This document shows, piece after piece, positions 1-64,000 of a stretch of DNA of 64,000 nucleotides (the stretch's first letter is position 1; each line of letters opens with the position of its first letter). The stretch spans positions 49,337-113,336 of the forward strand of contig CDMY01000339.1 of assembly GCA_001179505.1 (NCBI GenBank). Reading direction: 5' to 3'. The notes below the pieces were generated by a model, which was not told where the DNA came from, searched no databases, and was given only the letters and a program-made list of their open reading frames with translations. This stretch comes from Vitrella brassicaformis CCMP3155 (Eukaryota > Protista > Chromerida). A program made the translations under genes and the position numbers.

Positions 1-13
1 GCTGTTCTTGTAC

Positions 14-140
14 ACACAAATGCGTACGTGCGTATGTTGTCATCGTGTGGATGTCAGGTCGACAGAAGAGGAGACATGATGACATTGTGGTCATCGCTGT
101 CTACATTTTGTATCACGGAGGACTTGTATCACTGCATCCA
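14..140. repeat. ~130-150 bp dispersed repeat; other copies ~1222-1366 and ~6783-6930, partial ~5222-5290
   Basis: Near-identical text ACAAATGCGTACG...GGATGTCAGGTCGACA(C/G)AAGAGGAGACATGATGACATTGTGGTCATCGCTGTCTACATTTT(A/G)TATCACGGAGGACT at each site. Confidence 0.9.
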
Positions 141-422
141 CGCCCGCCCTTCTTCGTGCGCAGTGCACAGACGGACCCCACTCTGCCGCCACAGCAGCCA
201 CCCACTTCGCCGCCACGTCTGGCCCAGGAGCACGTGACGGTGCGGATCGGGAGAGAGAGATGGGACTGCTGGCCGACGAGCAGCAAAGACGACAACGCAT
301 CTTCCACCACACCCGACGCCAGTGCAACAGCCGTTGTCGGTGTCCAGAATGCCACTGAGTCTCGCTTCCTGGACTCAAAACGCCCCTCTGCCTCCGCGAA
401 TGACCCCCCTTTGCCTCCGCAG

Positions 423-800
423 CTGGCCCCTCAAGAGCCCCTCTTGCTGTTTGGGTCGACTTCGCAACGGCAGCCATGGCAGAAAGGCAGCGGCATCCAA
501 GGTAAATGAGCTGTCGCATTCTGCCTTTAGTCTTCACCGCTTGCTGTCTCTTCGATACAGTGCAAGGCCACATTCTTCAACGTTGACTCGGCCTCATTCG
601 GATCCAAGTGGTACTGCCTGCAATCACACTCCTGTTGTATTGATCATTGCGTCTTTCACAGGCTCGAGAGGGGGTCAACTGAGGACGACCGGGTGCTCAT
701 ACAGGGGAGGGAGAGGTCGCGCATCTGTCATCTGGTGTGTGTGCTTTGCAATCAGCACCAGCGTTGGATGTTTCATCGGCGGGAGAGGCGTCGACTGAGG
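423..800 (+). pseudogene. AAA+ ATPase (katanin p60/spastin/VPS4-like) remnant, copy A
   Basis: Frameshifted Walker-A exon (LAPQEPLLLFG...KAAASK) followed by a GT-AG intron and exon CKATFFNVDSASFGSKW; homologous to 2880-3120. Confidence 0.75.
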
Positions 801-1374
801 AATGAGTAGGGCCCGGCATCATTCATGCGCCTGGCCCTCAGCCGGTTGCAATGGCCCCGACGCGTGGAACAAGCCTCCAGTCAAGCACGACAACGCCTGA
901 GAGAGCCGTAGTGGTAAGAGCTGTGGGGCACCGACGAGGCCGTAAGCGAAGAAAACGCCATCAGAGAGAGATACATCGACGCATTAAGGTGCCTGTTTTG
1001 GTGTCTGATGAATGTCAGATTGAGAGCAAGAAGAAGCGCCGCACCACAGTCGAGCTGGCCGTCGACGGCTGCCAAGCAGCAGATCGACGCCATGCGGGCG
1101 GCCAAGGGCGGCCTCCAGAAGAAGCGGGCGGCCATTCGGGAGCGGGAGCAGCGGATGAGAGAGCGCCAGGTGGAGATCGATGCCCTCGACAAGGACATCC
1201 GTAGGCGGGGCGCAAGCAAAGCGGACAACATTACATACGCATACACAAATGCGTACGTGCGTATGTTGTCATCGTGTGGATGTCAGGTCGACACAAGAGG
1301 AGACATGATGACATTGTGGTCATCGCTGTCTACATTTTATATCACGGAGGACTTTTATCACTGCGCCCACGCCC

Positions 1375-1430
1375 AGCTGGCCCCTCAAGAGCCCCTCCTG
1401 CTGTTTTGGCCGCCTGCCAACGGCAGGTTC
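1375..1430 (+). pseudogene. Isolated Walker-A exon fragment of the same AAA family
   Basis: LAPQEPLLLFWPPANGR; matches 7050-7130. Confidence 0.6.
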
Positions 1431-2114
1431 ATTCTCTGATGTTGGCAGGTGAGAGGACGGGGCGGATCCGCTAATGCATGCACGTGTGGTCCTCTTGCCT
1501 GTCTGTGTTGCGTCCGTCAGCTTCAGCAGCACCACTCCTTCCTGAGCCGCGTCTATACGTCCAACATCCACACGTGCAGAGGAGTCATTGTGGAAATAGG
1601 TGTGCTGACGGTGGAAGGAACCGGACCAGTGGGAGTGTTGGTGCAGAGCTGCTGGGGCGGGGGACCCTCTTCGGTGACGCAAATCTTCCTATCATCATGA
1701 TCAGCCTCACACTATCAGCCCGGGTCACTTCGGCTCCTGTCACTCCACTGATTACAGCCGAGTACCAGCCTCTCGACTACTTGCGTGGCGTCTGTGGATA
1801 GAGACATTTTCTTCTTGTTGTGTGGACGCTTTTCGCGGCTCTTTGCCTCTCTGATGGCTTTCCCCTTTCTGACCGTCGACAAGTGGCCACACATAGCAGA
1901 AGGACAACAGGACTTCGTGCACGAAGGCCACACCAGACCTCTGGCGGGACACCTCCTTCGAAGCGGCTGACCAAGCATCGTGTCCTGCAACTTGCTCCGT
2001 CGAAAGAGCTGGTCAAAGACTTAACACGGCAGTACAACGACATGCATCCCGATGCTCGTGTAGATGACTACCTTTGTAAGGAGATGGAATGTCGTGAGTG
2101 CCGTGTTCGTGGAC

Positions 2115-3480
2115 CAAGATGTCCGGGAGAGGGACAGGCGCATTCAGACACTGTAATCGACACAACGACTGTTGCCTGCCCATCCTTTCATTATTGTGGC
2201 ATTGTTGTCTCCTGATGTGCATTCAGGCGAGCAGAAAACCAAGCCCTCAGCCGCAACGTTGAGCGCCTCAAGGACGAGGTGCAGCAGGAGAGGCAGAAGG
2301 CCGCACAGCAGGAGATTCGGTATGTGAGATCTACAGGCATGCACAGCACAGGTGCAGGGCGCTTTCGTGACTGCCTCTCTCTTTTTTGTGTGTGTACAGG
2401 TATAAGGCCTCCATGACCCAGTACAGGATGTATATTGCTGACATGCTCCGGCAGAAGTAACCAACGGAATACTGATCGGACGCGATTGAATGTTGTTGTT
2501 ATGACTCCTGCTGCAGGGGGACTGAGGGCAAGCAGAATGAAGACGACAAGTACAACACCGACACCGGTAACGAAACGAGCAAACGAGCGGCACAGATATT
2601 GCACTAGCATCCGTGTTGCCTTTATGTTTGCTGACGCGATTCAGGCAGCCTTCCCGGACAGTTCAGCACCAAAGCCAGTGAGGACAACGATATCAAGCGT
2701 CACATCACAGACATGATCATCGACTATCGCCATGAGCCGAGGGAGGGCGAGGAGAAGCGAGTTACTTGGCGGGATATGATTGGGAACGCCAGCGTCAAAC
2801 AAAAGTGAGTCGGGATGAAACGGTTCTTCAATAACACAGTGGATTCGTTGACGCTTTTTGTGTGTGCAATGAAGCCTTCTGCAGCTCTTTCTATGGCCTG
2901 CCAAGTATCCACTCGAGTTCACGGGGCTGCCGGCCCTATAAGAGGGCCTTCTGCTTTTCGACCATCCGGCAACGGCAAAACGATGGCAGCGAAGGCAGCG
3001 GCGTCCAAGGTAAATGAGCTGCCGCGCTTTGCTTTCATTGTGTACTGCTTGTTGTCTCTTCGATACAGTGCAAGGCCACGTTCTTCAACGTTGACGCCGC
3101 TTCCTTCGGCTCTAAGTGGTACTGTCTGCAATCACGCTCCTGTTTGTGTTGGTCATTGCGTCTTTTCTTTGTTGCTGCTGCTGTTTGTGCGTGTAAGTTT
3201 GGCGATAGAGAGAAGATGGTAAAGGCGCTGTTCGAGGTGGCCAGAGAGCGTGCTCCGTCCATCATCTTCATGGATGAGGTCGACGGGATCATGTCAGCGA
3301 GGGGCGCTGAAGTCGGATTTGGCTCTCAAGCCGTCAGGTAGGCATCGTGTATGCGCTCGCACTCACCCTCACCGATCTCCTTGTCTCTGTACCATTGTAT
3401 GCAGCCGCATCAAGGCTGAGCTTCTGGTCCAAGTGGACGGCCTGACCACCACTGATGATCGCGTGCAAGTTATCCTCAGT
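2115..3480 (+). pseudogene. Coiled-coil + AAA+ ATPase (katanin/spastin/fidgetin/VPS4 group), most complete local copy
   Basis: Exons: ENQALSRNVERLKDEVQQERQKAAQQEIR; KRVTWRDMIGNASVKQ; Walker A (G)PSGNGKTMAAKAAASK; CKATFFNVDAASFGSKW; FGDREKMVKALFEVARERAPSIIFMDEVDGIMSARG (Walker B); RIKAELLVQVDG. In-frame TAA at 2939-2941 (CAA in the paralog at ~8243) and a 1-nt deletion just before Walker A. Confidence 0.85.
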
Positions 3481-3562
3481 CTTTAGAGACTTTCACTCAT
3501 TCAGGAGAGAGAGAGAGGAGTGTTGTGTGCGTTCATAAGACACAGCAACTGCCCTACCGCAT

Positions 3563-6200
3563 ATGGCGCAGCCAGCGGCCCCAGGGCCCGCAACACCGCC
3601 ATTCGTCCTCGACAACTACTATGATATCCGTCAGCTCCGCGCCGGCACACATGGGCAGACGTGGCTCGCCAAGCCAAACCCCGTCGGCCAAGCCCCGAAC
3701 CAATAGCCCCGAACCTCGACGGCATGCCGTGGGCTATGGCCATGCCTCGAGGTCAGGACGTCGTCGTCAAAAGGGTGAGTGCATGCATGGACCAGCCGAT
3801 GCGAAGTTGCCATCGCTTGTCTCATGCATGTGTGCCTCATCCATCCATAACCGTGTACGTCTGTTTGTCGTCTCGATCTGCGTGCAGAGTCTGGGCCAGA
3901 ACAACGTGAACATCCTATACGGTGAGAGGACTGACACACACCCTCTCTCTCTCTCTCTTCTCATGTGCTGTTAGTTGGTTCGTTCGTGTATGTACTCAGT
4001 AGAGTCGACGGTCATGTCGCAGCCGGCCCTCGAGGCGTGCCCGAATGTGATGGACTACTACGCGCTGACGACCGCGGATGACGACTCGGAGGGCTACCTG
4101 GTGATGCCATACGGGGGCCAGGACCTCGCGCAGATGCTCGATGACCACAGACAAGCACACATGGCTCAGATGGTGGGTGAGAGGAGAGATGAATACGTAT
4201 GGGCGTGCGTGGTTTGAAGGACAGACAGACAGACAGACAGACAGCCAGACAGCCATACATGTATATGCGGCCACAGACAAGTGTTGTTCCCTCTCTCTGC
4301 AGGGTGACATGGCGGACTACACCGGCCTGCCCGTCGGCCAGGTCAAGTCCATCACACGCCAGCTGCTCACCGTACACCAGGCGTTCAAGGCCGCAGGCGG
4401 TAAGTAACTAAGCAAGAGAGGCAGACAGAGAGAGAGGAGAGAAGCGGGAAGACAAGTGTCTGTCTGTGTGGTTTGTTGGAACATGCAGTGATGTATCGAG
4501 ACATGAAGCTCGACAATGTCGTCATGGACGGCAACGAACGCGTACGCGTCATCGATATGGGCTGGGCCAAGGCCGTGCAGGCTCAGTGGGATGGTGTCAA
4601 CGATCCACTGGCGGTCACCACCCATACTTACACATGTGTCTCTCTCTGTTTCACTCTCTCTCTCTCTCATGCGTGCAGTGGGTTGGCGGCGTGCGGCCGG
4701 CCGAGATGCTGCTGCAGACAGTACAACACACAGGCTGACATCCACGCTCTCGGCCAGACGCTCTTTGAGATGCGGTTCGGATACACAGTGTTCACCGAGC
4801 GGATAGTCCACGGCCAGTTGATCGACCTCCGCAACAACCCTATGGCGGCGCTGACGGACATGATCGCCATGTACGGCGGGGCGGCATGGTCGGCTGACCA
4901 GAAGACCCAGATACACAACTTCCTGGTACGTACACACGTGCAAAAGGCAGCCATTAACAAGCGAGGGAGGGACCTCAGCATACATGCGTAGCAAGCGAGA
5001 ATTGCCTGTCTGTGTCTCTCTGCTGCTGCTGCGTGTGTGCGTGTGCAGGGCGCTTACGCGTTGGGACCGGCCAGGACGGAGGCGCAGGTCAAGGCGTCGC
5101 TGCTCCACCGCATGACTGCCCTCCGCCCGCAGCTGCACGTCACACCGGAGGGTGGCATCAACCACGAAACTCAGGTGAACAGGATAAACGCATACAGATG
5201 CGCATTGTAATGGATGGTAAATGGATGTCATGCAGCAAGATGTCTCGATCTTATCGCCGTCTACATTTTATATCACGGAGGACTCTTTACTCTGTGCATC
5301 GCCCTCATCATGGGACTTCATACGTGCGGCGTGCTGCCGGCACTGCTGATGGTGGCGTTTCGGGTGCCCTCGTCAATCACGTCGCGCGATGAGGGTGCTT
5401 GGCAGCATTCTCACGATGTGAAACTGCATCCCGTGAGTGGAAGGGTTTGAAAGAACCAGGCGACAAGAATGACCCTTGTGATCGGTCCATTCGTCTATGC
5501 ACGTATCTAGGATGTCCGCAGCATGAAGGGAAAGCCTAGATGGGGCGTCTATGCTGCTGGCATGGATGCCCGGCACGGGGCACATCATCAAGGGAGTGGC
5601 GTTCCTGGATACCAAGCTATGGCAGAACGGCGCGTGAGTGTGCAAGGATTTGAAAGAATCAGGCGACATGGACGCGTGTGATCGGGTCGATTTGTGTATG
5701 TTTCTAGGATGCCCGGGTTGGTGAACGCTACCCTCGAAGCCAACTTGGAGGTGCCCGAACTGCCCCAGCTGGACCAGATGACCGCCGCCACAATGGCGGC
5801 TGCATGCGGATAACCAGGTGCTCATCGCCACGACGCAGCAGCTAGTGTACATGATGGGAAACGCCACAAGTGCCATCATGGACCTCGCCAACAATACAAA
5901 CACGACGGGTCAGCCCGTAAGTGAGGGAGGGAAAGACCGAATAACCTTTGCTTTTGCTATCAGTCCCACTTCTTCTTCGCCGGCCCTACGCGGGGAACGC
6001 GGTTCCCTTTCACCTTGGACCCGCAGCAACTCGCCGGCGTGCGCACGGAAGCCGATCTTCGACGTGCCGTGGCAGACCACCTGCACCGCGAGTACGGCGG
6101 TGCGGTTGGGGCGGTGCAAGGGAGGAGCGCAGAGGACTACGAGCTTGAACTCGACTTCAACCAGTTCGACCGGAGGGGCTTGTCGGCCGAGGATCCGTGA
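3563..6200 (+). pseudogene. Multi-exon Ser/Thr protein kinase, frameshifted
   Basis: ATG 3563; Gly-loop-like LRAGTHGQTWLA; VVVK; CPNVMDYY; YLVMPYGGQDL; YRDMKLDN; IDMG; RPAEMLL; YNTQADIHALGQTLFEM. A 14-nt insertion at ~3702-3715 gives a stop and frameshift, and a second frameshift lies at ~4717. The 3' exons are less certain. Confidence 0.85.
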
Positions 6201-7049
6201 CGCAAAGAGTACACGCGCACCAAGGACACGCATGTGTGTGTGGCTGTGTAAACAGGTCCTCCGCCAGTTCCGCGGGGTGCCGGTGTGGGCGACCCGAACA
6301 GCACAGGTATAACCGGATCAACCTTGTTTCTTTGCTGTTGCTATGCAGGTAGCCGCTCAAGAACACACGCATCTATGGGGGACGCATCTCCTGCCAGGGT
6401 GGACTTGTCGACAGGTATGTATGCACATGGGTTCTCACCACGAATGCGCGTGCTGTCTCCATTACGTTGGTGTAGTTGTGTTTGGTGTGCACGGAGTTCG
6501 CAGCACGCGGCAAAGAGCTCGACGTCAGGCTCGAGCGGGCAGTTCGGGTGGATAAAGTCTGATCTATCAGCCAGTCGGCTCATCAATGTGGCTCCCGCGG
6601 CCTGTGCCGGACTTCCCCTCTCCGTCCAGCCGTCGTGGTGCGTGCGACAACGACGAGGAGCCAAGCGCCGTGTGGATGATGCAGCTCGGCAGCAACCCCC
6701 CTCTGACAACCGGCGGTGGTGTCCCCATGCGGCGAGATGTTGTCCACCGAAGATGCCCTCGTCGGTGGGCGGGGTGCAGGCAAAGTGGACAACATTACAT
6801 GCGCACACACAAATGCGTACGCGCATCTGTTGTCATCGTGTGGATGTCAGGTCGACACAAGAGGAGACATGATGACATTGTGGTCATCGCTGTCTACATT
6901 TTATATCACGGAGGACTTGTATCACTGCATCCACGCTTCCTGAAGTCCACCGTCAGCTCAGAACTGAAGAAAGTTCAACGGCGTGTGCGGGCTGAGAGGT
7001 CCCCAGCGCGTCTCCGTCGTGTGCGTGAGGTGACGGGCAGAGAGGGCAG

Positions 7050-8280
7050 CTGGCCCCTCAAGAGCCCCTCCTCCTGTTTTGGCCGCCTGGCAACGGCAAA
7101 ACCATGGCGGCAAAGGCGGTTGCATCTACGGTAAATGAGCTCTTGCCTTCTGCCTTTTCTGCACGCCAGATGCACCGTTTCTCATTGCGTTGCCCTCCTT
7201 CTGCAGAGAGACCAAGATGTCCGGGAGAGGGACAGGCGCATCCAGACACTGTAATCGACAAAACGACGACTCTTGCCTGCCCACCCTTTCATTATTGCGG
7301 CATTGTTGTCCCCTGATGTGCATTCAGGCGAGCAGAAAAGCAAGCCCTCAGCCGCAACGTTGAGCGCCTCAACGACGAGGTGCAGCAGGAGAGGCAGAAG
7401 GCCGCACAGCAGGAGATTCGGTATGTGAGATCTACAGGCATGCACAGCACAGGTGCAGGGCGCTTTTGTGATGGCTTTTTTTTTGTGTGTGTACAGGTAT
7501 AAGGCCTCCATGACCCAGTACAGGATGTATATTGCTGACATGCTCCGGCAGAAGTAACCAACGGAATACTGATCGGACGCGATTGAATGTTGTTTTGACT
7601 CCTGCTGCAGGGGTACTGAGAGCAAGCAGAATGAGGACGACAAGGACAACACCGACACCGGTAACGAAACGAGCAAACGAGCGGCACAGATATTGCACTA
7701 CAGGTATAAGGCATCCATGACCCATCACAGGATGTATATTGCTGACATGCTCCGACAGAAGTAAACCAACCTAATACTGATCGGACGCGATTGAATGTTG
7801 TTGTTATGACTCCTGCTGCAGGGGGACTGAGGGCAAGCAGAATGAAGACGACAAGTACAACACCGACACCGGTAACGAAACGAGCAAACGAGCGGCACAG
7901 ATATTGCACTAACATTCGTGTTGCATCGGTGTTTGCTGACGCCATTCAGGCGGCCTGCCCGGACAGTTCAGCACCAAAGCCAGTGAGGACAACGATATCA
8001 AGCGTCACATCACGGACATGATCATCGACTATCGCCATGAGCCGAGGGAGGGCGAGGAGAAGCGAGTTACCTGGCGGGATATGATTGGGAACGCCAGCGT
8101 CAAACAAAGTGAGTCGGGATGAAACGGTTCACCGATAACACAGTGGATTCGTTGACGCTTTTTGTGTGTGCAATGAAGCCTTCTGCAGCTGTTCGTATGG
8201 CCGGCCAAGTATCCACTCGAGTTCACGGGGCTGCCGGCCCCACAAGAGGGCCTTCTGCTTTTCGGCCCATCCCGCAAAGG
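7050..8280 (+). pseudogene. AAA ATPase remnants: Walker-A fragment 7050-7130 joined to a second copy of the coiled-coil/AAA gene 7213-8280
   Basis: LLLFWPPGNGKTMAAKAVAST; 7213-8280 aligns with 2115-2975 and breaks off after GLLLFGPS. Internal ~207-bp tandem duplication at 7494-7910. Confidence 0.85.
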
Positions 8281-8320
8281 CGACGCTGCCCCCGTACGCG
8301 AGTCGGCCCGCATCGCAGCG

Positions 8321-8602
8321 ATGCAGCAGCAGCTGTCCGCTGTCAACTATGCCACGTTGACGGCGGACAAGGTGACGGCCAACAGGAAGAGGCAGAGGGA
8401 CGCGCAGGAGACGGTGACCAAGCTGCTGGGTGCCGAGGAGGAGAGGACATCGGAGGCAAGGAGGAATTGCCGGAGGCTGCAGGAGAAGCGAATCCTGGGC
8501 GAGCTGGGCTCGTACAAGAACATCACGGCCGAGACGGTGGCAGCAAACCGCGACAGGCAGAGGAAGAGGGTAGCAAGGAGGGGCAGGCAGGCCGGTGTCT
8601 GA
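8321..8602 (+). CDS. Short coiled-coil ORF of unknown function, possibly a gene fragment
   Basis: 93-aa ORF rich in E/K/R/Q with an internal repeat (TADKVTANRKRQR / TAETVAANRDRQR). Confidence 0.3.
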   Translation: MQQQLSAVNYATLTADKVTANRKRQRDAQETVTKLLGAEEERTSEARRNCRRLQEKRILGELGSYKNITAETVAANRDRQRKRVARRGRQAGV

Positions 8603-9930
8603 CTGGCATTTCTTGGGGAGGGTAGACTGGCGGTTGGTGGGGGGGCGGGAGTGGTATCAGGGCAAACTGATAGACTCAATGTTTTGGCTGCGCCGGGTCG
8701 ATCGCTGACCTTTTTGGCCGCTCTTTGACTGAGCTTGAGGACGTACAGGGGCAGTGATGGGATAACTAGTGCTGGGAGGGGGAGGGGTGGTGTGTGTGGC
8801 CTGCCTGTCTGGGATGTGTGTGAGTGGACGGCCTAACCGACAAGCACAAACAGACAGACAGACAGACATACCGACAGACAGAGACAGCCGCCCGTCCTCA
8901 TGGAGGGAGGGGTGCATACAGATGGATTGTGGGGGTCAAGGGAGGAGGGTGGGAGAGAGGGAGTGGAGACGTGAAAGTTTATCGCTGCCTTCATTTTATA
9001 TCCGGATGGCACGTGTTTGTCAATGTCACCAGGACAAGAAGATGTGAGGGACATTTGGTGAGTGCTGCATGGTGCGTGGGGTGGACCGATCCATTCAGGT
9101 GTTACGTCGAAAAGTCCGTTTGTATGCACACCTCACACACTCACACTCACACACACTCACACATGCCATCTCCCTGTGCGTGTCTCTCAGCATAGCAGCA
9201 AACTCACCCGGCACTTCCCACACACACCCACACTCATCCTCCTGCCCCTCTAGGCATCCGAATCACCCTCGCAGCCCTCTGCCCCTCCGTCCCTCTCTCC
9301 CGTCCTGATGCACATCGTCGTGGAAGGCAGACTAGCGAAGTGGTCACCACACTCTGCCCCCGCCTTACCCGACGACATGACAGAAAGAAGAGAAAGGGGC
9401 CGAAGTGCGGCGCTGTGTTCGGTCAACTGGCCAAAAATCCATCCTCGCCTTACACCTCACTCATCTCACTCACTCATTCACTCACCTGCCTGCCTGCCGC
9501 TACAAATCGCACAAGGACCAGTGCCTGGCTGCACGTGTCGGTCAGCCGCCTTGTGAGATGTCGTTCCTCGCTCATATGTCTGCATCTGGTGTGCAGGTGG
9601 ACTGCCTCGACCTGGCCCGTCAGATGCTCAGCTGCGGCATTAAGCGAATCACGCTCAGCTGAGCATCCGACGCTCCAGCCCCAGGGAGCAAACCTGCACG
9701 GAATCGATGCAAAAGGGGCAATATCGTGGCCTACAAAAGTAAGGGATCACAGGCGTACGCGGCATGCAGCCAGCTGGCTACCCAAACACTACAGAAAAAC
9801 CAGACCGTCACGATGATTATGTACACTCTCGTGCCCCTCCCCCCCCCCTCCTCGACTCCCCGAGTACTGTACACCCGCCCCTCACTCCCTCCCTCACTCT
9901 GCACATCAACAACATGTGGCCACAAAACAC

Positions 9931-11193
9931 CTACACAACATTGTCAAAATCGATGGTGGGTGGAGTCAGGGGTGCGTCCATCTTGTCAGCCCTCGGCGTC
10001 TTGAACGCGTCAGGCTGCTGCGTGTTGAGTGAGGTCTTGGGGGCCGCCTCTGCGGTGTCCGCCGGCAGGCCGTCAAGGTCCCACTCCAGAGGGTAAGACT
10101 CGCGCAAGTTACGCGTCAAAACCTTGCGCCTGTAGCAACACGTGTACACGTGTGTGTGTCACAGTCACATGTCGAGTGAGTCTCTCTATGGCGTGCGGTG
10201 CGGCGCATACATACCTGTATCCATCGACTGTGTCCGAGAATAAGGGGGCGGGGTTTTCTGCTAGCTGGCGGTCGACCCTCTCGTACGCCTCAACACTCGT
10301 ACCAACCGGCGCATACTCAGCCTGACCACACAGACAGACAGACAGACAGACACGTGACGTGCGGACGGTATGCAGGGACACACTGATGCGTTCGCCCCCT
10401 CCATGTTTCTCGTCATCTTACCTGGTGAATGAATGCTCCTCCAGAGAGCCACTGAATGGAGGCGAAGGCCACCAAGAGGGCAATCGACAGCACTCCGATG
10501 CTCAGCGACGTGGTCCGTCCCCTCCCGCCTTGCTGCGGGTTGCGGACCAAGTTGACCACAGACAGCAAGGGCAGGAAGAAACCCAGACCAATCCGGGGAT
10601 CTGTCGAGAACAGCCCGTTGAACGGCACGTCCGCCTCCATCTCCTGCCGCTCTCGAATGCCGATACGGTCCCGCCTGTTGGCGTACTGGGGGTTCGACGT
10701 GTTCTCCTCAAACTGGAAGCCGCGCCGCCTGTTTTGGCTGTCCATCTCGTCTTCTTCGGGCAGGGACTCGGTGGCAGTGGACACGCCGTTGTTGGTGGTG
10801 CTGGCGGTCTTGCCGTCTGCTTCGGCGATGCCAAGCTCCCGCTGGCGTTGTCTCAGCCGTGCGTAAATGTCCTCATCCTTGGACTCGTCAAACTCGCCCA
10901 GCAGCACGGTGGACGGCAGAGGGCGCCTGGCGGGGGAGAGGGAGGCGGAGCGGTGCAAAACTCCGGGCTGACGACGGAAGACACACACAAGACACGACGT
11001 GATGAGATAGATAGGACTCGTTTGTTCGTCTGTCTGATCTGCCTATGTCTGTCTGTTGGCACACCTGTGCATGTGGCGTGTTGCTGAAGGCTGCTGTAAG
11101 CGGTAAGAGGATGCACAAGACCACACACGGTGCAACGACGCATGGACGGTGTGACGACGCGGAAGACGTCTGGCTGCCCCATGCTGTCCTCAT
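9931..11193 (-). CDS. Predicted plastid-targeted two-TM membrane protein of unknown function (4 exons)
   Basis: Exon 1 carries a signal-peptide-like stretch CVVAPCVVLCILLPLTAA followed by F, spliced in frame to an S/R/P-rich segment. Two hydrophobic helices follow (IGLGFFLPLLSVVNLV; IGVLSIALLVAFASIQWL). GT-AG introns keep the frame to the stop at 9931. Confidence 0.65.
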
Positions 11194-11525
11194 TGTTCAG
11201 TCCACGGCTGTGATCCTCTGAGATCCGGAGCAACTACGCGCACCGGATGTTTCGTTTCGCGCATGCCCGAGGTGCCCAAACGGCAAACGGCAGGAGGCGG
11301 CGCCACGGCAGTGGACATCCAGCCAAGCCCGTCTGAGAGACCGCCTTCAGGTTGACTGACGTGCGTGAGCAAGTGGGTGAGCTTCGGTGTTGTGCTGCTG
11401 TTGTGACCAGCGTTGTGACTCGCGAGAAAGCCTTCGTCGGCAGATCTGTCACACTCTCTTTGTGACGCACACGCGCTTCCTGGTTACGTGTTACTACGGG
11501 CTAACGGTGATCTCGAGCTCCAGCC

Positions 11526-12439
11526 GTGATGAGCTACCCCTACCCGCCTGGTCAGTACTCCGTGCCCATGGCGGCAAGCCCACCCGCCGGCTCTCGTGGG
11601 CCACCTTGGTTTGTCGGCGGACCACCCAGCCGCCCGCCGCCCGGCATCATCTACGCACCATCGCCGCAGCCAGTCGCCACTGCACCCACGCGTGGCCCAA
11701 GCCTTCAGCAGCAGGGAGGCTCTGGAGCTACCCGGGCCTCGGGCTCACCGCAGCCCGCTGACGCCGCAGCAGCAAGGGTGAGGAAGTCCCGCACAAAGAC
11801 TGCGAACCAACGGGGGTCTCGGTTGTGTTCTTTTCATTCAGAGAGTCTACGTTCCGACCGCAGTGGAGGTACGCCTTTGATCTCAGACAACGCCAGATGC
11901 ACCGTTGCTCATGGCGTTGCCCTCTTTCTGCACAGAGACCAAGATGTCCGGGAGAGGGACAGGCGCATCCAAACACTGTAATCGACAAAACGACGACTCT
12001 TGCCTGCCCACCCTTTCATTCTTGCGGCATTGTTGTCCCCTGATGTGCATTCAGGCGAGCAGAAAACCAAGCTCTCAGCCGCAACGTTGAGCGCCTCAAC
12101 GACGAGGTGCAGCAGGAGAGGCAGAAGGCCGCAGAGCAGGAGATTCGGTATGTGAGATCTACAGGCATGCACAGCACAGGTGCAGGGCGCTTTTGTTATT
12201 GCTTCTCTCTTTTTGTGTACAGGTATAAGGCGTCCATGACGCAGTACGGGACGTATATTGCTAACATGCTCGGGCAGAGGTAACCAACGGAATGCTGATC
12301 GAACGCGATTGAATGTTGTTGTTTTGACTCCTGCTGCAGGGGGATTGAGAGCAAGCAGAACGAGGACGACAAGGACAACACCGACATCGGTAACGAAACG
12401 AGCAAACGAGCGGCACGTTTGCATTTATGTTTGCTGACG
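11526..12439 (+). pseudogene. 5' half of the coiled-coil/AAA gene, truncated by the retrotransposon
   Basis: Pro-rich first exon, then RDQDVRERDRRIQTL, ENQALSRNVERLNDEVQQER, YKASMTQYGTYIANMLGQR. Homology to 2115-2640 ends at ...TTTGCTGACG (12439). Confidence 0.8.
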
Positions 12440-12623
12440 ACATGGCGGTCGTTCGCGGCTAGCAGAACAGCAACCCGCTGCTGCCGCCGCTGACAGCATC
12501 GCAGATAGGGTGCGGTTGAGGGGGAGGCCCAATAACCTCCACGTGGTGCTTGCCAGGGAGAGGGGCGCGGTCGAGGCCGAGGGGCAAGAAAGGGGGAAGG
12601 GAAGGGATTCGAATCCCCCCTCT

Positions 12624-12731
12624 ACGCATCCTCGTGATTCCCACTCAGGTATGCATCCTCGTGATTCCCACTCAGGTATGCATCCTCGTGATTCCCACTC
12701 AGGTATGCATCCTCGTGATTCCCACTCGGAT
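12624..12731 (+). repeat. 27-bp tandem repeat x4 inside the retrotransposon ORF
   Basis: Unit ATGCATCCTCGTGATTCCCACTCAGGT, encoding MHPRDSHSG in frame. Confidence 0.95.
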
Positions 12732-15573
12732 GAGTCCAAGTGCCGAGGTGGTCCTGAGTCGTGTGCTTCCCGTCACACGCCCCATACGCCAAATCCGCAG
12801 CCAGCCCTGCCCCCTAGGCTGGGTCGTCCCCCCTCCCCGCCCCCTCTCCCTCCCGACGCACCTGCGAACGGCCCTACCACGAGGGCATGGAGCGCAGACG
12901 ACCCACTCCGTATGCTCGAGGCGGCGTATGGGGACTCGTTCGTGACGGACATATCGGAGAGGCCAGCCCTCGGCACATGGGAGGAGCGCCACTATCGCCT
13001 CGCCACCCGCGGGCTCACCCCACATAGGTTCCTCGTGCCCGGCGGGTCGCAGGGCGAGGGGGTGGTCAAGCTCATCACGCGAGAACTGAACGGCTTCAAC
13101 GACCACGGCAGGTCCATGTCGCCCTTCATGTGAACAACGGCCCTCGTTCTCTTGCGCGACCCCGACATGGACACGCAGGAGGCCACGAAGGGCTGCATCA
13201 AGCGCCGGGCGGCCCTGTGGAGGGATGATGAGTTTGAGGTCCTGGTGGCCGAGGTGGAGGACGTGCAGACCCGCTTGGAGGAGTCGGCGGAGAAGGCCAA
13301 GCGACGCGGGGCAGCCAAGAGGGCGGCGTCTTCCCCAGCCCGCTTCAGATCTGCTCGCGCCGGGCGGATCAGGGCTATCGATCGTTTCAAGACCATGATT
13401 GGGCAGGGCAGGACGACCGCAGCCGTCAAGCACATCACCAACCGTGCCGGAGGGGGCCCGATGCAGCCAGGCGACCCGGCCGACCCAGTCAACGCACCCG
13501 GCAGGACCGTCCTCGACGTGCTGCGCGGGAAGCACCCACCCAGGCACCCGCCCGCCCCCGGTCCCTTCACAGAGCCCCCCGAGGAGCTGCCGAAGTGCCG
13601 GCCAGCCGTCGTCACCGAGGCGCACATCGAGAGGGCCGCCCGCCAGATCCGTGGGGGGGCCGGACCGGTGGCGGGAGACGCCAGAGTGTGGGAGGCTCTG
13701 CTGCTCAAGTACGACGCGAGCAAGCAGCTGAGGGAGGCCTTCGCGAGGGCGACGAACAAGATCAACAGTGAGAACGTCGACTGGAGGACCATCGCGGCGC
13801 TGAGGGATGCTCGCCTCATCGCGCTCGACAAGCAGCCCGGCGTACGGCCCATCGGCATAGGGGAGGTGCCCTTCCGCATCATGACCAAGGCGATCTGCAT
13901 CGCGGCGCGGAGAGAGGTGGAACAGGCGTGTGGGACACTGCAGCTGTGCGCGGGCCAACAGGGCGGGATAGAGGCCGCCTGCCACGTGGTATCATCGCTC
14001 ATGACAGGGGAGCCCCTCGAGCCCATCCACCCACCCCCATCCGAAGCGCCAGCCGACAATGCCGCTAGCTCCCCTGCCCCTCCCCCGCCCCCACTGCCAC
14101 CCATCTGTGTGAAGGCGATGCTGGCGTTGGACGGGACGAACGCCTGGAACACCACCGCCCGTCCGAACGCGCTGTGGCAGGTCCGCCGGTGGTGGCCATC
14201 TGCCTCCCGCTTCATATGGAACGTCTACAAGTTCCCCGCCCGCCTCCACGTGGGCCGCGGCACGCCACACCTGTACAGCAGGGAGGGGGTGACCCAGGGG
14301 GACCCCGCCGCCTCGCTCATCTTCGCCTGCGCCTCACTCCCGATGTTCGAGGAGTTGCAGCGCCACCACCCTCGTGTCATCCAGGTCAACTTCGCTGATG
14401 ACGGGTCTGGGCTGGGGGACTTGCCTGACTTGCGGGGCTACCTTGACGATGCGATTGAGCTGGGGAAGGAGATTCGGTACCTGATCAACACGAAGAAGTG
14501 CGTCCTAGTGGTGCAGCCGGGCGATGAGGAGGAGGCCGCTTGTCTTTTCGAGGGGACGGAGGTGCGGATCGTGACGGACGCGGAGCATCTGGGGGCCATG
14601 GTGGGCACGCCCGAGGCGGGGAGGGCGTATGTGCAGCAGAAGGTCGCCGAGTTCGTTGCTGACGTCCGGGCGCTCAGCGAAGCCGCGTCGCGCGTCCCCC
14701 AGGAGGCCCTGTACGCGGCGGCCAAGTCCCTGCAGGCCAAGTGGATCTACCTGCGGCGGGTCATGCACACCACCTGTGAGGACTTCGAGGTCCTCCGCGA
14801 CACCATCACCGACACGTTCCTGCCCGCACTCGTCGGCACCCCACAGCCCCTCTCTGACGACATGAAGCGGCTGCTCCTTCGCCCTGTGCGCCACGGCGGC
14901 ATCGGCCTTGTCGACCCGTCCTTCCGTGCTCCCCTTTCGGCCCCACTTGACGGGCAGACCGACCTCTGTCAGCTCACGCGCAAGGCCTCCCGGGCGGGCA
15001 CCACCATCCTCGCCCACGCCATCGCCACCTCCGCCCCTCGTCTCCCCGCCGCAACGCATCGCAGCCAGATGCACAGGGCCAGGAGAGTCTTCCGAGAGTC
15101 CCTCGATGAGACCTTCGCCCACGACTCGACAGCCATCATCGGCCGCCTCCCTCTCGGCCAGGCCAGGGCCGCAGAGCGTACTCGCTGCAACGACACGGGG
15201 CAGTTCATGACTGTCCGCCCGTCCCAGCTGGACGACACCGACCTCAGTGCACTCGAGTTTCGTGACGCCATGTGCCACCGGTACGGCCTGCCCCACCAGG
15301 ACATGCCAGACAAGTGCGACGGCGAGCGCCCGAATGGGGCGAGGTGCGGTGCCGACTTCACCGTCCAACACGCGCTTGGCTGCTCCCTGGGCGGGCTGGT
15401 GTACGCCAAACACGACCGGCTCAAGCACGAGGTCGGCGGCCTGTGTCAGCTGGGAGGACTCAAGGTGGCGTACGAGCACACGGTGTGGAAGGAGACCGCC
15501 CACGCCGCCGCCGCCCGCGACCCCCGTGCCGTTCCCTTGGGTGTGACCCCCTGCGACGGTGCCGGCCACCCCC

Positions 15574-15873
15574 NNNNNNNNNNNNNNNNNNNNNNNNNNN
15601 NNNNNNNNNNNNNNNNNNNNNNNNNNNNNNNNNNNNNNNNNNNNNNNNNNNNNNNNNNNNNNNNNNNNNNNNNNNNNNNNNNNNNNNNNNNNNNNNNNNN
15701 NNNNNNNNNNNNNNNNNNNNNNNNNNNNNNNNNNNNNNNNNNNNNNNNNNNNNNNNNNNNNNNNNNNNNNNNNNNNNNNNNNNNNNNNNNNNNNNNNNNN
15801 NNNNNNNNNNNNNNNNNNNNNNNNNNNNNNNNNNNNNNNNNNNNNNNNNNNNNNNNNNNNNNNNNNNNNNNNN
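15574..15873. other. Assembly gap of 300 N (others: 53411-53710, 56510-56809, 58590-58889)
   Basis: Runs of N of identical length, so the true gap sizes are unknown. Confidence 1.
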
Positions 15874-16589
15874 GACGTGTGACGGCGTCTATGGGAGGGA
15901 GGCCGATCGCTTCATTCGCCGCTTGGCGGAGCTCATCAACAAGAGGGGCGCATGGGACAGATATGGTGTTGGCCGGGTCGAGCAATGGATTCGGGCGCGG
16001 CTGTCAGTGTGCCTGGCTCGTTCGGTGTCTGCGTGTCTGCGTCGGCCCAGGAGGAAGGGCCGGTGGCATTGGTTGTATCAGAGGGGGCGTTGGGGTGATG
16101 GGGCAGGGATGTTCGTGCCTGGGGAGCCTCTCATTTTCTGAGGGTGCCCCCCCTGTGAGTAGGCGTGTGGGGATAGTGTGTGTTGATTGGCCTGGCTGCC
16201 TGTCAGTCTGGTTGGTAGTCTGTCTATCTGTCTGTCAGTCCGCATGTCTGTCCACTGCATTCGCGTGTGCTGCTCATGAGCATTGTTTGTCCATTTGAGT
16301 GTCTGTAGCTCGTTATCATTGCATTGCGATCGACTGTTCATGTTTGTCCGTGCCGTGGACCAACGCGTGTGTGGCCCCCGGCGCATCGTTACACATCAAT
16401 CAATCTCTTGTGAAACCGCTGGAGGTGAGACTTCGACACGTACTTCCGCAACAGGAACGGACACCAGCGAGGTCTTCTGAGCGTTGGCACTGCGGCACAG
16501 GGCAGATCTGGAGAACGTCACCACCGGAGCGCTAGCATTCTAACGGTCCGCCGCGACCGAGTGTTGGAGCCGTCAATTGGCCGTCAACG

Positions 16590-17805
16590 GCGACTTCCTT
16601 CTGTGTCTGAGCCCTGCTGCCTCTTTGTTGCCGTGCCATGAGCAGCCTTCTGGAGCCGTCCGTGAGTGTCCGATTTGCCTCGTCGGCCCTCTCGCGATTT
16701 GGGTACCTGGCGCGCTGTGCCCATGTCATCGAACAGACTGCGGGGTGGCCGATGATGGCCACACTCATCAAGGCGGCGAGTGCGTGTGGTCAGGCTGGCC
16801 AGATGCCCTTGGTGCTGTCGGCCGAGTGGCTGGCGGGTGTCCTGCCTGACAAGGCCAGCTTCCATCGGCTGCCTATTGCGATGGCCGTCTACAAGACGCT
16901 GGGCCATCCGCTGGCAGAGGGGCTTCGGCTGACGGAGTTTTATCACAAAAAGGAGATCCTTGTCGCCCGTGTCCTGCTTGCGGCATCCTACATCGTCTTC
17001 CTCATCGTCTTCCTCCTTTTCCTCGGAGCGATCGGTTATATCTGCGTCATGCTGATGATACCGTTAACGTTCCGCATCAGGGATTTGCTTCAGGAGGAGA
17101 ATCAGCTGGGGGATGAGGTGTTGGTGTGTCGGTGCCTCATTGACACCATTCCTATCAGCGCCTCATCCCGTGTACGGCTCGTGGTGGTCCTCTTAACAAT
17201 GAATTACGTCATCGCACTGACCTTGGGGGTCTGCTTAACAAGCACAGCCGTGAAGGCCAGCTGCGCAGCAGGACTGTGGTGGCAAAACCTCACAGCACTA
17301 CCGCATCGGCGAGAGAACGTTTCGCGTCATCGGTCAGCGCGAGGAATCCTGTTGCGGCGAATGGAGGTATTCCGAGAGCGACCCGCCCGTCAACTCAAAG
17401 GGCCGCATCTATCGCTCATTCAGCGCACTCGCCCTTGACGCACTGATGGAAGTCGCATCTTTCAGCCACAGGACGGTGGTCGAGGCCGAAGTGGGCCGGA
17501 GCCATGTCGGCTATCAGCGCTTCGTGTGTGATCCCTTGACGAGCGGCCAACTCGATTCGTCGGTTATCGATTGGCGAGCGGCAGAGGTGGGGACAGTCCG
17601 CATGGTGGTGCTGCTGGTCGGTGGCCTCTCTGTGGTGGCCTCCGTATCGCTCTGTGGCGGACGCGTCATGATCAAGACGACTGAGAGGGAGGCGGTGGGC
17701 GGCTCGTCTGTCGATGAGCGGTTCCCTCTCACGATGGCTGCCGTCCGGCAGCTGCTGATGCGATTTGGACTCGAAGACAACACGGTCGGCCCACTGCAAC
17801 CTTGA
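16590..17805 (+). pseudogene. Member of a lineage-specific expanded protein family with a hydrophobic insert; ORF is broken
   Basis: ORFs 16638-17438 and 17446-17805. C-terminal motif TTEREAVGGSSVDERFPLTMAAVRQLL resembles ATEAAVGG...EDRFPMTTRLARVML (~63170-63260) and FKHRFPLTTRLARVVL (~59870). Confidence 0.55.
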
Positions 17806-18222
17806 CTGACCGTCACTTCGGTGGGCGGCCTGGATGTGTGTGGGGGAACAAGAGATGGGGTGAGAGAGGGGGCTGCTCGGTGTGCTGGGGGTGCTGTCAC
17901 GTCTGGATCGACGGATTGCGACTGAAGGAATGCGTGATGGGCCTTTACATATTTGCCGATAAATGCGTTGCAATGCATTGATGGATAAACGGCATATGCA
18001 CACCCTCTCGCGGCAGTGCATCCATCCAATCCGTTCCCGCATATATCTATTTACACACCCCACCATCACAGGCAGTATACACCATCAGCATACACATGGG
18101 AAGGCGTACGAACGTGTGGAGGCATAAGTGACGCATAGAGAAGCGAATCATACCTCCGTGCAGACACGGCACCCAGCCGATGCATGCCCTTCCCTCTCTC
18201 ATTCCCTACACGCCTATGTCAC

Positions 18223-19400
18223 CTACTGCCCGTCCACCACATGCAGCACCTCCAGATCATCAGCCATGAACTCTACCGACACGCCCAGACAAGCATGGCC
18301 AGAGCCCGCAAGCACATTGGGGCCGGGGTGGTTCTGACGGCAGCTGCGCATGTCGGCAGTCAGCTCTTCACTGCTATGGCCCAGCCACATATACCCACCG
18401 ATCCGCACCTTCGTACCATACACTTCCTGCCTCCCCGCCACATACACATGTTGCTTCTCTCGGTCGATGTCGATCTTGGTGGGCTGGGGGAAAAGGCCGG
18501 CCAGCGAGAAATGCCACAGATCACAGTCGTAGGCGTTCCAGTCGGTGGGGTCGTCGGGCAGCTTCAAACCGCCACTGACGAAGGCGCCGAAGACGTACTC
18601 GTCCTTGCGGATGACAAACACCAATCGCGTCTTGTCGCCGACACACCGCAGCATATCGCCGTAGGTGGTTCCGTCACGCGATGCCCTGATGCAGACACAG
18701 TCATACACAGTGTTATCTGAGTGTGTGTGTCGGCTGCATGCGTACCGGTAGAGTGACCGCAGCTTCATGGTGTGGTCGCCCAGCAGTCCGACAAGGCCGT
18801 AGTACTCCTGATGTGTCAGCGAGGTGCCCTCAGGCAGACTCACCTGCCCAGCCACACACATATGAGCATGGCAGCAGAATGCATCTTTGCTGTTGGATCG
18901 TCCGTACCAATCGCATGCGCATCGCCAGCAATGAGAGAACGGCCTGACGGGCTAAGTGGTTTGGCCGAACGTCAGCCTCCTCAGTCTCGTCCCTGACCGA
19001 TTGGAAACATGAGGCCATTCACACCCATGTGTGTCCCCTCCATGTGTCTGAGTGTACCTGCATTCGGGGCACTTGGCTGCACGACGGCCATAGGGGTGAT
19101 GGCGCACGAGGTTCCTGACACACTGCAACACAGCACAACAGACAGTGCAGCAAAGAGCCGTGCAGCCTCGGTCTGTGTGAGCCACACACCTTGGCACAGA
19201 ATGAGTGACCTGAGAGAGATACCACAGCAGGTGCGGACACAAACCACACAGGCGGTACATAGTGTGTTATCACGTCCTCACCGCATCTGAGCACTTCCGG
19301 TGCCTTGTCGCCGTCTGGTTGGTATTCCTCCTGACACACGCCACACTCAAGCGTACCAGCAGCAGCAGCAGATGAGGCGCCATGTCCATGCGTCAACCTG
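18223..19400 (-). CDS. RING (C3HC4) + TLDc domain protein
   Basis: Spliced CGVC...LRCGHSFCAKC...KCPECR, then KLRSLYRASRDG...LVFVIRKDEYVFGAF...FMADDLEVL. Frame is continuous across 5 GT-AG introns; the start codon is uncertain. Confidence 0.85.
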
Positions 19401-19967
19401 CACGATGAATGAGTGAATCCATTCAAATCATTGCCACCATCGATATCTCACCTGCAGCTGGTGTGTCCTTCGTGTCTATGCTATTGCTCTCAGACAGCTG
19501 CTGCAGAACCTCAGATCTACAGTCATTCAATTTGCAGAGCCAATGCGTGCGCTCGGGAGTGTCTGCTGGCCCCACTGCCGATCTGACCTGGCTCGATGCA
19601 GCCATGAAAGAGCCCAATTACTCCAGAGGCGAGGATTCGAAGCCAACGGGCCAGAGGGGTTACAGGGTAGGGTTTGAAACCCTCAGCCCTACGAGCTGTC
19701 AACGTTTGAGTGCCTTTCCACAGCTGTGCGTTGCGAGTGTGACGCATTCGCTGAGAGAAAGGCGTAGCGAATCAGTGGAGTCATCCGTCACACCGCCGCC
19801 CTGTCGACTGGTGTGGTGGGACGGCGGGCCGCTGAGCTGCCAGATAGCAGAGGTGAGAGGCCACTGATCCATTCAGTCGCCTCAATGCGCTGACCTTCTT
19901 TGTCTGTGAGCATCTCTCTCTCGTGTGCTGTCGGCTCATCAACCACTGCAGGCGTGTTGGTTCGGTG

Positions 19968-21417
19968 ATGGCGGCCTCCTCATCTGCCGCTGCTGCTGCT
20001 GGTGCTACTGGCAGCTCATCGTCGGCCAAGGGCGACGCAAAGCAGCCATGCGGTCGGTGAGCCACCACATCCATCCATCCATCCATGAGCAAGGCATATT
20101 TCATGTGATGTGTCCTGTTTGTGTATGCCGTGGTGCTTATCTATGGGTGTGCAGGTCATAAGTTCCATGGGCAGGTACGCATCTCTCACTGTACCGACAA
20201 GAGACCATCGCAGCAGCATATGTCTTATGTGTGTGTGCACCTCTCTGCTGGCTGCAGTGTCTGCTGGGCATGGTTCGCCCGCGCCCCTTTGGCTTCACTG
20301 CTGGGCCGTCTGCTGGCCTGCCGAAGTGCAGCGGGCGATGTGGGAGGGGTGGCAGTGGCAGCGATGACAGTGCGGCTGGCGGCCAACAGGGTGGGCCTCA
20401 GATGCTGACAGTCCACGGTGAGCAGCAGTCGACACAGATACAGAGAGGTGCAATGGGTGTCTGCCTTGTGTGTGTCATGCAGGCCATTCTGTGTGTTTGG
20501 AGGTGAGTATCCACAGAAGGTCATGAATGGCCCCACTCACTCAGTCCTCCTGTCTGCCATTCCTTCCTTTGTCCGTCAGTGTGCTGTGCAGTGGCAAGAC
20601 TACGGCCGTCATAACAGTGTCAGCCAGCCAATCTGCCCCGTATGCCGGTAGGTGCACATCTGACAACACACATGGACAGATGATGCACAGCACATTAGCG
20701 TGGCCATCCCTCCCTCTCTGTGTGTCTTGGTTTGTGGTGCGGTGTTTGTCAGGGCCGGCTTTGCGTGGGCGAGGGGCGGCAGCTCCATCGGCCTCTCGTA
20801 CGTGGCGCACATCGCCAAGTGGCTGCAGCGCGAGAAGAAGCTCACACTCATCTACAAGTACACACACAGACACTCACACACACGCACAGTCATGTGATGT
20901 GTCCTTGATGTGTCTGTCCATCAGGGCATTGCGTGACGGCGCCAAGTATGATGATTTGCTGCGGTGTGTGGGCGATAAGAGGCGATTGGTCTTCGTCATC
21001 CGCAAGGACGAGTACGTCTTGGGCGCCTTCATCAGTGAAGGCCTTCAGCTGCCCGACGACCGCACCGACAGCCACTACTATGGGTGTGACGTGTGGTATT
21101 TCTCGCTGGGCGGCCACTTCGCCCAGCCGACCAAGATAGACATCCCACGAATGTGTCAGTTTGTGTATCTGGCGGGGAGGGATGGGAGTGTGGGTGGTGG
21201 TGCGAGGGTGGAGCTCGGTGAGTGTCTGTATTTGGGTGACGGCCATGGCAGTCGCCGGCCCGCTGCCGACATCCGCAGCTGTTATCAGTACGCCCACAGG
21301 GACGATGTGCCCGCGGGCTATGTGGTCGCTAGAAATAGATATGGCCATGCCCTGCTGGGCGGGTCGGAGTGTTTCCATGCGGATGAGATTGAGATACTGA
21401 CTGTGGTGGCACAGTGA
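19968..21417 (+). CDS. Partial RING-H2-like + TLDc domain protein, possibly degenerate
   Basis: MAASSSAAAA...QPC|GHKFHGQ|C...ICPVCR, then KLTLIYK|ALRDG...YVLGAF...FHADEIEIL. The first CxxC pair of the RING is not found, and the middle exons are uncertain. Confidence 0.75.
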
Positions 21418-21502
21418 GTCAGTGAGGGGGGAGAGAGGGACGGGATGCATTTCTCCTGGCTTTATCTATCTACCCATCGGTGAGCGTCTGGCGGCCTCTG
21501 AT

Positions 21503-21841
21503 GTCGTGTCCGACTGTGACGTGTGGTATTTCTCGCTGGGCGGCCGCTTTGCCCAGCCGACCAAGATAGACATCCCACGAGGATATCAGTGTGTGTACGT
21601 GGCGGGGAGGGATGGGAGTGTGGGTGGTGCCGCGAATGTGCTGATCGGTGGGTATCTGTGGTTGGGCCACGGCAGCGACGAGCCGGCTGCCGACATCCGC
21701 AGCTGTGCAGAGTTTTCCGATAGCGGCAGTGTGCCTGCGGGCGATGTGGGGGAGAGGGATGGCTACGGCAATGCACTGCTGGGCGGGTCGCTGTATTTCC
21801 ATGCTGACGAGATGGAGGTGCTGCATGTGGGCGGCCGCTGA
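21503..21841 (+). pseudogene. Tandem partial duplicate of the C-terminal half of a TLDc domain
   Basis: CDVWYFSLGGRFAQPTKIDIPR...FHADEMEVL, highly similar to 21085-21417; the N-terminal half is missing. Confidence 0.85.
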
Positions 21842-22118
21842 GTGAGAGACGGGGGGAGGGGATACCGTGTCTCGCCGCCCAATGAACGGCTGTGGGTGTG
21901 AGGCGGATGGGATGGTGTACAGCGATTTCCCTTGTGTGTGTGTGTGCATATGATCCTATCCCATATATCGGTTTGGGGGAGAGACACTTACGTCAATCAA
22001 TGAGTCAAGTGTCCTTACACTCATGGCATGCATTGTTCCTTCCCGACCGGAGTTACTGCACACACGTCCTCAATCTACTCTACAATGCACTAAACTACAT
22101 ACACTGCTGCCACACGGT

Positions 22119-25100
22119 CTACACATTGAAGTTCTGCAGCCCGTCACGAATCACCAATGCACCAGCCTGACAGACACGCACACACACACAATCCCACAGA
22201 AGTGTGTCCTCGTTTGTACCTTTGCGTAGGTTTCGAGCAGCATCTTGCTCGACGTGTGGCGCATCACGGCCTGCAACACACACACAGCACATCCACACAG
22301 ATAGATATGGACTTGTCCATCCACCCGCACCCGCTCAAACTCACCTGAGCGACGGCGAGGGGCACCGGGGGATTGAACGTGGCGGACAGAGTAGCGAACG
22401 AATGCCTGCAATACAACAAAGAGACAGACAGATGAACATACTCATCAACACACGTGAGTGTGTGTGTGTGTGGCGGCTTGCCTGAGGATGTATGGGAAGA
22501 CTCTGCGAGTGCGGCCGTCCTCGGTCACATCAACACCAGCCCTGCACACACACACACATGTCAAGCAACCAGCCACAACGAAGGAGAGAGAGAGAGATGG
22601 GGACATACGACCACGCTCACACACACACAAATTACCTGCGGGCCGTGTTTTCTAGAGCGAGCTTGAAGCACCCTGCCAGCCACACACACATTCACACGTG
22701 TTTCTGGATTGGCTGCGCTCCCTGCCGGCCCGCCTCGCCGCCAATTTTTTACGAACGTATTTCTTTTTGCAGCGGTTGCGTCTTCATTTGGTCCTCGAAC
22801 ACGCGCTGGTAGAAACACCGACCTGCGCGGGCACACCCTTACTCATTCAGTGGTCCATCCATCCATCCATCGGTGTGTGTGCGTGTGGGTATGGGTATGG
22901 GTACCTGTGCGCGGCCTTTTCTCCAGCTCCCACCTACACACACATATGGCTGATGGATTGATGGTGTTGTCCCATGTGTGTCGGGTGTCCGTATGTGTGT
23001 TTGGCGGGGGGGGGGGGGCCTACCATTGTTTCATTTCTCTGAGTGCGATGGGCGTGAGGGGGATGGTGGCACCTGATGTGGACGTCTTGCTCCCTGACGC
23101 ATGCACGCACACACACACACACAAACACATCTGGTGTGATTCATTAGCGTGGTTTGGGTGTGTGTGTGTGTGAGTACCTCTGACTCGCAGAGTGGCCCTG
23201 TCCATATCGACATCCTCCCACCGAACCTGCACCAACTCGGAGGGTCTCAAGCCAAGACCTGCTCACACAACAAAGCCACGCGTGTGTGTGTGTGTGTGTG
23301 TGCAGACAGATACACGAACACACCCACCTGCGCCGAGCCCGAACAGGGCTCTATACATGGGAGACGAACATGCGTCGAGCAATCGACGCACCTGCACGCA
23401 GCGATGGGGATGGAACACACACTCGCAGACAGACAGACGGACACGTGCGCATGGCGTACCTCGTCAGCGGTGAAAGGGATGATCGGCCGGGTGCGTCGGG
23501 TTGACCCCTGCAGCACGTGCACACATCAACAGATGTGCAGAGGGTCAACAGTGGATGCATGTCTGTGTATGGTGTGACCTTGATGACTCTGAAGGGGGGC
23601 ATCTTGGCGACGCGGCCCGAATACACACCATACTTCAATGCGGCCTGAATCACAGACACATCGCACACACCCAGGGATATTCTGACACGCCAATGGCACC
23701 CACCCACCCACACACGCACTTGGTATGCTGCCTGGTGCAGTGAAAGAGTCCGCGCGCTGCAGCCTCTCTCCTTGAGCAACCTGATATATCAACGGATCCA
23801 CGCTTGACGCCATGGTCTCACGGTGTCTCTGTGTGTGTGGGCGATGGGTGGTATCTGTTTACCTACCTTAGGTAGTCTTCCCAGTGTTTCGGGGTGAGAT
23901 CAGTCAGCGGCACACTGCCCAAATGCTGCTCACACGCACATCATCACATACACAGAGGGAGGAGGGCCATGCCATCCGTCCGTATGTGTGTGTGTGGGGA
24001 CACTCACCTTGAGTATGTGTGTCCAGAATCCCTTTTCGACGCGAATGGTGTGCGCGCCGACCTCCTCTGCCCTACAGGTGGGTGGGTGGATCCACACACG
24101 CACACACGTGTGCTGTGGAGTGGAGTATGGGTGAATGCACTGACTGACTCACCTGACGGGCAGGAAAGTCTTGGTCACGAAATCTTTCAACGTTTCCTGA
24201 CGGACGAATCGATTATCGTGTTGACAGACAGACACATGCATCGATGGATGCACACACCGGTCGTTCGTCGATCTTGAAGCCGCACTCAGGGCAGAAGCGG
24301 GCCTTCTTGGGCAAAGACGCCCCACACGACGGACAAAAACCTGCGACACACACATGACTGCGCCCTTAGAAGAGAAAAGGTGTGTTCGTGTCCCGGATAC
24401 CTTTGTTGGTCTTGGCAGCTCCGGCGTCTTCTTCTTGTGGGTACAGAGGGGCAGCCGCCTGAAGCAGAAACAGAGGCATATGAATGTCTTTTCGTCTTCC
24501 TCCCTCCCTCCCTCCCTCCCTCCCTCTGTGTGTTTACTGACGAGGTGTTCTGCCCTCTGGCGCGCCATTTCTGTCTGCCGGATGGCCGTGTCAGGCCGCC
24601 TCGGATGACGATGCTGCTGATGGATACACACATGGACACCAAAACACACGTGAGGGCCTCTCGTGTGCGCGTGCACTCACCCCGTCTGTGTCGGTGTGGT
24701 CGGTGAGAATGGTGTGGATGATGTCGGCCTTCCTCATGTGCTTCGACACATAGCGATCCATCTACACTTACAAGAAAACACACAAGTGGGTCTGTCTGCA
24801 TATTCACGCAGGAACGCCCATTTCTTTACCTCTCTGCAGATGCTTTTGAGTTCCACCACAGTCAGCTTCTCGAGCGACGCCCTTGTGTGCCGATGGTGTG
24901 CGCCGCTGTGGTGATCCGCACCCACTGCAGATGCACCCGCCGCGCTGCACACGCGTAGACCACACACAAGAAACACATTCAGATGGTCACAGGATTGGTC
25001 TGCTCGAGGGGGAGGGAGGGAGCGCACCTGTCATCGCTTTCTGGGTCTCCTTGGTGCTGTGTGTGTCGGTCGCCATTGGCCGTCCTGTCGTTGTAGAGCA

Positions 25101-25574
25101 CCAGGCGGTCAATCAGCTCGTCCTTGCGGCCTTTAGCCGACACACACAATGTCCGGCTGTCATTGCAGACACACACACATACACACATACACACATACAC
25201 GTGGCTGTGTGCATCCTCCATCCATCCATCCATCAATGCGTACCAGATATCTCTCAGCTGAGTGACCTTCATGCCCTCGAGCGACGGTCGGTCGAATGGC
25301 CCATACCTGTAAGCACACACACAACACACGTCTGTGTCTGACCCCACTGCCTGCCGTAGAGCTCACTGGTCACTCATTGTAGTTGTTATGGGCGGCATGG
25401 AGGGTATTGGCAGCGGGGTGGGGTGGTCCATGACATCTGCACGCAACGCAACACAACACATCACAACGAAACTCACAGACACATGACTGTTGTGTTGTGT
25501 CTGCTTACGTACCTTTGCTGCCGCTCGTTCCTCTTTTCCCAAATGACACAGACGGGCGCTGTTTGCCACACACA

Positions 25575-25606
<32 letters not shown>

Positions 25607-25740
25607 CCACACACACACTCACGCAGCGCGCCCAAGCGTACCTTCACAGCAGTTGCGGCATATGCGTGCAGGTGTGTCGTGGCAGCCCTCTCATCATGCG
25701 ACAGGGACGACGGCAGCAGGAACACTGTCGGCAAACGCAT
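22119..25740 (-). CDS. Intron-rich tyrosine recombinase (phage-integrase/Xer fold) with two SAP-like domains and a double zinc ribbon
   Basis: Spliced protein: SLEGMKVTQLRDICRTLCVSAKGRKDELIDRL; SLEKLTVVELKSICREMDRYVSKHMRKADII; FCPSCGASLPKKARFCPECG; HLGSVPLTDLTPKHWEDYL; FTADEVRRLLDAC; GLGLRPSELVQVRWEDVD; GSKT; PYILRHSFAT; VMRHTSSKMLLETYAK; stop at 22119. The first 1-2 exons and one exon near 22700-22820 are uncertain. Confidence 0.9.
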
Positions 25741-25752
25741 CACCGCACGGCT

Positions 25753-26475
25753 CTCACACAAGATCTCTCAACAGCTCGGCGCTGCTGGGTGTTTGTGTCA
25801 TGGCCCTCGGAGGCGAGCGCAGGTCAACAGAGCAAACTCGTCATCGGCCTCACAGCCGTGGTGGATGGCTGCAAACAGACGGGCAGACAGAGGAGGACAG
25901 AGGAATGACTTGCAACCCAGTGTCCTGTTGAGGTTTCAATCGGCTCTCTCTTCCCACCTGTGGGCAGCCTGGCCGCCCTCTGATGAGTTCGGGCTCCAAA
26001 CTCACCCAGATCTGTCCGCAATGGTGCGAGCTCGAGTGAAAAGAGTTTCCTCTTTCTTTTCCTTCTTTCTTTCGCTGGATGGTCCTCTGGACTCCCACTG
26101 GCCAATCTCGTGCACTGAACAAGGGAAAGAAATGTGTCAGCTGTGAGAAAGAGGGCAATTCGATCCTCACTCGATCACCGACTTCGACAAATTCGTTTTG
26201 CTGTTTTATCACATCAATCGCTCCGCAGGGAGACCATTCACAGGACGAGTGAAAGAAACAGCCGAAAGGAGCGCAGCAAAGGCTGGGGGTTTGGCGGGGG
26301 CCTAAAATGCGAGCTCACATTCTTCGCCGGGGATGCAGTGAGGGCAGATGGGCTCTCACCCACAGTCTTAGAGGGCTTCAGATCTGCTTCGCGTTGCTGC
26401 AGCTGACAAAGATCTCTCGTGGCCTCGTTGTGTGACCGACGCAATGTTCCTCCTCGTGGTGAGCCAACAGCCGCT
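25753..26475 (+). repeat. ~700-bp direct repeat (second copy 33163-33830) containing the 5' exons of an unknown gene
   Basis: Both copies begin CTCACACAAGATCTCTCAA, then ATGGCCCTCGGAG(G/A)CGAGCGCAG|GT, with HLWAAWPP.DEF.LQTHPDL and QFDPHSITDF.KFVLLFYH. Confidence 0.85.
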
Positions 26476-27609
26476 GAGCCGCCTTGAGGCACCGTGAGAG
26501 CACCAAGAGCACTGACGTACGTGCTGGGCCGTTTGCTCGGCACCATTGGTTATCTGTGTGTGTCTGTGCAGCAGGGAATATTACACGCACTGCACACTGT
26601 GTGTCAATCAGGCGGGAGGCTCAACTACGGCCTGCGTGAAATCGTCGCGCAGCTGCTGCCAGCAGCAGGAGGCGGCTGACTATGCCATGGCGGTGTGCAT
26701 ATCGCAGGAGATCAACGCGGAGCTGCAAGCCGACGTGTGAGCGAGATGGTCAGATAGAGCTGAGAGGACAACGGACAACACAAATGACATGACGTATATG
26801 TCTATGTGTGTATCAGATTGATGCAATCTGACCAAGGAGGTCGTTCAGTGCCGCTGGGTGACATGGCTGACCGAAAGGTCCGCTTGCCCAACTCGCCCAC
26901 GCCCGTGTGAGCAGCATTCATTTGGTGGTGTATCTGTGACCGACAGACATGCATCGGGAGCGGCACATCGCCGTCGGGCGAGTGCTATGAAGTGGTGTGT
27001 GACGGCACCGGGAGAGCCCCCACGGCCAGCGAGGGGCGACTCATTGGCGGCATCGACAAGGTCTGCGATGACAGTGGCGTTGCGAGAAGGGGAGGTGTTT
27101 CTGTCGATGCGGGAAGGGGAGGTGATGCGGCCATGGGGGCCTTGCTGTGTGCAGCTGCGATTGGTCAGCATTTTGGCTGACGAATGAATGAAGTCTTAAG
27201 CCAACAGGCTGCATTGTTTTGGGGTGAGGTCTTTCTTGCCCACTGACTGACAATGCTTTTTATGAATCTTGTGGACGAGCGAATGGATGGATGGATGGAA
27301 CACAGGACCGCTCCTTTTTGTGGACGGATGCTGCCCCATTGTGAGAAAGTGTGTGTGTGCGTGTGTGTGTGTGTGCGCGCGAGAGACGGCCGTCGATGCT
27401 TCCTGCCACACATATGGACAGAAGAATGCATAGACACTGGCCAGACGCTCAAAGGCTGATTCAAATCCTTTGGGCGAATGGCAGGCAGCGTCTAGCCGTG
27501 TGTGTGTGCGTTGAATCTATCTGTAACCGAGACGCTCGTCAGTGTCAATACAATTCAATCGACACACGACGAATCCTCCACACACTTGCTAACTCAGTCA
27601 GTCAGTCAG

Positions 27610-30600
27610 TCAGTGTCTGCCGTCAGCTCTGCGATCTATTTGTGCCTCGAGTCGTGTCCTCTCCGTCTGGACGAAGCCGTGGGTTAGCTGCCCTTCGTTG
27701 CGCATGACCTGGTTGTACAGGTCACGGTGCGCCTCGAACAAGCCCACTGATGGCAGCGGCACACCATCGCCATCACGACCCACAGGCGATGCACCCTGGC
27801 CCTCTGCTGTGGCTGCTGTGACTGCCGTGGTGAGGGCTCTGGCCCACTGCTGCATGAGGTGGGGGTCATGCGCACCCGTTGGGCGGTTGTAGCGGGCCAT
27901 GTCGTCTCGGTGGCGGCCGACGTCGGGCACAAATCGGGTGAGGTACTCGCCCTTGGTCGAGAAGCGATGGATATTGGCTACGTAGTGGCTCGTGTTCTGA
28001 ACGCACGAATCAACGAATCAATGATTCGTTCGATCGTATACACACAAAGACAAGTGTAGTGTGTGTGCGTGTGTGTGTGTGTGTGTGTAGGGTGGCTTGC
28101 CTGCTCTAGTTCGTCTCTCATGGGCTGGAATGGGCTGCCGGGTCGCATGATTGTGTTGCGCTGGGCCGTCTTCCAGAGGTCGGGCCACTCGATGACGTCC
28201 ATCAAACGCCAGTACACCTTAGGTACACAGAGAGTGGATGGACACACAGAAACAGACAGACAGACAGAATGCATCTCCCTCTCTCCCTGTGAATGTGTGT
28301 GCGAAGGAGGGGGGCAGGGGAGGTACCGACCGAGACGATCCTGCCGTATTCCTCGAGCAGCTGTCCCTCAGGCGGGTGGCTGCACACAACACACAACAAG
28401 GCAATCAACCACCCAGCCATACATTCATGCCAGCCAGCCACGCAGAGCCTCTCCCTCTTTTGCTCACTTGCTGAGCATTTCGAACGTGCAGTGGATGACC
28501 ATGCTCAGCGCCAGAGTCACCTCCGTCTGCCGGTATTCATCACACCCAGGGCTCTCCTCCTCCCCCTCCTCCTCCTGCTGCTGCTGCTGCTGCTGCCGCG
28601 GCTGGCCTCTGGGTCTGGCCTCATCCAGGCATGTTGCCCACAGGCAGGCCAGCATGCTGGCCCCGTCGTAGCAGCGCCCCGCCACTATCAGCTCGTAGGC
28701 GGACTTAGCCACGTTCCCTGTGAATAGCACGCACCGGTAGAAGCCGTAAAACTCGCGCTGCAGCTCTGCAAGAGTGGGGCGCTGTTGCTGCTGCTGCTGG
28801 CTGTCGCTGCGGTGCTGCTGGGGCGGCCGATTGTTGTCGCCAACGACCGCGGGGCTTTCTTCGGGAAACCTGTGCGGGGCCGCGCGCGTCGCCTGGTCCT
28901 GCAGACATGCACACAGAGACAGATGGGCCTCGATGGATGGATGGATGGGATCATGTGTGTGATTGTGCATGGACGCACGGACCTTATGTGTGAGTAGGAA
29001 GCTGTTCTCGCCGTCTGGGTCGAGGTCGACGATGACCTCTGTGAGGGCCTGGGTGACCTCGTCGGGCTGGCCGGCCTCCTGCGGCCGGAGGAGCTCCCTG
29101 ATCTCGGGGTGCTGACGCATCGCCTGATCCACCTGCTGCCTCAGCAGATGACGGTCCAGTGTCACCGTTGCGTGCCTCCTGTGGCCCCTGATGCATCAAG
29201 GCAAATGCAGGGCACAGATACACACACATCCACGGCTGTCTGTCGGTCTGTCTGTCTGTCTGTCTGGGTGGGTGGGTCGGTTGGTGCCTACCATGTGTTG
29301 CGTGTGTATGTCCAGTGGTAGGCGACGAAGAGGAAGATGAAGCACTCGAGGCTGCGGAGTCGGGGGTCGTGTGCCTGGTCCTTGACGGCCTGCACGTTGA
29401 GGGCGTTGGGCTGCCAAAAGCGAAGCATGTAGTAGCAGTCACCTTCCTCGTTCAGGTACTCGTGGCGACGGCCCGCGAAGGCCTGTTGGTGGGACATACA
29501 TACAAACATGTCCATCCATCCATCCATCCGCGCGTGCATGCAATGCGTACGGTGTAGATTTCGGTGGCTTTTGCGAGTATCCCGAGGCGCCTTTCGTGCT
29601 CCTGCCAGTCGTCCACTCCTCGCTCAAGCGCCTGTGGATGGCCAGTCACCACCATGCATTGCGTTGCATGAGCCCTCCCGTGCGGTCTCTCGCATTCATC
29701 CATCCGTACCAGGTTGTCTTTCTCGATCTCGTCGATGAGGTGTTGGGGCACCTGCCGCTTCAGGTAGTCCACAACCAGCCCCCCATACTCATGCGCATCG
29801 CTGGCCACCACATCCGCCCCGCCCTCGCCGCCTCCCTCCCTCTCCTCTGTTGGCCAGCTGCCACCATTGCCATTGCCATTGTCATTGCGATTGCTCGCCT
29901 CTGCAGGGTGCTGGTGGTGTGTGGGTGGGAATATGATGCTGAGGTTGTCGATGCATCGGGCGGCGTAGGACTGGTCGACGTATACGGCGACGTAGGCGTT
30001 GGTGCCGTTGGCCGACCTGGTGCCCTCCGCATGCAGCATCACCTGACATGACACAGAGAGAGAAACATAGGCGGATGGATGGATGGATGGATGGGGAAGC
30101 ACCACATGTGTACTGACCTCCTCTGATGTCACGGTTGACACGTTTGAGTCGCCGACTCTGTACCAGGTGCCTTGCACAAGGTTACGCAGATACGCCCAGT
30201 AACGACCTGCATACAAACATACAGTGGGAGAAAGGACACAACGGACACGAAGGAAGCATGAATGGCCACATTCACTCTCGCTTTCCCTCTACGCACCTTA
30301 TCCAGCTTCACCCTGCGGACCCAAAGACAGGCACACAGCACACATATAGACACACAACACATGTTCTCTCTCCCGTCTGCCTGCCTGTATGTATGTATGT
30401 AAGTGTGCGTGTACGCACCTGGTGAATCCACAGTGCGTGCAGGTGGTAAGGGTGGTCCTGCATGTGCCCATGCGCCTTGTCGATCTTCCCCCTGAGCGTG
30501 TTGACCCGGCTCTCCAGCTCGCGACGCTGCTCCTCAACCACACTGGCCGTGGCACCCAACACACTCGCCGCGACATGGACCTTCTCAGCCGCACCATCGC

Positions 30601-33133
30601 CCAAGCCCGACAGCAGTGATGTAGCAAGTTCGTCGTCCGTCTGGTGGCCGACGTGTGTGGCCTTCTCGAGTCGCTCGAACAAGGTGGCGGTCGAACGGAT
30701 GGCCGCCTCGCTGATATGGCTAAACTGCTGCAGCTTGCTTTCCAGCTGCATCGTGACACAGAGGGAGACAGGTGGATGTTCACACAACCCTCTTGTCTGT
30801 GTGTGCCTGGGGTCCCACCAGTGCTTTCTCCTGCTTGAGCTTGGCGCACGACTTCCTGATGGCGAGTGCCTCGGTCCTGTTGGCGTACATGAAGCGGTCA
30901 ACGAAGATGGGCGTGGCGAAGCGGAAGGGGTCGTTGAGCTGGACCTGCTGCTCGGCCGTGTAGTCGAACACCACACGAGGCAGCTGGAAAAACAGCACAC
31001 TCGGGCTGCGCTTCATCCACCACTCACTCTGCACCTGGTGTGCACACAAGACAACACAAGGTGATGCATACAATGGAGGACACGCCGTCTGTCTGTCTGT
31101 CTGTCTGTATGTCTGACCTGTATGGTGCTCCTGCCTGGTCGAACTCCTTCAGGCACTTGGTACTCGGCTTGGTTGAAGTTCTGGCTCTCCCATCCGCCGT
31201 ACAAGTTCTGCTGCTTGAGGTCCAGAATCACCTGGTGAAACTCGCGCGTCTCGTGCTCTTCCAACACACCACCACTACCACTACCGGTCCCCTCCTGGCG
31301 GCCCGCATCTCTCGCACCGTCATCCATGACGTCGGATTCCCTGGGAGCGGCCGCAATGGTCGCTGCAGGTGGCTGGGGCCGCGTGCGGTGGAGCAGAGGG
31401 GCGAGGAGCGACAATGGCGCGTTGGCAGGAGCCGTCAGTACCTGACACACCGAAGAGCAATGCACGAACTGCCTACTCTCCCTCCCTCCCTGCTCATGCT
31501 CACCTGCACTCCCTCTCCAAAGAAGACCTGCCTGAGCACACTGACGCCCACATTGCCCGCCGCCTCCTGCTGCGGCGGCTGCTGCTGCTGCTGCTCGTCA
31601 CCCATATTGCCCATGCTCATCTTGTCCGCTCCATTAGGTGCTCCTGCCGCCGCTGCTGCTGCTGCTGGTCCTGCGGAGTGCTGCTGTGTATTGGTGGGTG
31701 GAGATGGGAGGTGGGTGCTGACGGGTCGTGGCAGAACCATCGCACCCTGCATGAAGCCTGATGGGGTGAACAGATGCAGACAGACAGACAGACAGGGAGA
31801 TGGTGTCGTGTGCGGCTTTGTGGGGCAGTCTGACCTTCCTCTAGCCGTTCGAAGAATTCGCCTGAAAACTGCCCCACATCCTCCTGTGTGCCTAAAGGGA
31901 TGGACCGACCCAATTAAACCATCCACGAACCGCACACACCATTAGGTATGCATGACGGTGTGTGGCCGCAGCAGTGCAGGTGTGTACCGTTCTCGTCGAC
32001 CAGGTGGCTTAGTACCTTCCTGGGGCTAACGCACTTGCGCTTCGACAGCAACATGTGCGCAAACAGACGGCGCAGCTCCAACACTATGTGTGAGGACAGC
32101 CACCACACACACAATTCCCTCGTACGTATGCCCGTGCTACATGTGCATGTCTGCCCCGATTGCACACCTAGAGATTGCGATGCTGTCTGTCCCCTCCGTT
32201 TAGCGGCGCTCGAGTGTCTGATACGACACACCAACGCGCGTAAGACTCTAGAGCCCCTTAGGCTGCATTTGTTGTCGTCACCGTCTCGCTGACTCCTCGC
32301 CCAGCGGCGCAGCATCGGCCATCGTACCCTCACCCTCACCGCTAGCAGCACTGCACAGACACACACAAAGAAAGAGAGAGAGAGAGATATGACGCCACCC
32401 AAGGCCCCTTGAAGTGTTCCCTTACTGACCCATCGGTGGTCTCTCTCTCGCTTTTTGCCGGCAGTTCGCTTTCCTCGCGATAGCGCAGCACACAGTCGAC
32501 AAGGCCGGGCACCAGGAAGAGCGTCTGGAGGGAGAAATTGACGTGGTGGGCCGATAGACAGAGAGAGGGACGCACGAATGGACGCAGAGAGAGGGAGAGG
32601 TGCGTGTACAGGTATGTTTGCCTTTCGCAACTCACGGTTTCCGATGTGTTGGAGTCCGCACGGCTCGCCTTGTTTCCGTCCTCGCTTGTCTGGGCCTGAC
32701 GGGTCGGCCGCATCTAATGGTGGGTCCGTCTGCTGCTCTGGTGCGATCTGCTGCTCCTCATCAGACATGGCGGGGGCTGACAGAAGTGGACAACACCACG
32801 GTGGTCGGTTGGTATGAGTGGCCTCCACATCCATCCCCTGGTGACCTGCACACACACACAACGCACCCATCGTCCATCTGTCGGCCGCTCACAGACAGAC
32901 ATACCTCCCCGATCATCTGACTGCACACGCAGCAGCGAGGCGAGAGCAGCCTGCACATCGCCCCTCTCCTCCAGAAGCTTCTCCCTGATTGCACGACGTC
33001 CTTTTACACGCGCCGATGCCTTTATGTGCTTATGGTCGCCGGCTGACCTTGCGGCCGCCTCGGGGAAGCCCATCTCGATGATTGACCGCAGCTTCTCGGC
33101 AAAACCACCGCCACAAGGCGCTGAAAGCCACAT
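27610..33133 (-). pseudogene. UBA + USP25/28-like ubiquitin-specific protease, inactivated
   Basis: UBA EKLRSIIEMGFPEAAAR...DVQAALASLL; Cys box PCGLQHIGN; QEDVGQF; PSVLFFQLPRVVFDY...PIFVDRFMY; His box YHLHALWIHQGEAG*GRYWAYL...WYRVGDS. In-frame TAA at 30298-30300. Confidence 0.88.
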
Positions 33134-33162
33134 GGCGGGCCACGCACTGACGGGGCCCAGCC

Positions 33163-33830
33163 CTCACACAAGATCTCTCAAGAGCTCGGCGCTGCTGGCA
33201 TTGAGTGTCTGTGTCATGGCCCTCGGAGACGAGCGCAGGTCAACCGAGTATCCATGGCTGCAGACAAATGAGGACAGAGGCATGACTTGCGTCCTAGTGT
33301 GCTATTGAGCTTTCAATTGGCTCTCTCTTCCCACCTGTGGGCAGCCTGGCCGCCCTTTGATGAGTTCATGCTCCAAACTCACCCAGATCTTCCTCCGCAA
33401 TGGTGCGAGCTACAAACTCTTCCTCTTTCTTTTCCTTCTTTCTCTCCTGAATGGTCCTCTGGACTCCCATTGGACAGTCTCGTGCACCGAAATGGTCAAA
33501 GAAATGTGTCTATTCCGTGAAAAAGTGCAGTTCGATCCTCACTCGATCACCGACTTCGGCAAATTCGTTTTGCTGTTTTATCACATGGACCGCTCCACAA
33601 TGAGCCCATTGACACGACCGGTGAGAGAAACAGCCGAAAGGAATGCGGCAAAGGCTGGGGGTTTGGCGGGGGCACAAAATGCGAGCTCACCTTTTTCCTT
33701 TGTGAGGGCTCCCGCGTACTCCTCCAGAGGGCTTCAGATCTTCTTCGCGCTTCCTGCAGCTGACAAAGATCTCTCGTGGCCTCGTTGACCAGCGCAATGT
33801 TCCTCCTTATGGTGAGCCCACAGCCGCTGA
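33163..33830 (+). repeat. Second copy of the ~700-bp repeat/gene fragment
   Basis: Aligns with 25753-26475; ATG at 33216. Confidence 0.85.
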
Positions 33831-35485
33831 GCCGGCAGAGGAAACAAAAGGCCGCCAGATCTGCTCCATTGCTTCCCTTTGTGACACAGACAACAGAGGC
33901 ATGTCTGTCTGTCTGTCTGTTTGTGTGTGTCATCTTAATGTGTGCAGGTGTGACTGACTGAATGGCTTCGACGCGCTGCTGGTGGTGATGTGCGCTGAAC
34001 CAAGAAAGATCGGCCGATGCGCCGACGGACCTGATATGACTGAACTGAATCTCTCTCTGTGTCGTGTTTTGGTTGGGTCGGCCTTTTCCCCCTGTGTGTA
34101 TCAGAGCGTATTATGTGGTTTTGCTGTCGGTCCGTCTGGCTGCCATTGTCATCTCGTCTCGGTCCTCTACGCCTCAGCCGTCTGCTGCCATGAGTGTGTC
34201 GGCCGATGAGTGGGGGGCGGGGGAGAGATGACAGACAGACAGACAGACAGACAGAGAGTGAGGATTGGCTGGCTGGCTGCACAAAGGAATCGCTGTGTGG
34301 GGTGGCGGTGGCCGTCTGTCTGTCGCTCTGCGGTGTGGGACGGGTGCTCGCGAGAGTGTGTCGATCTCTCGTCGATGCATCCGTCACACACGGCCGGCAC
34401 ACAGACAGACAGGCGGGCCGATACACACACACAGATAGCTTGCCTGAGAGAGAGAGAGAGTGTTTTGGCAGCTGTGTTTTGGTTTCGCCTTGTGTGTGTC
34501 CTCCCCCCTCTCCCTCTCTCGCTGTGGGCATCTGCAGGCACGTGCGGCAACCTCAGAGCGTCAGCCCGTGAAGGGTGTTGGTGCTTTAGGGCTGCCGGGC
34601 GGCGACAGAGATGCCCACAGGGGGGGCGGGCGAGGGAATGGACACACACACGACTGCTCACCCATCAGACCAAATATGAGGCAGTGGATGGGTCCTTTTG
34701 GCGGCTGCCTGTATGTCATGCTTATATCCCTACACAGAGAGGGATCTGTCTATCTGCTTGGCTGTCTGTTCGTTCTCCACGTATTCCATGTGTGCCTGCT
34801 GTATGGGCCACCACACTCACATGTGGTCACATGGATGGATGGATGTGTGTCTGTGTGTGTGTGTGAGAGAGTCTGGCTTCATAAGTCACAGTCAGAGAGA
34901 GAAAGAGCGAGCGTGGTGTCTTGGTATTTGGTGCTGCCTGCTGTCATTCGCTTGTCTGCCACCTTACACACTGAGTGTTGATCGTTCCTTTCTGTGTGGC
35001 CGGGGTGGCCATCGAGCGGCTGACTGACACACACCATGCATCCACACACACAAAGGGAAGGATCACTGTCTGTCTGTCTGTCTGGTTTGTCATGGTGTAT
35101 CTATCGATGTGTGCGTCACTTTTGACTGAGTGACTCACGTGGCCAGTGGGGTGGGGAATGATGTGGGCAGTGAGCACACAGACACTGAATTGAGTGGATG
35201 TGTGGGTGTGTTCAATGAAGGAACGTATGTGCGAAGAAGACAGCTTCTCGCATTGGATACGCCAGCATCAGTCCAACAAATTGATTGGTGGATAAACGGG
35301 ATGGATGTGCACACCCTCTTATGCTGCCGTCCATCCCATAAGCAGTCCATCCCATTATTTACAAGCACACTACACACCACACAACAGGCAGCAGATATGT
35401 TAGAAAAGGCATATACAAATGCGAGTGACACTGTCAGGCAAACACGCCACCCCAAAGACACACACCCATCCCCCCTCCCCCTCCC

Positions 35486-36976
35486 TCACTGCGTCACCAC
35501 CTGCAGTATCTCGATCTCATCCGCCATGAAGTAGGGCGAAGGAAAGCTACCCCCCGTGCAGAACCTAGGCAGCCATTTGCTGTAGATCTTCTGACAACAG
35601 CTGCGGATGTCGGCAGCTGGCCAGCCACTGGAATGGCCGTGACCCAATTCCAGATACCCACCGACCTCCACCTTCGCACCACGACCCACACTCCCATCCC
35701 TCCCCGCCACATACACACACTGATATCCTCGGTGGATGTCTATCTTGGTGGGCTGGGCGAAGTGCCCGGCCAGCGAAAACCACCACACATCACACTCGTA
35801 CTTGCGCCTGGCGGTGGGGTCGTCGGGCTCCTGAAGGCCGTCACTGATGAAGACGCCGAAGACGTACTCGTCCTTGCAGATGACGAACACCAGGTCCCAC
35901 TCGTCGCCGACACACCGGAGCAAATCATCGTACTTGGTGCCATCACGCGATGCCCTGATGCACAGACATCCAGACACCAAGGAAGAGAGACAAGCCATGC
36001 ATCTCTTCCTCCACTACAGCAGATGTCCGTCGACTGCCTACCGGTAGAGCAGCCTCAGTTTTGTGTTGCACCCCAGCCACTCGGTGAACAATCGGTCGAG
36101 CTCGTCTTGGCCACCGACCACAGCAGCAGCAGCAGCAGACACACTACTAGACGAGCCTCGACCACCTGTGTCCGTACACAAATCCATCCATCCATCCATC
36201 CAATCAGATGAGTATACGGCCAGGCGGGTGGACGTACCGGCTGGCGGTGCTTGTGGGTCATTGACAAACGGGCTGCCGTGGTCAGCCGACGACTGCACAT
36301 CGACACAGACGCGGCAGAGAGCAATCATAAGTGCTCTCGTCGCCTGTGGCTCTCGCAGATGTGCGTACCTGAGGCGTGGGTCTAGACGAATGGCTACGCA
36401 GTCGAGTCGAATGGCTACTGGAACGGCGCTGCATGGTGGTGGGCCGTTCTCTGTAGTGCGCCGTGTGGTCGGCGGGCCACTCATCCAAGTAGATGATGCG
36501 GATCTCACTGGGCTTCTCCTTCAGCTCACCCCTAAACACACACACAGAGAGAGAGAAAGCTGATGTGACACTTGCCGAGCGTCTGTGGGTGGAGAGAGGG
36601 AGGGGGAGCCTTACGCCATATTGTCCTTGTATCCAACGATCGCCACTCTGAGGCCCAGCTGCAGGCAGTCGTCGATGGTGTCAGAGAAGTCCTTGTCGCC
36701 CGCAAACCTGAAGCAATGCATTCTGCCAATGCTCCCTCGCTCTCCTCTGTGTGTGTGTCTGTGTGCTCACAGAACTATCGTCGTGATTCCGTCACTGCAG
36801 CCGTCAGCTGATGAAGACGCCGCCGACCCTCTTGCACCGAGGCGCGAGTTCTCTGACACGGCAACCGTCACACACGAGTCATTCTCCACCTTTTTGGCCT
36901 TGCTCCGCTTTCTTACCATAGGCCGTTTTGAGCATCCGGCGGACTATCATGACGTCGCCGCCCTGCACCCAACCTG

Positions 36977-37027
<51 letters not shown>

Positions 37028-37573
37028 ATACATATGAGACCGCCCCGCACTCGTGCCGATCTCTGTCCATCCCGCTGACCTTGGAGCTTTTCGCCCCGTT
37101 CGCTGTAGCCGACATTCTGCTTCTTGAAGTCGCAGAGGGCCACAGTGACTCGCGACTTGATGCGCTGCTGGTGACGCAGCTCGTTGTGGAGCGTGATGCG
37201 CTTTTCTTTGCTGTCGCTGTGCCTCCCACGAGCCACCGTCGAGTACCTACACAAAGCACAGGCATGAGAGCACTCTGGCGTGAAGCGGTCTGTGTCTGTG
37301 TCTGTGTGTGTCACCATTTGTCGGGATCTCCGTCAACGAAGTGGGTCTGCACGTTCTCGACTCCCAGCGTGTTCGCCACATACTCGAGCATGCTGAGGAA
37401 TGTGTCAGCGCTCATAGCAGACCCCCGCCTCTCCTTGAAGCTATCCTGCACACACCAACAGCACCCAGCAACACATGAATGCATCGTTAGCCCATGTGTC
37501 TGTGTGACTGTGTACGCGCCTGTATGTACGCTCCATCGACGATGAACATGGCTTTGGGCTTCGTCGACGCCAT
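35486..37573 (-). CDS. NYN (PIN-like) ribonuclease domain fused to TLDc
   Basis: MASTKPKAMFIVDGAYIQ; QGGDVMIVRRML; ITTIVLFAGDKDFSDTIDDCLQLGLRVAIVGY; ELKEKPSEIRIIYLDEW; then KLRLLYRASRDG...FMADEIEIL. Frame is continuous if intron 1 uses a GC donor (37518-37519). Confidence 0.85.
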
Positions 37574-38749
37574 GCTGCTGAGGATTCGTGACTGCACTGT
37601 ACACGTTGGATCTGCCGCTTCAATTCGATGTGTGCGGACCGGTCAGGCCCAACGACACCCAGTGGAACGACACAGGGTTGGTTGGTTGGTTATTGTGTTT
37701 AACGAGACTCGTGTCTGTAACCCCGAGGGGATCCTTCCAGGTCACGCACTAAACTAGCAGCATGCACATGCATAGAAGCATGCACACGGCCTGTCTCCCC
37801 ATCCCACCCACCCACCCACTCGACACGCACGTGCCACCCTATGATGGTCAGAAAATCGCTGTCGACAACGGTTGCAGGTATATGAGAATGACAGCCAGAC
37901 ATAGGCAAGACACCCAGAGGCTAGTCAGAGAGCTCGACGTCGAGCGCCCACTGATCACACAGGGGCGCAGGGGGCAGATCTGTGCAGCAGTTCAGCGATC
38001 GGGAAAAGGCTTGCACAAGTGATGCGCATTCCACGGGCAGGAATGTTCTGTCTGTTTGTGAACAGAGAAGATGCGAACCATCGTGGGTATGGGTCATCGT
38101 CATGATTCATGAACAGCAGATGGCGTGATGCACTGCTCTTCCACACACTGGCCGCTCGTGTGCTATCGCTCGACTGCGCATATCAGACACAGCGTACGAG
38201 CAGGGTCAGCAGCAGGCCAATATCCCAACCAAAGCAACGTATCCGACTGGCGAGAATTTAAATTTTGTGAGACGGGACGGCGAGACTGCCGTCTTTTTTT
38301 TTTTTCTTTCCTTCGGCAAAATACAAAAGAGGACCTTAGAAACGACGACAACGACTTGCAGAGGCATCTGTGCCGCCGTCCTGCCCACCGGCTGTGGCTA
38401 GACTTGACCAACACGCCCGGACCGACTCGGAGCCCTGCAGGTAGCTGAGCACAAACACACGGAGCTGGGCGAGATGTCCTTCATTTCTTGCGCCCCCCGC
38501 CATCGCGCGTGCCAGCACTGACACCCATGCGGTCCGACAGCCGCCACCGCGCCTGCCTATTCTGTCCGGCAGGTGGGTGGTTTGGTTTGCACATAGCATG
38601 TCAGCAGCACATACATGCCTTCTAAGATGTGTATGCATTCGTGCAGGGTCCCTGCTGACGACCAGGCTGTTGGAGGGAGTGCCAATGCTCATCCATCCAT
38701 CCATGTGCTGATTGCATTGCGTTTGTGTGCGTCGACCTTCTGCCTTCAT

Positions 38750-41060
38750 GCCATGCAGCTGGTCGACATGGTCAAGATGCGGCGTTTCCCGGCTCCAGAT
38801 GCAGGCGGCACACGGGAGACCTTTTCCCCAGCAAGTGAAAGTGTGTGGCCACTCTCTCGTGTGAACATACACTCACCTCGTATGCGCGTGTGTATTGCTT
38901 GCAGCTGGCCAGGCGAAGCTGGGCGTCGCCCAAAAGCGCCGTTTCTCATGGTGCGTTGTCAGGCTCGCGGCGCCCGACAACAATAGACCTGTCATTCGCT
39001 GCATTTGTCCATGCATGCAGGCACCCGTTGAGCAGCAAATGGGGGGACGGAGTGACCAAATGGCTGCACGGCAGTGAGGTGCTCTCGAGACTGACCCCCT
39101 TGCTGGTGCGCACTGCACACAGACACGTCCACGCTGCAAACACATGTGTGGACGGCATGTGATATATGTGTAGGGCGGCAACCGGCGCACTTGTGCGGAG
39201 ATCATGAAGCTCACGGCTGGCGGCCACATGTAAGTATGACCAGACTCTCACACCTACGTCATGCACACGTGTGTGCTCACACAACGGACACAGGATCCCC
39301 TGTCCGGGCTCGAACCACGACGCCTTCTTCATCGCCGAGCACGCCGGTACGCCCACACCCACACATACAGACACACATAGGTATGGGTGTGTGTGTCCCT
39401 TTGTAGAGCGAGGTGTGACATCGCTCGGTTGCGCCGATGGCGTCAGCGCATGGGCCTCGATTCAGGGCTGCGATCCTGGGCTCTTCGCCCGACAGCTCAT
39501 GGACGGATGCCAGGAGGCTGCACTGGCCACCGTCGCAGCAGCAGATGGTATCCACACACAGATGGTTCCGTACCGATGTATTCATTTATGTGTGCAACCA
39601 CAGGCCCGGCGCCATCGAATGCATCGAGTGCGGCTGACGGAGACGGTGCTGATGTCGCGGCAGAGGAGACCGCCATGAGGTGCGTTATGTGTGTGCAGTG
39701 CACAGATGGACATGTGTGTATGTCTGTGGTTATTTATGTCTGTGTGTGCGCATTAAGGATAGTGCGCTTCGGGTATTCCATAATAAGAGCATGTGGTGGC
39801 TCGACGGCCCTAGTGGCGTATCTGGACCGGTAGGTACGCACCCCACCCGGACACACATGGGCTGGGCCGCAGACGTGAGTGCGTACGCCTTTCTGCACAC
39901 ATACATACACATACAGGGCGAGAAGCTGGGGGTCGCGAACCTGGGCGACTCCACATTGATGCAGCTGCGGTGAGCGTGCGCATTAGACGGGCGCATTCAT
40001 TGTCCGTCATTCTCTCTGTGTCTCTCTCTCTGTCTTGCTGTCTCTCAGACGGCGGGAAAACGGCAGCATGGCAATGATCGAGAGGACACGCGAGCAGCAG
40101 CATGCATTTAACACCCCCTATCAGCTGCGGCGACTGCTGGTAGACACACCTACACCTACACCTACCTAGACACACACACACACACACACACGAATGGATG
40201 CATGTGGTCAATTTCCAGGAGGGGCTGCACGCGCAGGGTGCCACTCGGGAAGATACGCCTGCCGATGCTGACACGTACTCTCTACGTGTCCTCGAAGGCG
40301 ATCTCATTATTATCGGCACAGATGGTACGCCACGCCACGCCACGCCACGCCACGCCTCGCCACGCCACGCCACGCCACGCCACGCCACGCCAACCGTGTG
40401 CGGCATACATGAGGCATGAGGCGCGTGTGCGTGTGTCCCTGTGGGGCTGTTCGACAACCTCTACGAGCAGGAGATCCAGGAGATAGCCGGATACGCCCTC
40501 TCTCCGTCTGAACGCTGCAGTAGGCGCCGACCCTACCCAGCCGCGAACACACAGATTACCCACTCTACCCTTTGCAGGCCCTGCAAGAGGACTCCTTCAC
40601 GACGTCGCCATTCCACCTTGCGGTCGCCTTGGCCAAGGCGACGTGCGAGCGGAGGTGCGCACGAAAGGCGTGCTTCTAGTTCGTCACTGCATCGTTTGTT
40701 TGTGCTGTGGGTGCAGCCGACAAGCCGACGCCGACATGCCCTTCCACGACAGTGCGCGCAGAAGCAGGGCAGCCGTTTGCCGAGGGGGAAAGGCCGATTG
40801 TAAGAATTGCCATGACATACACACACGTGCTCACCGTATGCCCGCTTTTCGACCCCCACACAGGCGTCTTTGACAACCTCGGCGACAACCACATCCTCAA
40901 CATTGGCAACATGGCCATATCGCCCTACGATGCACTGGTCGGTCAGACCTGCACACAGACAGGCGCGTGTACGGTGTGATCTTTGTGCATAGGCACTGAA
41001 TTACTCGTGCCTTGCCACGCCGCCGTCAGCCATCGCCCGGGCCGTTGCCAAAGCCGCACA
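38750..41060 (+). pseudogene. PTC7-type PP2C phosphatase, copy 1 (degenerate, chimeric 3' end)
   Basis: IPCPGSNHDAFFI; LGCADGVSAW; GGSTALVAYL; LGVANLGDS; QQHAFNTPYQ; GDLIIIGTDG; LFDN; GGKAD, which runs into a duplicate of the copy-2 3' region (40800-41280 matches 43545-44030). Confidence 0.8.
40326..40391. repeat. Intronic (GCCAC)n pentanucleotide microsatellite
   Basis: About 12 units seen directly. Confidence 0.9.
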
Positions 41061-41429
41061 TGAGAGGAGGTACACACGCACAGATAGAGAGAGAGGGTTG
41101 TGAGTGCGTGTGTCTGTGCGGGTGATGGCTTCGTTCAGCCTGGGGCAGCCTGAGAGCCCCACAGGAGCTGTGCAGGTTCTTTCACCATACGAATCGGAGG
41201 TGAGCCGGCAGCCCTCGGGACCAGACACTCACTCCCCCGGGAGCTGAAGAAGGTTCTTTACCTCGAACAAGGCTCAAATGGCTGCCTTATTGTATGTTGA
41301 ACAGATGTGTGTGGGGATCGCTGCCTTCATTTTTATATTTCGTGGTCGTTTCCTTCGCCCGCTGACGCGACGCCGGGTAGAAAAAGGGACACACACACAC
41401 ACACACACATGGAGGGATACCGCGTCTGC

Positions 41430-42821
41430 GTCTGCCACTGCCGCTGTTGAGGATGAGGGCCCTTCCGAGACCGACCCGGACATGGAGCCGCTGGAGCTGC
41501 AGGGCAAGGGATGGGCGAGAAGACGGTCAGTCAATCAGCACCATTGCGGCCCCCCACACACCCCACTCACACGCATGTGTATGTGTGTGCAGGGCGTCTG
41601 TGAGCACGTCGAATGTCAGTGCGAGCTCGAGCACTGCTGAGGGGCTCCGGCAGACGTCGGGAGGTCAGCGCAGATGGTCGGCCGCGGACACCAGTGACGC
41701 ACTCGGGTAAGAATGCAGCCCAGGCCCCGTCCCAAACACACACATACGGACGTCCATGTGTGACATGCAGCCCTGCTGCTTCGGCGACGCACGAGGACTT
41801 GAAGCGCCTCGAGTACGAGTCAAGACTGATCACTCTGCCCGTACGGACGCACACACCTTCAGACGGATTAAGGTGTGGGTCGATGTATGCTGCATACAGG
41901 ACCAGAGAATGCGCTCAGGGCTCCGGCTGGATGCGGGATCTTACATGTGAGTGAGTGGCGTGTGTTGTGTATGGCACACAAGTAGTGCATCCGTGTTGGT
42001 TGGATGGGACATGCAGGATCCCGCGTGCCGACAAGCAATCGACGGGGGGAGAGGATCCCCTTTTCCTTTGCATGCGAGCAGGTACGTACCTTTGTGAGCA
42101 GCAGCTACGTCACGCAAATGTGTGTGAAGTGATCCGTTTGTTTGTCATCCATTCATTCATTCATTCATTTGCGTGGACCAACAGGGGCAGTCGGTGTGGC
42201 AGATGGCGTTGGCAAGTGGGGCGACAAGCTCGCCTGCAGCGCACAGGCGTAAGACACGTGCACATACATCCAGACAGACAGACACATCTCGACTTATTTC
42301 TGTCTGCCTGTCTGTCTGTGGGTGGGTGGGTGGGTGGGTGGGTGGAAAACAGCTTCGCCAAGGAGCTGATGCAGGGCTGCGGAGAAGCCGCTACCTTCTT
42401 GACCACGGCAGCGGCCGCCGACGGTACACAACACAACAAACATCCATCCATCCATCCGCGAGAGTGCGCATCGATATGTACATACCTGCAGGTTCGCCCA
42501 TGAGTGCGTCCACAGCTGCAGCGGACACACCGACAAGCGCCGCGCTTCCGGCAGAGAGCGGCTCCACGTACCTGAGTGAGCTTCTCAACGACAAGGAGCT
42601 CCCTGTGGAACAGCAAGCACTGCGGTGGGCGTACAAGTGTTTGCGCATGTGCATCCACCTTCATCTGTGTGTGTCCGTGTGTGTGGTTTGCGCACGGTAC
42701 GTGTACACAGGCTGCTGCAGCACGGCTACAGTGCCACACGCTCCTGTGGAGCGTCAACAGCCCTCGTGGTCGTGATGGACAAGCAGGTGTGCGAGTCTGT
42801 GTGTTGGCATTTGCGTATGTA

Positions 42822-42855
<34 letters not shown>

Positions 42856-43810
42856 GGTGTCTGTGTGCATGTGTGTGCTGTAGCAGGGCGACAAGCTGGG
42901 CGTGGCCAACCTGGGCGACTGTAGCATGATGGTGCTGCGGTCAGTAATGAGGTCACACCACACACAACTGTCGTCGTGATTAGAGTGCACAGGCATGTCG
43001 CTGGTTGGAACTGTGTGTGTGTGTGTGTGTGTGTGTGCAGGCGCGTGAGAAGCAGCGACAAACTGGTCACGGTGGCTTTCCGCGCCAAGGAGCAGCAACA
43101 CTCGCCCAACGAGCCCTACCAGGTGTGTTGCACCACCACACTCGCACACGCACTGCGTGAAGGTACATGCATGCGCTTGTATGTTATGTGTGCATTTCTG
43201 CAGCTAATGCGGCTGCCTGAGGAGACTGAGTACGACCGGCTGACTTCCAGCGGAAGGGTAAGTAAGCACGGGCACCAGAGCGTGCATGTGTGTGGATTGG
43301 ATACGCCTGTATGTGTGCTGTGCGCGACAAATGTTTGCAGGGTGTCCTGGTCCAAGCGGTGCGAGCCTTCCGAGAGCGCGACCTCACAGAGGTTTGTTGA
43401 GGGGAATATGCGCTTCCTTCTCCGCTGCACCCACGTGTGTGCGTGTATCCCGCCCCACCCCACCCCACCCAGGACACCCCTGACATGGCCAAGCTGGAGT
43501 CCGTCAACGTGTGTGAGGGCGATCTCATCATCCTCGGCTCAGACGGTAAGCATTGCCATGACATACACACACGTATGCCCGCTTTTCGACCCCCACAGCC
43601 GTCTTTGACAACCTCGGCGACACCGACATCCTCAACATTGGCAACATGGCCATATCTCCCTACGACGCACTGGTCGGTCAGACCTGCACACAGGCAGGCG
43701 CGTGTATGATGTGATATTTGCGCATAGGCACTGAATTACTCGTGCCTTGCCGCGCCGCCGTCAGCCATCGCCCGGGCCGTTGCCAAAGACGCACATGAGA
43801 GGAGGTACAC
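41430..43810 (+). pseudogene. PTC7-type PP2C phosphatase, copy 2 (lacks the terminal GGK-DDIT exon)
   Basis: SGLRLDAGSYM; IPRADKQSTGGED; AVGVADGVGKW; CGASTALVV; LGVANLGDCS; EQQHSPNEPYQ; EGDLIILGSDG. Confidence 0.8.
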
Positions 43811-44349
43811 ACGCACAGATAGAGAGAGAGGGTTGTGAGTGCGTGTGTCTGTGCGGGTGATGGCTTCGTTCAGCCTGCGGCAGCCTGGAACCCCCACAGG
43901 AGCTGAGCAGGTTCTTTCATCATACGAATCGGAGGTAAGCCGGCAGCCCCCGGGACCAGACACTCACTCCCCCGGGAGCTGAAGAAGGTCTTTCATCTCG
44001 AACAAGGCTCAAATGGCCGCCTTATTGTGTGTTGAGCAGATGTGTGTGGCGATCGCTGCCTTCATTTTATATTTCCTTGTCATTTCCTTCGCCCGCTGAC
44101 GCGACGCCGGGAGAGAAAGAGAGTATCAACGTCATTCAGTGGTCAACGCCGAGTCGTGACGATAGACTGCCCACTGAATGCTTAACGAAGGGCGCACACA
44201 GTGAAGCAGACCGGGAGAAACAGAGACATGCTTATCTATACATGTCTCTCTCTCTGTCTGTCTGTCTGTATGTGTGTGTGTGTCTCTGTGTGCAGCGGAC
44301 GGCTAACAGACAACCGATGATGACCAAGCCTTTGGATGTCGTCGAGCGG

Positions 44350-47300
44350 GCCTTTAGCTGCACCCGCACCAACAACGCCACGAATTACAATATCACTTCC
44401 TGCACGAGTACGTGTGTGTGTTCGTGGCCACAGCCGACGAGGCATTAGTTTCATCTGCCCACTGTGCGACCTCTCCGTGTGTGTCTGTGTGTATCACATC
44501 AGAGTGTTGATGCTCATCGCCGTCGCCACCCCGCAAATGAGCCGCTCGACTTGTCTTCGTCACCCGAGCCGGACGACAAAGGCAGCGACACAGAGCAGGA
44601 GCAGGATCAAGGTGGGTGAGGGAGGGAAGAGTGTGTTGGGTGTGAGGACGTCCGGACATTCAGCCATTCATCGGTTCGGTCGGTGTGTGTGTTCTTGTCT
44701 GTGGTTGTCAGGCTAAGTGTCGCCCCCTGGGCACCGCCACTCGTCGGCATCGAACACGACGAGGGCGTGCACAAGCGGCAGCGACAACTCCCCTATGTCA
44801 CCCACCGTACGCAGCCCTACACCAACAGATAGAGAAATAGAGAGTCACGCACAGACATAGACACCCATGAAGCGCGGCTTTGCGTACTTACGTCAGAGGC
44901 AGCAGCAGCAGCAGCAGGAGAGTCAGCCGTCTGCATCTGCCGCTGCCGCTGCCGCTCCTGACGACGAGGGTCCTTCCGCTGACGCTGACCCTGACATAGA
45001 GCCGCTCCAGCTGCAGGGCAAGGGATGGGCCATTGCAGCCAAACCAGCACCATTGCAGCCACACACCCTCCCCCCACTCACACGCATGTGTGTATGTGCG
45101 TGTGTGTGTCTTGATGTGTGCAGGGCGTCTGTGAGCACGTCGGCAGCCAGTGCCAGCGCGAGCCCTGCTTGGAGGCTGCGGCGGACGTCACTCGGGTAAG
45201 TATGCAGCCCAGGCCCCGTCCCAAACACACACATACGGGCGTCCATGTGTGACATGCAGCCCTGCTGCTTCTTCGGCGACGCACGAGGACCTGAAGCGCC
45301 TCGAGCACGAGTCAACGCTGATCACTCTGCCCGTACGGACGCACACACCTTCAGACAGATTAGCATGCACACGGATGGATTTTTGGGTGGATGTATGCTG
45401 CATACAGGACCAGAGAATGCGCTCAGGGCTCCGGCTGGATGCGGGATCTTACATGTGAGTGAGTGGCGTGTGTTGTGTATGGCACACAAGTAGCGTATCC
45501 GTGTTGGTTGGGTGGGACATGCAGGATCCCGCGTGCCGACAAGCAATCGACAGGAGGAGAGGATGACGGGTCGCCGCCTATGGAGCTACTACAGGGGAAT
45601 CGCTGGGGCAGACGGTATGCGATGAGTAAGACACGCATACTTGCACATATATCTACCTTGCATGTGTCGTATGCATACATAAATGTGTGTCTGCAGAGCG
45701 TCAATCAACATGCCCGGCAGCGTTAGTGACAAGTACAAGGCGTGAAGCACATGCGTCCATGTGCTGGGTGTGTGTGTATGTGTGTGTGTGTGTACAGATG
45801 AGCAGTGCTGTGTCGGCACACCGGAGATTCTCGGTGCCAAACGGCCACCACCAGACCACTCAGCCAACGTATGCACGTGGACGACACACAAAAGCGTACG
45901 TCTGTCTGCCATCGTGTGCCCAGGGGCGTGACTGAATGGCCGTCATCAGTCACCGAAAAGCTGCAGAAAGCCGACGTGGTCGCGAGACTGACGGACCTGC
46001 CCGTACGCAAGCAAACACACAAGCACATGCAAACCCAGACACAGACGTATGTGTGCCTGGCCTGCACAGGACCAGCGCGAGAGCACCGGCCTCCGTCTGT
46101 TGGCTGCTGCCTTCGAGTACGGATGCTGACAGTGTGCATACCCAGATACCTGTGGCCATACGTGTGTGCAGGATCCAGGACCCCGACAAGACCAACAAAG
46201 GAGGAGAGGACTCCTCTTTCGCCTGCATGGACCGGGGTAATGCACATACGATTCCCACGTCACTTTCATGGACGAAGGCATACACCAACATGTGCCCACA
46301 TGAATGCAGGCAACGGCGCTGTGGGGGTGGCGGACGGTGTTGGTGAGTGGGCCGCAGGATAATATGGCATCAATCCAAAGCCGTAAGCATGCCTGTCATG
46401 GACACGCCACTCACTGCATCCTTCTGCGTGTTCCATGGATGAATCAATGTGTCCCTGCACCCACGTTCGCCGACGAGCTCATGAGGAGATGTGGACAGCT
46501 GGCTGGCATCGCCCTCGCCAACAGCACCAGCAGCGCACGTAGCAGCAGCAGCAGCAGCAGGGAGCCCCCAGTGCAGCCGCCTCGCGAGATCGCCCTTCAG
46601 TACGAGCAGCATGTGTGTGGGTACACATCCATCCATTTGCATGTGTGTTGAGCAGCTTTCTGTGGGGATCGCTGCCTTCATTTTATATTTGGTGGTCATT
46701 TCCTTCGCCCGCTGACGCGACGCCGGGAGAAAAAGAGAGTATCGACGTCATTCAGTGGTCAACGCCGGGTCGTGACGACAGACTGCCCACTGAATGCTTA
46801 ACGAAGGGCGCACACAGTGAGGCAGACCGAGGGAACGGAGAGACATGCTTATCTACACATGTCTCCCTCTCCCTCTCTGTGTGTGTGTGTGTCTCTGTGT
46901 CCGTCTGTGCAGCTGTTGACCTTTGATGATGAGCAAGCCTTTGGATGTCGTCGAGCGGGCCTTTGGCGGTCTCGTCATCGACTTGGGCCAAAGCTCGCAA
47001 CCCTTCTTCCCTCGACCAAAAAACATCCCGCCCGCTCACTGTACTCCACTTCGAGATAGTGTGTATGTGTGTGTGTCTTTTCATGTATGTGTGTAGGGGG
47101 AGCGGCTGAGCTACGCCAACCTGGGCGACTCAACCCTCATGCTGCTGAGGTGGGCACATCATAACAACAACAATAACAGTGCCACACACACTCAAGCGCA
47201 TTGTATGTGTGCAGACGCCAGGAGAGGCAGCAGGTGCGCCCGGTCATCAGGAGCAAGGAGCAGCACCACGACTTCAACCGCCCCTTCAGCTGCAGCGCCC

Positions 47301-48053
47301 TGCCACACGAGACGAGTGCGACCGAATGCAGCAGAGTGGCGAGGTGAGAAGGGAGGGAGGTGTGCATACACCGTTGTGTCTCTCGCCATGAATAAAATGT
47401 GGATGAATCGCATACAGCATCCCGAGAAGGTGGCGGCAATGAGGATGCTGGTGGGGGGAGGACAGCCCGTAAGCAGAAGAGTATTGCGTGTTGACCTGAA
47501 TGTCTCTTCGCTTCGTTCAGGACTCGCTACGCATGGCCAACACCGAGTGTGCGAGGGTGCGGGAGGGCGACATGCAATCATGGGGGCTCACCTACATGCA
47601 TTCCTGTGACTTCGTGATTGCAGGCCTCTTCGACAACCTCTTCGAAGAGGAGATCTGCGGGCTCGCCACACTCTCACTCTCGCCACACGATGCAGCGGTA
47701 ACAGCAGTTGCATCCACACCAAGAGATCCGTCTTGAGTGCGTAGCTGTGTCACATCAGGCGCTGAAGGACTCCGGAGTGGCAGCGCGCGACATCCCCCCG
47801 GTCGCTCGCTGAGGCGCTGGCCAGCGCAGCATTTCACAAGAGGTACGTAGCTCTACGTGCGCATACACTCTACACGCGCGCGTATATGTCTGTGCAGCCG
47901 AGGGAGAGAGACACCCCATTTGCACGGGCCGCTCGAGCAGATCTCCGGCAGAGGCGTGAGGACGGCCAGAGAAGCGCATTCGGAGAGCGGGAATACCAAG
48001 GGGGGAAGGTCGACGACATCACCGTCGTCGCTGCATGGCTGGTGGCTCGATGA
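44350..48053 (+). pseudogene. PTC7-type PP2C phosphatase, copy 3 (rearranged, premature stop)
   Basis: Two GGED exons (~45520 and ~46170); AVGVADGVGEWAAG* (TAA 46360-46362); YANLGDS; LFDNLFEEEI; GGKVDDITVVAAW, stop 48051-48053. Confidence 0.8.
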
Positions 48054-48179
48054 CTTACCCCTCATGCGTAAGTGCCACGAGGAGCGCTCGATCGCCATGT
48101 GGTCACTGTGTGTGACTGTCTGTGCTCTCTCTCGTCAGAATCGCGTGGGTAATCTACCAGCCCCCTCCCTATCCCTCCC

Positions 48180-48790
48180 GTTGCCTGTTGCCCTCGCTCC
48201 GGCCGATTATATCACACCCAAACGGCAAGCGTGAAAGGGAGGGGATGGCAAAGAAGGAATATATCTGTCGCTGCATGTGCTGCCTGTGCCTTCATTTGAT
48301 GTGTGCAGGCGTATTTGGCTTATCCGCGTGTACTGGCTCAGCTGTGGTTGATCGGCCACCACATCAACTTCGGCGACGGCATGATCCTTCGCCTGTTTCA
48401 GCATGGGACAGCATGGGAACGTACTGCGGGCATTCCGAGACGATGATGGCTTCGAGCTTACAATCAACCCGGATTTCCCAACAACCGGCAGCATCTACCA
48501 TTTATACCCGCAAGATCGGCGAGAGCAGGACCCGCCCGTTTCCAGCAGAGTCGACTATGGGATGATCCAATTCGGCCCAGCTGATTCAGAGTGGGGGCTG
48601 GTGCCGGGAAATGCAAGGCTTCGCTATGTGTCTGTGTCATGATTCGTGAAAAATATCATCCTGACGCACTTCAAGACAATCCATCAGATCCACACAACAA
48701 CTACAGCAGTGGCCAGGTGAGTCGGGAAATGTCAAGAAGAAGGTTGTCTAAATACGCGTCTCTGGTATGTTGTGTGTCATGCACTTAGTT
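48180..48790 (+). pseudogene. Fragment of the lineage-specific family, nearly identical to 62290-62880
   Basis: Shared LVGHHINFGDGMILRLF...HGNVLRAFRDDDGFELTINPD...QDPPVSSRVDYG, with frameshifts. Confidence 0.8.
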
Positions 48791-49440
48791 TTGCTGTCGA
48801 TGCAGAGGCACAGCACATGTAGGGGGTTTATGGCGTCGCGTGTAGCAAGCCGAGAAGGCCAAGGTGGTACCTCAAAGAGCAACTGGTGAGACACAAACAA
48901 ACAGGCAAACACCCAAACATACACTCGTCTGTCGGCCTGTCTGTCTGTCTCTTTGTCTACAGCGTTTCATAGTGTACCTGAGACAGAAAGGTGAGCGAGA
49001 GACACAGACAGACAGACAGACAGACAGACAGCTGGCATGTCTCATGGATTGATTGCTGTGTTTGTTCACCACTCAACAGCGGCCAAGTAGGGTGTGAGGT
49101 CGTCCGGACATTCAGCCATTCATCGATCGGTGGGTTGTTCTTGTCTGTGGTTGTCAGGCTGCGTGCCACCGTCGGAACACCGTGACTCATCGGCAACCAA
49201 CACACCACTCTTCGCCGCTCGATTGCGTGTAACGAAAACCTAAAACTGGATGGACGCACACGCAGAGAGAGACAGAGGGAGAGAATGAGCGTCATAAATG
49301 CATTCATACGTATGGCTCTCTGGTGTCTCTCTGTGTGCTCTGTGTCTCCAGGCCGCCACGGCACCAGCAACAGCAGCGGCTGCAGTTGTCCAGACAATCG
49401 GTGTCTACATTTTATATTTGACGAGACCCTTAAGGATCTG

Positions 49441-49910
49441 CAGTCCGGACCGCGTAAGTGGGTCACCGCATAAGCGGGTCAGTTGCGTATGTGGGTCAGC
49501 CCATCCCGATCACTCTGTACACAGTCAAAAACGGACCGGATAACCGGGTCACCTCCCAAAGAGACTCAAATCACCCATCCAAACCGACCATTCATGGCTC
49601 AAAATGACCGCAAGACGATGAAGAACCTCTCTGTGAAAGAGCGGACCGATGAAAGTGTGATCTCATTGAGAAATACAGACATTTTGTTTGTCATCTTCTG
49701 AGATGATCGACGGATTTCGTAAATCTGAGTGACTTCGAGCGAGAAAAAAAGAGTCAATGGGCTTCTGAGAGGCTCCTGTGATTCATTCACAGCGAGAAAT
49801 CACTCCAAAAGTCGCTGGAAAACAAGTGGGTCAGCTCTGTAGTAGGTATAAGCGGGTCAAACGCGTAAGTGGGTCAGCCATGTACTGACCCACTTACGCG
49901 GTCCGGACTG
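49441..49910. mobile_element. 470-bp MITE with perfect 25-bp terminal inverted repeats, Tc1/mariner-like ends
   Basis: Left CAGTCCGGACCGCGTAAGTGGGTCA (49441-49465) is the exact reverse complement of 49886-49910. Flanks are TG (left) and TA (right); the interior is AT-rich and non-coding. Confidence 0.85.
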
Positions 49911-50502
49911 TATCCTGCGTGCCTTTTTGAGTTCGTGAATAAGAGTCTGTGATCCGACGTTGATGACAGGTGCACATCGTTGATGACATGGTTCGTGAGT
50001 GAGCGGCATGACATGCATGGTCTTTCAAGGAAGCTTGTTCATGCCTCTCTGCCTGCCTTGCATTCTTTCTTGCCCCCAGTATTGAATAATCGCAGACACT
50101 CATCCATCTCTTCCGAGCTCGAGAAGTCACTCATACAGCCCAGCCAATTGTCGGACGATGTGTCCTCAAAATCATCTTGATCAACAAACAACAGAGAGCA
50201 AACCTACGTCTGATCAAAATCTGTTGTTTCTCGGCGTGTCTCGTTATGCTTCAAGTACCTCGAACACCATTCACTGCTCGTGCAGACAGCCGCATTGCTT
50301 CAGGACCAGCGCAAAGGGGAATTGGGGCCGTCTCATTTTGACAGAAGGCGTTGACAGAAGGCGTTCCGGAGAAGATGACAGATAGAAGCGTGGTAACGAG
50401 ACCAGGACGGGCACCAGAACCCCTTCAACACGCGCCTCCGCACGTCCACGGGCTCGAAGCAGTCTCGAAGCTCGCAGATCGAACTAGAGGAGAACAGGGT
50501 GA

Positions 50503-53500
50503 ATGCCTCAAGCAGGCACCGGCAACTTGCGCCTTGTAGCTCTCATTGCGATAGTGTCACCCTTGACCATGCCACAGCATTTGCCCGACCACCCACCCCT
50601 GCCGCCCAGGCCTTCCAGTTGCGCCTCTGAGTCGTGGATCTCCAGGAGCATCATGATGTTCCAACGCATGGCCAATGAGACCGGAATGCCGGCACGCATG
50701 ACGGTAACCACCACGGGAGGGACAGGAGGGCACAAGCACACCGCTGTCGATGCGATGCGATGTGTGTGTCGACTGATGTTGATGGATGGATGCAGCAGTG
50801 GGCGGACTGCGCCTCCCGTATCCTGCGCAGGGCGGAGTACAGGCGGCGAGCTCAGGCGAGCAGGCGCGAAGGGGCGCCATCATGGGAGCAGGTCAGTCAG
50901 GGAAAGGAGTCACCTCAGTCACCTTACGCACAGGCGGACGGACAGACAGACAGGCAGACAGACACAGGGTGGGGAGGCAGGCAGACAAGAAAAGGAGGAC
51001 CGACCGATGGCTGGTGCCTGACCCAATCGACGACACAGCGGCTTGTCTGTGTGTGTGTGTGTGTGTGTGTGCGTGTGTGCGTGTGGTCAGAGTCTGGCTA
51101 GAGCCAAGCAGTGGATCGAGCAAGCCGAAGGGCGAGGGTATAAGGGCCTCTCGGAGACCCTTGAGGACCAGAAGTTGACGCCAACATTCCTGCGCACTGG
51201 AACACCCACACAGCCACTCCAGGCGTCAGCACAAGGTCGGCGGTGGGGGGGGGGTGGGCCGCTGCACTCAATCGGCAACACGCGGCGCAGGCAGACATGG
51301 CTTGTTGTTCGTTGGTTCGGTTGTGTTTGTGTTTGTGTTTGTGTTTGTGTGTCGGGTCGGTTGGCAGTTGCAGGTCGTATTGCGTCCCCTGTGTCGGCCC
51401 CTCCCCCGTGCGCACAGCTCACTGCACCACACGAGCAGCAACCACAGACCTCTAGAGGTGGGCGACCAGCACACGCCCCATCACTCATGAACGGCAGATT
51501 CCCGGTGCATGTGCTGTGTTGTGTTGTGTTGTGTTGTGGTGACTGTTCAGGTACGGATGCGTCGCCCACGGCGGCTACGACCTCGACGGGCAGCAGCACA
51601 TCGTCGCGCAACTCGGGTACATACGAACGTCACGCACACGGCGGCCAGGGGCGTACACCAACCACTCGATAGACGTCGTTCGTGTGTGTGTGTGTGTGGT
51701 TAATCGTGTCGTGTCGTGTCGTTCGTCAGGGACTGAGCACCTTGGGAGTCCTGGGGGCGGCGGCAGTCCCTCGGCCAAAACTCCACGCATCCGACTTTTG
51801 CCCGACACGAGGTCAGTTCAGTGAGTGATTGGGGCGCCGTCACGCAGCCGCACGAACACAGACACTGTCTGTCTGTGTATCTATCGTCTGCCTGTTGTGT
51901 GTGCTTCAGTCGGAATGCCACAATGTTGAAGTGGGTGATGCCGGGCAACTACGTCGAGGTGGCGGGGGCCTTCACCAACCGCCCTTGGGAGGCCAGACTC
52001 CCACTCTTCAAGTGCCCGCGGTAGACACCCATCCATTCATTCATTCACACACGCCTCTTTCTGCACCTCTCTCACTGTGCTATGCTGTGTTGTGTTGTGT
52101 TGTGTTGTGTTGTGTTTGACGTGTGTCATCCCTCCATCCCATCATTTATTCGGACAGGACTGGAGTGTTTTGGTTGTCACTGCAAGAGGCCTTGCCGGGG
52201 CTGCAGCCCGGCCGCTATCAGTTCAAGTACATCGTCGACGGCGAGTGGAAGTGCGACCCGTCGCTGCCGACGAAAGACGTAAGTGTCCTCGTGAGACACA
52301 CACGCACAAATGGATGCAATTGCACATGTGTGTGTGATGTTCGTGTGCAGGACGGTAGTGGCAACACCAACAATAGCATGACGGTGGCGGCAGCTGAAGG
52401 TGTCCTCGAGTGGAGACATCCCGCAGAGCGGACCGTCTCACTGGCGGGTGCGCAGCCACACTCACACAGGGAGAGAGAGAGCGACATGGATAGCCATTGT
52501 GCGCGCATTCAGGGTCATTCACAGAGCCGCCGTGGGGGCGACAGATGCCGCTCGCCTATGACCCACGGTCAGTGCTGTGGATGAGTGAATGGGCGATCAA
52601 ACACGTGGATCTGATCTGCACACCTCTTTGTGTGTGTGTGGGTGCGTGCCTGACTATGCAGAGATTCCACCTACCGGATCTCGCTACAAGAAGCCGTCCC
52701 GGAGCTGCGGCCCGGTACGGCTGTGGCACACACACGTGGAAAGGTCCGACGAGCGACGTGTGTGTGGTTTGCTGTGGGCCATCAACATGTGAGCAGGGTC
52801 ACATCAGTTGAAGTACATCGTCGACGGCGAGTGGAAATGCGACCCGTCACTCCCGACACAAGATGTAAGTGTCCTCGCGACACACACACAGAGAGGGAGA
52901 GGGAGGGAGAGCTGTGTGTCTGTTTATGTGTACCCACATCGGTGCATTCCTCTCTCTGTGTGTGTGTGTGTGTCTATGATGTGCAGGATGGCAGCGGCAA
53001 CATCAACAACGTGCTGCACTTCCATCGACCATCCGCACCAACACCATCACCATCACCACCAGCCCCATCACCACCAGCCCCAGCCCCACCAGCCCCAGCC
53101 CCAGCCCCAGCACCAACAACGGCACCAGCAATATCACTTCCTGCACGAGTACGTGTGTTTGTTCGTGGCCTGGCCACAGCCGACGAGGCATTAGTTTCAT
53201 CTGCCCACTGTGCAACCTCTCCGTGTGTGTCCGTGTGTATCACATCAGAGTGGTCATGGCCGTCGTCGCCGTCGCCATCCAGCCGATGAGCCGCTCGACT
53301 TCTCATCATTGCCCGACGTGGAGGGCAGCGGCAGCGACACAGAGGAGGACCACGACCAAGGTGAGTGATGGATTGAGGGAGGGAAGAGTGTGTTGGGTGT
53401 GAGAACGGCCNNNNNNNNNNNNNNNNNNNNNNNNNNNNNNNNNNNNNNNNNNNNNNNNNNNNNNNNNNNNNNNNNNNNNNNNNNNNNNNNNNNNNNNNNN

Positions 53501-56350
53501 NNNNNNNNNNNNNNNNNNNNNNNNNNNNNNNNNNNNNNNNNNNNNNNNNNNNNNNNNNNNNNNNNNNNNNNNNNNNNNNNNNNNNNNNNNNNNNNNNNNN
53601 NNNNNNNNNNNNNNNNNNNNNNNNNNNNNNNNNNNNNNNNNNNNNNNNNNNNNNNNNNNNNNNNNNNNNNNNNNNNNNNNNNNNNNNNNNNNNNNNNNNN
53701 NNNNNNNNNNCACACGCACAGACATGGACACACACGAAGCGCAACGGCTCCTTTGTCTGCCTTTCCTTTCCCTCAGGCCGACCGGTTGCCGCCCACATTG
53801 CCCTCGCCGCCTGAGGTGAGTGAGCAGCCGCCGTCTACCCCTGCCGCTGCCGCTGCTGAGGATGAGGGCCCTTTGGAGAGCGACCGTGACATCGAGCCGC
53901 TGGAGCTGCAGGGCAAGGGATGGGCGAGAAGACGGTCAGTCAACCAGCACCATTGCGGCCTCACACACACACGCGACACACACATGTGTGTCTTGATGTG
54001 TGCAGGGCGTCTGTGGGCACGCCGAATGCCACTGCGAGTTCGAGGACTGCTGAGGGGCTCCGGAGAAGTTCGGGAGGTCTGCGCAGATCGTCGGCCGTTG
54101 ACGCCACTGATGCACTCGGGTATGTGAGCGCGCACACACATTTTCCCCCTTTATTTTTGTGTGTCTGTGTGCGCGTGTGTGCGTGTAGGGGTCTGTCTGC
54201 GCACCAGCCTTCGAATGAGTCGCTGCGTGAGGATCGGCTCAGACGCGTCGCGTCCCTGTAAGTGCTCGTTGTCGGTTGCGGACAGCAAATTCTATTGTTG
54301 TGTTGTTGTGTGCGTTGTGGTCAGGTCTTTGGACCACAAGTGGCCGGAGTCGGTGACGGCCCACCTGCACTCACCCGAAGTGCTCGTCGACCTGCACGTC
54401 CCCGTATGTGAATTCTATGATATGCAGATGAGGGCTGTGTGTGTATGTGTGTGTGTGTGTGTGTTTGCAGGACGCCCGTCTTAAGACCAACTTGCGGCTG
54501 AATGCGGGAGCCTTCATGTACGTCTGTCTCTTCCACCAAACACACTCGACACGCACTGCCGCCCATCCATCCATTCTTGCATCTCTCTCTCTCTGTGTGT
54601 GTGTGTCTGTGTGTGTGCCTGTGTGTGTGCAGGATCCCCCACCCCGAGAAGGTCGAGACGGGCGGTGCCGACGCGTATTTCATATGCGAGATCCCCGGTA
54701 GGCACATCCATCCATCCATCCATCCATGTGTGTATGTGTGTGTGTATGTGTGTGTGTGTGTGTCTGTGGGTGTAGGCGGTGGTGCCCTTGGCGTGGCTGA
54801 CGGTGTTGGCGAGTGGGACTCGTTCGGCCTCAACCCCAAGATGTTCGCCGACGAGTTGATGCGGGGGTGCCAGCAGGCGGCCATCCTGGCACTGACGGAC
54901 ACCGACACACCAACAGCGTCATCAGCCGCACCAGCACCAGCAGCAGCAGCTGCTGCTGCTGCTTCTGCTTCGTCGAGCGCTGCTGCCGCTGCCGCTGCCG
55001 CTGCCGCTGCCGCTGCCGCAGAGGACACTGAGACGGGAGTGCGGGAGAAGGACGCCTCTGGTACTGTGACTAATACGCACCATTACAGACACATGGCCTC
55101 ACACACATGCGTGTGCAAACAAACAGGCTCGTCGACCTGCTCACTGACCCCCCTCGCGTCGGCCTCGACGGCCTCGTCCAAGACCCACCAACCTTCCCCG
55201 AGCAACGGCCACGGCGGCAGCGATGGCGACAGGGGCGACAGCGGCAACACTGAGGAGGGCGAGACCTACCTGGAGGATATCAAGTGCATGGACCTGCCGC
55301 CCGAGAAGATCGCCCTGAGGTAAGAATATTCTGTGTGTGTGTGTGTGTGTTGACGGATGTATGGACGGGTGTATCTGTGTGTGTGTAGGATGATGCAATA
55401 CGGGTACACCTGCACCCGTTCCTACGGCGCATCCACGGCACTTGTCGCCTATCTCGACACGAAGGTCAGTGAATGAGCTTTCGTCTTCCACACACCCCTC
55501 TATCCATCCATTCATGTGTGTGTGTGCAGGGCGAGAAGCTAGGCGTCGCTAGCCTCGGCGACTCGACCATGATACTCCTCAGGTAAGTCAGGCAAGGCAC
55601 CTGCCTCCATCCATCCATCCATCCATCCATGTGTGTGTCTGTGTGTGTGTGTGGGTGCGTGCAGACGGCAGAAGGTCTACAGCATGACCGTTGTGGAGCG
55701 GACCAAGGAGCAGCAGCACTCCTGGAATTGCCCATACCAGGTGTGTGGCTGTCTGTCTGTCTCTCTGTCTGCCTACCTACCTGGATGGACGGATGGATGG
55801 ATGCGTGTGTGTGTGCAGCTGTCTCGACTCCCTGACGAGAGCCGGTACGACGAGCTCGAGAGGGAGGGCAAGGTGCGCTCTCTCACACAGAGAGAGAGTG
55901 GGCACACACATGGACGGATGGATGGATGGAAGCGTTCGTGAACTGTATGTGTATGCCAGGAGAGGCTGGTCAACGTGTGCAAGGACGCCAGGCAGAGAAG
56001 CGACGGCGCGATCACTGAGGTATGTGTGGATGCGCGGATATCACGTCACCACACCAAGCCATCTTCCCTCTCCCTCTCTCTCTGTGTGCGCGCGCAGGAC
56101 ACGCCGGAGATGGCGCAGTTCTACTCGGTCAGCGTCCGCGAAGGGGATCTTCTCATCCTGGGCACAGATGGTACACTCACACACTGTGACATGCACACAG
56201 CCCAGCCACACACATGCATTCGGTCAAGTTGATGCGCGCGCCCCGGTGTGTGCAGGCGTGTTCGACAACCTATTCGACTATGAGATCTGCAACATCGCCA
56301 ACCTGGCCCTCTCACCATACGAGTCCCTGGTAGGCAAAGGCCCACAGACA

Positions 56351-56389
<39 letters not shown>

Positions 56390-57903
56390 GGAGAGAGGGA
56401 GGGAGAGAGGCACGTGTGTGTGTGCGTCTGTGTGTGTACAGGTGCTCCACGAGAAGTCCCTTGTCACCCCTGCCCGCGACGTCGCCATCGCCATTGCAGA
56501 GGCAGCGCGNNNNNNNNNNNNNNNNNNNNNNNNNNNNNNNNNNNNNNNNNNNNNNNNNNNNNNNNNNNNNNNNNNNNNNNNNNNNNNNNNNNNNNNNNNN
56601 NNNNNNNNNNNNNNNNNNNNNNNNNNNNNNNNNNNNNNNNNNNNNNNNNNNNNNNNNNNNNNNNNNNNNNNNNNNNNNNNNNNNNNNNNNNNNNNNNNNN
56701 NNNNNNNNNNNNNNNNNNNNNNNNNNNNNNNNNNNNNNNNNNNNNNNNNNNNNNNNNNNNNNNNNNNNNNNNNNNNNNNNNNNNNNNNNNNNNNNNNNNN
56801 NNNNNNNNNGTGTGTCTGTGTGTGTGTGTGGGTGCGTGCAGACGGCAGAAGGTCTACAGCATGACGGTTGTGTAGCGGACCAAGGAGCAGCAGCACTCCT
56901 GGAATTGCCCATACCAGGTGTGTGGCTGTCTGTCTGTCTCTCTGTCTGCCTACCTACCTGGATGGACGGATGGATGGATGCGTGTGTGTGTGCAGCTGTC
57001 TCGACTCCCTGACGAGAGCCGGTACAACGAGCTCGAGAGGGAGGGCAAGGTGCGCTCTCTCACACACAGAGAGAGAGAGGGCACACACATGGACGGATGG
57101 ATGGATGGAAGCGTTCGTGAACTGTATGTGTATGCCAGGAGAGGCTGGTCAACGTGTGCAAGGACGCCAGGCAGAGAAGCGACGGCGCGATCACTGAGGT
57201 ATGTGTGGATGCGCGGATATCACGTCACCACACCAAGCCATCTTCCCTCTCCCTCTCCCTCTCCCTCTCTCTCTGTGTGCGCGCGCAGGACACGCCGGAG
57301 ATGGCGCAGCTCTACTCGGTCAGCGTCCGCGAAGGGGATCTTCTCATCCTGGGCACAGATGGTACACTCACACACTGTGACATGCACACAGCCCAGCCGC
57401 ACACATGCATTCGGTCAAGTTGATGCGTGCGCCCCGGTGTGTGCAGGCGTGTTCGACAACCTATTCGACTATGAGATCTGCAACATCGCCAACCTGGCCC
57501 TCTCACCATACGAGTCCCTGGTAGGCAAAGGCCCACAGACACACACACACATACACAGAGAGAGTGAGAGAGTGAGAGAGAGAGAGAGAGAGGGAGAGAG
57601 GCACGTGTGTGTGTGCGTCTGTGTGTGTACAGGTGCTCCACGAGAAGTCCCTTGTCACCCCTGCCCGCGACGTCGCCATCGCCATTGCAGAGGCAGCGCG
57701 GCACAAGAGGTACACACACACACACATACAAAGCAAGCCCATCCATCCATCCATCCATCAGTATGTTTCTACTTCTTTGTTGCTGCAGCAAGGACCCGCT
57801 GTCCCGCTCGCCCTTCGCCAAGAGCGCCCGGCAGAACGACACCTACTACATGGGGGGCAAGCTCGATGACATCACTGTCATCGCCGCCTGGGTCACTCGC
57901 TGA
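50503..57903 (+). CDS. Two tandem CBM48 (AMPK-beta-type glycogen-binding) domains + PTC7-type PP2C phosphatase
   Basis: LKWVMPGNYVEVAGAF...PGRYQFKYIVDGEWKCDP..DGSGNTNN; second copy LEWRHPAERTVSLAGSF...HQLKYIVDGEWKCDP..DGSGNINN; PP2C IPHPEKVETGGADAYF, LGVADGVGEW, GASTA, LGDS, QQHSWNCPYQ, GDLLILGTDGVFDN, GGKLDDITV. Gaps at 53411-53710 and 56510-56809; the start codon is uncertain. Confidence 0.88.
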
Positions 57904-58527
57904 GGGCGGGAGATCGATCGCCTCTTCCACACACACGCGCACACAGACACAGACACAGACACGCGGCCTTGCTTCTCTGAAGCCCAATCGATTCAAGACG
58001 GCAGTACTTAAACGCTTGACTGCCTTTTGATATGTTATTTCCGTATAGGAAGGGTATTTCACGTGTGAGGGAGGGAGCGATGAGGGGCGCGGTGTGCGTG
58101 GGGGTGCGTGCTTGTGGGCGTCTTTTCTCTGGGGGGCAAGCTAACAGTCGATCAGTCTTTCTTTTCAGAAAGGGGTCTGTTTTCACCTACAGGTATGCTG
58201 CACAGCACTACGTGTGTGTGTGTGGTGGGAGAGGTGGTTTGGGGATTTGGGTACACTCACGGACCTGCTGCGTGTATGTGTGCCAGTGGGGTCTGTTTTT
58301 ACCTACAGGCACAGTGATGTTGTGCTGTTTTCTCGCCCGCCTTTTCCCTCCCCCGCACTTGCCCTCCTTCTCCTGGTTTTTGGCCCTGTGTTCTCGTCTT
58401 CACCTTGTTGGGTTCGTCTTTGTCACATGGCTGCCTTATTTCCCGTAGGACACCTGCTGGTTGCCCGTCGGTTCGCGCTTTTTCCCGTAAATGGGTGAGA
58501 ATGTAGCACCGATGATGGGCTGTGATG

Positions 58528-58558
<31 letters not shown>

Positions 58559-59374
58559 AGCGAAGGAGTGAGACGAGCCAGATACGAGCNNNNNNNNNNN
58601 NNNNNNNNNNNNNNNNNNNNNNNNNNNNNNNNNNNNNNNNNNNNNNNNNNNNNNNNNNNNNNNNNNNNNNNNNNNNNNNNNNNNNNNNNNNNNNNNNNNN
58701 NNNNNNNNNNNNNNNNNNNNNNNNNNNNNNNNNNNNNNNNNNNNNNNNNNNNNNNNNNNNNNNNNNNNNNNNNNNNNNNNNNNNNNNNNNNNNNNNNNNN
58801 NNNNNNNNNNNNNNNNNNNNNNNNNNNNNNNNNNNNNNNNNNNNNNNNNNNNNNNNNNNNNNNNNNNNNNNNNNNNNNNNNNNNNNNNNGGATGGATGGT
58901 GTGTGTGAGTGAGAGGCTCATGCACACTGATTTACGGATGAGAGTCGTTTTGTCATGGTGACTGACCGACTGACTGACTGACGGGACGGGCCGCTGGGTG
59001 CATGGCGTGCATGTATGGATGGTCAGTTTCATGCCACTGTCGGGTGTCATGCATTCCCCTGCATGTGATGTCGTGCTGGGGGATGCATGTGCACCCTCCG
59101 TGTGTATGGATTCATCTTTTGTCTGTATGCTGCACGCACATGCACACACTCGCCGTCACTCAGCAGCCGTGGTCACACGCGCACAGTGTACGTACGAACG
59201 GCCGGGAATGTGCATCCGTGTCGGTGCGTACGGGATGAGACGGACGAGACAGACAAGCGAATGGAATGAAAGGCCCGGCTACTGCCTGTGGTGCAAGGGC
59301 ACCGAAGATGCGAGAATACACATTTTGCACACGTAACCTGACTGACATAGCCCCCCCCCCCACACACACACACA

Positions 59375-59605
59375 GAGAGAGAGAGAGAGATGACCTGAGA
59401 GAGCTGTTCCTTACCTGATAGAGAGGGAGAGAGACTTTGTGTGTCTCTCTTCTGTGAGTATATGGATAATCGCCGCAGCGGATCAATGCACTCACATACA
59501 TTTGTCGAATGTCTCATTTGTGTGCACCTCGTGCTCGTTTGTCTGTGCGCCTGGCTGCGTTAGTATGTGTTTAGTCTGCCTGCTGGGCAGGATAATTGAG
59601 AGTAG
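59375..59605. repeat. 231-bp near-perfect inverted repeat, left arm
   Basis: Reverse complement of 63770-64000 with about one mismatch. Confidence 0.92.
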
Positions 59606-59819
59606 CTGGTGGGTTCGTTAGTGGCGGCGTGGGTGGATGGACTGATGATCGACAGTAAATATTACCTCTCTCAACGTCTCTTCCAATTCATCGTTGTCCC
59701 ATCATTGTGCGCAGCACCATCGATGTCAATTCTATGAATCACTTATGTTCGCCATTGCCACCACTTGACAGCGAAAGCGACATTAATGTGTGTTTCTTTG
59801 TCGCTTCCGCTGGTTCCAC

Positions 59820-61240
59820 TCATCCATCAGCTACTGATTGGTCGAACACTACGGTTGCACCGACAGGCCCCAGCACCACACGCGCCAGCCGAGTGGTCAG
59901 TGGGAAGCGATGCTTGAATACAGCACACACTACAGACAGCCCGCTCCGTCGTCCAAATCCGAAGATGCACTGGAGACACACCCAACAATACAGCATACTG
60001 AGTTGATCAGCAGCACCCATTATGTGTTCTTCCTCGAGCGAAGGCCTGGCTGATGCCAACCCACGCGACGAAGGGCTGGCTGCCATCGTTCAGCACAACG
60101 GCGACTCGCAAGGACACCGTCAGTCATACAGAAGGACGTACTGGTGGTGCACCCCTCGACAGCTGCGTGTGGCATCCGTCTGAGCAGGGTGTGCAGGTGA
60201 TGCATGACCTCATTTCTGATAAGTGACACACACATGACACGCAAGAGACACATATGGCCACAAACAAATACCAAAGAGACTCACGTAACGCACCTGCGAA
60301 CCAAATGGGCGATGAACGACGACATGGACAAATATTTTGTATCCCAGCCAGGCAGCCACACCACAGCCGATTGACAGCGAATGCGGCTGCTGACCGGGGG
60401 GGCGTTTTCTTGTCGGTGCCGCTGGTAGAGGTGGTTGGCAGCGAGAGGCAAGTCAGGGTCTCTGATGGCTCGGAGTATGTCGCCATGCTGGAACAGTTGG
60501 CCAAGCTCGTCACGCGACATGTCCATTGTGTCATACGAGATGCCGTCTGCTGGCCACCAAGCTCACGGCCGCCTTGTTGCTGCTGTCATCCTGAACCTCA
60601 CCCCTCTCGCGTCGCCGCCAGTGCTCGCTGATGACGTCGGGCCTCTTGCGCAGAGACTGACGCAGCGCCGCGCAGATGTCGGGATGGCAGTGGATGAGGC
60701 GCGCGATGAGGATAGCGAGCGAAGCTGTCGAGCAAGTTGCTCGCCAGCTGATGGTCGGCAAGCCATCCCTCCACCACGACCTGACACAGGCCGATTGCTG
60801 GACGAGACCTCTCTCATGCCGATTGCTCACCTTGCGATGGATGCGCATGGCTGCGCCACAGGAGGCTCTGAGTGCTGCCCTTGACAAAGATCTGGTCGAC
60901 GTCGAATTGCAGGTAGTCGAGGGCAATCATGGCCTCCAGCAAATTGTCCTTGGTCAGCGAGCTGACGATATCCATCTCCTGCTGCAGTACCACCTCACCG
61001 ATGGGCCGGCTGATCTTCTCGATGCACACCTGACGCTCCTGGCCCTCCTGAAACTTGCCGCCCATCACCTGCACACACACAAAGGCGATGGCCAGATTGC
61101 CTCGCTGGTTTCTATTCCTGCTAATGTTGCTTCTCACTGACGGATGTGCTCTCCTCCCCTTCATGGAAGAGGAGAGCAACGGTGACGGCAGCGAGCTCAG
61201 GCCGCAGACTTTCTCCCTCTCTTCTTTTTAGAGCTCTCAT
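59820..61240 (-). pseudogene. BTB/POZ-like segment + lineage-specific family domain, probably degenerate
   Basis: VMGGKFQEGQERQVCIEKIS...LTKDNLLEAMIALDYLQFD; LFQHGDILRAIRD; PPVSSRI; HRFPLTTRLARVVLGPV. Frames are not cleanly continuous. Confidence 0.6.
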
Positions 61241-61354
61241 TCGTCGTACCCGTTCCCATCTTGCCCGGCATCCCCTCCCAACCCATCGCCTCTCCCGCCC
61301 GGCCTCTCTTTTGGGGCTCTTCCGTAAGTTCAACTCAGTTCACTGACGGCCGTG

Positions 61355-63316
61355 ATGCAGACAAAGCAGCACCGACATGTACAGCCGGCGAGTGCATCCT
61401 ATATCTCTTTCCGCTGCAAGTGCAGCGTGACGGAGCCGGGAGATGAGCTGGTGTTGGTCGGCAGCTGCGGGGCCCTCGGCTGCTGGCGTGTCAGCAAGGG
61501 CCTGGCCATGACGACAGACCAACAGACGTTCCCGCAGTGGACGCTTGCTGAGGAGCTGGTGCTGGCTGCCGGCGAAAAGCTCGAGTACAAGTACGCGATC
61601 CGCAGGAGCGATGGGCACATTGAGTGGGAGCCACTTGAAGGTATCGCGGTCGATTGCATGAGAGTGTCTGCATCCATCAACTTGACGGCCTTGTTATTGC
61701 GAGTCATGAATGCAGGCAATCGTTTGATCCGGTCGCTGCCGACGGGCCAATTCTCGCTGGACGACAGCTGGGGTACACAGATATGAACATACGCACAAAC
61801 ACGCGTATGCAGAGTGTCTCTGTTAATCTCTCTGTGTGTGGGTGCATGCAGGTGTGCTGCCGCCATTCACCCTGATGAAGGCCAAGTTTCCCCACTGCTC
61901 CACTTCCCACCGGCAGCAGCAGCCACAGCAGCAGCAGCACAGCCAGAATCAGGAACAGCATCCCTTCACATACATCTTCGCTGGCCGCTGCAGCTTCTAT
62001 CTGCTCAGCGTTGACGATATCCTCCGGCTCCGAGGCACATGCACATGCCTCAGAGACCTCTTTGAAGCCCCTCAGCTGCGGCAGCGGCTTATTCACTCAC
62101 TCAGCACACAGGCGGGGCTGCAACGGGTGGCCAGCAGACAGCCGCCAATTCAGCTGCTCGCCTTTGACGATGAGCAGATGGATGTGGCTGAGCTTCTGGC
62201 GGCTGTGTGTGTGATTGAGGTGGGAGGTTCGGCTGAGATCTCCGACGTGATCGACCTGGCGGGGCAGTGCAAGTACTGCCCGTTGCCTGTTACCCTCACT
62301 GCGGCCGATCTATACCAATACCCAAACAAGACGGCAAGCGTGAAAGGGAGGGGATGGCCAGGAGGGAATATACCTGTCGCTGCATGTGCTGTCTGTGCCT
62401 TCATTTGATGTGTGCAGGCGTATTTGGCTTATCCGCGTGTGCTGGCCCAGCTGTGGTTGGTCGGCCACCACATCAACTTCGGCGACGGCATGATCCTTCG
62501 CCTGTTTCAGCATGGGAACGTACTGCGGGCATTCCGAGACGACGATGGCTTCGAGCTTACAATCAACCCGGACCTCCCAACCGGCAGCATCTACCATTTA
62601 TACCCGCAGGATCGGCGAGAGCAGGACCCGCCCGTTTCCAGCAGAGTCGACTATGGGATAATCCAATCCGGCTCAGCTGATTCAGAGTGGGGGCTGGTGC
62701 CGGGAAATGCGGAGCTCCGTTATGTGTCTGTGTCATCATTCGTGAAAGGTGTCATTTTGACGCACTTCAGGACAAGCCATCAGATCGACTTTATTAACAC
62801 AGCAGTGGCCAGGTGAGTCGGGAGATGTCAAGAAGAAGGTTGTCCAAATACGCGTCTCCGGTATGTTGGGTGTCATTCGTCAGACATACGGCAAATGATC
62901 GGCTGCATACCCTTATGACATCAGTCGAAAGATGCACCACCACCGTAACGTTTGGAGTCCTCCTCGTCAGCAGTCGTGATTTTGCACTCACTGACGCCAG
63001 CCAGCCCTTTGTCGCGTGGATTCAGCTTCATGATCCAGATTACTTGTCTTTGCTGCAGCCCTATAGTCAGTCCCTGCCGATTAATTCATTACACTGTACA
63101 TCATTCATCGGCTTGCTCTTGTTTGTTTGTTTGTTTGTTTGCATTCGTGCAGTCAGCGTGTCTGTCCTTGCAACTGAAGCAGCTGTCGGTGGTATGAGTG
63201 CTGCCTTTGAGGACCGCTTCCCAATGACCACCCGGCTGGCGCGCGTGATGCTGGGGCCTGTCATTGCAGCCATCCTGTTTGACAGGCCCCACACTTTGAC
63301 AGGCCCCACAGTTTGA
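61355..63316 (+). CDS. CBM20 starch-binding domain fused to a lineage-specific F-box-like protein
   Basis: ISFRCKCSVTEPGDELVLVGSCGALGCW...FPQW...LEYKYAI...IEWE..GNR...DDSWG, spliced (phase 1) to HPFTYIFAGRCSFYLLSVDDILRLRGTCTCLRDLF...LFQHGNVLRAF...EDRFPMTTRLARVML. One GC donor at 62334-62335. Confidence 0.8.
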
Positions 63317-63769
63317 CAGGCCCCACAGGTATGGAGATGAATGACCCAGCACATCTTCACACAGGATGCGACTTCTCCGCCTTCTCTGTCTCTTAGGTCA
63401 TGTGGCCCTAGTATGGACTGCGCGGTGTAGGTGTTATCTTGAGGCATCGGCGGTAGACAGTCTGATTGGAGACATGCAGAGAAAAGTTTGTTGCAAGCCG
63501 TTGATAGCGTGGCAGGACGTCTTATTGTATGTTTGCATAGACATTTTGATCGACTCTGCCAGACTTTGCAGCTGCGCGTGGTGCTGGGCCTTGTCGCTGC
63601 AATGTATGCAGATAAACGAATCAACGACAATCACATATGGATGTCGGCTCGAAGTGATAATGGGACAACGATCACGATTTTTGCATGATTTGGAAGAGAC
63701 ATGTACAGACTTAATATTGTCATTCGTTGTCAACGAAGTCAGAAAACACGTATACGAATTGCTAAACGA

Positions 63770-64000
63770 CTACTCTCATTTATCCTGCCCAGCAGGCAGA
63801 CTAAACACATACTAACGCAGCCAGGCGCACAGACAAACGAGCACGAGGTGCACACAAATGAGACATTCGACAAATGTATGTGAGTGCATTGATCCGCTGC
63901 GGCGATTATCCATATACTCACAGAAGAGAGACACACAAAGTCTCTCTCCCTCTCTATCAGGTAAGGAACAGCTCTCTCAGGTCATCTCTCTCTCTCTCTC
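63770..64000. repeat. Inverted repeat, right arm (runs off the window end)
   Basis: Reverse complement of 59375-59605. Confidence 0.92.

Follow-up and report, generated by a model that had tools for sequence, protein, structure and literature searches.

Analysis of a 64-kb window, the whole stretch of Vitrella brassicaformis DNA under study, revealed a single-copy minus-strand gene that is the chromerid ortholog of the tyrosine recombinases Pf-Int (PF3D7_1308800) and Tg-Int (TGME49_259230). We consider it probable, at roughly 70%, that the encoded INT protein is a plastid-imported recombinase of bacterial-integrase descent, acting in maintenance and segregation of the plastid genome. Neither the family nor its Vitrella member is new, and the locus is not a novel domesticated recombinase. 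Pf-Int was reported by Ghorbal et al. in 2012 (PMC3466309), Tg-Int was localised to the apicoplast by Sheiner et al. in 2011 (PMC3228799), and the Vitrella protein is present in GenBank/UniProt, its homology having been noted in a 2021 preprint (bioRxiv 10.1101/2021.10.12.464051); the novelty implied by the original prediction is thus lost. Added here are a model of 26 exons, verified against transcripts and including both a NAGNAG isoform and a GC-AG intron that interrupts a catalytic Arg codon, a C4 zinc ribbon that is invariant family-wide, the demonstration through nine Toxoplasma-matching introns that nuclear residence is ancient, and hints of diatom and bolidophyte members and of a derivation from bacterial integrases. 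As regards the function of INT, the chromerid ortholog supplies context and not a solution.

The splice model, rebuilt from the sequence, comprises 26 exons between positions 25740 and 22119 on the minus strand (CDS 22119..25740), yielding a stop-free coding sequence of 1728 nt that translates to 575 aa. This is in line with the roughly 25 short exons in one frame that had been expected, and a stop suspected in the exon at 22700-22820 is bypassed via a GTTCGT donor after 22757. The 25 introns are 53-94 nt long and microsatellite-rich; 24 of them are GT-AG, the exception being intron 23, a GC-AG intron that interrupts the codon of R523. Residue-by-residue comparison showed the model protein to be identical to P0002, which was independently derived from an MMETSP transcript (Transcript_8755). 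Within the 90% cluster of P0002, the V. brassicaformis CCMP3155 entry CEM03382.1 ("SAP domain-containing protein"; P0127, MMETSP Transcript_8756) differs by the loss of Q202 and is otherwise identical. Comparison with the genomic sequence traced this difference to a NAGNAG acceptor of intron 7 (tandem CAG/CAG, 24614..24619, minus strand), giving a 575-aa form with and a 574-aa form without Q202.

RNA contigs from two runs confirmed the model. In run X1, record 2 spans the 5'UTR and exons 1-7 and record 1 spans exons 8-26 and the 3'UTR, while record 4 of run X2 spans exons 18-21; the record coordinates equal the summed exon lengths exactly, every exon length fitting. The transcribed span extends over 22014..25823 (minus strand), with the 5'UTR at 25823-25741 and the 3'UTR reaching to ~22014. 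Introns are retained in the contigs from DNA runs and spliced out in the RNA contigs. The view of the locus as an intact, spliced and expressed host gene is therefore borne out by a transcript-identical ORF and by the RNA check of its splicing. DNA contig depth was 26.7 in the gene vs 25-32 in the flanks, and gene and flanks were equally deep in two DNA runs, from which we conclude that the gene is single copy; no second copy was found within the 64-kb window.

Exon-by-exon Pfam scans gave sub-threshold integrase and SAP matches and were replaced by a scan of the full-length protein, where Phage_integrase, SAP and the zinc ribbon, the three domains proposed for an HMM search, all exceeded their curated cut-offs. 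From the N-terminus, the protein consists of a disordered leader, a SAP domain, a weak second SAP-like motif, a C4 zinc ribbon, a core-binding domain and Phage_integrase, all encoded on the minus strand. The low-complexity leader (aa 1-78; 25288..25740) was delimited by an AF2 pLDDT below 50 and by Kyte-Doolittle analysis. The SAP domain (aa 81-112; 25099..25281), which is interrupted by intron 4, matched Pfam SAP with E 1e-11 (1.2e-11) at a pLDDT of ~94. Of the two SAP-like motifs originally described, it is this first one that stands. The second, a divergent SAP/Rho_N-like helix-extension-helix stretch (aa 160-198; 24690..24874), is doubtful, being detected by Pfam at E<=1 and lost at E<=0.01, with Rho_N reaching 23.5 bits vs a cut-off of 24.9 and a pLDDT of ~55.

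The zinc ribbon (aa 246-268; 24273..24401) was matched by Zn_Ribbon_1 (aa 247-268, E 2e-7) and DZR, its four cysteines being C248, C251, C262 and C265. These are invariant in 19/19 aligned eukaryotic INT proteins, one Plasmodium INT among them; a SAP domain was found by Pfam in seven of the 19. Pf-Int has a CxxC-N10-16-CxxC pattern at aa 164-181; the two closest bacterial relatives checked lack it. The Pf-Int ribbon is located inside the segment termed "coupler" in the 2012 paper (aa 157-191; PMC3466309), and the two Int papers make no mention of a zinc ribbon.

The protein's C-terminal part is predicted to be a complete two-domain tyrosine-recombinase fold. AF2 pLDDT values exceed 90 over residues 250-575. 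The core-binding (SAM-like) helical domain (aa 275-372; 23505..24193, minus strand), for which the Pfam matches to Phage_int_SAM_3, SAM_5 and Phage_int_M were weak, is modelled as a four-helix bundle. Foldseek returned a probability of 1.00 to Tn1549 Int, XerA, lambda Int, IntI4, XerH and Cre, with alignments to two-domain recombinases of ~300-330 columns; the match to Tn1549 Int had E 6e-11 and a target TM of 0.67. The catalytic domain (aa 383-575; 22122..23474, minus strand) was defined by Phage_integrase (PF00589, aa 383-560; 65.2 bits vs a cut-off of 27.1, E 8e-18), by alignment to XerA 4A8E and by conservation.

The catalytic set is unbroken, as had been proposed, and aligns one-to-one with that of XerA 4A8E. 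It consists of R413 (23247-23245), the beta-hairpin Lys K438 (23088-23086), Y520 in place of the first His (22492-22490), R523 (22483-22482 plus 22405, the codon being split by the intron), H548 (22258-22256) and the nucleophile Y558 (22228-22226), all on the minus strand; the codon positions named earlier for R, K and the nucleophilic Y proved exact. The change of the first His to Tyr (Y435 in Pf-Int) is a hallmark of the INT family (PMC3466309). It is present in the Vitrella protein as Y520-I-L-R523, with the remaining R-K-x-R-H-Y residues intact.

Orthology to Pf-Int and Tg-Int, extending over the zinc ribbon and the core-binding and catalytic domains, is evident from several comparisons. 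The Vitrella protein shares 46% identity over 318 aa (E 1e-113) with the P. falciparum 3D7 tyrosine recombinase P0133 and matches the Toxoplasma ME49 protein P0106 with E ~1e-118; proteins of Toxoplasma, Hammondia and Besnoitia scored 380-390 bits. The eukaryotic INT clade including the Vitrella protein received an SH-aLRT support of 99%, and orthologs span Apicomplexa; the nearest available homolog is less than 60% identical, a divergence at which the synonymous sites needed for dN/dS would be saturated. Nine of the ten Tg-Int introns occur at exactly the same position and phase in the Vitrella gene, which therefore implies ancient nuclear residence. Word-index searches from P0002 and alignment A1 missed Plasmodium and Toxoplasma, and it was the conserved region of the Cardiosporidium ortholog that found them. 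The query for the representative library was an 80-aa stop-free stretch reading through the in-frame intron 18; it retrieved P0002, the gene's own protein, together with true relatives. P0001, P0004, P0005, P0009 and P0037 were discarded as low-complexity matches to the His/Thr-rich translation of that intron.

With Pf-Int (PF3D7_1308800/MAL13P1.42), the Vitrella protein has in common the R-K-Y-R-H-Y set, the C4 ribbon directly before the core-binding domain and a C-terminal tail. The N-termini of Plasmodium proteins are short and AT-biased. The Vitrella protein carries a clear SAP and a SAP-like motif, its gene contains 25 introns and its start is less signal-peptide-like. Tg-Int (TGME49_259230, formerly 059230) agrees in SAP plus integrase architecture and in the coinciding introns. 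However, at 1022 aa vs 575 aa, it has a first exon of 690 aa and a strong signal anchor, and its N-terminus is long and of low complexity.

In a tree built without Crypton or DIRS sequences, the INT clade nests among bacterial integrases, and this position therefore indicates an old bacterial acquisition. The gene thus appears to descend from a bacterial integrase gained before the split of chromerids and apicomplexans. The nearest non-eukaryotic relatives are bacterial-type integrases, one of them on a 47-kb bacterial-looking contig. Those of the P0045/P0047 type, from a marine metagenome contig and a Myxococcota MAG ("site-specific integrase"), show 35-47% identity (E 1e-39 to 1e-62) over the core-binding and catalytic domains, with the same Y-for-H replacement (PYLLR) and WEDV and IPLT motifs. 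Unlike INT, they are encoded by intronless prokaryotic genes, lack the CxxC pairs and possess an N-terminal region of ~90 aa (W-R-L...KG-Y-Y...LGYL) instead of the leader, SAP and zinc ribbon.

Among solved structures, the top sequence match was XerA (PDB 4A8E, 5HXY; E 1.5e-11), which has the fold in common with INT, and the resolution of circular-chromosome multimers by XerA and XerC/XerD/XerH is the kind of job proposed for INT. Unlike INT, Xer proteins do not contain the SAP and zinc-ribbon modules, and INT has no known dif-like site. Assignment as an Xer equivalog was rejected on NCBIfam scores of 69 bits vs a cut-off of 220 for XerA, 49 vs 335 for XerC and 42 vs 330 for XerD.

Within the INT clade, a subclade with 97% support unites proteins from a diatom (Corethron hystrix), a bolidophyte (Triparma retinervis) and compact picoeukaryote-like contigs; they begin in a signal-peptide-like manner and retain the invariant C4 zinc ribbon. 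Tentatively, and with less than even confidence, INT may be no peculiarity of apicomplexans but a plastid-DNA recombinase of ancient origin, encoded in the nucleus and common to algae with red-derived complex plastids. It would then be a plastid counterpart of Xer that arose by one capture of a bacterial integrase, with zinc-ribbon (and SAP) modules taking the place of the original N-terminal region. If true, free-living and photosynthetic Vitrella would offer a convenient system for finding the DNA target of INT.

Localisation data on the orthologs point to the plastid. Tg-Int, which has a SAP motif, was localised to the lumen of the apicoplast (PMC3228799), and the signal of Pf-Int, seen at apicoplast-adjacent foci, overlaps in part with this organelle (bioRxiv 10.1101/2021.10.12.464051); both are in line with the organellar genome role suggested by the original prediction. 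In most INT orthologs, the start is strongly hydrophobic and signal-peptide-like, with a Kyte-Doolittle maximum of 2.6-3.6. The hydrophobic segment of the Vitrella N-terminus (MRLPTVFLLPSSLS) is weak (9-residue maximum 1.61), and no Phe was seen directly after a plausible cleavage site; for these reasons, plastid import in Vitrella is deduced solely from the orthologs. The leader itself, which is Ser/Thr/Ala/Pro-rich, slightly basic and disordered, is a possible targeting presequence. Among the chromerid localisation predictions in the supplements of PMC6668581, no integrase, recombinase or SAP entry was found.

From these data, the most likely role to be inferred is that INT recombines plastid DNA site-specifically or resolves it. 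After import into the plastid, the SAP and zinc-ribbon modules, positioned where the bacterial relatives have an unrelated N-terminal region, would bind plastid DNA, and INT would assemble on paired core sites. Tyr558 would cleave via a 3'-phosphotyrosyl intermediate, with strand exchange proceeding through a Holliday junction. Multimers or concatemers would be resolved in this way, or the plastid chromosome's inverted repeat would be recombined, and INT would ultimately serve maintenance and segregation of the plastid genome. We know of no INT protein, from any species, for which recombination activity or a DNA target has been shown. Recombinant Pf-Int bound DNA with no clear specificity (PMC3466309); the Pf-Int constructs of 2012 did not include the zinc-ribbon and SAP modules.

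Reports on the essentiality of INT in Plasmodium are in conflict: one Pf-Int knock-out line was viable (PMC3466309), and the gene was essential in a later transposon screen, as cited in the preprint (bioRxiv 10.1101/2021.10.12.464051).

It is unlikely, but worth weighing, that INT acts on plastid DNA with a different outcome of its chemistry, for instance hairpin or telomere resolution at the ends of linear forms, or topoisomerase-like relaxation or decatenation. Tyrosine-recombinase chemistry is common to protelomerases and type IB topoisomerases, which is compatible with such a role, and a palindromic core site has never been found. Hairpin resolution and topoisomerase-like functions were also discussed by the authors of the preprint (bioRxiv 10.1101/2021.10.12.464051). 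Against this, Foldseek assigned a probability of 1.00 to the canonical two-domain enzymes Tn1549 Int, lambda Int, IntI4 and Cre, and the full recombinase catalytic set is conserved, the beta-hairpin Lys included.

A nuclear or dual-targeted chromatin-associated recombinase, engaged in programmed or stochastic nuclear DNA rearrangement as proposed for Pf-Int in 2012, is quite improbable. SAP motifs are best known from, and typical of, nuclear scaffold-attachment proteins, and this association, like the weakness of the Vitrella leader as a signal peptide, would suit a nuclear protein; yet the SAP-bearing Tg-Int is found in the apicoplast lumen, and most orthologs have clear signal-peptide-like N-termini. 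In vitro, var, rif and stevor DNA was recovered in pull-downs with Pf-Int, for which a K/R patch has been put forward as a nuclear signal (PMC3466309), but the in-vitro binding was without sequence specificity and the Pf-Int signal lies at apicoplast-adjacent foci. The programmed nuclear rearrangement considered in the original prediction gained no support in the present analysis.

Targeting to the mitochondrion, where the enzyme would act on mitochondrial DNA that in chromerids and apicomplexans is typically fragmented and recombining, has a very low probability. The composition and weak hydrophobicity of the Vitrella leader would suit a mitochondrial presequence, but mitochondrial localisation has been reported for none of the orthologs, Tg-Int being in the apicoplast lumen, and the signal-peptide-like starts of the diatom- and bolidophyte-type relatives are typical of complex-plastid import.

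Eukaryotic nuclear tyrosine recombinases usually belong to Crypton- or DIRS-type elements, and a weakly RT-like ORF lies 6 kb off, but the notion that the locus is the recombinase of a mobile element, be it a Crypton-like DNA transposon or a DIRS-like retroelement, or that it was domesticated from one in recent times, can practically be dismissed on single-copy depth, microsatellites as the only repeats spanning the gene, 25 introns with nine common to Toxoplasma, orthologs across Apicomplexa and a clade nested in bacterial integrases. Encoding of a tyrosine recombinase in a eukaryotic nuclear genome is the likeness to Crypton and DIRS; the Vitrella gene differs in being single copy, in having no termini, in introns common across phyla and in its bacterial closest relatives. 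Repeat analysis around the gene revealed no terminal repeats or element termini, and Pfam detected no RT, RNase H or methyltransferase domains in the 3.8-kb transcript. A Crypton was rejected on gene depth equal to that of the flanks, one copy in the window and flanking repeats that are microsatellites only, and a DIRS element on a transcript unit without RT/RNase H and without terminal repeats. The earlier view that the gene is neither DIRS nor Crypton and shows no element termini is thus upheld, while domestication from a eukaryotic mobile element disagrees with the tree position inside bacterial integrases. The claim that no RT/RNaseH is nearby holds for the INT transcript but is not quite exact for its surroundings. 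There, at 13152-16295 on the plus strand, the RT-like ORF encodes 1048 aa with a weak RVT_1 match (E 0.002); it is unrelated to the INT gene, lying on the opposite strand with inverted TLDc gene copies in between.

The recombinase gene was rebuilt by hand from the minus strand of 21800-26100 and then script-checked, which gave 26 exons between an ATG at 25740 and a TAG at 22119 (minus strand) and a stop-free coding sequence of 1728 nt encoding 575 aa. The intact, spliced recombinase of the original prediction was thereby confirmed; its catalytic-codon coordinates were exact on recheck, and the stop that had been feared in the 22700-22820 exon falls past a GTTCGT donor after 22757, with which exon 22672-22636 continues in frame as CFKLALENTAR. 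The 25 introns measure 53-94 nt and abound in GT/CA and GGAT microsatellites; 24 are GT-AG, and the sole GC-AG intron, intron 23 (22406-22481, minus strand; donor GCAAGC after 22482), splits the codon of catalytic Arg523, a position and phase at which the Toxoplasma INT gene also has an intron.

A representative library of 1.8 billion proteins was queried with an 80-aa stop-free reference spanning exons 18 and 19 via the in-frame intron, and the matching P0002 (575 aa, MMETSP Transcript_8755) was identical to the rebuilt protein. Its 90% cluster includes CEM03382.1 (UniProt A0A0G4EWM8), a 574-aa "SAP domain-containing protein" of V. brassicaformis CCMP3155 under which the gene is already annotated, and which differs from P0002 only in missing Q202. 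The intron 7 acceptor is a CAG/CAG tandem of the NAGNAG type (24614-24619, minus strand) with two isoforms, 575 aa with Q202 and 574 aa without it; both occur in MMETSP, the shorter being the GenBank model. A 582-aa JGI/IMG protein of the window protein's 90% cluster (P0128) diverges past K560, as retention of the last intron (22167-22219) predicts; such a variant would lose the C-terminal helix and keep Tyr558.

Two runs labelled "RNA?" (X1, X2) provide Logan contigs that map to the locus as exon pieces only. The gaps between pieces in X1 record 1 (1202 nt), 374, 407 and 59 nt, equal the summed lengths of the exons in between; X1 record 2 (688 nt) comprises the 5'UTR from 25823 and exons 1-7, its 179-nt gap corresponding to exons 2+3+4, and exons 18-21 were confirmed by X2 record 4. 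The predicted splice model thus fits the RNA contigs by exon-length sums. In the DNA runs X3 and X5, contigs follow the genome collinearly with the introns retained, and k-mer depth in these runs was 26.7 and 26.3 in the gene versus 25-32 in the flanks, which points to a single copy. No second copy of the protein was found by tblastn against the window, and the repeat finder revealed no terminal repeats at the gene, only microsatellites spanning it. The transcribed 5'UTR, as present in the RNA contig, holds a 15-codon uORF (25754-25801, minus strand; ATG 25801-25799) in a frame different from the main ORF, ending 13 nt upstream of the main ATG.

Pfam analysis of the full protein detected Phage_integrase at aa 383-560 (E 8e-18), SAP at aa 81-112 (E 1e-11) and Zn_Ribbon_1 at aa 247-268 (E 2e-7), along with weak SAM-like core-binding matches at aa 282-368 and a sub-threshold Rho_N/SAP-like match at aa 160-198. 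In an AlphaFold2 model built on a 72-sequence alignment, pLDDT was >90 over residues 250-575 and about 94 in SAP1, compared with about 55 in the second SAP-like stretch and <50 over residues 1-78. A Foldseek search of the PDB returned, at probability 1.00, the canonical two-domain tyrosine recombinases Tn1549 Int, XerA, lambda Int, IntI4, XerH and Cre. Among solved structures, Pyrococcus XerA (4A8E) is the closest in sequence (E 1.5e-11), and R413, K438, Y520-x-x-R523, H548 and Y558 fall on its catalytic positions. Pfam and fold hence bear out the first SAP, the ribbon and the recombinase of the proposed SAP-SAP-zinc ribbon architecture; the second SAP is weakly supported.

Homology searches revealed orthologs in Eimeria spp., Cyclospora, Toxoplasma, Hammondia, Neospora, Besnoitia, Cardiosporidium and Digyalum, and in all Plasmodium species, where they are labelled "tyrosine recombinase (INT)". 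The Toxoplasma ortholog (P0106, 1022 aa) is labelled "site-specific recombinase, phage integrase family protein"; Pf-Int, which is P0133 of P. falciparum 3D7, shares 46% identity with the window protein over 318 aa (E 1e-113). The INT catalytic set is R-K-Y-R-H-Y, with an H-to-Y substitution kept across Apicomplexa (Ghorbal et al. 2012, PMC3466309) that corresponds to Y520 here. In an ML tree (57 rows, 361 columns, LG+C20, SH-aLRT support), a 99%-supported clade joins the window protein with all apicomplexan INT proteins, and when the Toxoplasma gene (locus L004) was mapped onto the protein it encodes, 9 of its 10 introns matched window gene introns exactly in position and phase. Homology, clade and common introns settle the orthology to INT; they also show that the gene was already nuclear and intron-bearing in the chromerid-apicomplexan common ancestor. 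The predicted host gene was thus upheld, being intact, transcribed, single copy and sharing introns with Toxoplasma; its novelty was not, since the family and its Vitrella member were known already (PMC3466309, PMC3228799, CEM03382.1), and a Vitrella homolog is mentioned in a 2021 preprint (bioRxiv 10.1101/2021.10.12.464051).

The same tree placed the INT clade among bacterial-type integrases, with P0045, P0024 and P0035 as sister group; the P0045 gene closes one end of a marine contig of 47 kb that looks bacterial, and an integrase of a Myxococcota MAG branches further out. The Y-for-H change is common to these relatives and INT, but their N-terminal region differs and is without CxxC pairs.

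The locus encodes, in an intact and transcribed gene, a complete tyrosine recombinase that carries additional DNA-binding modules and is an ortholog of the plastid-resident INT. The Toxoplasma ortholog, also with a SAP motif, is located in the apicoplast lumen and was proposed to act in apicoplast DNA recombination (Sheiner et al. 2011, PMC3228799); Pf-Int partly co-localises with the apicoplast (Berglar et al. 2021, bioRxiv 10.1101/2021.10.12.464051). By analogy, the window protein would be imported into the Vitrella plastid and bind plastid DNA, where Tyr558 would mediate site-specific cleavage and strand exchange, putatively for multimer/concatemer resolution or inverted-repeat recombination. 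Weaknesses of this reading are the hydrophobic core of the Vitrella leader, which is poor, and the knock-out and essentiality data for Plasmodium INT, which disagree (PMC3466309; bioRxiv 10.1101/2021.10.12.464051). The strongest alternative retains this chemistry for another plastid use, hairpin resolution or relaxation. Nuclear or dual targeting carries less weight, and mitochondrial targeting less again. A mobile element is effectively refuted, as orthology and the ancient common introns of an intron-bearing nuclear ancestor exclude a Crypton, DIRS or recent-domestication origin. Of the original interpretation, the host gene and, through apicoplast-located orthologs, the organellar role stand; novelty and mobile-element ancestry do not.

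All four cysteines of the zinc ribbon are conserved without exception across 19 eukaryotic INT proteins, and SAP was found by Pfam in seven of the 19. The ribbon of Pf-Int lies at residues 164-181, within the "coupler" (aa 157-191) of PMC3466309; the words zinc and cysteine are absent from both Int papers. In Sheiner et al. 2011 (PMC3228799), INT is given as an apicomplexan-specific family. Within the INT clade, a 97%-supported subclade contains the diatom Corethron hystrix (P0124 cluster; P0129), the bolidophyte Triparma retinervis (P0098) and proteins of small eukaryote-like contigs, with signal-peptide-like starts and a C4 zinc ribbon. The invariant ribbon, the SAP count, this subclade and the nesting among bacterial-type integrases go slightly past the literature consulted; the remaining value lies in the ribbon, the introns common with Toxoplasma and a possible reach of INT into ochrophyte algae. 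In the catalytic domain of the INT-clade proteins P0013 and P0097 (locus L003 359-2197, GCA_014466275.1), from a picoeukaryote-like genome, a ~215-aa insertion with NUMOD1/I-HmuI-like DNA-binding motifs separates the beta-hairpin region from the YxxR helix. The N-terminal signal peptide of P0097 ends in ...LSFANPF, which resembles the ochrophyte ASAFAP plastid-import motif. An Atlas search hinted, as a lead only, at zinc-ribbon-plus-integrase fusions in phages.

An unbroken 1048-aa ORF on the opposite strand (13152-16295, plus strand), about 6 kb past the recombinase gene's 3' end, gave a weak RVT_1 match (E 0.002, below cut-off) and probably represents the remnant of a LINE-like retroelement. 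Immediately downstream of the recombinase gene, a TLDc-domain ORF is present in two inverted, diverged (about 80%) copies at 18226-18861 (minus strand) and 20527-21414 (plus strand), with inverted repeat arms 18430-18699 and 20911-21180, and part of one copy is tandemly duplicated (21085-21431 versus 21515-21855).
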